Shown here: piece by piece, positions 1 through 30,512 of the stretch
Numbering within the stretch: position 1 is the stretch's first letter
Layout of the letters: the number at the start of each line of letters is the position of its first letter
Assembly (NCBI GenBank): GCA_003561825.1
Contig: PWVO01000017.1
Span: 1 to 30,512, forward strand
Length of the DNA: 30,512 nt
Origin: Candidatus Woesearchaeota archaeon
GTDB lineage: Archaea; Nanobdellota; Nanobdellia; Woesearchaeales; CG1-02-33-12
Reading direction: 5' to 3'
The notes under the pieces: model-generated
Told to the model about the DNA's origin: nothing
The model's database searches: none
What the model saw: the letters and a program-made list of their open reading frames with translations, nothing else
Made by a program: the position numbers and the translations under genes

Positions 1-2
1 AG

Positions 3-149
3 AACAAAGTGGGTGGGCTTCTTTCCACGGAAATGCGGGATATGGTTGCAAAGGCAAATGGTTTCGACACTATACCGCCGGAGGATTCTCTACCAATGCC
101 GCTGGTTGAAACCGACGACGACGACGAAACCGACGACGACGAAGCCTAA
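3..149 (+). CDS. 3' end of a CDS truncated by the window, with an acidic tail (…ETDDDDETDDDEA*)
   Basis: Open frame from position 3 to TAA at 147-149; Asp/Glu-rich tail typical of SSB or recombination proteins, but too little sequence to assign. Confidence 0.6.
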   Translation, partial: NKVGGLLSTEMRDMVAKANGFDTIPPEDSLPMPLVETDDDDETDDDEA

Positions 150-162
150 TCAATAGTTGAAA

Positions 163-199
163 GCGAAACGCCAGGTATGTTAAATGCCTGGCGTTTCGC
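163..199 (+). terminator. 16-bp stem hairpin after the upstream CDS (terminator or processing site)
   Basis: GCGAAACGCCAGGTAT-gttaa-ATGCCTGGCGTTTCGC; no strong U-tract. Confidence 0.55.
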
Positions 200-276
200 G
201 CATTCTATGGGAAAGCGAAACCCGATGCGAAACCGAACACGCACAAAGACACCACGAACATGCACCTTACTAGTGA

Positions 277-560
277 AAGCTTGACCATTTTCGTCAAGTT
301 GACGCCAGGCTAATCAAGCTTGGAAACCCGTTTCGACGGCGACGATGAGAGTATAGGAATTCTAATCCGCATATGTATTCCATTGTCGTCGTCGATCTAA
401 CAACCTGGCGCAAGGCACATGAAAGCTTGCAAATGATGAGAGTCGCGCAAGCTTGCACATTTACAACGTGTTGAAGCCAAGCGGATCTGGCCCTCGACAC
501 CAAAGATCTCCATCGTCGCGGAATGCCCGTGTGGGTAGCCGGGATGAGAAACACACGGGA
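277..560 (+). ncRNA. Candidate structured non-coding RNA
   Basis: Nested stems with G-U pairs: 333-347/381-395 (15 bp), 303-309/404-410, 423-430/447-454; no convincing + strand ORF. Confidence 0.35.
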
Positions 561-568
561 GGATGAAA

Positions 569-871
569 ATGCCAAAGAACAACAAGCTCAATGATCTGAT
601 CAAGTCCGACGAGCTTTCGTCCGTACACGTAATCGGGCCGCTAAGATCAGAGGCGGCGGGCCTGATTAACTATTGGGGAGAGTTTAACGGCGGAAGGGTC
701 GCCCAACAGGGAATTCTCCTCTTCCACTTTGCAGCGTTGGTAGAAGTGGAAGCCGTGGGTATTGATGAACTCCACGGCAACGCTGTAATGGTCAATCGCT
801 TCTACGATTTGACTCTGGAAACCGAAGGCAAGTTTGCAGCCGACCGCTATCTTAACCAGCCGTATCTGTAA
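569..871 (+). CDS. Hypothetical protein
   Basis: GGAGG at 558-562, 6 nt before ATG 569. Confidence 0.7.
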   Translation: MPKNNKLNDLIKSDELSSVHVIGPLRSEAAGLINYWGEFNGGRVAQQGILLFHFAALVEVEAVGIDELHGNAVMVNRFYDLTLETEGKFAADRYLNQPYL

Positions 872-1189
872 GATAGTAGCATAACAATTCATCCACACGG
901 GCATTTCAGGGCGATGGAAGATATGAAACACCAAATGTAGAAAGTTGTAGGGGGATGGAAAATTGGTGTGATGAGACAATAACTTTCCCTCACCCTAAAC
1001 ATCAATTCCCTTCCTCATCCTACCATACCTTTACATCTTTACGCCAATCTTACAGCCCACGAAGGAGGTACATCAACAATAGGAACGAAGGAAACAACAA
1101 AAGTCTCTTATCTCAATCTATCACATCCAGCCGGTCAAAAATCAAGAGATTTGGGGCTCATCCCCCCCCCGCCTACAGGAGGAAAAAGG

Positions 1190-1315
1190 ATGTCAATCAC
1201 ACACTATGTCGCAACAAAGAAGATTCTGGCCGCGATCTACCAGGAGAGAATCCCCGCGCACGTCAGACTTCTCTCTTGGGCAATCCGAATGTACTATCAG
1301 ACGCAAGGAGAATGA
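1190..1315 (+). CDS. Small hypothetical protein (41 aa, MSITHYVATKK…)
   Basis: AGGAGG upstream; stop abuts the next start; below the ORF-track cutoff. Confidence 0.55.
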   Translation: MSITHYVATKKILAAIYQERIPAHVRLLSWAIRMYYQTQGE

Positions 1316-1317
1316 TC

Positions 1318-1554
1318 ATGGGCAACATAAAGTCTGTACAGTTCTCTGACAAATTCAATTCGCCCAATCGACACTTCCCTAACAATGTCATCATTGACCA
1401 GGACACCGGCGAGATGAGATGCCATTGCGGGACATGGATGGAGAAGAACATCCAAGATTTCGGATCTTCTCTCCAGATCGCATGGGCCTGCTCCGCATGT
1501 ATGGCCCATTTCTCCCAGGATGTCTACCTTGGGAAGAACATCATCGCGAGCTAG
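1318..1554 (+). CDS. Small Cys-containing protein (CHC…CSAC, possible zinc ribbon)
   Basis: AAGGAG at 1305-1310 supports the start at 1318 rather than 955. Confidence 0.65.
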   Translation: MGNIKSVQFSDKFNSPNRHFPNNVIIDQDTGEMRCHCGTWMEKNIQDFGSSLQIAWACSACMAHFSQDVYLGKNIIAS

Positions 1555-1651
1555 ACTCCAGATCGAGCACATGACATCAATCGTCCACGGGTATCATGTG
1601 CTCCGTTGTGGAAGTTAGCCGCATGACAATCATTCTGGGAGGGATGAGATA

Positions 1652-2116
1652 ATGGAAGGGTATTACAAATACCGGGTTACATTCAGAAGGCACGTTGTCA
1701 TCGAAGGCGTGTCTTCTCATGAGTCCGTCGGCGGGTATCAGCTCTCGTCGGAGGATGCATACGACCACTTGGTTGAACAAGTCAGGCGGGCCAGGTTGAA
1801 CGGTGATGAGATCGTGGAAGTTTACATCTCCACCAACCTTATCACAAATCCGTTTCTTGAGGATGATTGTCTTCTCTATGAGGACAACTACGACACACCG
1901 ATCAGACTCTCCAATCTCTCATCTCGTACAAAGAATGCTCTATGCCGAGCTGGAATCACAACTTTAGAACAGCTTGCGTGTATGGGGCTCGTCGAGGTAT
2001 TAGAGATCCGCAACATCGGCATCCACACTCTACGAGAGATCAACAATGAATTCCATCTTTGGAACGGTCTGGACATCGACGTGATCGCAGAGCAACCATC
2101 ACTGCTCTATAGCTAA
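1652..2116 (+). CDS. Protein with a C-terminal RNA polymerase alpha-CTD-like domain
   Basis: LSSRTKNALCRAGITTLEQL…VLEIRNIGIHTLREI matches the alpha-CTD pattern LSxRxxNxLxxAGIxTxxxL…IRNxGxxxLxEI. Confidence 0.8.
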   Translation: MEGYYKYRVTFRRHVVIEGVSSHESVGGYQLSSEDAYDHLVEQVRRARLNGDEIVEVYISTNLITNPFLEDDCLLYEDNYDTPIRLSNLSSRTKNALCRAGITTLEQLACMGLVEVLEIRNIGIHTLREINNEFHLWNGLDIDVIAEQPSLLYS

Positions 2117-2127
2117 CAAGGAGATAA

Positions 2128-2212
2128 TAATGTAACACCCAAATAGAGCACACAACGGAAACAGCCCCCAATAGTCTCGGGTGTTGTGTGCTCACTTTTG
2201 GGAATTACATTA
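2128..2212 (+). other. Long interrupted intergenic hairpin containing an SD-ATG-TAA start-stop element
   Basis: Arms TAATGTAA/TTACATTA, CCCAAA/TTTGGG, GAGCACACAAC/GTTGTGTGCTC; AAGGAG then ATGTAA at 2130-2135. Confidence 0.6.
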
Positions 2213-2230
2213 AGAAAGGAGAGATGGTAT

Positions 2231-2593
2231 ATGCAAGAGTCTGAAGCCAAGGCCGCCGCCGAGATTCTCGCCGATCTGGGAACTGACGTGAGGACAGCCC
2301 GGATTTGTGGCCTCATCACAGAGAACGAACAAATCGCAATAGACAACCATCTCTGTGAGCACGCAGAAGCCTTGGATATCTCTGACATCCAAGACATCAT
2401 CAGCGAGGCCGTAAAAGCTACCGCCGATGAGGATTGGCAGTGGATGACAATCTTAGCAGGTGCGCTGTACAACCGCTGCTGTAGATCAACTGTCGGAGGA
2501 AAGCGCGCAGCAGATGGAGTATGGTCAAAGACCATGTACAAGATTGGCGAGAATCACCCCGGCCTTGTATATGATCTAGAAGCAGCACTATAA
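2231..2593 (+). CDS. Hypothetical protein
   Basis: AAGGAG at 2216-2221; ATG 2231 (MQESEAK…). Confidence 0.7.
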   Translation: MQESEAKAAAEILADLGTDVRTARICGLITENEQIAIDNHLCEHAEALDISDIQDIISEAVKATADEDWQWMTILAGALYNRCCRSTVGGKRAADGVWSKTMYKIGENHPGLVYDLEAAL

Positions 2594-2624
2594 GTCTGCA
2601 AAGCCCATTGGGAGGTGGGCAAGC

Positions 2625-2861
2625 ATGGATGAGAAACATATAAGAACTGTATACATCACATTTTACCCTGAGTCAGAGGTGCACATTAGCATCTCACGGC
2701 GATTCAGGGCCGGGAAGTATCGGATGAAACACTACTTCAGACAGCTCGATGATCCATCTGTGGATCGGGTTGCAGATGTCGCAAACTATAAGACCTTCCA
2801 CGAGGAAGGCAGAACAGCGCCTTATAAAGATGGCTGGAGCTTCTATGAGGATAGACCGTGA
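2625..2861 (+). CDS. Hypothetical protein
   Basis: GGAGG upstream; GTGA overlap with the next ORF. Confidence 0.65.
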   Translation: MDEKHIRTVYITFYPESEVHISISRRFRAGKYRMKHYFRQLDDPSVDRVADVANYKTFHEEGRTAPYKDGWSFYEDRP

Positions 2862-3211
2862 TGAAAATCTACAATCTGAAAGCACGAACAAATGATGGAC
2901 AGATTACTCGCATAGTAGTCACGGCGAACAATCTGTCCCAAGCCTATCTCATCGCAAACGAGATAGAGAACATAGAGTCTGTTCTAACACACAAATCAGA
3001 GAGAGAGGGCAAGCAGTTTCAGGTTCAAACAAACCACCCCCGCGCCCTCATCTCAGCGGTGCGGCGAGAATCGAACAGGCTTTTTGATGAAGCAGAACGC
3101 CTTACGCTGGCATGCGGAGAGTCACATGTTATCGAAGACATGCATGCAAAAGCACAAGAACTGAACGAGATTGCCGAAGATCTCGTCAGGCAGGGAGGCC
3201 TCAATGTATGA
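2858..3211 (+). CDS. Hypothetical protein
   Basis: Translationally coupled ORF, helical C-terminus. Confidence 0.65.
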   Translation: MMKIYNLKARTNDGQITRIVVTANNLSQAYLIANEIENIESVLTHKSEREGKQFQVQTNHPRALISAVRRESNRLFDEAERLTLACGESHVIEDMHAKAQELNEIAEDLVRQGGLNV

Positions 3212-3548
3212 ACGGATGCGAGTCAGGAAGGATGCAATTCGACCATTACTCAACGTATCTTTTCCTGATTACAAAGGAAGGACATATCACGTCATTTTCA
3301 CAGATAGCGTGACAATCTCCAACACGTACTGGAGCGGAGGCACACGCTCATGGTGGGTCGCTATCCAGATGGAGGGCGGTAACACATCACGAGTCCCTAG
3401 TCTCGCACCGTGGGATAATCCCATAGAAGGAGAGAGGATCGAACTTGACGAGAACACTGTTATCGCAGAACACTCGCACTTCTGTGGAAAAGATATGGGC
3501 ATCACGTTTTATGCTCATCCTTCACGGAAGAAACTGTTAACATCCTAG
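3204..3548 (+). CDS. Hypothetical protein
   Basis: GGAGG 5 nt before ATG 3204 (MYERMRV…). Confidence 0.7.
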   Translation: MYERMRVRKDAIRPLLNVSFPDYKGRTYHVIFTDSVTISNTYWSGGTRSWWVAIQMEGGNTSRVPSLAPWDNPIEGERIELDENTVIAEHSHFCGKDMGITFYAHPSRKKLLTS

Positions 3549-3606
3549 TTGTCAGGCGTCGGGATGCTCAGCTATAGATCCAGGTTGAGCATCCCCCGCC
3601 TGCCAA
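3549..3606 (+). other. Interrupted intergenic hairpin
   Basis: CAGGCG/CGCCTG outer stem and GGGATGCTCAGC/GTTGAGCATCCC inner stem. Confidence 0.6.
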
Positions 3607-3641
3607 TCAGGGCAGGACTACATCGACATGGGAGGTTGATG

Positions 3642-3887
3642 ATGGAAAAAAATGAGTTTTGGCCTACGTACTTCTGGATGGTAAGGTTCTATCCCTACCA
3701 CCAGGATGAGAGTGGTCGGAAGTATAAGGAGATTTCTGGGTACTGCAATAGCGCATCTGGCGCGTTATCCAAAGTTTCCGAATACTCAGATCCAAACTGC
3801 ACATCCGAGGTTGGTATTCAGAAGCAATGGTTCAGCAGTCAGGACTTGCCGCTTCTGAATTGGACGAGGCGCTCATTCACGCGCTGA
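3642..3887 (+). CDS. Hypothetical protein
   Basis: GGAGG at 3631-3635; ATG 3642. Confidence 0.65.
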   Translation: MEKNEFWPTYFWMVRFYPYHQDESGRKYKEISGYCNSASGALSKVSEYSDPNCTSEVGIQKQWFSSQDLPLLNWTRRSFTR

Positions 3888-3902
3888 TCTCAGGAGGGAA
3901 AG

Positions 3903-4085
3903 ATGTATGAGGTTTGGTTCGCAGAAACACTAGAGGACAAAGAGTCCGTCGAGCTGGTTGAGAAGGTGGATGAGTTTAATTCTCGTGTCCTAGCAGAGTG
4001 TTTCGTGGAAGAGCGCTCTGCAAGAATCCCGCGTGACTGCTCGTTGGAAATAGTCAGCGACCAGGGGATGATCCTCGCAATGTAA
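3903..4085 (+). CDS. Hypothetical protein
   Basis: AGGAGG SD. Confidence 0.65.
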   Translation: MYEVWFAETLEDKESVELVEKVDEFNSRVLAECFVEERSARIPRDCSLEIVSDQGMILAM

Positions 4086-4134
4086 CAGATAGCCCGGTAA
4101 GCATCTTTGAACCGAGATGCTCCGGGCTATCTGT
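4085..4134 (+). other. Interrupted intergenic hairpin
   Basis: ACAGATAGCCCGG/CCGGGCTATCTGT (13 bp) plus AGCATCT/AGATGCT (7 bp). Confidence 0.65.
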
Positions 4135-4166
4135 CATTACGTCAGACACATTTACCAGGAGGGAAA

Positions 4167-4448
4167 ATGCAGAACGAAACACAGACACAGGAAGAGATCG
4201 TAGTCAGCCTCGACGCACTCGAGGAAATGATCGATGCACACGAGAGCGTAGATGAACTCGTGGCATTTGAGAGCGCATCTGTAGCTTTCCTCAATGATGG
4301 TGCTGTAATTGCCATTGAGAGCTACGGGGGCCGTATCACGGTGCGGCAGTACAGTTGCCGCTATGATTACGTGAAGCGTGAGAGAGCTAAGCTGTATCAC
4401 GTAAAAGACTATCGTGAAGCCCTAGAGAAAGTCACTCAGATACTCTAG
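4167..4448 (+). CDS. Hypothetical protein
   Basis: AGGAGG SD; ATG 4167. Confidence 0.7.
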   Translation: MQNETQTQEEIVVSLDALEEMIDAHESVDELVAFESASVAFLNDGAVIAIESYGGRITVRQYSCRYDYVKRERAKLYHVKDYREALEKVTQIL

Positions 4449-4458
4449 GAGGAATGAG

Positions 4459-4638
4459 ATGTACGCGGAGGATTACTTTTACAGGAAGTTGGCAATGCTT
4501 CACGCAGAGAATGACAAGTTACGCGATGAAGTCTCTGAGTTGCGGCGGAGGCTGTCAGTAGAGAGTCTCGAAAGGGTGCTGTGCGAGCATGGCTACGAGC
4601 TGTCCATAAAGGAGACCGATGTTACCAGAGAACAATGA
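4459..4638 (+). CDS. Small coiled-coil protein (59 aa)
   Basis: AGGAGG SD; MYAEDYFYRKLAMLHAENDKLRDEVSELRRRL…. Confidence 0.6.
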   Translation: MYAEDYFYRKLAMLHAENDKLRDEVSELRRRLSVESLERVLCEHGYELSIKETDVTREQ

Positions 4639-4852
4639 GAAGTACGGACGGCTCATTCAGCGCTTTCCTCTAGATAACGGAGAAAAGACTTTCGCAGTCT
4701 CTGAGATCGAAAGCAGAGGAGAAGAGTGGCTGGACATCCGCTCGGTGTATTATAAGAATAACGAACCCAGATTCGGCAAAGGTGTCAGATTGCCTATGAG
4801 CATGGCAGAAGATCTTGCCATGATAATAACAGCACTATCACAAGAGGAGTAA
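4619..4852 (+). CDS. PC4/YdbC-like ssDNA-binding protein
   Basis: VSE…WLDIRSVYY…FGKGVRLP matches the PC4 (Sub1) signature DIR-x-Y…KG-I/V-x-L. Confidence 0.75.
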   Translation: MLPENNEKYGRLIQRFPLDNGEKTFAVSEIESRGEEWLDIRSVYYKNNEPRFGKGVRLPMSMAEDLAMIITALSQEE

Positions 4853-4857
4853 TTACA

Positions 4858-4995
4858 ATGAAGGGCGAATGGATGCTGACTGCGATTCTCATCGTATTTG
4901 TTCTGTCGGTGTCTTTCTGTTCCGCACAATGGGAACAGATCATAGATGTCGCAGATGCAGCCCCGCCTCTGATCGCAGTTGAGTGGGGGCAATAG
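4858..4995 (+). CDS. Small membrane or secreted protein (45 aa)
   Basis: GAGGAG SD; hydrophobic MLTAILIVFVLSVSF. Confidence 0.5.
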   Translation: MKGEWMLTAILIVFVLSVSFCSAQWEQIIDVADAAPPLIAVEWGQ

Positions 4996-4996
4996 A

Positions 4997-5377
4997 ATGA
5001 TCAGCATGAGAAGCAAGAACCGAATCAGGAACATGCTCAAGATGCAGAATGACGGAGAGATTGGAGCATTGGATGTACTCCATGATCTTCCCGTCTTGCT
5101 AGACATCATGGCAAGCGAGGACGGGAATGATCAACAGATGCTCAACCATCTTGCTCGAATCATAGATCAAACACACCATCAAATCGAGGGTCATATCAGC
5201 TCTTTAGAAAACGGAGTTGAAAATCTGGAACAGAGGCTGAAGACTTCTGACAAGTTGCTGTCCGTGTACAGGGGTATCGACAAGATCCAGACGAACGAGA
5301 TACTCAGAATGCGCGGAGAGAACGAGTATCTTATCAAAGCCATCCAAGATCTGGAAGAGTACCTCAAGGCTGCATAG
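4997..5377 (+). CDS. Coiled-coil hypothetical protein
   Basis: ORF with heptad-like helix. Confidence 0.65.
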   Translation: MISMRSKNRIRNMLKMQNDGEIGALDVLHDLPVLLDIMASEDGNDQQMLNHLARIIDQTHHQIEGHISSLENGVENLEQRLKTSDKLLSVYRGIDKIQTNEILRMRGENEYLIKAIQDLEEYLKAA

Positions 5378-5389
5378 TCCACAATTATG

Positions 5390-5422
5390 TGAGATGGTGG
5401 GATTCACACCCCCACCATCTCA
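5390..5422 (+). other. 12-bp perfect hairpin
   Basis: TGAGATGGTGGG-attcacacc-CCCACCATCTCA. Confidence 0.65.
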
Positions 5423-5444
5423 TTTAACACAAAGGAGAATTCAG

Positions 5445-5942
5445 ATGAATACTACAGATCGAGAAGCACTAAGACAGCTCTCCGAGAAGTTGACGAACAG
5501 GGAGATAGATCCAATAGCAAGTCTCATGGATCTAAGGAACATCATCAGATCCTGTGTGCGAGAGCAACGGGGCATGGTGCTCGCGTATGCGGATGAGCTT
5601 CTGACCAATGCTGTTTTTAGGCTTTCTGAAGACAGGAAAGACGAACAATCACAATCCCTGATTAGTTATCTGAAAGAACAAAACCTCAGACAGAATGAGG
5701 CTTTGAATGAGAGCAGCGACAGGATAGCGGGATTGGTGCAAGACATCGCCGACAGGGATCTAGCAATAAAGTCTCTCAATAAGCAGTGTGACCAGCTAGC
5801 ATATAAGCTAGATCAAGCTGAAGCTGAGAGAGACAGACTTGCTAGTGACTATGATCGAGAACTCAGATTGGGAAATGGATATAGAAAGATTTGTACGCTT
5901 CTCACCAACCAGCTTGCAGTAGAGATTGGCGGTGTGGAATGA
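5445..5942 (+). CDS. Coiled-coil hypothetical protein
   Basis: AAGGAG SD; ATG 5445. Confidence 0.7.
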   Translation: MNTTDREALRQLSEKLTNREIDPIASLMDLRNIIRSCVREQRGMVLAYADELLTNAVFRLSEDRKDEQSQSLISYLKEQNLRQNEALNESSDRIAGLVQDIADRDLAIKSLNKQCDQLAYKLDQAEAERDRLASDYDRELRLGNGYRKICTLLTNQLAVEIGGVE

Positions 5943-6304
5943 AACATTTAGAGGATTGCGTAGCAAGAACAAAGAAGTACGAGATGGCCATTGCAGAGTT
6001 CGAAGAGAGGTGGCCAGATTATTGTAGAGACTGTGGAGCAATCGGTGCAGTACACTACACAGAAAACATGTCACCACATGGATCTGGAAGATATTGGCCG
6101 ATGGAAATGCAAGATGTTTGCGAGTCCTGCTTAGGATCATGTCCAAGATGCGCTCATGAATTCGGTGAAGATGAACACATGGCCTTCGTCGAGGAAATGA
6201 TGGACTGCCCGAAATGTGGATGGCAGTGGGGTGAGAATCAAGGAGATGAAGCCCCGTATCCACCAGTGTGCTTATGTTATCTGAGTAGAGATATACGTAT
6301 GTAG
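5939..6304 (+). CDS. Cys-rich zinc-binding protein
   Basis: ATGA overlap; CRDCG, CESC, CPRC, CPKCG. Confidence 0.7.
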   Translation: MKHLEDCVARTKKYEMAIAEFEERWPDYCRDCGAIGAVHYTENMSPHGSGRYWPMEMQDVCESCLGSCPRCAHEFGEDEHMAFVEEMMDCPKCGWQWGENQGDEAPYPPVCLCYLSRDIRM

Positions 6305-6309
6305 AGAAC

Positions 6310-6348
6310 GTAAGATGGTATAGATAATGTATCACTATGCCATCTTAC
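6310..6348 (+). terminator. 14-bp hairpin with a T-rich tail (probable terminator)
   Basis: GTAAGATGGTATAG/CTATGCCATCTTAC followed by AACTTTCTGTTT. Confidence 0.55.
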
Positions 6349-6481
6349 AACTTTCTGTTTCACTAGACTCCAGGGCGTGATGGGTTATACAGATTTGGAT
6401 GCCTATGCCATCTTTGTATCTGACCTCCCATATAGCACATCATGCCTTGGAGTGTGGTGAAACATAATAGTGAAAGGGGAA

Positions 6482-6676
6482 ATGATGGACAAAAACAGTG
6501 TGGTCATCGGTGAAGTAATAGATGAGAATGGGAGTCTGAAACTGTTAACTTCAAATCCTCAAGATAAAGAAGAATTCTGCTGGGTGTTCAGATTTTACGG
6601 TCCATGTGCATGTGATGCTTGCATGCACGATGGAACAGATGAATGTCCAGAAATATTCCTAGTAGAAGGAGAGTGA
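6482..6676 (+). CDS. Hypothetical protein, Cys-rich C-terminus
   Basis: AAGGGG SD; CACDAC. Confidence 0.6.
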   Translation: MMDKNSVVIGEVIDENGSLKLLTSNPQDKEEFCWVFRFYGPCACDACMHDGTDECPEIFLVEGE

Positions 6677-6774
6677 CATGGAGTTTGTACCTTGCATCAG
6701 CATGATATTTATTGCAGCATCTGCTTATGTTGCGGTATGTATCATCAAGAAGCAATACGTATAAGGAGATTAAA

Positions 6775-7221
6775 ATGGCAGCTCATGGATTTACAATTCT
6801 AACTCAGGTTGTTCCAAGATTATCTCTCGCACTTCCATCTCAGGATAAAGAAGAGATCGAAGACGTAATGGATTATTTCCAGAGAGCTTTAGATGCACCT
6901 GGCATGGGGACAGTTCCTTATACGTTTTGGAGTGATATGAACAATTCAGAGAGTATAGATGATGCATACCAGTCATCTGTGCGAGCGCTAGAGAATCAGT
7001 GTGCTCGCATGCAGGAGCTGTGCTATCCTGCAACGCTTGAAGAATGGGAGAAAGCTGAATTGGAAGAAATGCTCGAGGATGACACCCCCGCCACTAGCTC
7101 ATTTTCATGTGGTAGATGTGGTGAGGCGCTAAATCCTATAGCAGCTATGATGGGAGATGTATGTGGGTCTTGTGTTCGGAAAGCTCACAGAGAAGTCATA
7201 GGAGGACAATGTGATCACTGA
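6775..7221 (+). CDS. Hypothetical protein with a C-terminal zinc finger
   Basis: AAGGAG SD; CGRCG…CGSC. Confidence 0.7.
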   Translation: MAAHGFTILTQVVPRLSLALPSQDKEEIEDVMDYFQRALDAPGMGTVPYTFWSDMNNSESIDDAYQSSVRALENQCARMQELCYPATLEEWEKAELEEMLEDDTPATSSFSCGRCGEALNPIAAMMGDVCGSCVRKAHREVIGGQCDH

Positions 7222-7405
7222 AGACAGAGAATTCAAAGAGATGGTGCGGGAGTCGGATGTTGCACACCTCGACAGTCGCGAGAATGAACATGTCGAAAAG
7301 GAGTTTTCTTGTCCATTCTGTTCTGAAACAAGGATGGATTATCTTGTATGGAGACATGACGACAGCTTGAAATGTACCGCATGTGGTACGGTATATAGAA
7401 TCTAA
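7211..7405 (+). CDS. Zinc-ribbon protein
   Basis: CPFC…CTACG; GGAGG SD. Confidence 0.7.
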   Translation: MITEDREFKEMVRESDVAHLDSRENEHVEKEFSCPFCSETRMDYLVWRHDDSLKCTACGTVYRI

Positions 7406-7410
7406 TCTCA

Positions 7411-7459
7411 GAGTTGGATGGGGATGGATCATATCCGGTTATTCATCCCCGTCTAGCTC
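7411..7459 (+). terminator. Long G-U-rich hairpin at the convergent gene junction
   Basis: GAGTTGGATGGGGATGGA / TTCATCCCCGTCTAGCTC; the G-U pairs favour the + strand RNA. Confidence 0.5.
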
Positions 7460-8035
7460 CCTGATGTCGCCATCTATAACTTCTGATACAGGATCAGATA
7501 ATACAGATGCAGCTACACCACGAGATGTGGAATGTGGTAATAGTTTTTGAACTTGATGTTTCAAGTCTTTCGAGAATGCTTCTCGGCTGTCAGTGTCGAG
7601 GTACTGCCGAGCAGTTTCTCCAACGGCTTGTAAAAGGAGACTGATAACATTCACATGGATATAAACATGCTTTCCGTGTCTGATTTCATTGAGGCGACCA
7701 GAAGAGTATGCTACTGCTCTGAGCATTTTGGTAAGAAGCTCAAAGTCAACTTCTTCTTCAGATGCCGCCTCAAAGTACTTTACTTTGTAAGTTGCAAGCT
7801 CTTTGGTAAAGTCAAGAATCTCTTGGTCGTCTTCGAGCATCCTGACGACATAATCTCTCGTTCTTGCATCTACCATGTCTAACAGTGGAGGATAGCCTTG
7901 CTTCTGAATTCCTCCACTACGAGAATCATGATGGGTACAATATCCTTCGCCAGGATGAGTTGTGCCCCAACCTGCCGGCATCTTGCAAGGCCGGCCAGAT
8001 TTCGTCTTATAACCGCATTTCAGTTTATCATTCAT
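7439..8035 (-). CDS. Probable terminase small subunit-like protein (HGGxSTG-type zinc knuckle)
   Basis: CGYKTKSGRPCKMPAGWGTTHPGEGYCTHH resembles the N-termini of phage TerS-like proteins (CGAKT…C…GWGT.H.G.G.C..H); helical remainder. Confidence 0.55.
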   Translation of the reverse strand: MNDKLKCGYKTKSGRPCKMPAGWGTTHPGEGYCTHHDSRSGGIQKQGYPPLLDMVDARTRDYVVRMLEDDQEILDFTKELATYKVKYFEAASEEEVDFELLTKMLRAVAYSSGRLNEIRHGKHVYIHVNVISLLLQAVGETARQYLDTDSREAFSKDLKHQVQKLLPHSTSRGVAASVLSDPVSEVIDGDIRELDGDE

Positions 8036-8042
8036 AAACTCA

Positions 8043-8071
8043 ATCTTAGTATATGTAGTTTCTATTGTCAA
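8043..8071 (-). promoter_or_regulatory. Sigma70-type promoter for the inverted gene (likely leaderless)
   Basis: TTGACA (8071-8066), 17 bp, TAAGAT (8048-8043); predicted TSS about 8036-8035 coincides with the ATG. Confidence 0.65.
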
Positions 8072-8117
8072 GTATAATACAAAAATACTATACATAATCT
8101 ATGCAAAAAGGAGTAGT

Positions 8118-8336
8118 ATGGAAAAGATAAAGAACATAGAAGAGAATCTGGATATGATATATCTAAGACAGTTTTGTATGTATGCAGATTCTCTCCGTGA
8201 ACATGTTATGTTAGCGACTGTCATGCCAGTGGAACAAGTCTGGTTTGGTGTCGATGGAAATATGTATAAGTCTGGGATGAGGCTTACAACAAATCCCAGA
8301 AGAGAATCATTAAAGCCAAGGATAGTATATCCATGA
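8118..8336 (+). CDS. Hypothetical protein
   Basis: AAGGAG SD. Confidence 0.65.
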   Translation: MEKIKNIEENLDMIYLRQFCMYADSLREHVMLATVMPVEQVWFGVDGNMYKSGMRLTTNPRRESLKPRIVYP

Positions 8337-8548
8337 ACAAAACAAGAATTAGATTCCTAAATGACAGCGGCACAATAAAGGAAATTGAAGAGAACTGTAA
8401 GAACGTGAGACTTTCAGTGTATCTACCAGATTATCTCAAACATCTAGTAGCATTAGAAGCTCACAGACTAAGCACGGAAGACGAAAGGGTTTCGATGAGT
8501 AGTGTAGTGATCGAAGCTCTAAAGAGATATTTTAGGGAGGAGCAATGA
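8333..8548 (+). CDS. Ribbon-helix-helix (CopG/Arc-like) DNA-binding protein
   Basis: RLSVYLPDYLKHLV…SMSSVVIEALKRYF. Confidence 0.7.
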   Translation: MNKTRIRFLNDSGTIKEIEENCKNVRLSVYLPDYLKHLVALEAHRLSTEDERVSMSSVVIEALKRYFREEQ

Positions 8549-8937
8549 GCTACTGCAGATTCTCGGATGGCGATGTTTATATGTATCCGCATATTGATGG
8601 ATACATAGAGTGCTGCTTTTGTTCTCTGGCACAGCCGGATGGTTACAGATTACAACACTTCCATAACCATAAAGATGCGCTAGGCCATCTTCTCGAGCAT
8701 CGCAAAGCAGGACATCATGTTCCACAGTATGCAATTGACAGGCTTACAGTCGATATGAAGAGAGCAGAGTTGGAAAATCTGCTATGGGAGCTATGCAGTG
8801 CGCAGGGCCAGATAGCTAAGAGGAACGAGTCGGGATTAGATTGGGGCATTGACAACTATTACAAGAGGCGTGAAGAGCTGATGGATGAGATTCTTGATAT
8901 AGCTCTCGATTATAGGAGGAACAATGACGAACTTTGA
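8545..8937 (+). CDS. Hypothetical protein
   Basis: MSYCRFS…IECCFC…HLLEH; GGAGG SD. Confidence 0.7.
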   Translation: MSYCRFSDGDVYMYPHIDGYIECCFCSLAQPDGYRLQHFHNHKDALGHLLEHRKAGHHVPQYAIDRLTVDMKRAELENLLWELCSAQGQIAKRNESGLDWGIDNYYKRREELMDEILDIALDYRRNNDEL

Positions 8938-9127
8938 TAATGAAGAATCTACAAAAGTTAAAACTTACGTAATAGGAGTTTGTACAGGATTCGTGGCATG
9001 TGCGAACATGGTATCAGTAGCATTTTATGTTCGACCTGTCCTGTTAGCACTTGTAATTAACATTGTAATGACTCTTGCTTTTCTGATAATTGGTATAGTT
9101 ATTGTAGCATGGGAGGAATGTTCATGA
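8924..9127 (+). CDS. Small two-TM membrane protein
   Basis: Two hydrophobic stretches. Confidence 0.65.
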   Translation: MTNFDNEESTKVKTYVIGVCTGFVACANMVSVAFYVRPVLLALVINIVMTLAFLIIGIVIVAWEECS

Positions 9128-9510
9128 CTTGGACAGAATTCAGTGACATGTATTCAGGTGGAGATCCTAAGCTTCGTGAGACGAAAATCTACATCGAAGC
9201 TCCAGAAGAGATAGCGGCCAAGGTGTTCACAGCTATCTATGGCAGAAATCCACGACATGTAACATGCTCATGTTGTGGGCCTGACTATGGCATCATAGAA
9301 GATGATACGCTTGAAGAAGCTACAGACTATGCAAGAAAGTTGTCAGCGCAAGAAAAAACTTTCTACGAGAAAGAAACATATGTACGCATGAAAGATTTAG
9401 AGGGTATAAGCATAGAAGAGTTTGAAAAACAACCCCACGTAAAGATCTGGCGAAAAGAAAGCTCTTTACAGATTAGCAAGATGTATTACCTGCAAAGGGG
9501 GGAAAAATGA
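9124..9510 (+). CDS. Hypothetical phage protein (DMYSGG…TCSCCGPDY)
   Basis: GGAGG SD; ATGA overlap. Confidence 0.7.
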   Translation: MTWTEFSDMYSGGDPKLRETKIYIEAPEEIAAKVFTAIYGRNPRHVTCSCCGPDYGIIEDDTLEEATDYARKLSAQEKTFYEKETYVRMKDLEGISIEEFEKQPHVKIWRKESSLQISKMYYLQRGEK

Positions 9511-9683
9511 GCAATCGAGATGAACTGATGTATATCGTAGGTGTGAGTATAGGGTATGTTATCATGTGGATTATGCTCGATGTAATACGTCCAGCAGATC
9601 ATTGGGCTGCAACAGCTTTTGTTCTAGTCTTCTCTGCAATTGCGGTGTTCGTTGTACCCAAAATAATTGGGAAGATACTATGA
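9507..9683 (+). CDS. Small two-TM membrane protein (58 aa)
   Basis: MSNRDELMYIVGVSIGYVIMW…FVLVFSAIAVFVV; overlaps both neighbours by ATGA. Confidence 0.65.
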   Translation: MSNRDELMYIVGVSIGYVIMWIMLDVIRPADHWAATAFVLVFSAIAVFVVPKIIGKIL

Positions 9684-10234
9684 GTAAACAAATAGATAAT
9701 GCAATGCAGCTCAGATTCAAGCTGGCTGCCAACTATCCAGAGGTTCTAGAGATACTATCTCTAGTTCTTTCTGGGCCGAGATGCGGTGGAGACTTAGAGC
9801 CTGTTCTGAATACTATATTCTCAGAATATTTTCGTTACCTTTATTACGTAAGGGGTGATGAAAGCAATCATGAGAATAGCTCGTTCTCTTGGAGATCAGA
9901 AAGATATGAATTGTCAAGAGATGTAAGTACGCTAGCTAAGAGAGATGCTGATATGATTATATGCATAGCTAGTGCTTATAACATGGCCGGCTGTGATGCA
10001 TACAAGATACCAGCTATCAGATTGCTTGACAATCTCAAGTTCTTCTTCAGTGCAGTTATAGACGTGAGTAATTTGTTAGTTGAACTTGAGCTGGAAGAAA
10101 GCATCATTCAAGAAATTGCCAGAATGCGTAAGATTGCTAAGTGGTTTCTAGATGACGTAAACAGCTTTGCCTGCAACAGCTTCGCAAGCCATTTAGAGAT
10201 TTCGAGAAAGTATAAGGTGTTATCAGTAGATTGA
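9680..10234 (+). CDS. Hypothetical protein
   Basis: ATGA-coupled start at 9680 (MSKQIDN…). Confidence 0.65.
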   Translation: MSKQIDNAMQLRFKLAANYPEVLEILSLVLSGPRCGGDLEPVLNTIFSEYFRYLYYVRGDESNHENSSFSWRSERYELSRDVSTLAKRDADMIICIASAYNMAGCDAYKIPAIRLLDNLKFFFSAVIDVSNLLVELELEESIIQEIARMRKIAKWFLDDVNSFACNSFASHLEISRKYKVLSVD

Positions 10235-10244
10235 AAGGAAATCT

Positions 10245-10484
10245 ATGATGTCAATTGAAACAAAGATAGGACTTCTACTGGCTGGCATGTGCATCGTTTC
10301 TTTTGTAATAGGATGTACTGCTGGTATGGAAATCTCTGTGAACAGAATCTGCAGGAATGCTAGATATGACAGCGGTTCCTATGATGGAGGCGTTGCAAGA
10401 TGTAAGTACATAGTAGATGGCATTGAGATGTATATACCTGTCGTAAACCTTATAGAAGTACCTGGTGTGTTATCAACGGACTGA
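10245..10484 (+). CDS. Membrane-anchored hypothetical protein
   Basis: N-terminal hydrophobic helix. Confidence 0.6.
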   Translation: MMSIETKIGLLLAGMCIVSFVIGCTAGMEISVNRICRNARYDSGSYDGGVARCKYIVDGIEMYIPVVNLIEVPGVLSTD

Positions 10485-10537
10485 GGAGGAGTCCGATGGT
10501 ATGTCGGTATGGCGTTTTGATCGCTGTACCATCAATG

Positions 10538-10566
10538 CATCTCGCATAGTGTGAGATGTGTATAAT
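10538..10566 (+). promoter_or_regulatory. TATAAT promoter with an upstream palindrome, ahead of the Ubl operon
   Basis: CATCTCGCA-tag-TGTGAGATG (10538-10558), TATAAT (10561-10566), AAGGAGGT SD. Confidence 0.55.
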
Positions 10567-10594
10567 AACTTTAGATCTTAAGGAGGTCTAAAAA

Positions 10595-10840
10595 ATGATT
10601 ACGAATGAGAACGTTATCAGCTTGCGCCTGGTCGTCGCCGGCCAGGATGTCCGCACCGTCAGGATGGTCGAGGGCACGACCCTCGGTCAGCTCCTTCAGA
10701 ATCACACCGACAGGGATGGCCGCACGCTGTCCCCATCCTCCGGCCAGTTCTTCGTCAACGGAGCGTCCATTAATGAGGATTACGAGTTCGTAGACGATAA
10801 TCAGATGTTGATTGTCGTGGGCGCAGTTTACAACGGGTAA
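10595..10840 (+). CDS. Ubiquitin-like (beta-grasp, ThiS/MoaD-like) modifier ending in Gly
   Basis: 81 aa; GTTLGQLL…FFVNG…YEFVDDNQMLIVVGAVYNG*; first gene of an E2/JAB/E1 cluster. Confidence 0.8.
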   Translation: MITNENVISLRLVVAGQDVRTVRMVEGTTLGQLLQNHTDRDGRTLSPSSGQFFVNGASINEDYEFVDDNQMLIVVGAVYNG

Positions 10841-10871
10841 TCTCGTTGTAGGCTGTTAGTCTTATAACTCT

Positions 10872-10896
10872 GGGGAGGCCTCCTCCTGGCCTCCCC
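10872..10896 (+). other. GC-rich hairpin between Ubl and E2
   Basis: GGGGAGGCC-tcctcct-GGCCTCCCC, no U-tract. Confidence 0.6.
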
Positions 10897-10922
10897 TAAG
10901 GGTTGCAGAAAAGGGGAAAACC

Positions 10923-12269
10923 ATGATAAACAGATACACTATAAAAGGCCTGTATAATTTCATCAAACAAGACCAAGCAAGAGATATAGGTTTCTATCAA
11001 TCTCAGCATAGACGTGTGGCAAGAAACTACATCGAAAGAAACCCAGATTATTGCATCAAGATGAAGACCGGCTACTACGAACATGAAGAGATGGAAGAGA
11101 AATATCCATATATTGTATTCAGCAACAAAATTCCCGGAAATTATGGTAGTACTGAGCATTGCCTGATAATGATTACACCCGAAAGGGTCTACAGCGACTA
11201 TCAATCTTGCAGTGAATGTGCAGGAGATACAATTCTGATTGTAGACCCGAGTTCAAGAAGTTTTGTGACAGGCAAGGTAAGGCCTGATGTATTTTTACAA
11301 TCAGGTCTTAGGATTTCAGATAATGGAGCATTTATCCTTCTTGATGATGGACTGAGAGAGATATATAACTTAGTAGAAAACAAATACACATTTGACTATT
11401 ATGGATGGGAAGATTTATGCTTACAGATATCCAAGAAGTACAACAAGTGCGAGAGATCTCTAGCTATAGAGTTCATCGAGCACATGCATGGAAATGAAAG
11501 AAAGTCATGTCCTGAGATTTGTGGAGATGTAAAGTCTGTAAGCTCTGATGATTTTGATATTATATATACAACAAAAAGGAGTTTTGGATTTAAGAAAAGT
11601 TTGTATATATCGGGCGTGCTCAAGAGATTCAGGTCGGTTGGACAGTACGATATAGCAGTAGAAAAAGATGTGTTTATAAGACTGATATTTAATCTCGTAA
11701 GAGATGATTATTACTCAGGCCCTCAATATGATAATAACCCAAATGCATATAACGTATATGCGCATTCATACCCTCAGACAGAGATACACCCACACATTAC
11801 AAACGATAGCAGTTGCTTGGGTAGTGTCTGCATGGACAAGGGTTCTATAAAAGAGATGTTAATGGCAGGCCAAGATGAAGCGGCAGCAATAATAGCTGCT
11901 GGAAATCTAACTTATATCAATCCAAACGATTGGTACTCATCGGAGTTTATCATTCAGAATGGCTATTATATATGCGAGTACTGTGAAGGTATACAATCTA
12001 TAGAAGACGCATTTTATTGTGATCATTGCGGGTGTTACTTCTGCGAATCACATCCAACAACCGCTTGCAGCATCTGTGGCGACGAAAGATGTGAATATTG
12101 TGGTCATAGGGCATCATGCGAAAATTGTTACATAACTATATGCTATGACTGTGTAAACTCCGGCAGAACCGGCAGATGTGATGTATGTCAAGCTGTAATC
12201 TGTAACGACTGCTACGAAAGAGACAGGACTTGTAGATACTGTGAAACAAGGGAGGATGAAAATGAGTAA
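10923..12269 (+). CDS. E2-like (UBC-fold) conjugating protein fused to a C-terminal multi-CxxC zinc-finger array
   Basis: H289-PHITNDSSCLGSVC303-MD resembles HPN…GxVCLD; nine CxxC plus one CxxH in the last ~95 aa; operon context. Confidence 0.65.
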   Translation: MINRYTIKGLYNFIKQDQARDIGFYQSQHRRVARNYIERNPDYCIKMKTGYYEHEEMEEKYPYIVFSNKIPGNYGSTEHCLIMITPERVYSDYQSCSECAGDTILIVDPSSRSFVTGKVRPDVFLQSGLRISDNGAFILLDDGLREIYNLVENKYTFDYYGWEDLCLQISKKYNKCERSLAIEFIEHMHGNERKSCPEICGDVKSVSSDDFDIIYTTKRSFGFKKSLYISGVLKRFRSVGQYDIAVEKDVFIRLIFNLVRDDYYSGPQYDNNPNAYNVYAHSYPQTEIHPHITNDSSCLGSVCMDKGSIKEMLMAGQDEAAAIIAAGNLTYINPNDWYSSEFIIQNGYYICEYCEGIQSIEDAFYCDHCGCYFCESHPTTACSICGDERCEYCGHRASCENCYITICYDCVNSGRTGRCDVCQAVICNDCYERDRTCRYCETREDENE

Positions 12270-13182
12270 AATAGAAGATCTTATGAAAATGCTACTTGAA
12301 ATAATTGAGACAAGCAAGACAGTAAAAGAGAAAGAAGCAAAGGTTGTAAAGCCTCCTCCCAGAGAGGCTAATCCAGACGTAGGAGATAGAACACTAATCA
12401 TAAGCGATGAAGTGGTTAGAAGTCTCCTTACAGCTGCATATCTCGTTGGGGATATCGAGCTGAATGGACTTGGTTTGGTATCAGAGAATGACGGCGAGAT
12501 TCTCTGGGAGAAAGCATGGGTTCTCTCGGACATAGATGGATTAAAAGACAATGGCGAAAGAAGGCCGTCTGGGTCATCCGTTGCTGTAAAGATGGACCCG
12601 GAACAAATGGCGGTTAAGATTGCAGAAGTCGTAGAGATGGGAAGAAGCCCACGAGATTTAAGATTGTACTGGCATACACATGGGATCTGGTCAAGCTTCT
12701 TTTCGAGTACAGATCTAAAAGCAATTCAAGGGGAAGTAGAGTTTGCAGGGGGGAATGAAATCATCAACGTAGTTTTTGTTCCTGGCAGCTTTGATGCCAG
12801 GATAGATAGCGGTCTTGGGGATGATAAATCCGCCGAGACAATAGGAACCATAAAGATGGAGGGTGAAAATGAGAAATATAGAGTCGTTGGGAATGTTCAG
12901 TCGTCAAAGTTACATCTGTCAACCATCCAGACTGCCGGAAGTCAGTATGATTGGGGCCGGGCACCTGGGAAGCATGATAGCCTTTGGTCTCAGTCAGATT
13001 GGCGTCGGGGCCAAGACAACACAGGAGGAGAGTTCGCTGGTTGTCTCCTCGAGGAACTCGATGAATTGTGCCCAGACTGTGGAGGGTTCATCGAAGAAGT
13101 TGATATTGGGGAGTGGGGAAAGATCTGCTGCGACTGCGGCAGAATCATGGGTGGCGAGCTGGATGGAATCAAACTATTCTAA
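12262..13182 (+). CDS. JAB/MPN+ metalloprotease (deconjugase) with a C-terminal zinc ribbon
   Basis: WHTHGIWSSFFSSTD = HxH-x7-S-x2-D; upstream Glu in IELNG; GGAGG SD 6 nt before ATG 12262. Confidence 0.9.
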   Translation: MSKIEDLMKMLLEIIETSKTVKEKEAKVVKPPPREANPDVGDRTLIISDEVVRSLLTAAYLVGDIELNGLGLVSENDGEILWEKAWVLSDIDGLKDNGERRPSGSSVAVKMDPEQMAVKIAEVVEMGRSPRDLRLYWHTHGIWSSFFSSTDLKAIQGEVEFAGGNEIINVVFVPGSFDARIDSGLGDDKSAETIGTIKMEGENEKYRVVGNVQSSKLHLSTIQTAGSQYDWGRAPGKHDSLWSQSDWRRGQDNTGGEFAGCLLEELDELCPDCGGFIEEVDIGEWGKICCDCGRIMGGELDGIKLF

Positions 13183-13744
13183 TCTATTAGAAGCTATTAA
13201 GTCGTCATGCATTGTTATCTTTGACGATGACATAGTGAACTTGCACAATGTAGCAGCATCATACTATACACGAAAACAATCTATATTACAGATGCCAAAG
13301 GCGCAGGCAATGGTCGAGAACATGAATGCACTTATGGATGTAAATGTTCTCGGTATAAAAGCCAAGGTTCCATCAGGTTTACCGGTGTCGTATGCAGTAA
13401 AACCAGTGGTAATCATTAGTACAGATTCCAGGAGATCCAGGGTCCTCTTCTGGAGCCACGTCAAGAGAGAAGATGATGTTGAACTCCTTATAGATGCCAG
13501 GTCAGGTTGGGATGTAACATCTATCCATACATGCAAGATGGACGATGGTAGAAGCCGTCAGGCGTACAGTGATAGTCTAGAAGCAGAAGGCGGCAATATA
13601 CCATGTTCTGCTAGAGCAGTGGGTTATAACAGCATTGGTGTAGCTGCCAACGTAGCTGCAATTGTAAAGAGCTATGCTAATAACGAGACATTTCCAAGTT
13701 ACATAATGCAGGACTATAAAACATGGTCTAATATAATTGTGTAA
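12869..13744 (+). CDS. ThiF/E1-family activating enzyme with a 66-aa insertion
   Basis: FSRQ, IGAGHLGS, FDDDIVNLHN, IDARSG, candidate catalytic Cys in NIPCSAR; GGAGG at 12858-12862. Confidence 0.85.
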   Translation: MRNIESLGMFSRQSYICQPSRLPEVSMIGAGHLGSMIAFGLSQIGVGAKTTQEESSLVVSSRNSMNCAQTVEGSSKKLILGSGERSAATAAESWVASWMESNYSNLLEAIKSSCIVIFDDDIVNLHNVAASYYTRKQSILQMPKAQAMVENMNALMDVNVLGIKAKVPSGLPVSYAVKPVVIISTDSRRSRVLFWSHVKREDDVELLIDARSGWDVTSIHTCKMDDGRSRQAYSDSLEAEGGNIPCSARAVGYNSIGVAANVAAIVKSYANNETFPSYIMQDYKTWSNIIV

Positions 13745-13755
13745 GGAGAATAACA

Positions 13756-14379
13756 ATGGAAATCACAGCAGTTGCTTTGCACAAATGCGCCATTGTGCAT
13801 TACGGATTGAGGGCAGTATTAGAAGAGAAGTACGACTGTAACCTTCTAGGCGCTGTAAGTGCTGGTGAAGCTCAAATGCACATGAGAAGTTATGCATGTA
13901 ACATCATGTTCATAGAGCTTCCAGAATTCACAAGCAGTGTAGCAAGCTTTACATCTTCACTGCCTGTAATCTGTCTTTCTGACAGCTCGAAAGTAGATAT
14001 CCTGCAAGACGCGATTAGCCTTGGCGCATCAGGTTATTTACTTATGTCAGACGAGATAGATGAATACTATATAGTATTAGAATCGGCATTAAAAGGCAAA
14101 CTTAGAGCACGATCAGAGGACGTAAAAAGACTAATAAATAAGTTAGAAGAGAATCGGCGCGTGAGCACAGAAGCGTTATCAGATCTAACGTCACGAGAAG
14201 TAGATGTATTAGAGCTTCTCGTGCAAGGGAAAGATAACAAAGAGATAGCAGATGAGTTATCAATAGCGTATGGAACGGCAAGAAATAAAGTCTGGCAAAT
14301 ACTCTCTAAAACCCATCAACCCAATAGAACTGCTCTAGCACTGTGGGCAGTTGAAAACAACATAGTAGATAGAGAGTAA
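13756..14379 (+). CDS. NarL/LuxR-family regulator with a degenerate receiver domain
   Basis: LTSREVDVLELLVQGKDNKEIADELSIAYGTARN HTH; REC-like N-terminus lacking the phospho-Asp and the Lys. Confidence 0.85.
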   Translation: MEITAVALHKCAIVHYGLRAVLEEKYDCNLLGAVSAGEAQMHMRSYACNIMFIELPEFTSSVASFTSSLPVICLSDSSKVDILQDAISLGASGYLLMSDEIDEYYIVLESALKGKLRARSEDVKRLINKLEENRRVSTEALSDLTSREVDVLELLVQGKDNKEIADELSIAYGTARNKVWQILSKTHQPNRTALALWAVENNIVDRE

Positions 14380-14381
14380 GC

Positions 14382-15218
14382 ATGGAGAATGTTGACTTTG
14401 GTGGAGTAATCGGCCAGCAACAGGCCAAAAACCTTCTGGTTCGTGCTAAAGAGAATAGGATGAACATCTTATTCGTTGCACCACCAGGGTACGGAAAAAC
14501 TCTATTGGCTCGGAAATACTTAGAATCATTTAACTCATCCATTGTAGAAATAAACGGCACAGAGAAAATAAGCAATATAGTAGAGAAGATTAATAAAAAC
14601 TCTGACAAACCCATCTTGATAGATGAAGCACATAAGATGAGAGGGTCGGAAGCGATATATAAACATCTTGATGGAGAAGTTGAGAGAAGACCAACATTTG
14701 AAGATCTTACATTAGATATAACTGATATTGATCTAAGTATCATCTTTGCATTAGCTACTACTGACGAGGGCAGATTAACAGATGCTCTTGTTAGCAGATT
14801 AGTAAAAGTAGCATTAAGACCCTACAGTCATGATGACTTAGTAGAAATAGCTAAGCTAGAACACAAACACAAAAAAGATGTTTTAGCTGAAATAGCAACA
14901 TTAGCTAGAGGGAATCCAAGGAGGGTCAAGTTATTGTCAAAACTGCTTTCAGGTAGATCGCTTAAGAGTGGTCGAGATGTACAATCTCAGTTACAACTAC
15001 TGGGACTGCCAATGGGATTAGATGCAAGAGAAAGTAGGATGATGAAAATATTAGTGAGCAAGCCAAGAGGTATAAGTACTATAGCTGGTTTAATGTCAAC
15101 AGATTCTCATACAATTAGGATGATAGAAAGCGACCTCATACAGTCTGGGCTAGTAGAGGTTACATCGAAAGGTAGATCTCTTACAAGTGATGGCATCGAG
15201 GTCGCAAAGGAGTTGTGA
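14382..15218 (+). CDS. ruvB: RuvB-like AAA+ ATPase (compact)
   Basis: Walker A APPGYGKT, Walker B IDEAH, ATT, SR, RGNPR, GLD, winged-helix tail ESDLIQSGLVEVTSKGR. Confidence 0.75.
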   Translation: MENVDFGGVIGQQQAKNLLVRAKENRMNILFVAPPGYGKTLLARKYLESFNSSIVEINGTEKISNIVEKINKNSDKPILIDEAHKMRGSEAIYKHLDGEVERRPTFEDLTLDITDIDLSIIFALATTDEGRLTDALVSRLVKVALRPYSHDDLVEIAKLEHKHKKDVLAEIATLARGNPRRVKLLSKLLSGRSLKSGRDVQSQLQLLGLPMGLDARESRMMKILVSKPRGISTIAGLMSTDSHTIRMIESDLIQSGLVEVTSKGRSLTSDGIEVAKEL

Positions 15219-15219
15219 G

Positions 15220-15438
15220 ATGTGTAAAGAACTCAAGAAGACAATTAGAACGATGGCAAGCAGAATGGAGTACAGGCTTTCTGACGATGAAATAAACTTT
15301 ATTATAACAAGGGCCTGTGATAATACACATTTTAGGAAACAACTGAGATGGATAGTACAACTATGCGTAGAGGATTTCATAGAAGATCAATATGCTAAAC
15401 ATGCAGACTTCATAAATGATTTGATGGATGATGTTTGA
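15220..15438 (+). CDS. Hypothetical protein
   Basis: AAGGAG SD; ATG 15220. Confidence 0.6.
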   Translation: MCKELKKTIRTMASRMEYRLSDDEINFIITRACDNTHFRKQLRWIVQLCVEDFIEDQYAKHADFINDLMDDV

Positions 15439-15454
15439 TTAAGGAGAAAACAAC

Positions 15455-15832
15455 ATGACCAAAATAGAAACTACGGACACAGTGCAAGAAGCAATCATCA
15501 AGATGTCAGACGGAAACCCAGGTGCAGTAAGGGTTCTGTGTGATGTAATAAATAACGGCAGAGCTATAGATCCAGATAGTGCGATGGGGTCATTTGGGTC
15601 TATAGCAATCTTGGATATGTTAGAGATTTATGGGTCTGGGATATGGATGCTTTACAAGGATGTATGCGGAGAAGATATCGTAAAGATGATTGCCGTACTT
15701 CGCGCATGGCAGATCGGGTTGGTTTCAGCATCTACAATTACTTATGCTATGGAAAATCGTGGAGATGGTTTAGATGTAGATGATGTGCTATCTCGAGTAC
15801 AAGAAAGATTACCAGACTTTGGAAAGGAGTGA
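15455..15832 (+). CDS. Hypothetical phage protein (MSDGNPGA motif)
   Basis: AAGGAG SD. Confidence 0.7.
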   Translation: MTKIETTDTVQEAIIKMSDGNPGAVRVLCDVINNGRAIDPDSAMGSFGSIAILDMLEIYGSGIWMLYKDVCGEDIVKMIAVLRAWQIGLVSASTITYAMENRGDGLDVDDVLSRVQERLPDFGKE

Positions 15833-15839
15833 AGACACA

Positions 15840-16514
15840 ATGAGGTACTCAAAGATTCAGACATTGTATAATCGTGACACCGATGGTAATTTCGGTGTTA
15901 TACCAGGGCAATTTAGATGTGACGAATTTGCCTTGATTAGCAAATGGCTCATTACTGAGAAGATAGATGGGCGCAACCATCGAGTTATGCTGTTTGCAGA
16001 TGGTCATGTAGAACATCGAGGTCGTACTGACCGTGCTCAGTTTGCACCCTTCATGATGGATGCTGCCCAACGGCTGGTAGACAATAACACGTTGCGGACA
16101 GTCATTGAGCAAGATGTCAATGGTGAATGGCCGATGACTATTCTGTATGGCGAGCTTTATGGCCCGAAGATTCAATCGGGCGGGAAGTATTGTGATAATA
16201 TCAGGTTACGCTTATTCGATGTTAGAATTGGTGACTGGTGGCTAAATTACAAAGATGTAGTATCAATATCTGGAAAGCTAAACTTAGGTTATGCGCCCGT
16301 ATTAGCAGTCGAAGCTGATTGGGTTCCTACTTGCAAGGCTGAGCTTTTGGATTTATTTCCATACAATTGCAGTGTAATAAACAAAAGAGAAAATGTTGAA
16401 CCAGAAGGCATCGTAGCTCGCACTGATCCACTCTTACTCAATCGTAGGGGTGAGCGGGTGATGTGGAAGTTGAAGGTCTCAGACTTTAAGGGGAAGGGAC
16501 ACAATTCCAGATGA
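15840..16514 (+). CDS. ATP-dependent RNA ligase, Rnl2-like nucleotidyltransferase domain
   Basis: Motif I TEKIDG, GELYG, LFDV, EGIVAR, WKLK. Confidence 0.85.
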   Translation: MRYSKIQTLYNRDTDGNFGVIPGQFRCDEFALISKWLITEKIDGRNHRVMLFADGHVEHRGRTDRAQFAPFMMDAAQRLVDNNTLRTVIEQDVNGEWPMTILYGELYGPKIQSGGKYCDNIRLRLFDVRIGDWWLNYKDVVSISGKLNLGYAPVLAVEADWVPTCKAELLDLFPYNCSVINKRENVEPEGIVARTDPLLLNRRGERVMWKLKVSDFKGKGHNSR

Positions 16515-16711
16515 TTAAAGTTGGCGAGGTATTATATACGATGAATAATCGTGACGAGTTTACATCAGTTGAGACTCATCACGCAATGATAAGCATTACT
16601 GAGAGGGACAGCGAGACAGTTATAAATATCACATCGTGCACAGAGAAGATAATTGACTTAGTATGGGTAATACCAGATAGGATTGTTACCTGCAAAATAA
16701 GGAGGGAGTGA
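16511..16711 (+). CDS. Hypothetical protein
   Basis: Coupled ORF. Confidence 0.55.
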   Translation: MIKVGEVLYTMNNRDEFTSVETHHAMISITERDSETVINITSCTEKIIDLVWVIPDRIVTCKIRRE

Positions 16712-16714
16712 TGA

Positions 16715-16819
16715 ATGTCCATCCATAGCTGTGGAGACTGTAATACTGCCAAGAGTAATAGATCATTAGAAGAATACAAAAAATGGATAAAGCGAAGCTA
16801 TGAACAGATGTTCACATAG
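16715..16819 (+). pseudogene. HNH endonuclease C-terminal remnant (34 aa)
   Basis: SCGDCNTAKSNRSLEEYKKWIKR matches the CxxCNxxK…E(F/Y)xxWI tail of phage HNH proteins; GGAGGGAG SD. Confidence 0.55.
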
Positions 16820-16825
16820 AAAGGA

Positions 16826-17152
16826 GTGCGTGTGATGTTTGAGAAGAATATACACCCTTATATGGGTGTGAGCTGTGATCACATTAAAGAATTCAGCAAC
16901 GGAAGAAAGTTCAGAATCATTCTTTACTCTGCCTACAACGCGAGAGGGCTTATTGGATGCGAAAACAATGGGATAGCCATTTTGGACGAAGACAATCTCA
17001 TGGTGGTCGTGGACAGCATCGCACAACAAGGAACAGGGTATTTTGGGCCAAGCGAAGAACAGCTTGCAACATTTGATGATCTTATAGATATGGATTGGGA
17101 AGAGTTCAGGCAGGAAGTAAACAAAGCCAGAAGATTAAGGAGACCGATATAA
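16826..17152 (+). CDS. Hypothetical protein
   Basis: AAGGAG SD. Confidence 0.7.
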   Translation: MRVMFEKNIHPYMGVSCDHIKEFSNGRKFRIILYSAYNARGLIGCENNGIAILDEDNLMVVVDSIAQQGTGYFGPSEEQLATFDDLIDMDWEEFRQEVNKARRLRRPI

Positions 17153-17154
17153 CA

Positions 17155-17511
17155 ATGGACTTCATAACAGACTATAAGATGTGTGATGCATGCCTGGCCG
17201 TTATCGCACGGGTGGCCGAGATGTTTCAGGACGATGTGCTAGGAGACACTGATGACCCGGAAGCTCCGCTTATGTATACATCAGATAACTACCTTCTTTG
17301 TGGAGCAACGGCATGCAAGGCAATAACAGATGGAACAAGGCCTTCGTCTGGAGATAGAGTAATGACCAAGTACGGACTTGCTGAAGTAATAGAGTGGGTT
17401 CATGGACTTGGTGAATATGAGCTTAGACTTGTAGATCATCCTCCCTGCTTAGAGTTCACAGACATAGTATATCAACCACCAAGAAACATTAACCCTATAA
17501 AAGGAGAATGA
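17155..17511 (+). CDS. Hypothetical protein
   Basis: AAGGAG SD; CDAC. Confidence 0.65.
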   Translation: MDFITDYKMCDACLAVIARVAEMFQDDVLGDTDDPEAPLMYTSDNYLLCGATACKAITDGTRPSSGDRVMTKYGLAEVIEWVHGLGEYELRLVDHPPCLEFTDIVYQPPRNINPIKGE

Positions 17512-17512
17512 C

Positions 17513-17890
17513 ATGAGTACTGCAGTGCCACCTATGCACACTATAAGCATGAGCGTGCTAGAGATTATTCTTACAGCAATACCGTTTGTTCTTGCTATTG
17601 GACTGCTGGCATTGACATGGAGGCTCAATATAGTTTCAAAGATGTATAGGTTGTCAGCAGAAGTCCTTCGTGTTATGGGGGATACAATAAGGAACATAGC
17701 TGAAGAGGACGAACTCTCAGAAGGACAAAGAATATATATCGTGATGACAGCAAGGTACGTGCTCGACAACTGGGAAGAGACTTATGATTTAGAGGATAGC
17801 TGGAGAAGCTACAAGGAGGCAGAAGATAAGGAACAGTGGGTACATGATAAAGTATACAGCTTATTGAAATTGGAGGAAATACAACAATGA
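17513..17890 (+). CDS. Single-TM membrane protein adjacent to the transglycosylase
   Basis: IILTAIPFVLAIGLLALTW. Confidence 0.65.
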   Translation: MSTAVPPMHTISMSVLEIILTAIPFVLAIGLLALTWRLNIVSKMYRLSAEVLRVMGDTIRNIAEEDELSEGQRIYIVMTARYVLDNWEETYDLEDSWRSYKEAEDKEQWVHDKVYSLLKLEEIQQ

Positions 17891-18459
17891 TTACTCAGAA
17901 GAAAATAAAGATGCTAACAACGGTAGGTATTCTATATGTAATAGTAGCATCCCTGATACTACAGAGACCTAAGGATGCAGGCGCAATATCAGTAGATAAT
18001 GCTGTTGCACCAGAAGTGCAACAAACCGAAATAATAATTGAGAGTATAAACAACAATGAACTATCTCCTTTCTGGTCGTCACAGATAGCGAGATGGAATC
18101 ACTTAATCACGAAAAGGGAATTTGATGCGAACCTTCTTGCTGCAATTATGCATGTCGAAAGCGGTGGCAGGCCAGATGCTATAAGCTCTGCAGGAGCAAC
18201 AGGCTTAATGCAAGTGATGCCTCAAAGCGCAATTGCAGGGAGGCCCACAACACAGCAACTACTTAATCCCGAAGTTAATGTGAATTGGGGAATTAGAATA
18301 TTGAGAGAATATACAGATCAATTTGGTGGCGATATCAGGCTTGGCCTTGGGGCATATTACATGGGGCCGAGCAGGGCTAACACAGATGGCGGTAGATGGT
18401 ACGCGGATAAGGTGTTGAGTTTGTACGCAAGAAGCCTATTGCACCGAGACGACGGCTGA
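17887..18459 (+). CDS. Lytic transglycosylase (SLT domain) with an N-terminal signal/anchor
   Basis: AIMHVESGG, GATGLMQVMP, AYYMGP; hydrophobic N-terminus. Confidence 0.9.
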   Translation: MITQKKIKMLTTVGILYVIVASLILQRPKDAGAISVDNAVAPEVQQTEIIIESINNNELSPFWSSQIARWNHLITKREFDANLLAAIMHVESGGRPDAISSAGATGLMQVMPQSAIAGRPTTQQLLNPEVNVNWGIRILREYTDQFGGDIRLGLGAYYMGPSRANTDGGRWYADKVLSLYARSLLHRDDG

Positions 18460-18515
18460 AAATACATCGTGTTTGATGTAATCAAACCTAGGTAGCATTA
18501 GTTTAAGGAGGGAAT

Positions 18516-18758
18516 ATGAGCAAAACACCAGCAGGAAGAATAACAAAAGGGAAGTACCTTGAGAGCTTCACTGAAGCTTATAGAAAGACTGAGAAGTCAA
18601 AACAATGGTCTGTATACAAACCTGGATTCGTATATGCTATGACTATTGAATTTACAGAGCCACGAACTATTGAGGATGCAATAGATTATTACTTATCCTG
18701 GTCGGGACAGGACGATATGATAGAAGAAATACAGTTTTGGAAAAGCTCATCAGATTAA
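18516..18758 (+). CDS. Hypothetical protein
   Basis: AAGGAGG SD. Confidence 0.7.
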   Translation: MSKTPAGRITKGKYLESFTEAYRKTEKSKQWSVYKPGFVYAMTIEFTEPRTIEDAIDYYLSWSGQDDMIEEIQFWKSSSD

Positions 18759-18770
18759 GGAGGGAGAATA

Positions 18771-19013
18771 ATGCCAGCATTTATAACAACTGTAAAAATT
18801 GTTCACGTCTCAGAAAATGAACAGTCTGCATTTGAACACATTGAGAAATTGTTTAATAGTGTTTATGATGACTACGTACTCGACTGGTGGTATATACAGC
18901 GACCAAGGCGCCATCTGGTTATAGAGATTGAATCTGGATGCGTAAGAGAAGTTTATACTACTGATGGTAGTGCATATACTATTGTTGATCATGATATAAA
19001 AGATGATAGGTAG
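18771..19013 (+). CDS. Hypothetical protein
   Basis: AAGGAGG SD. Confidence 0.7.
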   Translation: MPAFITTVKIVHVSENEQSAFEHIEKLFNSVYDDYVLDWWYIQRPRRHLVIEIESGCVREVYTTDGSAYTIVDHDIKDDR

Positions 19014-19027
19014 CAAGAGGATTGATT

Positions 19028-19315
19028 ATGGATAAGATAAAGAAAAGACTCAGAAGGATATTAGACAGGCATAATCCCGATTGGGACCTAATATGTAATG
19101 AGCCTATAGTAACGTGGTCGGATAATGAGCTTGCAAGTGTAATCGAGATGTTGATTGTTAAAATTGAAACCTTGCAAGAAAGAATAGATCAAATGACACA
19201 AATACAAGACGGACAGGTTCATGTTATGGGATCTGTAGATACAGAATATGCTGAGATTGAAAACGAAGAAGAGAAAATCATAGAAGATTATTGGAAGAAA
19301 GACTGGGGCTACTAG
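19028..19315 (+). CDS. Hypothetical protein
   Basis: AGAGG SD; ATG 19028. Confidence 0.65.
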   Translation: MDKIKKRLRRILDRHNPDWDLICNEPIVTWSDNELASVIEMLIVKIETLQERIDQMTQIQDGQVHVMGSVDTEYAEIENEEEKIIEDYWKKDWGY

Positions 19316-19339
19316 GAGATCGAGATATACTAACCATCT

Positions 19340-19391
19340 AAAAAAGGGGGGGTTGGGTGGAGCTTTATGCTCTGCTCAGCCCCCTTTTTTT
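19340..19391. terminator. Bidirectional intrinsic terminator
   Basis: A6-GGGGGGGTTGGGTGGAGC-tttat-GCTCTGCTCAGCCCCC-T7. Confidence 0.85.
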
Positions 19392-19396
19392 GTGTG

Positions 19397-19507
19397 TGAC
19401 AAATGTCACGGATGACAAATGTCATGGTAAAAATATCCACTCATGACAAATGTCATGGAAAAGAGGTGTGTTCGTAACTACGTACTATATACACATCATG
19501 GTATAAT
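19397..19507 (+). promoter_or_regulatory. Promoter with three TGACAAATGTCA boxes and extended -10 TGGTATAAT
   Basis: Boxes at 19397, 19413, 19444; TATAAT at 19502-19507. Confidence 0.75.
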
Positions 19508-19565
19508 GACCCCATTAGTTAGGCCGCACCCCACTTAACGTACTGCTCAATAAGGAGAAACAAAA

Positions 19566-20627
19566 TTGAGAATCGGATTAGTTTCAAAACTTTGCGCCCA
19601 GCTCAAACCTGGGCTTCCACCTGTACTTTTCGTAGGAAGTACAGGTATAGGAAAGACACAAGCAATAGCTCAAGGAGCCGAGTTGTCTGGAAGAACTCTC
19701 GTAGCCGTTCCCCCTCTTTCTACGATGTTGCCCGAAGATGCTTCAGGAATCCCCATACCTCACAAGGAAGAAGGTGTTGTAGAATTTATGCCACCTGACT
19801 TCTGGAAGATACCTGGGAATGCACTACTGTTCTTAGATGAGTTAAATTTAGCGAGACAGGATGTTTTATGCGCCTTGTGCAGTGTGCTTTGGCCTCTTGC
19901 AGATGGTAAGAGAAAGATTGGAAGTATAAATATTCCAGAGGATACACTTGTTGTATCAGCAGCGATGCCACCATCTAGCGGTGTGACAGTTAGGCAGCTA
20001 CCACACTTTCTGAGATCGAGACTCGCTATCATCTCTGTCGAAAGTCATCTGGATGATTGGATTGTATGGGCGCAGCTTAATCAGTTAGATCCTGCTGTAA
20101 TTGCATTTATCACTAGAAATCCTAACTTGTTAGCTCCCGACCCTCCTAACAGTCAAGAGCTTGAGGCTTTCCCCACGCCAAGAGCATGGCAAGCAGTATC
20201 TGACTCTTTGATCTTTGAGAAGCTTGAGACAGAGCTTTGTGAGCAACGCATAGCAGGACTTGTTGGACCTGGTGCATGCAATGACTTCATGCAATTTAGG
20301 TACAATATGTCGAGATTGCCCGACCCAATCGATGTGATAACAGGAGTAATTGACTTTCCCTCTGAGACTTCGGTGCAAATAGCAACTAGTGCTGCTATTG
20401 CCGAGTACCTATTAACTAATGCAAATGAAGAGCTTGTTAAAATGTATCTCAAAAATTCGTTAGAATGGCCCGCAGAATTGGTAACAGCTTATCAGTTCCC
20501 TGTATTCCAGGCGGCAACACCTAAATGGAGAAGAGATGTTGGACTTGAACTAACTCAGATTAGCGTAAGCAACCCAGAATGGGTTGAAAGATTCAAGTCG
20601 TTATTCTCAGCAATTCACAATGTCTAA
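19566..20627 (+). CDS. MoxR-like (AAA_5) ATPase
   Basis: GSTGIGKT, LLFLDELN, RSR, TPRAW; TTG start with AAGGAG SD. Confidence 0.85.
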   Translation: MRIGLVSKLCAQLKPGLPPVLFVGSTGIGKTQAIAQGAELSGRTLVAVPPLSTMLPEDASGIPIPHKEEGVVEFMPPDFWKIPGNALLFLDELNLARQDVLCALCSVLWPLADGKRKIGSINIPEDTLVVSAAMPPSSGVTVRQLPHFLRSRLAIISVESHLDDWIVWAQLNQLDPAVIAFITRNPNLLAPDPPNSQELEAFPTPRAWQAVSDSLIFEKLETELCEQRIAGLVGPGACNDFMQFRYNMSRLPDPIDVITGVIDFPSETSVQIATSAAIAEYLLTNANEELVKMYLKNSLEWPAELVTAYQFPVFQAATPKWRRDVGLELTQISVSNPEWVERFKSLFSAIHNV

Positions 20628-21372
20628 AAACACTGAGATGCGCCCCGAAATACCCCCCACCCTACTGGTAAATGGAGATAGCATATCTATACTTGATGGA
20701 TTTATAAATTCAGGGATAAAAGCTGACTTAATAATTACTGACCCACCGTATAAAATGACTAGTAGAGGAAACCCCGGTGGTACTGGTGGTATGCTGAAAA
20801 AGAACATTGTGATGTCAGGCCAAGTATTCCAACATAATTATTTAGAGATTGATGACTGGATAGGAAAACTTTATGAGGTACTACAAGAATCAGGGCATTG
20901 TTATATTATGACGAATGATAAGAATCTTAAAGATTATCTAGTTTCAATAGAGAATGCCGGATTTAATGTCTTTAAGACTTTAATATGGGATAAAGTAACT
21001 CCTATAGTAAACATGTATTATATGAACGTACATGAATATATTATTTTCTGTCGTAAAGGTCGTGCGAAGAAAATAAACAACTGTGGTACGAAAAGCATAC
21101 TACAAATACCAAATAATAAACTTAAAGATGACGAAGGGAACAATTTACATGATACCGAAAAACCTGTAGGATTGATGAGAATATTAATTGAGAACTCTTC
21201 AAGAGAAAGAGATTTGGTACTAGATCCATTTATGGGGATCGGTTCTACGGGCGTAGCAGCTATACAGACTAATAGAAGATTTATTGGAATAGAACAATCC
21301 ATTGATTATTGCTTTATAGCTAAAAACAGAATGAATTCGCCGTCGAGTTTAAATCTATTTAAGTGGAGATAA
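20620..21372 (+). CDS. DNA amino-methyltransferase (N6-A/N4-C), beta class
   Basis: TDPPY before HDTEKP and VLDPFMGIGSTG. Confidence 0.9.
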   Translation: MSKNTEMRPEIPPTLLVNGDSISILDGFINSGIKADLIITDPPYKMTSRGNPGGTGGMLKKNIVMSGQVFQHNYLEIDDWIGKLYEVLQESGHCYIMTNDKNLKDYLVSIENAGFNVFKTLIWDKVTPIVNMYYMNVHEYIIFCRKGRAKKINNCGTKSILQIPNNKLKDDEGNNLHDTEKPVGLMRILIENSSRERDLVLDPFMGIGSTGVAAIQTNRRFIGIEQSIDYCFIAKNRMNSPSSLNLFKWR

Positions 21373-21379
21373 AAAAGAA

Positions 21380-21676
21380 ATGTTAGATATAAATGACTTG
21401 CCAGCAGATAAACTAAGAGAAGAAGATTTAATAGGTGGAAGCATGAGTCGTAGAGAGAAGATGAGCTTAATTGAAAGTATTGCGAATGAGTTATCAGATC
21501 CAGACGGCCCATGTCCTGAAGCAGCTTGTGTATTATATGGATTGCTTGCTGTGATGGAAATAGGAGAAGAAATAACCTACATGATTCACTGTGCTACTAT
21601 TACACAGCAATTACAAGAAACACAGAGATGGAAAGAAAGACAAAGAGTTACAAATGTCACTAATACAAATATCTAA
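21380..21676 (+). CDS. Hypothetical protein
   Basis: GGAG SD. Confidence 0.6.
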   Translation: MLDINDLPADKLREEDLIGGSMSRREKMSLIESIANELSDPDGPCPEAACVLYGLLAVMEIGEEITYMIHCATITQQLQETQRWKERQRVTNVTNTNI

Positions 21677-21866
21677 ACTAGGATTACATAAGCTAGAAAA
21701 GCAGTATGAAGATATATGTAGAAAATGCGGAAAAGAAAGGACTCGAGATGAGGAGAGTAAAGTTTCAGAGTATTTTGCTAAGGGGATGTGTCGCCCTTGT
21801 TATTATAAGAAGCTAAAAAAGAAACGCAAGAAAGGATTACACGGAATGCACGGAGATGGAATATAG
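21654..21866 (+). CDS. Small basic zinc-finger protein
   Basis: CRKCG…GMCRPCY, Lys-rich. Confidence 0.55.
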   Translation: MSLIQISKLGLHKLEKQYEDICRKCGKERTRDEESKVSEYFAKGMCRPCYYKKLKKKRKKGLHGMHGDGI

Positions 21867-21874
21867 GTAGTCGA

Positions 21875-22052
21875 TCCGGGCGTAGTAGTTTTTAGTTTTA
21901 ATGTTTCAAGGTTTTTAGGTTTTAAGGTTTAAAGCGTCGTAATAAGATATATACTGTCGCGTTGCGAGTTACTATATATTATATTACGAGGCTTTAAGGA
22001 TTAAAAGTTACAAAGATTCAAAGATTTAAATTATAAACTACTACGCCCCGGA
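21875..22052. repeat. 178-bp concentric imperfect palindrome centred at 21963
   Basis: Outer arms 21878-21891/22035-22048 (14 bp perfect); inner arms 21929-21953/21973-21997 (22 of 25 match); same centre. Confidence 0.85.
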
Positions 22053-22068
22053 CCCAGTTCATACTACA

Positions 22069-22080
22069 TGACACATGTCA
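22069..22080. promoter_or_regulatory. TGACACATGTCA box upstream of the vWA gene
   Basis: Variant of the TGACA-NN-TGTCA palindrome. Confidence 0.6.
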
Positions 22081-22220
22081 CATAGCGCCGTAACGCACGA
22101 GGTAGCTTTCTAACAGGGGCATTTTGCTACATACAATGCGCTATCTAAATCCAACACTCGTCGCTTAGAACGCCACCTAACGCAATCTAAGCCCATTCTA
22201 GAACACAGGTAGGCCCATAT

Positions 22221-23369
22221 ATGACAACACTAACCGAACCCTTAGCAACCAACGTATCCAAAGCCAAAGTTGTACTACTCCGCAGATTTCCGTTCTTCGG
22301 ACATCTTGCTCTTTCTGCACCGGTGCGAGAATCTACATTAGTGTCAACCGCCGGTGTCAGTGGAACTACTATATACATCAATCCAAATTTATTTAATGAT
22401 GCCAGTATACAAGATCAAGTATTTCTTCTAGCACACGAGCTACTACATCTTGCACTACAGCATCAGCCCAGAAAAGGCTGGCGCGAGAAAGTCAAATGGA
22501 ACCTGGCATGCGATATAGTAGTAAACGATATCATCGAAAGCCAGGGTATGCACGTCATGCAATATGCAGTAACTAAACATACCATGTTTGGTGATACTCA
22601 AAGCTCGCTTACTGACGTAGGAATAAACATGGAAGAGCTAAACGCCGAGACCATTTATTCTATGATATCAGGATTTGAAAACATGAATGGACAGCTCGAA
22701 GAGAGTTTTACTGCTCAAGACTTGGTAGACGAGATGGAGGGCGAAAGCGGCGAAAAAATAAATTGGGACTTCCAAATTAAAGCTGCCGCAAAACATGCAC
22801 GATTATCATATGGCGACATGCCAGGATGGATAGAACGCAAGATAGGAATTACGAAACCAAAGCTCGATTGGATTAGTATCCTATCATATTTCGTAGGATC
22901 GGTAAACAATCAAGAAAGATCTTACAGAAGATTATCCAAAAGACATCTATGGCGAGATGCTATCATCCCAAGAAACTCTAACTACGATGCCTTCCTAGCA
23001 ATAGTAATAGACGCCAGCGGGTCTATCACTCCAAAGACATTAAACATGTTCATAAATGAAATTAACAATACAAGCCTGACAATCAATGTGCCCTTCCGTG
23101 TTATAGTGCATGACACAGCCATAACGCTCGACACAATTATGCAGCCTGGTTCTTGTAACATACGATCCATCAAGGGTGGCGGGGGAACAGACTTTATCCC
23201 TGTAATAAACAGCTTAAAAGAAAACCCGCCTGATGGCGTTGTATGGTTAACTGATGGATACGGTAGATACCCAGAAGAACCCCAATTCCCCATCCTATGG
23301 ATTCTTACCAAGCGACATTACGAGCCACCATACGGATGGTCAGTAGTGCTAGATGATGTACGCATATGA
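22221..23369 (+). CDS. DUF2201-type metallopeptidase plus vWA domain protein (MoxR partner)
   Basis: AHELLH (HExxH), IDASGS MIDAS, GGGGTDF, WLTDG. Confidence 0.85.
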   Translation: MTTLTEPLATNVSKAKVVLLRRFPFFGHLALSAPVRESTLVSTAGVSGTTIYINPNLFNDASIQDQVFLLAHELLHLALQHQPRKGWREKVKWNLACDIVVNDIIESQGMHVMQYAVTKHTMFGDTQSSLTDVGINMEELNAETIYSMISGFENMNGQLEESFTAQDLVDEMEGESGEKINWDFQIKAAAKHARLSYGDMPGWIERKIGITKPKLDWISILSYFVGSVNNQERSYRRLSKRHLWRDAIIPRNSNYDAFLAIVIDASGSITPKTLNMFINEINNTSLTINVPFRVIVHDTAITLDTIMQPGSCNIRSIKGGGGTDFIPVINSLKENPPDGVVWLTDGYGRYPEEPQFPILWILTKRHYEPPYGWSVVLDDVRI

Positions 23370-23454
23370 CATTTGTCACGCAAAAACACATGACATTTGT
23401 CACGCCGAAAAGTGACGTATACGACTACGTAAAACACTATACATACCTTATAAT
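23367..23454 (+). promoter_or_regulatory. Promoter with two TGACATTTGTCA boxes and TATAAT
   Basis: Boxes at 23367 and 23391; TATAAT at 23449-23454. Confidence 0.7.
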
Positions 23455-23498
23455 AGAGCCACACCTTTGAACACGAACCCTCTCTAAAGGAGAAAAAG

Positions 23499-23969
23499 AT
23501 GCTTGAAAACATTTGGACAGGACTAAAGAATATTCGGTACTGGCTCCCAGTCATCTGGAGTGATAGAGACTGGGATTATAATTTTCTATTAATAATCCTA
23601 GCGCACAAACTACGCTCTATCCAAGACTTCTTCGAAAGTGACAAAACAATACTCTCTTATGAACACTGTAAAAAAGCAGCGGGCAACGCAAGAGAATGCG
23701 CTATGCTTGCCGAAAGACTTATAGAATACACTTCACAAAATGCAGCATTTGCCGAACATGAAACCAAGTGGGGAAAGTCAGAACTTATTATTGATGATGA
23801 AACACATGAAATACATTTCATATATAAGAGTTTCCCAGACAGAGAGAGTTCTATTAAAGCCTCTAAAGAGCTAAGAGAACTACTTGATAAAGCTCAAGAG
23901 CAAGAAGAAAAAGACAAAAAAGATCTATTCTCTAATCTAAATGAAAACTTATACAGTTGGTGGGATTAA
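23499..23969 (+). CDS. Hypothetical phage protein (W-x-DRDWD motif)
   Basis: AAGGAG SD. Confidence 0.75.
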   Translation: MLENIWTGLKNIRYWLPVIWSDRDWDYNFLLIILAHKLRSIQDFFESDKTILSYEHCKKAAGNARECAMLAERLIEYTSQNAAFAEHETKWGKSELIIDDETHEIHFIYKSFPDRESSIKASKELRELLDKAQEQEEKDKKDLFSNLNENLYSWWD

Positions 23970-23972
23970 TAT

Positions 23973-24623
23973 ATGGTGTTGTTATATAACGATGATTGTA
24001 CTGATATACTAAGACATATGGAAGATAATAGCTTAGATATAATTTTAACAGATCCTCCATACGGAATAGAATATTTAAGTAATCATTATAAAGATGGCAA
24101 CCCCTTTTCAGAAATAATAGGCGACGACGAGTTTCCTGCATATTTAATACCAGAGTTTAAGAGGATAGCAAAGAAAGCAGTATTTGTATTTTGTCGATGG
24201 GATAACTTGATAGAAACAGAAGGGCTAGAAAAACCTAAATCCTTTATTGTTTGGGTGAAAAACAATTGGGGAATGGGAGATTTGCAGCACGAATTTGGAA
24301 GAATGTGGGAAGGGATACTTTTTTATCCCTGTGAAGAACACGAGTTCGAAAAAAGATTACCAGATGCAATCCATTGCGACAGAGTTCCAGCAAGCCAGTT
24401 AGTACACCCAACACAAAAACCCGTACCATTGTTAGAGCAATTAATACGTAACAATTCAAAACCAGGAGACACGGTGCTAGATCCGTTTATGGGGTCGGGA
24501 AGCACAGGTGTAGCATGTGTACGGTCTGGCAGAAACTTTATCGGAATAGAAATAGATGAAACCTACTTTGATACAGCCGAAAAAGAAATTAAGAAAGCAC
24601 AAAACCAATTGAGTCTACTATGA
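23973..24623 (+). CDS. DNA amino-methyltransferase (N6-A/N4-C), beta class
   Basis: TDPPY, HPTQKP, VLDPFMGSGSTG. Confidence 0.9.
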   Translation: MVLLYNDDCTDILRHMEDNSLDIILTDPPYGIEYLSNHYKDGNPFSEIIGDDEFPAYLIPEFKRIAKKAVFVFCRWDNLIETEGLEKPKSFIVWVKNNWGMGDLQHEFGRMWEGILFYPCEEHEFEKRLPDAIHCDRVPASQLVHPTQKPVPLLEQLIRNNSKPGDTVLDPFMGSGSTGVACVRSGRNFIGIEIDETYFDTAEKEIKKAQNQLSLL

Positions 24624-24895
24624 TTTACACTATAGGTTACGCAGAACATTACGAGAAACAATTTAAAGAAAGCGAAGCACAAGGCAAACCTCTCATAAAA
24701 ATAGGGCGCACCATAGATTACAATGGCGGGTCTGTCTGGCGCACACGCGAAGAAGCACAAAGCTACTTAGACGGACGGGGCATGCATGAATACTCTGTAT
24801 ACGGAGTCCTGGCTGATTGGGACAGGGATACAGAAGGAAACAAATATCATTCATTCAATAATTTATTAGTTAATTCGGAGTTAGTAAAGATTTAA
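24620..24895 (+). CDS. Hypothetical protein
   Basis: ATGA coupled. Confidence 0.7.
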   Translation: MIYTIGYAEHYEKQFKESEAQGKPLIKIGRTIDYNGGSVWRTREEAQSYLDGRGMHEYSVYGVLADWDRDTEGNKYHSFNNLLVNSELVKI

Positions 24896-27800
24896 TGTTA
24901 ACAGGAAACCAAAAAGAGGTATTTACAAGAAGATACGTTAGGAAAGACGCACAAGGAAATCCTATAGAAACAGTAGAAGATGTATTCCACAGAGTCGCAC
25001 TCAACGTAGGTATAGTAGAAAGACAGTGGCACGACGACAATGAAGTAGAAAAAACAATTAAAGACTTCGAGTCCATGCTATCCGACATGGAATTCCTCCC
25101 CAATTCCCCAACGTGGACAGGCGCAGGGACTCCACTAGGTTTACTTTCAGCATGCTTTGTGCTTCCAGTAGAAGACGACATGGGACGCAAGCGCGGTGGC
25201 ATCTTTGACACGCTTAAAGATATGGCATTAATATTCCAGACCGGAGGAGGTATAGGACTATCATTAAGCAAGCTACGACCAGATGGTGCATACATCAGCA
25301 CGTCAGGCGGTAAGGCTACAGGGCCAGTAGGATTTCTAAAAGTATTCGATAAAGCATCAGAAGTGATTTCGCAGGGAGGATGCTTAACACCAGATACTCT
25401 AGTATTTACTGATAAGGGCATGCTACGCCTTGACGAGATCATTCCTAACCCTAAAGAGGGATGGGGCAATCACAGTATAAAGGTTGCCACTGATGAAGGT
25501 GTAAAACGATCTCCAGCATTCTATAACAATGGTATATCCAAGACCCTCAAAGTTTACACCAATTCGGGTATCAGTATCGCGGGAACGCCAGACCACAAAG
25601 TCAAATTGATGACTAAAAACGGTCTCCTGTGGAAAGAGATAAAGCATCTGCAAAAGGGCGATTACATAGCGATAAAGCTGGGAGAGCACACAGGGCACAA
25701 GCAAGAGCTAGATCATCCAACTATAACTCACCACAACCAAATCGAGCCCACCTTCCCAAATACACTGAACAAAGACCTAGCATTCTTTCTAGGCTACTTA
25801 ACCGGAAATGGATTCGTCGCATCTAATGAAGGTGATTACAGAGTGGGTGTCACAGTTCCTCATAAATCATACCTAATGAAAGAGATGCCACGGCTTATAA
25901 CATCCCTGTTCAGCGTACCAGTCTATCGCAGTGTGGACAAGGGCAATAGCTCCACAACCCTTATCGTTCACAATCGTGCTCTCAAAGAGTTTCTTGAAAT
26001 GAATGACTTGGATAAAAAGGACAGTCTCACAGCCCGCATCCCCAAGAAGATACGCATGAGTCCAAAGAGTATCTTAGGTGTATACCTGCAAGGACTGTTT
26101 GAAGCTGACGGGTCTTTATGTCATGGATACCCACAGCTAAATACATCGTCACACAGACTTGCCAATGAGATAGCTACAATGCTAATTGGCCTCGGGTGCC
26201 CCGTAAACATCAGGGCTCGCCAGCCATCTAAAAACCGTTGGGGTGACAGTACATCCTATTTTGTTAGGCCGAAATCACACATTGGACTTAATTCTTACAG
26301 AAAGTATGTTCCCTGCCACAAAGAATCACGTTTTATGGCAGTCGAGGATCATAAGCCAGATCTCTCCAGAGAGCAGTCTTACCGCCTGCCATATCCGAAT
26401 CAGTGGATAGGTAAAGTCCTAAACCTGGTAACACGAAAAGAGTACCCACGTCTTAGAAAGAGTTTGCTGCGGTACAGAAGGGGCAGTAGAAACCTTACTG
26501 TATCTGCATATAAGTCGCTGTCGCAAGACTATGAGGTCTTTAGAAATAACGCAATGCCAGTAGATAATATCTGGTTTGTTGAGGTTACAAAAGTGGAGCC
26601 CGCTGGCGAGTCACTGACACTAGATCTGGAGGTTGAAGACAATCATACGTATTTAGCCAATGGCATCATAACACATAACCCTCGCCGGGGCGCTGGCATG
26701 GCAGTACTCCGTTACGACCATCCTGACATCTTAGATTTTATCACTTGCAAACAGTCCGAAAACGACATCACAAACTTTAACATTTCAGTAGCAGTAGACA
26801 ATGATTTCATGACAGCGGTTAAAGAAGACTTAGAGATAGCATTAATAAACCCCCAGGACGGTAAGGTCTGGGATAATATCAGTGCTAGATCTATAATGAA
26901 CGCTATAACCTCTAATGCTGTCAACAATGGCGAACCAGGGCTTTTATTTTTAGACAGAGCAAATGAAGACAACCCATGCCCGTCACTAGGCAGTTATCAT
27001 GCTACAAACCCTTGCGGTGAGCAGTTTCTCAAACCCTATCAAAACTGCTGCTTAGGTACAATCAACTTAGTCAAACATCTCGACTCGAACAACAAAATAA
27101 ATTACGAGAAACTAAACAGAACAATTAAGCTAGGAGTCCGCTTTCTCGACGATGTTATTGACGCTAACAAATACATCAAATCCATACCCGAACTAGAAGA
27201 GAAAGCAAAGGAAACACGCAGAATCGGCCTCGGTATCACAGGACTTGCAGACGTTCTTTACCTTAACAATATAAGATATGGCAGTGAAGAAGCTGTAAGT
27301 TTTATAACGAATTTAATGATGGATATAAGAGCTACAGCAATAGAGACGAGTGTTGAGTTAGCACAAGTACGAGGGCCATTTCCTGCATTTGAAGAAAGTA
27401 TATACGTAACAGATGAATGGTATAAAAACATCAACAAAAAAGGCCCTTTTGAATACTTAAGATCTCATTTTACGAAAATAGGAATCCGTAATGCCACACA
27501 GCTCACAATAGCCCCGACAGGAACGAGGTCAACTATCGCTGGTGTAGAAGGTTATGGATGCGAACCTGTATTTGCCCTTGCATACACCAGAATGCTAGTA
27601 GAACGAGAAGGCGACGTAGAACTCCAATATACTAGCCCATTGTTTAAGCAAGCATTAATTGATGAAGGCATAGAAGGAAATGAGTTAGAACGCATCCTCA
27701 ACGACGTTTCCAAGACTGGCAGCTGTCAAGGCGTAGAAGGCATACCTCAACACATCAAAGATGTTTATGTTGTATCACGCGATATAACTCCTAAAGAACA

Positions 27801-28500
27801 TGTAGACATGCAGGCTGCAGCACAATCGTGGATAGATAGCAGTATATCGAAGACTATCAACTGTCCCGAAGGTACAACAAAAGAAGATATAGAAGAAATA
27901 TTTAATTACGCTTGGCAAAAGAGATGCAAGGGGATTACCGTTTACGTAGCCAACTCGAGAGAAAAAACAGTGCTACAAACAAATAACGAAAAAGACGAAG
28001 GCCCCATAAATAACGTCGAAACACTATACGAACGTCCATTAGAGCTTACTGGAAAAACTATACGCCAACCAACACCATTAGGTACAGCTTTCGTTACACT
28101 AAACTACAATGAAGAAGACGAACCATTCGAGGTCTTCGTAAACATTGGTCGCGCAGGTTCTGACGTATCCGCTGTCGCCGAAGGACTTGGCCGACTAATA
28201 TCCCTTATCCTAAGAATCCCGCCAAACATGGATTCCAAGTCAAGACTCAAGCACGTCGTAGAACAGCTGAAAGGCATAGGCGGTGGAAACCCATTAGGAT
28301 TCGGCAAGAACCGCATCAGAAGCCTGCCTGATGGTGTAGCAGAGGTCTTAGGGAAACAACTAGGTATTATCGACTACAACGGTTGTGGGTGCGACGAGAC
28401 ATTAGAAACACTAGACCTTTGCCCAGAATGCGGCAACGCTTCACTAATAACATCAGAGGGATGTAGCCACTGTAAGCTATGCGGATTTAACAAGTGCTAA
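24895..28500 (+). CDS. nrdJ: Adenosylcobalamin-dependent (class II) ribonucleotide reductase with intein
   Basis: PNSPT, SACFV, TNPCGEQ, NCCLGTINL, IAPTG, ISKTIN, TSCPD-like C-terminal domain and CPECG…CKLC. Confidence 0.92.
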   Translation: MLTGNQKEVFTRRYVRKDAQGNPIETVEDVFHRVALNVGIVERQWHDDNEVEKTIKDFESMLSDMEFLPNSPTWTGAGTPLGLLSACFVLPVEDDMGRKRGGIFDTLKDMALIFQTGGGIGLSLSKLRPDGAYISTSGGKATGPVGFLKVFDKASEVISQGGCLTPDTLVFTDKGMLRLDEIIPNPKEGWGNHSIKVATDEGVKRSPAFYNNGISKTLKVYTNSGISIAGTPDHKVKLMTKNGLLWKEIKHLQKGDYIAIKLGEHTGHKQELDHPTITHHNQIEPTFPNTLNKDLAFFLGYLTGNGFVASNEGDYRVGVTVPHKSYLMKEMPRLITSLFSVPVYRSVDKGNSSTTLIVHNRALKEFLEMNDLDKKDSLTARIPKKIRMSPKSILGVYLQGLFEADGSLCHGYPQLNTSSHRLANEIATMLIGLGCPVNIRARQPSKNRWGDSTSYFVRPKSHIGLNSYRKYVPCHKESRFMAVEDHKPDLSREQSYRLPYPNQWIGKVLNLVTRKEYPRLRKSLLRYRRGSRNLTVSAYKSLSQDYEVFRNNAMPVDNIWFVEVTKVEPAGESLTLDLEVEDNHTYLANGIITHNPRRGAGMAVLRYDHPDILDFITCKQSENDITNFNISVAVDNDFMTAVKEDLEIALINPQDGKVWDNISARSIMNAITSNAVNNGEPGLLFLDRANEDNPCPSLGSYHATNPCGEQFLKPYQNCCLGTINLVKHLDSNNKINYEKLNRTIKLGVRFLDDVIDANKYIKSIPELEEKAKETRRIGLGITGLADVLYLNNIRYGSEEAVSFITNLMMDIRATAIETSVELAQVRGPFPAFEESIYVTDEWYKNINKKGPFEYLRSHFTKIGIRNATQLTIAPTGTRSTIAGVEGYGCEPVFALAYTRMLVEREGDVELQYTSPLFKQALIDEGIEGNELERILNDVSKTGSCQGVEGIPQHIKDVYVVSRDITPKEHVDMQAAAQSWIDSSISKTINCPEGTTKEDIEEIFNYAWQKRCKGITVYVANSREKTVLQTNNEKDEGPINNVETLYERPLELTGKTIRQPTPLGTAFVTLNYNEEDEPFEVFVNIGRAGSDVSAVAEGLGRLISLILRIPPNMDSKSRLKHVVEQLKGIGGGNPLGFGKNRIRSLPDGVAEVLGKQLGIIDYNGCGCDETLETLDLCPECGNASLITSEGCSHCKLCGFNKC
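25381..26679 (+). mobile_element. Intein (433 aa) with a LAGLIDADG endonuclease; +1 residue is Pro
   Basis: QGG|CLTPDT…YLANGIITHN|PRRGA; LAGLIDADG-like blocks FFLGYLTGNG and YLQGLFEADG. Confidence 0.93.
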
Positions 28501-28512
28501 AGGAAAAACAAA

Positions 28513-28884
28513 TTGAAACCAAAAGAATGTAATACGATTATGAAGCAGTTCCATGATCTTGAGAAAGAGATAGCTTCAACAAAAGGATTAGAGTACGCGA
28601 GCGATCAAGACAGATTACAGAACTTTAAGATTATAGCAGACCTAATCAACAAAGCGGTTCCATTACATACCCAATGTCCTTCATGTAAGAGGCAGATAGA
28701 ATTCAAGATTACGCCATTAATAGTACTAGCCATCTATTATATGAAGCACACGTTGGCATTTCTAGATTTCATAGGGCGTGGAAACTCACTGTCCGAAAGT
28801 CTAAAGAGTCGCGTCCTAGACATCCGAGTTTACTCTATGTTAGCATATTGCTTAGCGAGGGAGCATGAGCAAGATAACGATTAG
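28513..28884 (+). CDS. Nucleotide-modification-associated / MazG-like helical protein (DUF1599-like)
   Basis: KGLEYA…DRLQNFK…KH…ESLKSRVLDIRVY; next to nrdJ. Confidence 0.55.
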   Translation: MKPKECNTIMKQFHDLEKEIASTKGLEYASDQDRLQNFKIIADLINKAVPLHTQCPSCKRQIEFKITPLIVLAIYYMKHTLAFLDFIGRGNSLSESLKSRVLDIRVYSMLAYCLAREHEQDND

Positions 28885-29047
28885 TGAGTTTGCACAAGAC
28901 CTATATAACGATATTACGATATTCAAAATAATGATAGTTAAGAACAATGAGTATGACGCAAATGTAAAAAAGGCTAGACATCATTGGATGGACGAGTTCC
29001 TTTCCTCTATCGAGTGGCTAGACATAGACGAAGACGAAAATGGATGA
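28865..29047 (+). CDS. Hypothetical protein
   Basis: GGGAG SD, overlapping. Confidence 0.55.
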   Translation: MSKITISEFAQDLYNDITIFKIMIVKNNEYDANVKKARHHWMDEFLSSIEWLDIDEDENG

Positions 29048-29567
29048 AGCGATAGTACGTGCAAAGATAACCAGGATGCTAAAAGACAGCAATCACGTAA
29101 GCATCACACAGACTGACGCTGCTAAATGCCCACAATGCGGGAGGATCATATACCCAGCACCTGGTAGGCCTGATGTGATATGCGACCCGAAGTTTGTCAT
29201 AGAGGTAAAAACCTTACGACCAAATGAGAAATCCTTCCCTTTCAGTCGTATAGAAGACCATCAGCGCCAATGGCTAACATGGTTTATAACAAACCCAGAA
29301 CGATTTAGTTACTTAGCACTCGGCATCATCCGTGGCCATGGCTCATTTGAAATGCTAGACCATCTATACATCGTGCCCTGGCAAATATGGCTAAGAACTG
29401 AAAAGAAAATCAGAAAGTACCAGAAGTCAATACCCTTTGTAGCAGGGAAAGGATTTAGGAAAGAATTACAAGAAAATAACCTAGACATAAAACATCTATT
29501 TGAACAATACGAACTAAACTTGGACATGGGCCTCATAAGCCCCTTAGTTAAAGGAGAACTAAGATGA
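29040..29567 (+). CDS. PD-(D/E)xK nuclease, probable Holliday-junction resolvase (RecU/Hjc/VRR-NUC-like)
   Basis: GRPDV…IEVKT…IEDHQRQWL. Confidence 0.7.
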   Translation: MDEAIVRAKITRMLKDSNHVSITQTDAAKCPQCGRIIYPAPGRPDVICDPKFVIEVKTLRPNEKSFPFSRIEDHQRQWLTWFITNPERFSYLALGIIRGHGSFEMLDHLYIVPWQIWLRTEKKIRKYQKSIPFVAGKGFRKELQENNLDIKHLFEQYELNLDMGLISPLVKGELR

Positions 29568-29971
29568 GTTACACAGCAGAAGAAATCGAAGTAAGACTTA
29601 ATGACGAGGTACAAAAAGCAGAAGCTTATAGAATGATCTATAAACTCCTACGATCCGAATTCCCCAAGACTGTTCCACATAGTGTATCAATGGAATGTAT
29701 TCAGATGTGTCCATACACAGCATTACGGCTCGCAATAAAGTTTGAAGACGAGTGGTATACATCTTGGTCATTCTCAAAAGCAAATCTTTGGGAAGACGAG
29801 TTCAACAAGAGTTTCGGATTAAAATTGTGCCTACACAGATGTATCCGAAACATCGCCAAATACATTGCCGAAGGAAAGAGTAGCGCGCCAATCAGTTACC
29901 TTACCCTACTATCCGAGCACAATCCAGAGGAAGACGACATGATTTCTGTTCACGAAGAGCACAAGTCGTAG
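29564..29971 (+). CDS. Hypothetical protein
   Basis: AAGGAG SD; ATGA overlap. Confidence 0.65.
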   Translation: MSYTAEEIEVRLNDEVQKAEAYRMIYKLLRSEFPKTVPHSVSMECIQMCPYTALRLAIKFEDEWYTSWSFSKANLWEDEFNKSFGLKLCLHRCIRNIAKYIAEGKSSAPISYLTLLSEHNPEEDDMISVHEEHKS

Positions 29972-30062
29972 TGACAAATGTCACTATAGGTACCACTAAT
30001 GACAAATGTCACGTCAATAGGTGTACTATGCACTGTGCAAGGGGTGGGGATCATGGTATAAT
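29972..30062 (+). promoter_or_regulatory. Promoter with two TGACAAATGTCA boxes and TGGTATAAT driving the ncRNA cluster
   Basis: Boxes at 29972 and 30000; TATAAT at 30057-30062. Confidence 0.75.
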
Positions 30063-30092
30063 AGGTGCAAGTTAGGCGATACGCCTAGCTGA

Positions 30093-30247
30093 GTCCAGGG
30101 AAAGTTTCGGGGCCTGCCCCTCAAGAAAGCATGACCCCTTTATTGAACAGACCCCGAAACATTCCGATTGTCAATATTTGCATAACAGCCGGCGATGATC
30201 GGTTATCTGGTTATACATTATTGAGGTTCAAACCCTCGCCCCTGGAC
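30093..30247 (+). ncRNA. Degenerate tRNA-mimic RNA 1 (Y-RNA-like)
   Basis: GTCCAGGG/CCCTGGAC acceptor-like stem, T arm TGAGG-TTCAAAC-CCTCG, stem CCGATTGTC/GATGATCGG, expanded D-position stem GTTTCGGGG/CCCCGAAAC. Confidence 0.5.
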
Positions 30248-30267
30248 ATAGCAGTAAAAGAAGCAAA

Positions 30268-30330
30268 GTTGGGCCGTGGTGCGAGCCTTATCCTGATAAG
30301 ATGATCGGCTTGTGCGAAACCTTGCCCAGC
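30268..30330 (+). ncRNA. Structured element between the tRNA mimics
   Basis: GTTGGGC/GCCCAGC closing stem, AGCC/GGCT inner stem, two TGCGA loops, third GATGATCGG copy. Confidence 0.35.
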
Positions 30331-30338
30331 ATTAACAA

Positions 30339-30462
30339 CCCAGGGTAGCTCAGTTGGGAGAGCGCTAAACCCCGATTATCACTAATTACCTAAAATGGGT
30401 CGCAGATGATCGGTTATCCTATGTGGAAGGAGAGGTCGTGGGTTCGAGTCCCACCCCTGGGT
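30339..30462 (+). ncRNA. tRNA-like RNA 2 with a 51-nt structured insertion in the anticodon stem (Y-RNA/YrlA-like tRNA mimic)
   Basis: CCCAGGG/CCCTGGG acceptor, GCTC/GAGC D arm, GTGGG-TTCGAGT-CCCAC T arm; removing 30367-30417 gives a 73-nt cloverleaf with a GTG anticodon loop. Confidence 0.7.
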
Positions 30463-30512
30463 ATGAGAGCACAGCAGTATCGTTGTTCAGTACTAGTCAA
30501 GAATAACAAGAT

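Follow-up and report, generated by a model that had tools for sequence, protein, structure and literature searches.

The window, a stretch of 30,512 nucleotides, is a phage-like contig of salt-lake origin that carries what appears to be a complete ubiquitin-like (Ubl) conjugation cassette: a Ubl tag, an E2-like protein with a fused zinc array, a JAB protease and an E1-like adenylating enzyme. We read this as a phage-borne cassette with a resident, infection-time function in the replication block, a reading to which we give a probability of roughly 65%. The original prediction had placed four co-oriented genes here, and all are present in ORF calls on the plus strand, tightly packed in the order Ubl, E2-like, JAB, E1, with their motifs in place (Table 1). 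Each of its four family assignments was borne out by a test of its own (beta-grasp, UBC-type, JAMM-type and E1 fold), and all four genes of the cascade that it ascribed to the phage are present. Such a motif reading, which proved correct, was needed because no cassette protein matched the standard libraries (Pfam, PHROGs, PADLOC, NCBIfam) above a curated cut-off: PHROGs returned zero matches for the four proteins, PADLOC and NCBIfam gave only weak E1-type matches under cut-off, and Pfam gave nothing for the Ubl or the E2-like protein of the window. The assignments go beyond chance, since the motifs are invariant in homologues at 25-55% identity and profile and fold searches return the expected superfamilies. 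No description of this phage cassette was found in the literature searched. To our knowledge, Ubl-attachment chemistry in bacteria has so far been characterised only as anti-phage defence.

Table 1 Features of the cassette and its motifs, in nucleotide positions of the window
Feature	Position	Strand	Remarks
Ubl tag	10595..10840	+	81 aa, beta-grasp, free C-terminal Gly81 (...VVGAVYNG-stop)
E2-like protein	10923..12269	+	448 aa; ORF and homologues
E2-like N-terminal region	aa 1-188	+	no fold assigned
UBC-like core, aa 189-349	11487..11969	+	profile against PDB; HPH, Cys303, NP motif
HPH motif of E2-like protein	11787-11795	+	residues 289-291
Cys303, candidate catalytic, within GSVCMD	11829-11831	+	aligns with E2 catalytic Cys
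NP motif, Asn333	11919-11921	+	aligns with NP of known E2s
Cysteine array, ten CxxC pairs, about five predicted zinc sites	11973..12242	+	residues 351-440
JAB/JAMM metalloprotease with C-terminal zinc ribbon	12262..13182	+	JAMM residues, MPN structural neighbours
JAMM HTH-x7-S-x2-D	12673-12714	+	His 12673, His 12679, Ser 12703, Asp 12712; upstream Glu 12457
GGAGG ribosome-binding site for E1	12858..12862	+	within JAB codons M-E-G-E
JAB (frame 1)/E1 (frame 2) overlap	12869..13182	+	314 nt
E1-like adenylating enzyme	12869..13744	+	291 aa, single ThiF-type domain
E1 FSRQ	12896-12907	+	motif
E1 GxGxxG (GAGHLG)	12953-12970	+	motif
E1 insertion, 60-70 codons (about 66)	13010..13207	+	between helix alpha1 (IGVG) and strand beta2 (FDDD)
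JAB zinc ribbon CxxC-x15-CxxC	13069..13137	+	JAB frame, over E1 insertion
E1 DxD	13223-13231	+	motif
E1 Lys144	13298	+	ATP-site residue
E1 Asp186	13424	+	ATP-site residue
E1 Cys246, in PCS	13604	+	Cys after crossover region

The expectation of a beta-grasp-like protein with a free glycine end agrees with the ESM Atlas model of the Ubl (pTM 0.63), which gives TM-scores of 0.68-0.75 to SAMP2/ThiS/MoaD, RnfH and SUMO cluster models. Its homologue in the related locus L002 is 50% identical and ends GAVFNG-stop. In more distant cassette Ubls the C-terminus is ThiS-like and a short tail follows the Gly, ending KGA-stop or EGAIYRKAA-stop. The idea that the Ubl needs no trimming thus stands for this subfamily (the window and L002 both end NG-stop) but not for the distant relatives, in which the JAB probably also matures the tag, as judged from the tailed sequences.

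The E2-like protein has homologues in L002 (P0008, at 25% identity and E 2e-23, and P0009) and in nine distant relatives, all nine having HPH..C..NP and the Cys array in common with the window protein. HPH 289-291, Cys303 and Asn333-Pro are invariant across 12 sequences; one L002 paralogue carries the canonical HPN, and distant members show the canonical spacing HPH-x3-G-x-[IV]-C. Searched against PDB sequences, the 12-sequence core profile gave 142 matches at E<=10, of which the best 60 are all UBC E2 enzymes. Eight of these matches lie at E<1e-3, the best at 5e-5 (1z3d), and the alignment is in register, with HPH on HPN, Cys on the catalytic Cys and NP on NP. Furthermore, E2 families account for 84 of the 100 closest named Atlas clusters, at low scores (0.78-0.82), and Pfam UQ_con matches two E2-like relatives weakly (0.07-0.09) and in register. 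The AF2 model of the protein is poor (mean pLDDT 46); its order of secondary-structure elements is compatible with UBC, and a Foldseek search with it returned no match at E<=0.001. As this model cannot display a UBC fold, membership rests on the sequence profiles, by which a place in the UBC/E2 superfamily is supported.

The sequence features behind the proposed E2-zinc-finger fusion are all present, down to GSVCMD and exactly ten CxxC pairs. A profile of 11 Cys-array sequences matched the RNF4 RING at 2e-5 for a single domain, a score that composition can inflate in so Cys-rich a region; further matches were to RING2, the MID1 B-box, FYVE and IBR fingers. When the window array was searched as a single sequence there were zero matches, so the RING likeness exists at the family-profile level only. 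AF2 confidence is low over the array. A tblastn search with the E2-like protein in 50,697 phage records returned nothing.

The JAMM signature of the JAB is intact, as had been claimed, and the upstream Glu was also found. The window, L003, L007 and L009 share all five residues without change, and so does A3. Atlas structural neighbours over residues 48-211 are Prok-JAB/MPN/RPN11 models, with TM by query of 0.40-0.54 from a weak query model (pLDDT 0.57). Pfam Prok-JAB scores E 0.0028 on the window protein (18 bits against a cut-off of 25) and is also sub-threshold in four of five relatives scanned (E 4e-4 to 0.04). Alignment to the L007 JAB by hhalign has a probability of 74%; the JAB family profile found no JAB structure in the PDB. 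The zinc ribbon, which gives a weak match to the L37Ae zinc ribbon, is missing from the L007 JAB. From the sequence, ATG 12262 is the likely JAB start, overlapping the E2 stop by 8 nt and lying 6 nt after GGGAGG. The JAB ORF opens upstream of that ATG, at GTG 12241.

The ThiF/E1 assignment carries the GxGxxG, FSRQ and PCS cysteine expected of it, and also the fold. With the AF2 model (pTM 0.63), Foldseek returned 105 PDB matches at E<=1e-3, with UBA5 at 5.7e-7, Cap2 at 7e-7 and also UBA3, ThiF and MoeB, at a probability of 1.00. Residues R12, Q13, G29, G31, G34, D119, D121, N127, K144, D186 and C246 are invariant, distant relatives included. Weighing against the cascade, HNVAAS stands where the canonical NLxRQ motif would supply its Arg-Gln, and the ubiquitin-fold domain for E2 binding is missing. 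By sequence, the closest solved E1 is the Cap2 E1 domain (GAGxLGSMIA motif, E 0.03); the hhalign probability for E1 is 94.7%. Among NCBIfam models, adenyl_thiF is best at 3e-6, far under its cut-off, as are all ThiF/MoeB scores. Pfam ThiF (PF00899) reaches 8e-5 on the window E1, 22.3 bits against a cut-off of 28.1, whereas distant relatives without the insertion exceed it (4e-28 and 9.5e-22; 98.6 and 77.7 bits); in the window protein, which falls below the gathering score, the insertion splits the domain. This insertion, predicted to be disordered (pLDDT about 29), is missing in the E1 of L007 and L009.

With E1 starting at ATG 12869, the JAB and E1 genes overlap in different frames, the JAB zinc ribbon being coded over the disordered E1 insertion in the -1 frame relative to E1. 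Read in the JAB frame, all 6 loci keep the ribbon's four Cys and the G-E-L-D/E-G that comes after them. Mean pairwise identity is 21% within the insertion as far as the JAB stop (13010-13182), against 66% in the preceding E1 N-terminus. Both frames are free of stops in all six loci, with 6-10 stops in the third; on resampling of synonymous codons the other frame stayed open in 0-2% of trials per locus, giving products of about 1e-16 and 1e-20. The E1 ATG lies 6 nt after GGAGG in the window, and ATGGAGG stands 5-8 nt upstream of it in 6/6 loci. The same layout could instead reflect a programmed frameshift, producing a JAB-E1 fusion or a ribbon-containing E1, or else a sequencing artefact. Indeed, JAB-E1 fusion proteins occur among the Atlas structural neighbours, and continuous reading puts the ribbon exactly within the E1 insertion. 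We nevertheless find these explanations scarcely credible: an artefact is ruled out because six assemblies of separate samples share the arrangement, E1 keeps its own GGAGG and ATG in every locus, a ribbon-containing E1 would take two compensating shifts, and with both frames open from end to end no frameshift is needed.

The JAB/E1 end of the cassette is kept in five homologous loci from other samples. L002, the only one of the five whose length takes in all four genes, holds the Ubl, the two E2 paralogues, JAB and E1 in conserved order. The distant L007, a 29-kb phage-like contig, runs Ubl-E2(Zn)-JAB-ThiF, with a radical-SAM gene 2 kb upstream. L008 and L009 are shorter and conserve the order across the parts they span. 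Synteny with L002 extends to both sides of the cassette, with flanks at about 50% identity. Elsewhere on the contig are a ribonucleotide reductase (RNR) with an intein-sized insert, an HNH endonuclease, two DNA methyltransferases, a clamp-loader/RuvB-like ATPase, an RNA ligase, a transglycosylase and a resolvase; the remaining ORFs are mostly orphans, and the genes are almost all coded on the same strand. PHROG and Pfam matches are to phage replication and nucleotide-metabolism genes, and in the Atlas the Ubl, JAB and E2-like protein have mostly Uroviricota clusters as their nearest neighbours. The contig looks viral. Against the phage reading stand the absence of structural phage genes from the window and the binning of the contig with a small archaeal genome, to whose proteome its own is dissimilar.

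Going by the known behaviour of these families, E1 would bind ATP through its GxGxxG/DxD/Lys/Asp site and adenylate Gly81 of the Ubl, which would then be passed as a thioester to Cys303 of the E2-like protein, probably via Cys246 of E1. The zinc array fused in cis may act as an integral E3 of RING-like type or as a substrate adaptor, directing isopeptide bond formation on lysines of target proteins, and the JAMM protease would take off or edit the tags; it may also strip host defence tags, as the original prediction suggested. The genes are probably translationally coupled through the overlap of the JAB start with the E2 stop, with E1 initiating at its own Shine-Dalgarno site inside JAB. Since related phages share the syntenic replication/early block that contains the cassette, a resident phage function is favoured over a swappable defence island; the cassette would tag host or phage proteins during infection, possibly countering defence. 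It is a tentative proposal, which we hold at somewhat less than even odds, that prokaryotic viruses run a Ubl cascade of their own as an offensive or regulatory tool in which the E2-RING fusion tags host or phage proteins. Were this so, the tagged host proteins might be, for example, defence or proteostasis factors, and the cascade would be Bil/CBASS defence in reverse and a prokaryotic counterpart of ubiquitin exploitation by eukaryotic viruses, further compacted here by overprinting the zinc ribbon of the protease on a disordered E1 loop.

Defence systems are often carried by phages and prophages, and the same biochemistry could be Bil-like defence cargo of a temperate phage or mobile element that would achieve superinfection exclusion by tagging virion proteins of rival phages, to the benefit of both host and resident element. 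BilABCD, a bacterial ISG15-like anti-phage system, has the identical order Ubl, E2, JAMM protease, E1, a Gly-ending Ubl and thioester-transfer cysteines in E1 and E2, and it tags a phage tail protein (PMC10557695, 10.1101/2023.09.04.556158). In type II CBASS, where Cap2 is an E1-E2 fusion and Cap3 a JAB (PMC10097602; PDB 7tsq, 7tsx, 7to3), a JAMM protease likewise stands alongside and the Cap2 E1 is, as noted, nearest to the window E1 among solved structures; there, however, E1 and E2 are fused, whereas the window has separate genes and a free Ubl. BilD contains an inactive and an active adenylation domain (PMC10557695), in contrast to the single-domain E1 of the window, where the E2 also adds a 190-aa N-terminal extension and the ten-CxxC array and the JAB a zinc ribbon. 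In PADLOC at E<=1, from a release that may not cover Bil, the Ubl, E2-like protein and JAB match no Ubl-conjugation model; the sole E2-like match, PDC-M63B (0.0029), is unrelated, and E1 draws only weak matches to the Cap2-type CBASS 'E1-E2' models. Furthermore, the cassette lies in a co-oriented phage replication block with syntenic flanks and no variable hotspot, where Bil lies in a bacterial defence island, and the ORFs scanned showed neither an integrase or lysogeny gene nor a CD-NTase or effector. We therefore consider defence cargo unlikely, though the more serious of the two rivals in purpose.

The other would dispense with protein tagging: the Ubl could be a sulfur carrier of ThiS/MoaD/TtuB style, thiocarboxylated by E1 for thiolation of a cofactor, tRNA or phage DNA, or E1 could modify a peptide C-terminus in MccB/PaaA style. 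A Gly-ending beta-grasp protein whose closest resemblance is to ThiS/MoaD, a minimal, ThiF-sized E1 with strong fold matches to ThiF and MoeB and with adenyl_thiF as its best (sub-cut-off) NCBIfam model, similar genes annotated 'thiamine biosynthesis protein' in GenBank phages and the radical-SAM gene of L007 all lean that way. Against this, wherever a locus includes the DNA upstream of JAB (four cases: window, L002, L007, L009), E1 is accompanied by an E2 whose HPH..Cys core is invariant, and we know of no sulfur-carrier system with an E2 component. The JAMM protease and RING-like array, which ThiS-ThiF and MoaD-MoeB lack, fit protein conjugation. As the original prediction had it, sulfur-transfer, thiamine and Moco genes are not nearby: among the 34 window ORFs scanned (Pfam, PHROGs) these families had no match, nor was there a rhodanese, cysteine desulfurase, ThiG/MoaE or thiouridylase. 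Its preference for protein tagging over cofactor synthesis is upheld, because an E2 with a conserved Cys accompanies E1, and a sulfur-carrier or peptide-modifying role seems to us very improbable.

Tagging cascades of comparable make-up are known in Caldiarchaeum subterraneum, where a eukaryote-like E1/E2/small-RING system (PMC3082918, PMC5654768) joins Ubl, E1, a UBC-type E2 (HPN-like) and a RING-type zinc finger in one cluster. The window differs in its viral context and in carrying about five predicted zinc sites on the E2 itself; sequence kinship goes no further than the superfamily, and the RING likeness is, again, one of family profiles. In lambda/T1 tail assembly a Ubl (TAPI) is found with a JAB (TAPK) (Iyer et al. 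2006, PMC1779556): a phage beta-grasp protein with a conserved C-terminal Gly again adjoins a JAB peptidase, but in a tail-assembly module without E1 or E2, as against a full cascade among replication genes. Cultured crAss-like and Flavobacterium psychrophilum phages (e.g. PQ006092, KT876724) have JAB-E1 gene pairs without the dual coding of the window and with neighbours lacking a recognisable HPH/HPN E2 core or CxxC array; the JAMM gene (HSH..S..D) lies directly upstream of E1 in the replication region, and the E1-like genes are 28-33% identical to the E1 of L007.

Four co-oriented open reading frames are present in the sequence, as the original prediction claimed, and the best-supported reading of the cassette that they form is a ubiquitin-like (Ubl) conjugation cascade, with the catalytic steps assigned by family knowledge. 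The E2-like protein, of 448 residues, carries an HPH motif, a GSVCMD motif containing Cys303, and ten CxxC pairs. A whole-library HMM search returned nine distant relatives that share HPH-x3-G-x-[IV]-C and L...L.TYNP.sAY, followed by the CxxC array. A profile of the family core, with the Cys array left out, gave 142 matches against the PDB at E<=10; the best 60 listed of these 142 were all UBC E2 enzymes, and 8 matches fell below 1e-3 (best 5e-5). In the profile alignment HPH falls with HPN, the invariant Cys with the catalytic Cys, and NP with NP, and 84 of the 100 language-model neighbours of residues 195-350 belong to E2 families (Prok-E2_D, UQ_con, E2-CBASS, UFC1), at low scores. Given the profile matches, the motif register and these neighbours, we accept at the level of sequence that the protein belongs to the E2 enzymes, as had been predicted. 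The AlphaFold model from a 12-sequence alignment had a pLDDT of 46 and was set aside as too poor; its Foldseek search returned chimallin and PUR-alpha at E>0.02 and TSG101-UEV at E about 1.

Coordinates of the cassette and of other features discussed (window positions unless a locus or accession is named)
Feature	Coordinates	Strand	Description
Cassette	10595-13744	+	four open reading frames
Ubl	10595-10840	+	predicted beta-grasp protein
E2-like protein	10923-12269	+	E2-like core with Cys array
HPH motif	11787-11795	+	in E2-like protein
Cys303	11829	+	in GSVCMD of E2-like protein
CxxC pairs	11973-12242	+	ten pairs in E2-like protein
JAB	12262-13182	+	probable ATG start at 12262
E1	12869-13744	+	ATG start at 12869, within JAB
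JAB/E1 overlap	12869-13182	+	314 nt, frames 1 and 2
217-aa protein	7439-8095	-	
Putative variable insert	8335-10595		small genes over about 2.2 kb
Predicted membrane proteins	8924-9127, 9507-9683, 10245-10484		in putative insert
RNR	24895-28500		1201 aa, most likely with intein
E2-plus-zinc paralogues	L002:2152-3357, L002:3357-4664		tandem
Distant Ubls	L007:5653-5880, L008:115-348		extended past conserved Gly
JAMM/E1-like stretches	PQ006092 70543-79217 (L010), KT876724 60001-68555 (L011)		phage genomes

The Cys-array profile of the family matches the RING finger of RNF4 (2e-5 per single domain) as well as RING2, the MID1 B-box, FYVE and IBR fingers, whereas the window array alone has no match in the PDB. 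It is thus reasonable, though unproven, to read the tail as RING-like and E3-like in role. An E2 fused to such an array would constitute a minimal E2-E3 in one polypeptide, of interest both for how E3 ligases evolved and as a compact tool for conjugation. The close homologous locus L002 has two E2-plus-zinc paralogues in tandem, one of them with a canonical HPN and a shorter Cys tail, which suggests a carrier or adaptor diversified for different targets.

The assignments of the other three proteins were also borne out. The JAB motif, HTH-x7-S-x2-D, is intact, and its Glu, HxH, Ser and Asp are invariant across near and distant homologues; in the Atlas, residues 48-211 have Prok-JAB, MPN and RPN11 models as structural neighbours, and the family profile against the PDB gave a weak zinc-ribbon match only. 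The E1 carries FSRQ, GAGHLG and PCS, and its AlphaFold model from six homologues (pTM 0.63; core pLDDT 65-88; residues 50-102 about 29) gave 105 Foldseek matches at E<=1e-3, including UBA5, Cap2, UBA3, ThiF and MoeB at 6e-7 to 3e-5 with probability 1.00, as expected of a predicted E1 fold. Even at 25% identity the Arg finger, GxGxxG, DxD, Lys144, Asp186 and Cys246 are invariant, and distant E1 relatives clear the Pfam ThiF cut-off (4e-28, 9.5e-22). For the 81-residue Ubl, the ESM Atlas model of the exact sequence (pTM 0.63) lies nearest SAMP2/ThiS/MoaD, RnfH and SUMO clusters (TM 0.68-0.75), consistent with the proposed beta-grasp fold. Standard annotation barely registers the four proteins: Pfam matches are sub-threshold only (Prok-JAB, E 0.0028; ThiF, 8e-5), PHROGs gave no match, PADLOC gave weak Cap2-type matches for E1 and one unrelated weak match for E2, and NCBIfam gave nothing above cut-off, with weak E1-type matches. 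Promoter and terminator sites predicted in 9000-15500 were fewer than in shuffled sequence, so the scan does not speak to an operon either way.

The claim that the Ubl needs no C-terminal trimming holds for part of the family. The window protein ends in VVGAVYNG, and its sole close homologue, from L002 (50% identity), is likewise Gly-terminated (GAVFNG); the Ubls of two distant phage-like contigs, however, extend past the conserved Gly, by one residue in L007 (KGA) and by seven in L008 (EGAIYRKAA). JAB therefore probably matures the tag in those relatives, unlike in the window subfamily. A gapped MAFFT alignment to the distant Ubls suggests that Gly76, at the end of VVG, rather than Gly81 is the real conjugation site, but an ungapped alignment and a ThiS-like spacing after the last strand point to the terminal residue, and we tentatively favour Gly81. 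In the proposed cascade, E1 would adenylate Gly81 and the Ubl would pass as a thioester via Cys246 of E1 to Cys303 of E2; the zinc array, fused in cis, would serve as E3 or adaptor, and JAB would take off tags and, in tailed relatives, also mature them.

The four genes lie close together. JAB probably starts 6 nt 3' of GGGAGG with an 8-nt overlap with the E2 stop, and E1 starts 6 nt 3' of GGAGG; the predicted products are a 306-aa JAB with the C-terminus GIKLF and a 291-aa E1 with the N-terminus MRNIES. Both frames of the JAB/E1 overlap are open over 314-362 nt in 6/6 loci, and the third frame has 6-10 stops. When synonymous codons were resampled with one protein fixed, the other frame was open in 0-2% of trials per locus, the products over loci being near 1e-16 and 1e-20. 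In the part encoding the E1 N-terminus, identity is 66% in the E1 frame versus 30% in the JAB frame; downstream it is ~22% in both. There the JAB frame retains four invariant Cys (CxxC-x15-CxxC) and G-E-L-D/E-G, and the E1 frame encodes a Ser/Thr/Ala-rich insertion, predicted to be disordered, whose length varies. That this insertion might be an intron, an intein or an assembly error was considered and rejected, since in six independent assemblies neither frame is interrupted and all indel lengths are divisible by three. Since the insertion is absent from the E1s of L007 and of L009, a further distant contig, and the ribbon is absent from the L007 JAB, the overlap is read as derived in this lineage. 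The GGAGG kept 5-8 nt 5' of the E1 ATG in 6/6 loci favours independent initiation of E1 rather than frameshifting. The conserved 314-nt dual coding offers a clean natural case of overprinting, with a folded domain encoded over a disordered spacer.

Five close loci from other samples (L002-L006; 47-56% E1 identity) contain the JAB/E1 end of the cassette. All those reaching past E1 continue into an open frame matching the GerE/LuxR-type regulator gene of the window, the four that extend furthest match the beginning of the RuvB-like ATPase gene as well, and L002 is syntenic on either side of the cassette. Among the distant contigs, L007 (29 kb, with thymidine kinase, amidase and RlaP) has the order small Ubl, E2(Zn), JAB, ThiF; L009, which begins at E2, retains E2(Zn), a protein with the JAB motif and ThiF; and L008 contains Ubl and E2. 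Against 50,697 GenBank phage records there was no match to the region by megablast or to the window E1 by tblastn, and tblastn of the distant E2 P0012 found no relative. Neither the E2 nor the E1 alignment returned anything from pattern scans of IMG/VR, nor did the E1 alignment from JGI metagenome contigs, and word-indexed protein searches with E2 and Ubl returned the query itself only.

Pfam and PHROG scans of the window identify a ribonucleotide reductase (RNR) with an intein-sized insert, an HNH endonuclease, two DNA methyltransferases, an ATPase, a clamp-loader/RuvB-like protein, an RNA ligase, a transglycosylase and a resolvase; many of the remaining frames are orphans, and no cellular marker genes were seen among the frames scanned. 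Judged by this gene content, the window is the replication or early region of a phage, and, as far as component identity and viral context go, the prediction that a phage carries the full cascade is supported. The window spans the whole of a 30.5-kb contig, C33, the longest of a 226-contig, 1.1-Mb metagenome-assembled genome from a salt lake. The bin, which has S4e and lacks bacterial L19, is archaeal, and most of its contigs encode a basic proteome (median pI ~9 vs 5.6 for C33 proteins); given this contrast, C33, which carries GerE/sigma-70 region 4-type regulators and GGAGG ribosome-binding sites, may be mis-binned or may be a virus of another host. The RNR most likely contains an intein, because an intein-like match to a terminase family (residues 162-266) sits between the segments matched by RNR profiles (residues 9-162 and 596-1201).

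Recent work has established that ubiquitin-like conjugation serves bacteria as immunity against phages (CBASS Cap2/Cap3, Bil), and a Bil-like exclusion role is a rival reading of the cassette. The gene order is the same as in BilABCD. None of the window Ubl, E2 and JAB, however, matches the PADLOC conjugation-system models, the window E2 differs by its extra domains, and the window E1 is a single ThiF-type domain whereas BilD is described as two-domain. The nearest solved structure to the window E1 is that of CBASS Cap2, in which E1 and E2 are fused, unlike here. As the replication block that holds the cassette is syntenic, we prefer a function resident in the phage to defence cargo that is swapped in and out, and consider the exclusion role rather improbable. 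A sulfur-carrier or peptide-modification system is unlikely because the E2 is conserved and sulfur partners are absent: as originally noted, no sulfur-transfer, thiamine or Moco genes occur among the 34 frames scanned. A complete conjugation cascade that belongs stably to a phage replication block would demonstrate that the chemistry of bacterial immunity is used by viruses as well, and would raise the directly testable question of which proteins a phage tags, and for what purpose.

The cassette also recalls the E2 plus RING of the Caldiarchaeum-type cascade (PMC5654768), although in the window the two are fused. Full-text and key-term searches of the published literature, within the text accessible to them, found neither a phage-encoded complete cascade nor an E2-plus-zinc-array family. 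The cassette is distinctive in being phage-borne, in its fusion of E2 to a RING-like array and in its JAB/E1 dual coding.

Cultured crAss-like and Flavobacterium phages, whose JAB-E1 pairs are annotated as thiamine biosynthesis genes, were considered as carriers of the same cassette and set aside: the pairs are present but there is no recognisable E2. In stretches of two such cultured or complete genomes (crAss-like, L010; Flavobacterium psychrophilum phage, L011), a 400-aa JAMM-motif protein lies directly 5' of an E1-like gene annotated 'thiamine biosynthesis protein' and is itself preceded by an unknown protein of 420-433 aa. This gene set may represent a conjugation-like module that has gone unrecognised in phages open to experiment.

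Upstream of the cassette, a 217-aa protein, encoded by one of the few minus-strand frames of at least 90 aa not overlapped by a larger plus-strand frame, is 79% identical to its L002 counterpart, versus ~50% for the cassette proteins; it is without a Pfam family and has a marginal PHROG match only (E 0.0098). The small genes between 8335 and the Ubl, which include three predicted membrane proteins, have no tblastx counterpart in the L002 stretch that runs from the counterpart of window 8120-8335 to the Ubl, and this region looks like a variable insert directly upstream of the cassette.

Follow-up and report, generated by a model that had tools for sequence, protein, structure and literature searches.

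Type I Bub operons encode BubCD, a fusion of a JAB/JAMM peptidase to an E1 (Ye et al. 2024, PMC11601596). Other described relatives are the Bil (bacterial ISG15-like) BilABCD systems and the E1-E2-JAB-Ubl operon classes 6a-6e of Iyer, Burroughs and Aravind (bioRxiv 10.1101/2023.09.26.559546; PMC1779556). The window, as the whole 30,512-nt stretch of DNA analysed here is called, resembles Bil and classes 6a-6e in uniting Ubl, E2-like, JAB and E1 activities in one operon on a mobile genome, and it resembles Type I Bub in that peptidase and E1 are genetically inseparable. BubCD, however, is one polypeptide in one frame, whereas the window has two frames and two starts, and in the E1 frame a stop precedes the ATG. 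A tyrosine takes the place of the catalytic cysteine in the Bub E1, whereas the window E1 has retained an invariant cysteine (PCSARAV). The multidomain E1 BilD combines inactive and active adenylation domains with a structural zinc site; the window E1, in contrast, is a single adenylation domain of ~225 residues without CxxC pairs. Unlike Bil, which lies in a defence island, the window system is phage-borne. PADLOC models for Bil and CBASS gave no significant match to the window system, with no BilD match for E1, and none of the six or seven window proteins compared with Pfam is DUF6527 (BubE).

The window E1 is also related to a set of mini-E1s that have no insert (the nearest being P0007, P0009, P0010, P0012 and P0013), which share its E1 core at 29-34% identity and whose loci, like the window, encode a Ubl ending in NG and a Cys-rich E2-like protein. 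P0007 comes from two phage-like loci, L007 and L008. L007 differs from the window in its gene order (Ubl-E2-E1-JAB), in an E1 that has no insert and in having no long overlap, and its 685-aa JAB lacks a zinc-ribbon tail. Three longer family members (P0035, P0081 and P0153) were considered as JAB-E1 fusions and proved to be tandem ThiF domains.

In the window, the JAB gene (12262-13182) and the E1 gene (12869-13744), both on the (+) strand, share 314 nt (12869-13182), with the E1 frame lying one base downstream of the JAB frame. A preliminary description had proposed a dual-coding region here, and all of its features lie at the positions it gave. The region is very likely a genuine, conserved out-of-frame overlap, one stretch of DNA that appears to specify two separate proteins. 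The JAB frame closes with a TAA at 13180-13182. The E1 translation start falls within the JAB coding sequence (12858-12871, + strand), where GGAGG (12858-12862) is followed by a six-base spacer and the ATG at 12869. Eight further metagenomic loci, each assembled independently, share this arrangement (nine with the window); their proteins are 30-56% identical to those of the window and their overlaps span 314-458 nt, always 2 mod 3. A Shine-Dalgarno-like motif lies five or six bases 5' of the E1 ATG in all nine (GGAGG in seven, AGGAGA in L011 and L012), and the E1 frame carries a stop codon 3-13 codons 5' of its ATG across the loci. All relatives come from a protein-cluster collection and its contigs; searches of IMG/VR, JGI metagenome contigs, GTDB genomes and GenBank phages, as DNA or protein, returned none.

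The metagenomic origin of the contig and the oddity of the arrangement are all that would favour an assembly or sequencing artefact, such as a chimera or compensating indels. The window sequence is present in only one DNA run. A second, independent assembly of that run places 12000-14000 in a single contig at a depth of about 21, with one SNP and no indel, which answers the early call for a check of read support. The same architecture in nine loci from different samples and assemblers speaks against an artefact as well, and this reading is effectively refuted, with next to no probability left to it.

Upstream of the overlap, an ORF at 10595-10840 (+) encodes a ubiquitin-like protein of 81 aa that ends in Gly; in L006, L007, L011, L012 and L013 its place is taken by homologues whose last residues are YNG, FNG or TNG. 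It is followed by a putative E2 (10923-12269, +), an E2-like protein of 448 aa with a Cys-rich C-terminal array. This protein matched nothing in Pfam, PHROG or NCBIfam, and its only leads are weak ones to UQ_con and E2-CBASS clusters.

The JAB/JAMM peptidase gene (12262-13182, +) is an ORF of 306 aa, characterized by a weak Pfam match, an AlphaFold2 model and an alignment of nine homologues. JAB is a divergent member of Prok-JAB (PF14464), which it matches with 18 bits, below the cutoff of 25 (E = 0.0027), and its metal-binding and catalytic motif of the JAB/JAMM/MPN+ type (Glu...HxH...S...D), which reads E(LNG)...WHTHG...SSTD, is conserved in the seven full-length homologues. Its model has an MPN fold, matching Rpn11 and Pyrococcus JAMM1 (PfJAMM1; 5ld9/5lda) with TM by target of 0.77-0.78. 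The protein consists of a JAB domain (~40-205; pLDDT 70-92), a disordered linker (212-267; below 50) and a C-terminal four-cysteine zinc ribbon (268-306; 68-74, with three short strands). The model draws on nine sequences and gives the zinc-ribbon fold moderate confidence only. FoldIndex, a crude indication of disorder, was replaced by AlphaFold2 for these assignments.

The zinc-ribbon knuckles lie in the JAB frame at 13069-13137 (+), where CPDC is followed by 15 residues and CCDC (C270, C273, C289 and C292), as originally reported. Spacing across the loci is CxxC-x12-19-CxxC, with x15 in the window, and all four cysteines are invariant in the nine loci. A copy of the zinc ribbon from the Cys-rich C-terminus of the E2-like protein was considered and rejected, BLASTP finding no significant similarity (best E = 0.68). 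The zinc ribbon may tether JAB to a partner or target. A predicted E1-JAB complex scored 0.00, which counts neither for nor against an interaction.

The E1 gene (12869-13744, +) encodes a mini-E1 of 291 aa, a ThiF-family adenylyltransferase recognized from its ORF, a ThiF Pfam match split by an insert, and an AlphaFold2 model. The model has a mean pLDDT of 88, with a core at about 92 or more, and matches ThiF (1zud/1zfn) and MoeB (1jw9) in the PDB with a TM by target of 0.77 and a probability of 1.00. The family profile aligns to UBA5 and ThiF. E1 has the GxGxxG motif followed by an acidic residue ending strand 2 that characterizes the superfamily, and G29, G34, D119 and D121 are invariant in a family alignment of 86 sequences. 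C246 (PCSARAV), invariant in the same 86 members, is a candidate catalytic cysteine for the Ubl thioester. The 291-residue translation contains no CxxC pair of the kind that forms the structural zinc site in ThiF, MoeB and BilD.

The Rossmann motif of E1 is split, as had been reported: the protein reads IGAGHLGS...IGVG, then 66 residues, then IVIFDDD. This clade-specific insert (residues 48-113; 13010-13207, +) sits where helix A meets strand 2 and measures 65-81 residues across the nine loci. The solved E1s UBA5, ThiF and MoeB lack it; the gap between helix A and strand 2 is 1-5 residues in solved E1s and in about 80 insert-less relatives. Set against the very short turn of the superfamily, the insert is a departure in architecture and gives no grounds to exclude E1 from the ThiF/MoeB/E1 superfamily. 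Upstream of it, zone A (12869-13009, +) encodes E1 residues 1-47 (strand 1, GxGxxG and helix A), which are ordered and conserved, and the same bases encode the JAB linker. Within zone A the AlphaFold2 pLDDT is 94-98 for E1 residues 11-40 and 79 for the first ten. It falls to 43-51 over insert residues 50-90 and returns to about 88 over residues 91-113, where a strand (92-95) and a helix (106-112) are predicted. The insert had been described as 66 Ser-rich residues; the insert itself is present, but its last ~23 residues are ordered in the AlphaFold2 model and are not Ser-rich filler.

That the insert occurs exactly where relatives have 1-5 residues, with a sharp boundary, and that, in common with many mobile introns, it holds an ORF in a different frame, would be explained if it were an intron, a bypassed segment or another mobile RNA or DNA element, leaving an E1 protein without the loop. 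An excised RNA element had been named as an alternative in the preliminary description. It finds no backing in the RNA analyses: 12000-14000 has no Rfam match, even at E of 1 or less, and no conserved secondary structure, the consensus energy being -3.8 kcal/mol with an unfavourable covariation term. At 198 nt, the segment is also short for a group I intron. In none of the nine loci does a stop interrupt the E1 frame within the insert (65-81 codons), and the last ~23 insert residues are conserved in the E1 frame, predicted to be ordered and extend past the JAB stop. An intervening element is therefore extremely unlikely. The insert is better read as part of the E1 protein.

The insert-bearing E1s form one clade (SH-aLRT 97), and the insert demonstrably has a single origin. 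The wider E1 family does not carry it, with profile matches of ~215-235 aa in two stretches; about 80 insert-less relatives lie outside the clade, which answers the comparison requested in the preliminary description. The insert is found only in E1s that also carry the second (JAB) frame, and a native insert without a second frame is thus not a common feature of E1 homologues.

Both frames, E1 and JAB, are open end to end in all nine loci, whereas stops interrupt the remaining plus-strand frame and all three antisense frames in every locus. The earlier claim that both frames are kept open thus extends to nine divergent loci, in each of which the JAB frame is open for 104-152 codons across the overlap. 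When one protein was recoded synonymously, the other frame stayed open with a probability of 0.0002-0.02 per locus. By region, the simulated probability was 0.13-0.38 per locus for the JAB frame over the E1 N-terminus (joint 10^-4.8) and 0.02-0.15 for the E1 frame over the JAB tail (joint 10^-10.9), joint values that overstate independence because the loci are homologous.

Openness of the E1 frame bears directly on recoding, in which one or two programmed frameshifts would join the frames into a BubCD-like JAB-E1 fusion or an E1 with the zinc ribbon as an inserted domain. JAB-E1 fusions are known from Type I Bub operons (PMC11601596) and from Iyer class 6e (PMC1779556), and because the insert length is a multiple of three, a pair of compensating shifts would bring ribosomes back into the E1 frame. 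Ribosomes that departed from the E1 frame within the insert, however, would put no demand on it to remain free of stops there, and stops are absent from it in 9/9 loci (joint chance about 10^-11, with the same overstated independence). No slippery heptamer is conserved at the boundary, and the JAB genes stop at TAA, TAG or TGA after varied codons, which leaves no conserved +1 context. The E1-frame stop 3-13 codons before the ATG leaves almost no room for a fusing shift, and the strong Shine-Dalgarno motif and ATG of E1 are conserved. Recoding, also raised at the outset, is therefore very unlikely, and separate translation from two starts is the preferred reading.

Divergence by codon position indicates which frame is maintained along the overlap. 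In zone A the E1 frame diverges by 0.34/0.29/0.61 at positions 1/2/3, like non-overlapped E1, and the JAB frame has an amino-acid difference of 0.71. The proximal insert has no coding signature in the E1 frame, its E1 amino-acid difference being 0.76. Over 13139-13182 (+), where the JAB frame reads G-G-E-L-D-G...F and then stops and the E1 frame gives W-x-A-S-W-x-E-S, constraint extends to all three codon positions (0.31/0.47/0.37), and about 40 nt appear to be constrained in both frames. E1 third-position divergence is 0.369 in this stretch, and 0/170 non-overlapped E1 windows fall below 0.538; the dip is confined to the second zinc knuckle and the GELDG motif. Frame-wise selection over the overlap, a check put forward with the dual-coding claim, gave an E1 signature in zone A and, over the zinc ribbon, invariant JAB cysteines with the third-position dip, so that on the aligned sequences a selection signature can be attributed to each frame.

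The poor conservation of the JAB frame over the E1 N-terminus would also suit a situation in which only E1 is functional, the JAB extension being a tolerated read-through tail and its cysteine pattern a by-product. In line with this, searches against Pfam zinc ribbons gave only sub-threshold matches to the JAB tail, no curated family scored above threshold, and no partner was found. The four cysteine codons are nevertheless invariant in nine loci within a part of E1 that otherwise varies freely, and E1 third positions are uniquely constrained over the zinc ribbon. Many possible stop mutations would quickly remove a useless tail, yet the JAB frame is open everywhere. A functionless JAB tail is thus unlikely, and a maintained zinc ribbon is the better account of the conserved cysteines.

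For the overlap as a whole, we infer from sequence that both frames are translated. Ribosomes starting at the JAB ATG would pass the E1 ribosome-binding site and start codon and continue for about 100 codons, making the JAB domain, the flexible linker and the C-terminal four-cysteine zinc ribbon. Other ribosomes would start independently at the strong GGAGG-N6-ATG inside JAB, in the frame one base downstream, and yield a complete ThiF-type E1 whose Rossmann fold is broken by a loop of 65-81 residues between helix A and strand 2. In the predicted structures, order and disorder alternate between the frames: the disordered JAB linker shares its bases with the ordered first strand and helix of E1, and the JAB zinc ribbon shares its own with a disordered E1 loop. 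Where E1 is folded, from strand 1 to helix A, the JAB linker would need only to avoid stops; where JAB is folded, in the zinc ribbon, the E1 loop would likewise need only to avoid stops.

The arrangement probably has a single origin, in which JAB came to be read past its former stop and E1 gained its loop, and would then have been locked in by dual constraint. The overlap saves no DNA, so compaction is not the reason for it. Origin by loss of the JAB stop codon is plausible; the relatives include no intermediate with JAB-then-E1 order and no insert. The preliminary description had seen a trace of stop loss in a JAB/E1 junction that mirrors the E2/JAB junction. That trace does not hold up: GGAGGNTGAAAATG occurs three times in the window (558, 12251 and 12858) and again at the E1 start of L002, and E2/JAB junctions differ in the other loci. 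A duplication or stop-loss scar linking the two junctions is ruled out, the motif being a recurrent, generic ribosome-binding-site context.

It is possible, though doubtful, that the zinc ribbon was born de novo by overprinting in the new disordered E1 loop and that the resulting interlock of the deconjugating and activating genes is functional. If so, the interlock could set how much JAB is made relative to E1, by way of ribosome traffic over the internal E1 start, and the zinc ribbon could supply in trans the structural zinc module absent from the minimal E1. Coupled regulation of E1 and JAB levels was another early suggestion. Its classical translational form, in which RNA structure hides the E1 start, drew no support from folding: z-scores lay between -1.4 and +1.4 without reaching significance, and the Shine-Dalgarno motif and AUG were mostly unpaired.

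The Rz/Rz1 genes of lambda and the overlaps of phiX174 are out-of-frame overlapping pairs. Overprinted pairs of phages and viruses (reviewed in PMC8227390 and PMC3494269) resemble JAB/E1 in that two proteins are encoded on the same strand in different frames, the overprinted parts tend to disorder, and annotation misses or truncates one partner. JAB/E1 differs from such pairs in that neither gene is embedded in, or as a whole younger than, the other. Instead, two old enzyme genes interpenetrate at their ends, with order and disorder predicted to swap between frames, and the overlap needed a new Rossmann-fold insert and did not shorten the genome.

In double-stranded DNA phages, pairs of ancient enzyme genes rarely share a long out-of-frame overlap, and such cases are routinely hidden by gene callers. 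The present case is unusually clean, with nine divergent examples, an insert-less outgroup and an order/disorder swap between frames; this predicted swap would show two folded proteins sharing DNA with little conflict. The overlap offers a natural system in which to study the making of domains by overprinting, to try out methods of finding dual coding and to carry out refactoring. It likewise marks out a phage lineage of Ubl-E2-JAB-E1 systems, hitherto without annotation, in which JAB has a zinc-ribbon tail, while the understanding of ubiquitin-like chemistry itself is unchanged. Gene callers shortened the window E1 to 193 aa (P0001), and in 4/6 loci they cut E1 to 179-216 residues, with loss of the ATP-binding motif.

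In the window, the predicted JAB/JAMM peptidase gene (JAB) and the ThiF-family mini-E1 gene (E1) are the third and fourth of six consecutive plus-strand genes. The row consists of a ubiquitin-like protein of 81 aa with a terminal Gly (Ubl; 10595-10840), a Cys-rich E2-like protein of 448 aa (10923-12269), JAB (12262-13182), E1 (12869-13744), and a LuxR/GerE regulator followed by a RuvB-like ATPase (13756-15218). Re-reading the sequence confirmed every coordinate that the preliminary description gave for the JAB/E1 overlap. The E1 start at 12869 follows a GGAGG by six bases, and the JAB frame remains open up to the TAA at 13180-13182, giving an overlap of 314 nt in which E1 codons are offset by +1 base from JAB codons. 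The Pfam ThiF match on the window E1 is confined to residues 115-192, while NCBIfam ThiF models match it in two separate pieces (residues 21-48 and 107-218). The insert takes up residues 48-113 (13010-13207), and the same NCBIfam models run unbroken through an insert-less relative.

Relatives of E1 and JAB were drawn from a protein-cluster collection and their contigs read, revealing eight additional distinct loci that share this architecture (L002-L006, L011, L012 and L013, the last identical to L014). In all of these, the JAB frame crosses the E1 start and terminates in CxxC...CxxC, and the E1 frame passes through an insert of variable length, bounded by (I/M)G(V/I/A)G at the end of helix A (IGVG in the window) and (F/Y)D(D/P)D of strand 2. 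The nine overlaps measure 314, 338, 359, 362, 356, 320, 443, 458 and 389 nt. Every value is 2 mod 3, and the JAB and E1 frames thus keep a fixed relation. The lowest identities to the window proteins among these loci are 33% for E1 and 30% for JAB. The nine loci thus support the initial reading, in which the four-cysteine C-terminal tail of JAB, its predicted zinc ribbon, is written in the E1 insert with both frames open. An assembly error has a negligible probability, since the occurrence of the overlap in nine independent loci excludes it; in addition, 12000-14000 lie in a single contig (depth ~21, one SNP, zero indels) of another assembly made from the source run.

The openness of both frames was evaluated by re-encoding one protein with synonymous codons and counting how often the other frame stayed open. 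Over the entire overlap, the per-locus probability of an open second frame is 0.0002-0.02. For the JAB frame over the first 47-49 E1 codons it is 0.13-0.38 (joint 10^-4.8, eight loci), and for the E1 frame over the JAB tail 0.02-0.15 (joint 10^-10.9, eight loci), the joint figures being upper bounds on significance because the loci are homologous. The loci are nevertheless far from copies, since ~60% of third-position sites differ. The remaining frames served as an internal control: each of them, one on the plus strand and three antisense, has stops in every locus. A 60-codon antisense ORF above the window insert (12990-13172, minus strand) is therefore probably a by-product of plus-strand dual coding, as antisense frames are not kept open across loci.

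Selection was examined as mean pairwise divergence at codon positions 1/2/3, computed from codon alignments that covered the six closest loci, a check the preliminary description had proposed. E1 residues 1-47 (0.34/0.29/0.61; amino-acid difference 0.42) carry the E1 signature and resemble E1 outside the overlap (0.37/0.25/0.64; 0.43), and over these bases the JAB frame shows poor conservation (0.58/0.43/0.43; 0.71). Across E1 residues 48-92, a coding signature is absent from the codon-position divergence of these six loci (0.57/0.58/0.60; 0.76). The JAB zinc ribbon through to the JAB end gives 0.46/0.40/0.53 (0.64), and its four JAB-frame cysteines are invariant across all nine loci. The "invariant" E1 residues A87 and W94 inside the insert are forced by the JAB frame: in the window sequence, a TGC codon for a JAB cysteine becomes GCN when read as E1, and the JAB (L/M)(G/D) pair supplies TGG. 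E1 residues 93-105 show constraint at all three codon positions (0.31/0.47/0.37; 0.58). In a scan of the whole E1, third-position divergence falls below 0.5 only at ~residues 77-103, and none of 170 non-overlapped E1 windows is as low as the 0.369 at residues 93-105. Such a local dip is the usual mark of a second functional reading frame. Together with the invariant cysteines, it contradicts the view of the JAB extension as a useless read-through tail, which we consider unlikely.

Structural models indicate how the two products share the DNA. The E1 model (86-sequence alignment, mean pLDDT 88.2) has a core at pLDDT of about 92 or more that matches ThiF and MoeB (TM by target 0.77), a predicted disordered loop at residues 50-90 (pLDDT 43-51), and, immediately before strand 2, a segment at residues 91-113 (pLDDT ~88) with a predicted strand (92-95) and helix (106-112). 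The JAB model (nine-sequence alignment, mean pLDDT 66.8) comprises a domain at ~residues 40-205 (pLDDT 70-92) matching Rpn11 and PfJAMM1, a linker at 212-267 (pLDDT <50), and three predicted short strands at 268-306 (pLDDT 68-74). On the DNA, the JAB linker (12895-13062) overlies the ordered strand 1 and helix A of E1, and the zinc ribbon (13063-13179) overlies its disordered loop; order is predicted in both frames at ~13139-13179. An intron or other structured element, raised earlier as an excised RNA, is a highly improbable account of the insert: an Rfam search of 12000-14000 returned no match, no structure is conserved, the E1 frame is open throughout, and the insert end forms a predicted ordered part of E1.

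All of this is most simply accounted for if JAB and E1 are two independent translation products. E1 needs its GxGxxG segment on one chain with the remainder of the enzyme, and the E1 frame is intact. A Shine-Dalgarno-like motif is conserved five or six bases 5' of the E1 ATG (GGAGG in seven loci, AGGAGA in L011 and L012), with an E1-frame stop 3-13 codons 5' of that ATG. Translation of the window JAB frame reveals no internal ATG from the E1 start to the second zinc knuckle; the predicted zinc ribbon would therefore have to be made as part of JAB. Frameshifting that joins the two frames is very unlikely: the recoding suggested at first finds no slippery site or +1 context conserved among loci, and it would leave the openness of the abandoned frame needless, yet that openness is conserved. 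A repeated translation-start context, GGAGGNTGAAAATG, occurs at 558-573, 12251-12266 and 12858-12873 (three matches in the window versus 0.08 expected) and at the L002 E1 start, and may be a strong ribosome-binding site typical of the lineage.

Searching 1.8 billion representative proteins with a profile identified 1918 E1-family members; past the near relatives, most are ~215-235 residues long, and their matches fall in two stretches adjacent in the protein. Alignments place 1-5 residues at the insert site in relatives versus 65-81 in the overlap clade, answering the question, posed in the preliminary description, of whether relatives lack the insert, and the family profile aligns gap-free there to UBA5, ThiF and MoeB. 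A tree of 88 sequences, built after the insert columns were taken out, groups the nine insert-bearing E1s in a single clade (SH-aLRT 97) with an insert-less sister group, consistent with a single origin of the insert. Among the sister loci, good context is available only for L007/L008, which is phage-like (SSB, DnaB and Acb5 genes), has the order Ubl-E2-E1-JAB, and encodes a JAB without the zinc-ribbon tail. An Acb5-family (PF26761) gene lies directly 3' of this JAB (L007 8842-9105, L008 8259-8495), adjoined by DnaB and SSB genes, so a phage Ubl operon stands beside a gene that Pfam names Acb5.

Since E1 had to gain ~200 nt, the overlap brings next to no saving of DNA, ruling out genome compaction as its explanation. 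Likely steps are that JAB came to read beyond its former stop into E1 and that E1 gained a loop, in either order; reciprocal constraint would then make the arrangement hard to reverse. JAB directly 5' of E1, or fused with it, is a recurring theme (PMC1779556), and may have been the setting of JAB stop loss. The overlap falls in the class of phage and viral gene pairs that overlap out of frame (reviews PMC8227390 and PMC3494269). It represents a conserved, clean case that annotation pipelines miss.

The system is a divergent, putatively phage-borne Ubl-E2-JAB-E1 operon. An assignment to Bil was rejected, as the Bil E1 is multidomain with a zinc site (10.1101/2023.09.26.559546) and BilD models do not match the window E1. 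Bub was also rejected, since BubCD is a JAB-E1 fusion in a single frame whose E1 part lacks the catalytic cysteine (PMC11601596).

In most loci, gene callers left E1 with 171-216 residues (protein clusters P0001, the window E1 as called, P0004-P0006 and P0011), and the called versions begin past the JAB stop, losing the ATP-binding motif. Other family matches of 140-190 residues begin at profile position ~117-150 (P0016, P0020, P0022, P0031 and others) and may conceal more instances of this overlap.

The E2-like proteins (401-761 aa; window 10923-12269, L006 2152-4664, L007 4418-5956, L013 1004-3289) have no match in a family-library search, and weak protein-atlas leads hint at an E2 identity. 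CxxC pairs are arrayed at their C-termini, and in L006 two genes of this kind stand in tandem. The LuxR/GerE-type regulator and RuvB-like AAA ATPase lie directly 3' of E1 in the window-type subclade (window, L002, L005 and L006), and a LexA-like HTH protein takes their place in L013; these genes may act with the Ubl system as conserved partners or may regulate it.

The window is a complete 30.5-kb contig within a 1.1-Mb metagenomic bin from a salt lake, and looks phage-like, with genes for ribonucleotide reductase, an HNH endonuclease, two DNA methyltransferases, an RNA ligase and a transglycosylase. PHROG matches to the ribonucleotide reductase large-subunit ORF (24895-28500, 1201 aa) fall into two parts (residues 9-168 and 578-1201), and the stretch between them has intein- or terminase-like matches, a pattern that fits a putative intein insertion.

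Follow-up and report, generated by a model that had tools for sequence, protein, structure and literature searches.

Organization of the Ubl, E2, JAB and E1 genes

The window, meaning the whole stretch of 30,512 nt that was analysed, carries an operon encoding a putative ubiquitin-like protein (Ubl), an E2-like protein, a JAB/JAMM peptidase and an E1-like adenylating enzyme (Table 1), and its genomic surroundings are phage-like rather than those of a defence island. The Ubl matched no Pfam family; its homologs in L004, L005, L011, L013 and L006, five related loci, lie 5' of the E2 gene and all end in NG. The motif HPH-x(4-10)-C(L/I), which we take to resemble the UBC HPN…C motif, is kept in the E2 equivalents of L004, L005, L006, L011, L015 and L016, and the E2-like protein of the window had no match in Pfam, PHROG or PADLOC. 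PADLOC run on the four operon proteins returned nothing above noise.

The last two genes overlap by 314 nt (12869-13182), E1 being read in the +1 frame relative to JAB in the window sequence. The coordinates that a first-pass annotation had given for JAB, E1, the overlap and the insert were all re-derived and are correct. In the E1 frame the order is MIGAGHLGSMIAFGLSQIGVG, then 66 residues (13010-13207), then CIVIFDDD; the splitting of the Rossmann motif that had been described, with IGAGHLGS…QIGVG upstream and CIVIFDDD downstream of the insert, is thus seen at the same positions. The JAB frame reads as a Trp/Gly-rich linker through the E1 N-terminal segment (region A) and displays, further downstream, the Cys motifs CPDC (13069-13080) and CCDC/CDCG (13126-13137). 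A GGAG(G) sequence lies 6-12 nt 5' of the E1 ATG in 9/9 loci with the overlap (the window and eight relatives, described below), and the E1 Shine-Dalgarno sites of these nine loci match those of other operon genes in quality. Separate initiation of E1 from this internal start is plausible from the sequence.

The E1 start also forms part of a repeat. The sequence GGAGGNTGAAAATGAG, with a 16-nt core, occurs exactly twice in the window (at 12251 and 12858) versus 0.01 expected from shuffles, and the E2/JAB and JAB/E1 junctions are identical at 22 of 25 nt. This likeness, read earlier as a mark of the loss of the JAB stop codon, is real as a repeat but does not hold as such a mark: the read-through is ancient and common to all nine loci while the 25-nt likeness is specific to the window, and the repeat is therefore not a relic of stop loss. 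It more likely reflects a common design of Shine-Dalgarno sequence, purine-rich spacer and ATG, or local gene conversion.

Table 1. Features of the operon and of the JAB/E1 overlap (positions in the window).
Feature	Position	Strand	Details
Putative ubiquitin-like protein (Ubl) gene	10595..10840	+	81 aa; ends YNG-stop; first operon gene
E2-like protein gene	10923..12269	+	448 aa; Cys-rich C-terminal region
E2/JAB junction	12251..12275	+	25 nt; nearly repeats the JAB/E1 junction (12858-12882)
JAB/JAMM peptidase gene	12262..13182	+	306 aa; MPN core followed by a disordered linker and, at the C-terminus, a zinc ribbon; ATG 12262, stop TAA 13180-13182
E1 translation start within the JAB frame	12858..12871	+	GGAGG, 7-nt spacer, ATG
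E1-like adenylating enzyme gene	12869..13744	+	291 aa; ~225-aa ThiF-type core and 66-aa insert; ATG 12869, stop at 13744
Region A, E1 N-terminus	12869..13009	+	RQ motif, strand 1, GxGxxG, helix 1
66-codon in-frame E1 insert	13010..13207	+	Between helix 1 (…QIGVG) and strand 2 (CIVIFDDD)
JAB C4 zinc ribbon and C-terminal tail	13060..13179	+	Residues 267-306; Cys codons 13069, 13078, 13126, 13135
Stretch kept in both frames	13147..13182	+	JAB GGELDGIKLF-stop; E1 WVASWMESNYS

Predicted structures of the JAB and E1 proteins

The AF2 core of JAB (pLDDT 64-90) displays an MPN fold, with Foldseek matches to Rpn11, CSN5 and Mov34 at E 7e-9 and probability 1.0. The segment HTHGIWSSFFSSTD fits HxHx7Sx2D, an upstream Glu is also present in the window JAB, and the JAMM motif LRLYWH(T/F)H…S..D is conserved in full-length JAB homologs; the Pfam Prok-JAB match scores 18 bits (E 0.0027), below the 25-bit cut-off. 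The linker, residues 208-266, is modelled at a pLDDT of ~28. In the C-terminal ribbon the spacing CPDC-x15-CDCG fits two CxxC knuckles 11-20 residues apart, and the four Cys are invariant across the 7 JABs that were aligned and also occur in L011, L013 and L015. This conservation bears out the earlier proposal of a zinc ribbon written in the JAB frame inside the in-frame E1 insert. The AF2 model of the ribbon, built from 7 sequences, contains three short strands at moderate confidence (pLDDT ~67), and Pfam searches of the JAB tails gave sub-threshold zinc-ribbon matches only (Zn_ribbon_19, Zn_Ribbon_Prim, Zn_ribbon_3, RUBY_RBDX and others).

The E1 protein was modelled at a pLDDT of 88, and its top Foldseek matches are ThiF (1zud/1zfn), MoeB (1jw9), Atg7, UBA3 and UBA5 (probability 1.0), with a TM of 0.77 normalised to ThiF. 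Across 77 members of the E1 family the residues G29, G31, G34, D119, D121, N127, K144, D186, R191 and C246 are invariant, while R12 and Q13 come close to invariance; all of these except C246 we presumptively assign to the ATP site via MoeB and ThiF. By modelled fold and ATP-site residues, E1 is predicted to be a ThiF-type adenylating enzyme. The Pfam ThiF family PF00899 scores 22.3 bits against the window E1, under the cut-off of 28.1, and the aligned part lies entirely after the insert; the insert-free proteins P0011, P0014 and P0015 carry PF00899, and their E values against the E1 profile range from 1e-33 to 2e-38.

The insert is rich in Ser and Thr (29% versus 14% in the rest of E1). Residues 21-47 and from 114 onwards exceed a pLDDT of 90, residues 48-90 fall to 47-70 and are also unconserved, and residues 91-113, the last part of the insert, reach 85-88 and are conserved in the E1 frame, with Trp-94 invariant in five close loci. 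Taken together with the JAB model, this suggests that the folded parts of one protein are mostly disordered in the other. An intein as the source of the insert was dropped, the segment being far too short and variable, with no Hint motifs seen by eye.

Relatives of the locus and constraint on the two frames

The two-frame architecture is found in eight further independent assemblies (L001-L005, L011, L013 and L015), which with the window make up the nine overlap loci; the relatives are metagenomic contigs throughout, from Logan, JGI and ENA source projects. The overlap extends over 320-869 nt in the eight relatives (314-869 nt including the window), its offset is +1 in 9/9, and E1 identity among the loci falls to about 33%. 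The inserts of the relatives range from 43 to 241 codons and the E1 frame remains open and in phase across all of them, while the JAB frame runs without a stop from the MPN core to the ribbon in 9/9 loci. This layout, common to nine divergent loci, argues that the JAB/E1 overlap is real and old and not an artefact. The longest insert, of 241 residues, belongs to L015, whose JAB carries three zinc ribbons; Tandem Repeats Finder detected no nucleotide-level repeat among the three, which points to an old triplication. A loop of 241 residues within a Rossmann fold is unusual, which weighs against the reading of the overlap given below. Other searches were less productive: blastn in distant mode with 10500-13800 against a phage collection gave no match, scanning of viral contigs with the E1 protein and two alignments gave no relatives, a first metagenome scan gave none, and a second gave the insert-free L016 and the fragment L017 only.

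Over 100 further small E1s in the family are without the insert. The E1 has 690 relatives at E below 1e-10. Of the best 150 matches most are 215-230 aa long and have strand 2 near residue 45, and the insert was absent in 12/12 insert-free relatives aligned. Insert-free E1s of ~215-230 aa are thus the norm and dominate the family, and the insert is therefore derived, which answers the question raised with the first-pass annotation of whether relatives lack it. Some E1 matches are longer, and P0038, P0053 and P0157 were considered as JAB-E1 fusions and rejected, the additional length corresponding to tandem ThiF domains. The insert-free small E1s P0011 (in L006) and P0013 (in L016) are 29-34% identical to the window E1 and similarly belong to clusters of Ubl, Cys-rich E2, JAB and E1 on phage-like contigs. 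L006 differs in its gene order, E2-E1-JAB. In L016 the order is JAB-E1 and the two genes overlap by only 8 nt, in the same +1 frame; judged from sequence, this junction looks like an ancestral-like state, and it is the one that the earlier idea of JAB stop loss as the origin of the overlap predicts for the ancestor. In the E1 tree the overlap loci group together with one insert-free row, P0022 (SH-aLRT 91), and the overlap may have a single origin.

Over 1,249 overlap codons in the nine loci there are 0 stops in the JAB frame, 0 in the E1 frame and 59 in the third frame, and both frames are thus truly kept open. When JAB codons were resampled synonymously and the openness of the E1 frame was scored per locus, the probability of an open E1 frame given the JAB protein was 0.0008-0.39, with a product of ~3e-14 that is only a rough guide because the loci are related. 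The reverse resampling test gave 2e-5 for region A. In the GC-richer loci the E1 frame is open by chance with P 0.24-0.39, so that the statistics rest on the pooling of related loci.

The constraint is distributed unevenly between the frames. In region A the mean pairwise identity is 52% (z 19) in the E1 frame and 28% (z 5) in the JAB frame, and the GxGHLGSM and RQ motifs are invariant in the E1 frame in loci down to 33% identity. No extra synonymous constraint was detected in region A, where E1 third-position identity is 0.36 versus 0.38 elsewhere in E1; a strict dual constraint on the same codons of this region was rejected, its third positions being no more constrained than those in the rest of E1. 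The sequences compared are saturated at synonymous sites. In the zinc-ribbon region pairwise conservation is slightly higher in the JAB frame (27%, z 4.8) than in the E1 frame (24%, z 2.9); what speaks for the JAB frame is the invariance of the Cys together with a small number of other columns. Constraint in both frames at once is confined to ~10 codons at 13147-13182, where the window, L001 and L003 have near-identical codons, third positions included as well as the first two (CTG GAY GGC GAG YTG GAW GGA); the second Trp of the E1 stretch is broken in L004. Over most of the overlap, as the alignments read, one frame is constrained per sub-region and the other is merely kept open. The earlier claim of dual coding therefore stands for the openness of both frames but not for simultaneous constraint over most of the overlap, and the comparison of homologues that it had called for finds invariant E1-frame motifs in region A, invariant JAB-frame Cys in the insert and a dual signal only at 13147-13182.

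Interleaved translation, its alternatives and known systems

Together, the sequence comparisons indicate that JAB and E1 are probably two separately initiated proteins encoded in an interleaved, same-strand, out-of-phase overlap. Translation starting at 12262 would produce JAB, with its MPN/JAMM core, a disordered linker of ~60 residues and the C4 zinc ribbon, the linker being encoded by the E1 N-terminal coding DNA read one base out of frame. Translation starting at GGAGG-N7-ATG (12869) would produce E1, with strand 1, GxGxxG, helix 1, the 66-residue loop and then strand 2, with which the remainder of the ThiF-type fold begins. The E1 loop would mostly correspond to the zinc-ribbon DNA in the +1 frame, and is Ser/Thr-rich and predicted to be largely disordered. 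In the ancestor the order would have been JAB-E1, with JAB ending just a few bases into E1 as it does in L016; the JAB stop would then have been lost, and zinc-ribbon DNA would have arisen or been inserted in the loop-coding part of E1. This loop site is on the side of the Rossmann fold that faces away from ATP and would thus tolerate insertions, and later changes would have had to keep both frames open, so that a longer JAB tail brings a longer E1 loop, as in L015. The architecture in the sequence, its conservation, the ThiF-like and MPN folds of the models and the lack of the insert in relatives are shown by the data; we infer that both products are made, that the events took this order and that the loop of E1 is carried along passively.

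A bolder version, which we hold only tentatively and consider rather doubtful, is that the zinc ribbon was born de novo by overprinting in a growing E1 loop and that the interleaving now constitutes a genetic lock between JAB and E1. If true, a folded metal-binding domain would have been created by overprinting and later triplicated in L015, and the lock would force joint inheritance and nearby translation of JAB and E1 from the same mRNA stretch, functionally replacing the covalent JAB-E1 fusion of Bub systems.

The first-pass annotation had also raised an excised RNA or a recoding event, by which the 198 nt would be skipped (through bypass, an intron or an RNA element) or frameshifting would generate hybrids (JAB-E1, or the E1 N-terminus joined to the ribbon). 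The frames are one base apart in 9/9 loci, as frameshifting would have it, and the BubCD JAB-E1 fusions of Type I Bub (PMC11601596) are a precedent for a fused product. However, neither skipping nor splicing would require E1 to be open and in phase through the insert, and in nine loci it is so across 43-241 codons; no E1-to-JAB slippery heptamer was found in the overlap loci, none being conserved in position, and there are no homopolymer runs. With no Rfam family in the region, and E1 provided with its own Shine-Dalgarno sequence and ATG in every locus, these alternatives find no support and are improbable.

Similarly improbable is that only the E1 frame is functional past 12869, the JAB extension being a tolerated read-through tail and the insert a native E1 loop. 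The similar conservation of the insert in both frames would agree with this, as would the conserved and confidently modelled E1 residues 91-113, but the unconserved residues 48-90 with their low pLDDT would not. Neither would the JAB frame itself, where no stop interrupts any locus from the MPN core to the ribbon and where the Cys of CxxC…CxxC are invariant in 7/7 JABs and recur in three that are more distant, with the whole unit triplicated in L015.

The reverse, that the overlap functions in the JAB frame alone, that the real E1 has 193 aa from 13163 and that the GxGxxG segment is a decaying remnant, is very improbable. It is what the gene callers imply, since they give an E1 of 193 aa from 13163 in the window (P0001) and E1s shortened to 142-216 aa in the window, L003, L004, L005, L011, L013, L015 and one more contig. 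P0001 is without R12, Q13, G29, G31 and G34 of the E1 family, and a ThiF-type enzyme requires its nucleotide-binding loop for activity, so that the short form should be inactive; in addition, the downstream Met used for it is not conserved among the loci, and GxGHLGSM and RQ are invariant in the E1 frame while the same bases are poorly conserved in the JAB frame. An assembly error, chimera or sequencing frameshift is extremely improbable, and, although the window is a single metagenome-bin contig, no sign of one was found and the same architecture in eight independent loci from different projects effectively excludes this objection to the earlier reading.

The separately initiated, interleaved genes would thus represent a deeply conserved long gene overlap of unusual geometry in an apparent dsDNA phage. 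The geometry shows how two enzymes can share DNA, a disordered segment of each lying over most of the folded segment of the other, and it offers a natural experiment on the tolerance of the Rossmann fold to insertion, with loops of 43-241 residues between helix 1 and strand 2. It also implies that routine annotation is wrong on these loci, where gene callers remove the ATP-binding loop of E1 and the enzyme consequently looks broken or escapes recognition. The loci further highlight phage-like contigs that carry a family of complete operons of the Ubl / E2 / JAB / E1 type, whose candidate roles are counter-defence or the modification of proteins of the host or the virion.

In content and order (Ubl, E2, JAB/JAMM peptidase, E1) the operon resembles BilABCD (bioRxiv 10.1101/2023.09.26.559546; PMC11601596). 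In contrast, the window E1 is a single adenylation domain, with a ~225-aa core and the insert, and departs from the BilD-type architecture (PMC11601596); neither of these papers describes a gene overlap in BilABCD. In Type I Bub operons BubCD is an in-frame JAB-E1 fusion (PMC11601596), and the window operon is similar in that JAB directly precedes a single-domain E1 of the homodimer type and is linked to it genetically. Unlike in Type I Bub, JAB and E1 of the window are in different frames with separate starts, and Ubl and E2 are separate genes; with neither a BubCD-type JAB-E1 fusion nor a BubAB-type Ubl-E2 fusion, membership of Type I Bub was rejected. Literature searches gave no description of these Ubl / E2 / JAB / E1 operons on phage-like contigs.

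Out-of-phase same-strand overlaps produced by overprinting are well known in viruses, as in the genes of phiX174 and in lambda Rz/Rz1. Viral overlapping genes and overprinting have been reviewed (PMC8227390), and overlapping regions are generally enriched in predicted disorder (bioRxiv 10.1101/229690). The JAB/E1 overlap is alike in that one DNA stretch read in two frames would give two proteins, the overlap is rich in disorder and an origin by stop loss or overprinting fits. It differs from typical viral overprinting in that both of the interleaved partners are conserved enzymes and neither is small, novel and accessory. For a dsDNA phage 314-869 nt is a long overlap, and it persists among loci down to about 33% identity. 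The essential N-terminus of E1, the downstream gene, is encoded 5' of the C-terminal domain of JAB, the upstream one, and through this interleaving each protein would carry the domain of the other as an out-of-frame linker.

The JAB/E1 overlap in the window and in relatives

Four genes at 10595-13744 of the window lie on one strand and encode Ubl-like, E2-like, JAB and E1 proteins (see table). The frame of E1 is +1 and its start displays a GGAGG-N7-ATG. The JAB gene runs 314 nt into E1, as the first-pass annotation had described. As also described there, the Rossmann motif of E1 is split into QIGVG and CIVIFDDD by a 66-codon insert, and within this insert the JAB frame reads CPDC…CDCG, the putative zinc ribbon of the JAB tail. 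Homology searches with E1 and JAB returned few relatives, and examination of their DNA reveals the same arrangement in eight independent loci from separate sequencing projects (L001-L005, L011, L013 and L015), with E1 identities to the window from 55% down to 33%; an assembly artefact, for which a check had been proposed, is thus excluded. In all eight loci JAB continues over the E1 start, E1 lies at +1 and both frames are open along an overlap of 320-869 nt. Over 1,249 overlap codons no stop occurs in either the JAB or the E1 frame, and 59 occur in the third frame. When the JAB protein sequence was fixed and its codons were redrawn according to local usage, P for an open E1 frame was 0.0008-0.39 per locus (product ~3e-14); the reverse test, in which the JAB frame is examined across the E1 N-terminus, yields ~2e-5. 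Both products overstate the independence of these related loci. The insert is near-unalignable in the E1 frame (24% identity) and stop avoidance has thus been tested repeatedly. The coupling of JAB tail and E1 insert appears clearest in L015, where the tail carries three zinc ribbons and an insert of 241 residues is open throughout. In L005 and L013 the JAB tail extends 100-130 nt beyond the insert, over the DNA of E1 strand 2 and helix 2, and the overlap is therefore not limited to the insert. Antisense ORFs of 60-305 aa, open over the overlap in three loci, probably result indirectly from base composition and from the avoidance of stops in the two sense frames.

Coordinates of operon genes and associated features in the window and in loci of relatives
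Feature	Sequence	Coordinates	Strand	Description
Ubl-like protein	window			81 aa; C-terminal YNG; first of the four genes
E2-like protein	window	10923-12269	+	448 aa; HPH…C motif, Cys-rich C-terminus
E2-like protein	L004	3357-4664
E2-like protein	L005	2441-3709
E2-like protein	L006	3418-4956
E2-like protein	L016	1474-2811
JAB/JAMM peptidase	window	12262-13182		306 aa
ThiF-type E1	window	12869-13744		291 aa
E1 insert	window	13010-13207
CPDC…CDCG, JAB frame	window	13069-13137
JAB tail beyond insert	L005	4701-4805
JAB tail beyond insert	L013	3997-4125
Antisense ORF	window	12990-13172	-
Antisense ORF	L011	2962-3879	-
Antisense ORF	L015	3118-3855	-
LuxR/GerE-type regulator, then RuvB-like protein	window	13756-15218	+	downstream of E1
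LuxR/GerE-type regulator and RuvB-like protein	L004	6172-7606		downstream of E1
LuxR/GerE-type regulator	L001	956-1859		contig end cuts next gene
LuxR/GerE-type regulator	L003	1783-2818		contig end cuts next gene
IS605 OrfB / Cas12f-like TnpB	L015	90-1181	-	directly upstream of E2
Acb5 family (PF26761)	L006/L007	7842-8105
Ribonucleotide reductase large subunit	window	24895-28500	+	1,201 aa
Rfam tRNA match	window	30339-30462	+	43.5 bits

Constraint and predicted structure in the two frames

The dual coding claimed at first pass stands in that both frames are kept open; double constraint is suggested only at 13147-13182, and the segment encoding the E1 N-terminus (12869-13009) is constrained in the E1 frame alone. 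Mean identity in this segment is 52% in the E1 frame (z 19) versus 28% in the JAB frame, the latter a by-product, and R12, Q13, G29, G31 and G34 of E1 are invariant or nearly so among 77 family members. E1 third positions are equally free here and in non-overlapping E1 (0.36 versus 0.38), and the JAB frame is thus only kept open. Within the insert the JAB frame displays four invariant Cys and an invariant L300, with I282 conserved in most sequences, and the E1 frame displays no conservation as far as ~residue 86. Both frames show conservation over the final ~10 codons of JAB (13147-13182; JAB GELxG.xLF, E1 W.ASW.E..YS), with codons near-identical in three loci, and we suggest true double constraint at this place alone.

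The AF2 model of E1, from a 77-sequence alignment, resembles ThiF, MoeB, Atg7 and UBA5 (mean pLDDT 88). Strand 1, the GxGxxG loop, helix 1 and residue 114 onwards exceed 90, and the insert reaches 47-70 at residues 48-90 and 85-88 at residues 91-113. E1 inserts contain 29% Ser/Thr versus 13% in the core, and hydrophobic residues are scarce. The JAB model, from 7 sequences, displays an MPN core resembling Rpn11 and CSN5, a linker (residues 208-266) with pLDDT of ~28 and, at the C-terminus, a small unit of three strands with pLDDT of ~67. According to these pLDDT profiles, the folded part of one protein would lie mostly over the disordered part of the other, with the exception of 13147-13182. 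This alternation fits the general disorder richness of overlapping regions described in bioRxiv 10.1101/229690.

Translation and origin of the overlap

The simplest reading of these sequences is that JAB and E1 would be two independently initiated proteins. A Shine-Dalgarno site and ATG for E1 are present in every overlap locus, equal in quality to those of other operon genes, and dual coding is a probable explanation of the arrangement. The production of mature E1 or hybrid products via skipping, splicing or frameshifting is highly improbable, since an open in-phase E1 frame would then be needless; the excised RNA element and recoding event offered at first pass are likewise not supported, and the overlap region contains neither a conserved slippery sequence or homopolymer run nor a match to an Rfam family. 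The short E1 of gene callers (193 aa in the window, 142-216 aa elsewhere), which lacks the nucleotide-binding loop, could not be the functional product and was rejected.

Among 1.84 billion representative proteins, searching with a profile identified 1,855 E1 relatives (690 with E < 1e-10), the best 150 being mostly 215-230 aa long with strand 2 from ~residue 45. The insert site holds 0 to ~4 residues in 12 of 12 aligned insert-free relatives versus 43-241 in the overlap clade, which answers the earlier question of whether relatives lack the insert. An E1 tree built after removal of the insert places all nine overlap loci in one cluster that also includes a single insert-free sequence (SH-aLRT 91). 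The cluster lies within the insert-free relatives, and the overlap loci could share a single origin. Insert-free contig L006 displays the order Ubl, E2, E1, JAB, with a JAB of 685 aa without the ribbon. In insert-free L016 (E2, JAB, E1) the JAB stop lies 8 nt past the E1 start in the same +1 phase; this junction looks like the state expected prior to stop loss, which favours the proposed extension of JAB over E1. The E2/JAB and JAB/E1 junctions of the window are near-identical at 22 of 25 nt, with a 16-nt core present twice versus 0.01 expected. The similarity is real, but JAB read-through is common to all nine loci, otherwise only 33-55% identical in E1, and the repeat is thus not the fossil of stop loss that had been supposed. 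The two junctions more likely owe their similarity to a shared design for translation initiation or to local gene conversion; the E2/JAB junction of L004 likewise reads GGAGG-N6-ATGAG. The original observation is thus confirmed, and its interpretation supported apart from the junction relic and the constraint in both frames.

Operon setting and relation to known systems

The E2-like proteins display a common HPH…C(L/I) motif, which we take to resemble the UBC HPN/Cys active site, and numerous C-terminal CxxC pairs in a region that is possibly RING/IBR-like; they matched no family in Pfam, PHROG or PADLOC. The LuxR/GerE-type regulator and RuvB-like AAA+/winged-helix protein downstream of E1 may belong to the Ubl/E2/JAB/E1 module. 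In L015 the TnpB gene occupies the place of the Ubl gene in other loci, and no Ubl was seen in that locus. In L006/L007 the Acb5-family gene adjoins the Ubl/E2/E1/JAB cluster, with SSB and DnaB also on the contig; Acb5 is, by its name, presumably an anti-CBASS family, which would hint at a phage counter-defence neighbourhood.

The window is an entire contig from a metagenome bin of 1.1 Mb, and its ribonucleotide reductase, HNH endonuclease, DNA methyltransferases and RNA ligase match phage families. PHROG matches to ribonucleotide reductase cover residues 9-168 and 578-1201 of the large subunit. The middle matches a family of unknown function and a segment of a terminase family, which suggests an intein or other insertion. 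The Rfam tRNA match, with 71 model positions over 124 nt, could represent a tRNA that carries an intron or a long insertion; ARAGORN found no tRNA in the window.

PADLOC gave no match above noise for the four operon proteins, and the literature searched contains no description of this arrangement or phage operon family, an absence that is no proof of novelty. The gene content and order match those of BilABCD (PMC11601596; bioRxiv 10.1101/2023.09.26.559546), with a different E1 architecture in the window. In type I Bub operons JAB and E1 are fused in frame (BubCD; PMC11601596), whereas here they are linked by overlapping out of frame. The JAB/E1 overlap belongs to viral overprinting, a known class of gene overlaps (PMC8227390), in which it is unusual for interleaving two conserved enzymes and for being long and old.

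What the first reader, a model, noticed from the sequence alone, without database searches (positions are those of the whole stretch)
30339..30462. tRNA mimic with a 51-nt structured insertion in the anticodon stem
Seen: perfect acceptor, D and T arms. Deleting 30367-30417 restores the CTCCT/AGGAG stem, loop ATGTGGA and variable region AGGTC (73 nt). The insert folds as CCGATTATC/GATGATCGG (9 bp) around an ACCT/GGGT hairpin. It is far too short for a group I intron and shows no clear bulge-helix-bulge. His identity elements (G-1, C73) and CCA are absent. Established: bacterial and phage Y RNAs (YrlA) are tRNA mimics with a Ro60-binding stem at the anticodon position. Inference: a Y-RNA-like RNA or an anticodon-nuclease decoy; GTCGCAG at 30399-30405 loosely resembles the Ro60-binding strand as I recall it.
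Basis: partly seen in the sequence, partly recalled or inferred. Interest (0 to 1): 0.7.

Follow-up and report, generated by a model that had tools for sequence, protein, structure and literature searches.

The report
Phage tRNA carrying a Y-RNA-like stem
A bacteriophage from soda and salt lakes encodes an RNA with a complete histidine-tRNA body whose anticodon stem is split by a 51-base capped hairpin that is a rearranged copy of Y-RNA-like hairpins found next to it, so it is probably a tRNA-shaped scaffold RNA rather than a tRNA with an ordinary intron.

Summary
Rfam's tRNA model spans exactly 30339-30462 (43.5 bits, cut-off 29). Of 36 possible junctions, only deletion of 30367-30417 gives a perfect anticodon arm (His, GUG).

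The context changes the reading. Contig C33 is a bacteriophage contig mis-binned into an archaeal MAG, so the archaeal splicing enzyme is irrelevant, and no bulge-helix-bulge motif exists anyway.

The insert is not junk. Its 22-mer at 30397-30418 and its 9-bp helix recur in a fused paralog (unit 1, 30093-30247) and in two free-standing hairpins: "mid" (30268-30330) and one after a downstream tRNA-Met. The latter matches Rfam Y_RNA across the Ro60-binding helix, but below threshold (24.9 bits against 38). Across the four copies the helix pairs in 36 of 36 cells, with compensatory changes. In the two fused copies the strand order is circularly permuted, so the tRNA body sits where the hairpin's apical loop would be.

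Best reading (about 0.5): an unspliced tRNA/Y-RNA chimera that works like YrlA, but with an open acceptor end and a capped Y stem. A protein-spliced intron remains possible (about 0.2).

No homologs, RNA data or Ro60 gene were found. This scan had already flagged the same stretch as a tandem cassette (e1-5289095).

The parts
30054..30062 (+). Extended -10 promoter candidate TGGTATAAT, preceded by two TGACAAATGTCAC palindromes (29972-29984 and 30000-30012). It probably drives the RNA cluster.
   Evidence: Read; repeat D2. No terminator-like site between the units on the + strand. Promoter activity is inferred.
30093..30247 (+). Unit 1, a paralog of the finding. It has an 8-bp acceptor helix (G-1:C73, T1:A72), a long hairpin (30104-30161) in place of the D arm, the same permuted Y-type stem (30164-30172 with 30194-30202, then TTATC) and a T arm (30222-30238). 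It has no restorable anticodon arm.
   Evidence: Local alignment to unit 2 scores 60 against 25 +/- 4 (maximum 40) for shuffles. Helices listed. None of about 10,000 deletion products is called a tRNA. The 9-bp hairpin is isoenergetic with the MFE fold (-51.1 vs -51.5 kcal/mol).
30268..30330 (+). 'mid', a free-standing Y-RNA-like hairpin between units 1 and 2: lower stem GTTGGGC/GCCCAGC, bulged C, 9-bp upper stem, TTATC. It is followed by ATTAACAA, which runs into position -1 of unit 2.
   Evidence: Shares a consensus fold with the post-Met element: 17 pairs, 8 kept through changes on both sides. Model R1 scores it 95.8 bits, but it is a training sequence. Its only weak Rfam hit is to nematode stem-bulge RNAs (17.5 bits).
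30338..30366 (+). Unit 2, 5' part: A-1, acceptor 5' strand, D arm, G26, C27, T28.
30367..30417 (+). The 51-nt insert, a capped and circularly permuted Y-type stem. In order: linker AAACC; upper-stem strand 30372-30380; spacer 30381-30387; lower stem ACCT 30388-30391; cap AAAAT 30392-30396; lower stem GGGT 30397-30400; CGCA 30401-30404; upper-stem strand 30405-30413; then TTAT (the conserved TTATC ends at 30418).
   Evidence: 22-mer and helix comparison; fold.
30418..30462 (+). Unit 2, 3' part: C29-T31, anticodon loop ATGTGGA (GTG), AGGAG, variable loop AGGTC, T arm, acceptor 3' strand, T73.
30464..30512 (+). 5' part of unit 4, cut by the window end. It is a third acceptor/T-arm RNA: an 11-bp acceptor helix including G-1:C73, a 97-nt non-tRNA middle, and T arm GTAGG-TTCGAAT-CCTAC. 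It ends near window-equivalent 30599 (L180:4164-4299).
   Evidence: read on L180, which differs from the window at 2 of 4212 positions.

Best explanation
The element is a bacteriophage gene for a chimeric non-coding RNA. It has a complete tRNA-His(GUG)-type body: an 8-bp acceptor helix with a -1:73 pair, a D arm, a T arm and all universal tRNA nucleotides. Its anticodon stem is opened between nucleotides 28 and 29 by a 51-nt capped stem. That stem is a circularly permuted copy of the Y-RNA-like hairpins encoded beside it.

Shown here: the tRNA body; the unique restoring junction; homology of the insert to three paralogs; a 9-bp helix kept by compensatory changes; acceptor and T stems kept by compensatory changes in cis; and the bacterial-phage context.

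Inferred: the cluster is transcribed from the extended -10 promoter near 30057 as one precursor (unit 1, 'mid', unit 2, unit 4). The tRNA-type ends let host RNase P and RNase Z cut the units apart. Unit 2 then acts unspliced, as an L-shaped scaffold that presents a Y-type stem where the anticodon arm should be. In other words it would work like YrlA, which joins a tRNA-like domain to a Ro60/Rsr-binding stem, but as its topological isomer: open acceptor end and closed Y stem. The likely purpose is to engage or divert host tRNA-binding proteins and RNA-surveillance proteins (Rsr/PNPase type) during infection.
For: 1. tRNA body: RF00005 at 43.5 bits over exactly 30339-30462. Only one of 36 junctions restores a perfect anticodon arm.
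2. The insert is a conserved module. The 22-mer GGGTCGCAGATGATCGGTTATC matches the post-Met element at 17 of 22 positions (0 of 300 shuffles reach 17) and unit 1 at 17 of 22. The 9-bp helix is paired in 36 of 36 cells across four paralogs, against 11-21 of 36 when the partner is slid, with changes on both sides in at least six of nine columns.
3. The post-Met paralog aligns end to end with Rfam Y_RNA (24.9 bits, E 0.002 for that stretch). It has GGGCCGA...TTGCCC with a bulged C, and GCCGAAG fits GNCGAAN0-1G exactly (motif from PMC4201824). 'mid' and post-Met share a fold with 8 compensatory pairs out of 17.
4. The fused paralog unit 1 keeps the stem plus TTATC (14 of 14 identical) although it can never become a tRNA. 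The stem therefore matters in a mature RNA, not only as something to be removed.
5. The acceptor pairs -1:73 and 1:72, and three T-stem pairs, differ between the units on both strands and pair only in cis (8/8 in cis; I count 6/8 for unit 1's 3' strand with unit 2's 5' strand from the sequences). This supports tRNA-type ends.
6. The nearest-neighbour model disfavours a full anticodon stem around the insert by about 5 kcal/mol.
7. Bacterial-phage context: SLT transglycosylase, sigma-70 region 4/LuxR, RNA polymerase alpha CTD, a tmRNA-like gene, three normal bacterial-type tRNAs, and tetranucleotide correlation to the bin of 0.69 against a median of 0.965.
8. Precedents: phage Y-like RNAs that bind a phage Ro60 and host PNPase (PMC12135203); M. 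smegmatis YrlA opened by RNase P and given CCA.
Against: There is no expression or end-mapping data. No homolog outside this phage lineage was found, so every comparison is between paralogs of one locus, which are not independent. The Y RNA assignment rests on a sub-threshold Rfam hit to a paralog, not to the element itself. The insert's Ro-type motif is imperfect (GTCGCAG) and its lower helix has only 4 bp. No Ro60/TROVE gene was seen in about 33 kb of the phage or in either bin. Unit 2 keeps a perfectly restorable anticodon arm (C27 and T28 still complement A42 and G43; U33 and G37 are intact). That is what a spliced tRNA would need, and an unspliced scaffold would not obviously conserve it.
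Confidence: 0.5

Rival explanations
1. It is a tRNA-His gene with a protein-dependent intron. The 51-nt hairpin is cut out precisely at 30366|30367 and 30417|30418. Because the junction lies inside the anticodon stem, the two exon ends would be held on the AGGAG strand as a nicked duplex. The phage's Rnl2-type RNA ligase (15780-16514) would seal that nick, giving a 73-nt decoding tRNA. The excised hairpin could itself be a small Y-like RNA, as the archaeal tRNA-Trp intron yields a C/D-box RNA.
For: The junction restoring a flawless cloverleaf is unique. All universal tRNA nucleotides and the split stem's complementarity are retained, even though the insert appears to be old: unit 1 and unit 2 have diverged heavily outside the stem. 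A PF09414/phrog_548 RNA ligase lies on the same contig. Short unexplained introns in phage tRNAs have been published (Devoto 2019, PMC6784885).
Against: No endonuclease is known in bacteria or phages that would make these two cuts. There is no BHB, no group I or other ribozyme hit, and no insert-less allele in the contigs laid. A-1:U73 instead of G-1:C73 makes a poor HisRS substrate by established identity rules. The same phage's Trp, Lys and Met tRNAs are uninterrupted. Unit 1 keeps the same stem without any restorable tRNA. The ligase, together with a tRNA-Lys(UUU), is equally well explained as repair of anticodon-nuclease damage in the manner of phage T4.
Confidence: 0.2
2. It is evolutionary debris. 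Tandem duplication and recombination between tRNA genes and Y-like hairpins in this RNA cluster produced a disrupted tRNA-His pseudogene with no function of its own.
For: The region is a tandem array: GATGATCGG occurs three times spaced 106 and 105 nt apart, with degenerate further copies. Unit 1 has lost its D and anticodon arms. No homologs exist to show conservation.
Against: Compensatory changes on both strands keep the acceptor, the T stem and the 9-bp helix paired in every copy. The stem plus TTATC is more conserved between the units (14 of 14) than their T loops are. Unit 2 has not lost a single universal tRNA nucleotide.
Confidence: 0.12
3. It is an unspliced decoy for a host tRNA-targeting nuclease or another tRNA-His-specific enzyme. 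It would display a GUG anticodon loop, or an 8-bp His-type acceptor, to soak up an anticodon nuclease, queuine transglycosylase or HisRS.
For: The U33-G34-U35 loop and the -1:73 pair are retained. The phage also carries a tRNA-Lys(UUU) and an RNA ligase, which are typical counter-measures to anticodon nucleases. Units 1 and 4 have G-1:C73.
Against: No direct evidence. The idea does not explain why the inserted stem is the most conserved part of the unit. The anticodon stem is predicted to be only 3 bp in the unspliced RNA.
Confidence: 0.1
4. It is an archaeal tRNA with a non-canonical BHB intron, spliced by the EndA enzyme of the MAG in which the contig was binned.
For: The bin is archaeal (16S at 1456 bits). 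It encodes EndA and has many intron-bearing tRNAs.
Against: C33 is a compositional outlier with bacterial-phage genes and a tmRNA-like gene. The same sequence was binned with a bacterium in another study. For the restoring excision the BHB test gives H = 3 or 1 and inner helix = 0 or 1, whereas an archaeal control scores 4/5/3.
Confidence: 0.02
5. The conserved words are DNA-level protein-binding sites rather than RNA elements. AGATGATCGG occurs three times at 105-106 bp, about ten helical turns, so all copies would face the same side of the DNA.
For: Spacing of 106 and 105 nt. Each copy contains a GATC, and the phage has two DNA methyltransferases.
Against: The partner strands covary to keep a helix, including A:U to G:U and G:C to C:G changes. 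DNA sites would not need that. The surrounding tRNA features are RNA features.
Confidence: 0.04

Closest known systems
YrlA-type bacterial and phage Y RNAs (Chen et al. 2014, PMC4201824; structure in Wang et al. 2018, bioRxiv 10.1101/312249)
   Same: A tRNA-like domain with authentic D and T arms is joined to a Y-type stem at the position of the anticodon arm. YrlA genes occur in phages and next to tRNA genes. M. smegmatis YrlA can be opened at its acceptor stem by RNase P and receives CCA.
   Different: YrlA is circularly permuted: T arm, capped acceptor stem-loop, then D arm, with the RNA's own ends forming the Ro60-binding stem. Here the order is that of a tRNA, the acceptor is open, the Y stem is capped by AAAAT, and an anticodon loop is still present. 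The GNCGAAN0-1G motif is imperfect, no rsr gene lies nearby, and no Rfam Y RNA model hits the element.
Yrl1 and Yrl2 of Thermus phage phiLo (PMC12135203)
   Same: A phage encodes two free-standing Y-RNA-like hairpins with a terminal stem, a bulge and a CGAA motif. The 'mid' and post-Met elements here are of that type, and post-Met has CGAA.
   Different: phiLo encodes its own Ro60 next to them and binding was shown experimentally. Here no Ro60 gene was found and nothing has been tested. phiLo has no reported fusion of the stem to a tRNA body.
'Enigmatic' introns of Lak megaphage tRNAs (Devoto et al. 2019, PMC6784885)
   Same: A phage tRNA gene is interrupted by a short insert that is not a group I intron and has no known removal mechanism.
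   Different: For the Lak inserts, intron-containing and intron-less alleles were compared and the inserts were predicted with eukaryote-type tRNA settings. Here the insert lies inside the 5' strand of the anticodon stem (28/29), no insert-less allele exists, and the insert belongs to a Y-like family.
Archaeal non-canonical tRNA introns (BHB type)
   Same: Small size and a position outside 37/38. In archaea such an intron can itself encode a functional small RNA, for example the C/D-box RNA in the tRNA-Trp intron.
   Different: There is no bulge-helix-bulge at the junctions, and the host is bacterial, so there is no splicing endonuclease.
Dimeric-tRNA origin model for YrlA (Sim and Wolin 2018, as discussed in 10.1101/312249)
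   Same: A tandem array of tRNA-like units whose inter-arm sequences pair into a Y-type stem is the arrangement the model requires. Formally, the T arm of unit 1 plus the D arm of unit 2 could be read as a YrlA.
   Different: Here the pairs that covary (-1:73, 1:72 and the lower stem GGGT/ACCT) work only in cis, so the tRNA-ended form is the one under selection.

Membership tests
tRNA (Rfam RF00005) | Cloverleaf with acceptor, D and T arms and the universal nucleotides | tested here: met
   43.5 bits against a cut-off of 29, model positions 1-71. Universal nucleotides read.
tRNA (Rfam RF00005) | Contiguous 5-bp anticodon stem with a 7-nt loop in the primary transcript | tested here: not met
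   51 nt interrupt the stem between positions 28 and 29. Enforcing the split stem costs about 5 kcal/mol.
Bacterial tRNA-His | G-1 paired with C73 (8-bp acceptor helix), anticodon GUG | tested here: inconclusive
   The 8-bp helix and GUG are present, but the extra pair is A-1:U73. The paralogs unit 1 and unit 4 have G-1:C73. Charging cannot be tested here.
YrlA / bacterial Y RNA | tRNA-like domain with D and T arms | tested here: met
YrlA / bacterial Y RNA | Ro60-binding stem formed by the RNA's own 5' and 3' ends; permuted order T arm, capped acceptor stem-loop, D arm | tested here: not met
   D precedes T, the acceptor is open with pairs that covary in cis (8/8 in cis; I count 6/8 in trans from those sequences), and the Y-type stem is capped.
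YrlA / bacterial Y RNA | GNCGAAN0-1G motif on the 5' strand of the Ro60-binding stem | tested here: inconclusive
   The insert has GTCGCAG (one mismatch). Unit 1 has GCCGGCG at the same register. The post-Met paralog has GCCGAAG, an exact fit (motif).
YrlA / bacterial Y RNA | Gene within about 4 kb of rsr (TROVE/Ro60) on the same strand | tested here: not met
   No PF05731 match in the bin that includes C33 or in the second MAG. Downstream ORFs to about +3.3 kb are small and match no family. The phage genome is incomplete, so a more distant gene is not excluded.
Y RNA (Rfam RF00019) | Match to the covariance model at or above the 38-bit gathering score | tested here: not met
   No hit on the element at E up to 10. 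The paralog after tRNA-Met scores 24.9 bits.
Y RNA (any) | Binds Ro60/Rsr | not testable with these tools
   Needs a binding assay such as EMSA or co-immunoprecipitation.
Archaeal BHB intron | Helix, 3-nt bulge, 4-bp helix, 3-nt bulge, helix at the two splice sites | tested here: not met
   For the restoring excision H = 3 or 1, h1 = 2 or 0, h2 = 0 or 1. The control tRNA-Met on C24 gives 4/5/3 at the canonical site.
Group I intron in tRNA | Ribozyme core of about 200 nt or more, inserted in the anticodon loop | tested here: not met
   The insert is 51 nt and lies in the stem. No Rfam intron or ribozyme family hits at E up to 10.

The most novel reading that the evidence does not exclude
This is a tRNA-ended topological isomer of YrlA. 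It would be cut out by RNase P and RNase Z and might receive CCA or even an amino acid, while its capped stem binds host Ro60/Rsr. The phage would thereby couple or divert the host Rsr-PNPase RNA-decay machine to tRNA-handling proteins. Together with the free-standing Y-like hairpins in the same tandem array, it would be a living intermediate showing how Y RNAs arise from tandem tRNA genes.
Probability: 0.15. Interest if true: 0.85.

Novelty: new variant of a known kind. Interest (0 to 1): 0.62.

Why it matters
Bacterial Y RNAs are thought to derive from tRNAs, possibly from dimeric tRNA transcripts, but no intermediate form has been described in the papers I could search. This locus holds, in one tandem array, free-standing Y-like hairpins and tRNA bodies that carry the same stem in permuted order. 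That makes the origin model testable on real sequences.

It would also extend phage-encoded RNA mimicry to a phage with no visible Ro60 gene, which suggests manipulation of host RNA surveillance. The same cluster holds Y-like RNAs, tRNA-like RNAs, a miniature tmRNA-like RNA and ordinary tRNAs.

If the insert instead proves to be spliced, it would be a protein-dependent tRNA intron in a bacterial virus, sealed as a nick within a stem. No mechanism for that is known.

Tried and rejected
- **Archaeal reading.** I first took the many intron-bearing tRNAs, the EndA gene and the archaeal 16S of the bin to mean an archaeal BHB intron. I rejected this after finding bacterial-phage genes, the compositional outlier status of C33 and no BHB.
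- **Genome-wide repeat or MITE.** GATGATCGG occurs 9 times in the bin against about 8 expected, and I saw no target-site duplication.
- **Homolog searches, all empty or chance:**
  - 60 relatives of the bin gave only T-arm words.
  - INPHARED phages by blastn gave no match.
  - IMG/VR patterns and the metagenome pattern gave hits with no tRNA context.
  - The genome contigs pattern gave one real hit, L189, which is the same phage at 99.93% identity.
  - Neighbour proteins have 0-3 homologs, on short contigs whose DNA could not be retrieved.
  - RNR relatives are only about 50% identical and mostly cellular Chloroflexota.
- **Sequencing runs.** No RNA holder was listed. The 'joints' seen when contigs were laid are ordinary tRNAs of other organisms that share D-arm and T-arm words, not spliced forms.
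- **ARAGORN on all deletion products of unit 2.** Too permissive to be informative: 432 calls. I replaced it with the strict junction test.
- **RNA ligase.** phmmer against PDB sequences gave no match.
- **Permuted YrlA-like fold.** I considered a fold from the T arm of unit 1 plus the D arm of unit 2 and rejected it. By my count from the sequences, the acceptor would pair 6/8 and the lower stem 1/4, against 8/8 and 4/4 in cis.

Full report
**1. The observation.** Rfam's tRNA model matches window 30339-30462 on the + strand from model position 1 to 71, at 43.5 bits (cut-off 29), with a 64-nt gap in the anticodon arm. ARAGORN finds nothing by default, and with introns allowed it miscalls Arg(CCT) with a poor stem. 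The acceptor, D and T arms are perfect and every universal tRNA nucleotide is present.

I tested all 36 junctions that keep the D arm, the T arm and standard spacing. That excision is 30367-30417, or equivalently 30366-30416. G-1, C73 and CCA are absent, but A30338 pairs with T30462.

**2. Whose gene is it?** The window is the whole of contig C33 in a 1.1-Mb bin that is about 80% complete. The bin is archaeal: it has a full archaeal 16S, an EndA gene, and many tRNAs with 12-66-nt introns. That first suggested an archaeal intron.

C33, however, is the bin's longest contig and a tetranucleotide outlier, with a correlation of 0.69 to the bin mean against a median of 0.965. It encodes an SLT lytic transglycosylase, a LuxR/sigma-70 region 4 protein, a bacterial RNA polymerase alpha C-terminal domain, two DNA methyltransferases, an intein-bearing class II RNR and an Rnl2-type RNA ligase.

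Two other assemblies extend the contig. L180 differs from the window at 2 of 4212 positions. L189 is 99.93% identical to L180 and was binned elsewhere into a Syntrophomonadaceae MAG. Together they show, downstream, a 123-nt tmRNA-like RNA (RF00023, 59.8 bits) and three uninterrupted bacterial-type tRNAs: Trp, Lys(UUU) and Met. tmRNA is a bacterial system. This is therefore a bacteriophage, and the archaeal EndA is irrelevant. A formal BHB test also fails for the restoring excision, while archaeal control tRNAs pass.

**3. The element is one of a family.**
- *Unit 1.* The region upstream (30093-30247) is a paralog. The local alignment scores 60, against 25 +/- 4 for shuffles. Unit 1 has its own 8-bp acceptor helix, a T arm and the same 9-bp hairpin followed by TTATC, but it has a long hairpin instead of a D arm. 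No deletion makes it a tRNA: 0 of about 10,000 products are called.
- *Unit 4.* A third acceptor/T-arm RNA starts at 30464 and is cut by the window end.
- *Compensatory changes.* Between units, the -1:73 pair (G:C, A:U, G:C), the 1:72 pair and three T-stem pairs differ on both strands, and they pair only within a unit.
- *Transcription.* An extended -10 promoter (TGGTATAAT, 30054-30062) with two upstream palindromes precedes unit 1, and no terminator separates the units.

**4. What the insert is.** Directly after the downstream tRNA-Met lies a hairpin that Rfam's Y_RNA model aligns end to end. The score is 24.9 bits, below the 38-bit cut-off, with E = 0.002 for that stretch. The hairpin has GGGCCGA...TTGCCC with a bulged C, and GCCGAAG fits the published GNCGAAN0-1G motif exactly. 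The only other hit is to nematode stem-bulge RNAs, which from my own knowledge are Y RNA homologs.

A paralogous hairpin, 'mid' (30268-30330), lies between units 1 and 2. The two share a consensus fold in which 8 of 17 pairs are kept through changes on both sides.

The 3' part of the finding's insert (30397-30418) aligns without gaps to the 5' strand of these hairpins. It matches the post-Met element at 17 of 22 positions, a value reached by 0 of 300 shuffles. Positions 9-17 of this 22-mer form a 9-bp helix with a partner strand in all four elements. All 36 cells are paired, against 11-21 of 36 when the partner is slid, and changes on both sides occur in at least six of nine columns.

In 'mid' and post-Met the partner lies downstream, giving an ordinary hairpin. 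In units 1 and 2 it lies upstream. The lower stem is capped by a small loop (ACCT-AAAAT-GGGT in unit 2), and the tRNA body occupies the place of the apical loop. The insert is therefore a circularly permuted, capped Y-type stem.

**5. Mechanism.** I favour (0.5) an unspliced chimeric RNA with three properties:
- tRNA-type ends that allow RNase P and RNase Z to release it from the precursor;
- an L-shaped body;
- a Y-type stem where the anticodon arm should be.

This is how YrlA is built (PMC4201824; 10.1101/312249), except that here the acceptor is open and the Y stem is closed. The arguments are as follows:
- The stem is the most conserved part of the unit (14 of 14 bases identical between units 1 and 2).
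- It is kept in unit 1, which cannot become a tRNA.
- It belongs to a family that also exists as free-standing hairpins.
- Folding disfavours a full anticodon stem around it by about 5 kcal/mol.

Phage Y-like RNAs that bind a phage Ro60 and host PNPase have been published (PMC12135203). Binding to Ro60 is entirely inferred here, and no TROVE gene was found.

**6. Rivals.**
- *Protein-dependent intron (0.2).* It explains why C27 and T28 still complement A42 and G43 and why the loop is intact. A nick inside a stem would suit the Rnl2-type ligase. But no cutting enzyme is known, the identity pair is A:U, and the phage's other tRNAs are uninterrupted.
- *Debris from tandem duplication (0.12).* The compensatory changes argue against it.
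- *Nuclease or enzyme decoy (0.1).* It is compatible with the main reading but untested.
- *Archaeal BHB intron (0.02) and DNA-level binding sites (0.04).* Both are poorly supported.

**7. Limits.** No homolog outside this phage lineage was found in any collection. All covariation is therefore between paralogs of one locus. No RNA run holds the sequence. The Y RNA assignment is sub-threshold.

**8. Verdict.** By YrlA's defining features the element is not a member of that family, but it plausibly works like one. I class it as a new variant of a known kind: a tRNA-mimicking Y-type RNA.

Noticed in passing
L180:5692-5760 (window-equivalent 31992-32060), directly after tRNA-Met: A free-standing Y-RNA-like hairpin. 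Rfam Y_RNA scores it 24.9 bits (cut-off 38) over the full model, with GGGCCGA...TTGCCC, a bulged C, GCCGAAG and GTGGGTTATC. No Ro60 gene is in sight.
   Followed up: yes
L180:4766-4888 (window-equivalent 31066-31188): A 123-nt miniature tmRNA-like RNA (RF00023, 59.8 bits against a cut-off of 47). It has the tRNA-like domain with G3:U70 and only 52 nt where the model has 300. On the identical copy in L189, ARAGORN with -m called no tmRNA or tag peptide.
   Followed up: partly
L180:5449-5690 (window-equivalent 31749-31990): Three ordinary uninterrupted phage tRNAs: Trp(CCA), Lys(TTT) and Met(CAT). Together with the RNA ligase at window 15780-16514, the tRNA-Lys(UUU) resembles a counter-measure to anticodon nucleases.
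   Followed up: partly
window 22077-22155: A possible third free-standing hairpin of the Y-like family (model R1, 18.8 bits, E about 0.003). It has lower stem ATAGCGC/GCGCTAT followed by CG, lies just after an operator-like palindrome, and lacks TTATC.
   Followed up: partly
whole window (contig C33) and L189: The contig is a bacteriophage mis-binned into an archaeal MAG. The same phage (99.93% identical) from a soda-lake sediment was binned into a Syntrophomonadaceae MAG. Neither bin is evidence of the host.
   Followed up: yes
G000 contigs C18:1408-1523, C24:1196-1320 and C148:947-1078: The archaeon's own tRNA-Trp, tRNA-Met and tRNA-Leu(CAA) carry 35-49-nt introns with GATGAG/GATGAT words that look like C/D boxes, as in the known archaeal tRNA-Trp intron sRNA.
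   Followed up: no
window 24895-28500: A class II ribonucleotide reductase with a LAGLIDADG intein. The best relatives are about 50% identical and mostly from Chloroflexota/Anaerolineae, a weak hint about the host lineage.
   Followed up: partly
window 1652-2116: A 154-aa phage protein with a bacterial RNA polymerase alpha C-terminal domain (PF03118, E 3e-10), possibly a mimic of a host transcription factor.
   Followed up: no
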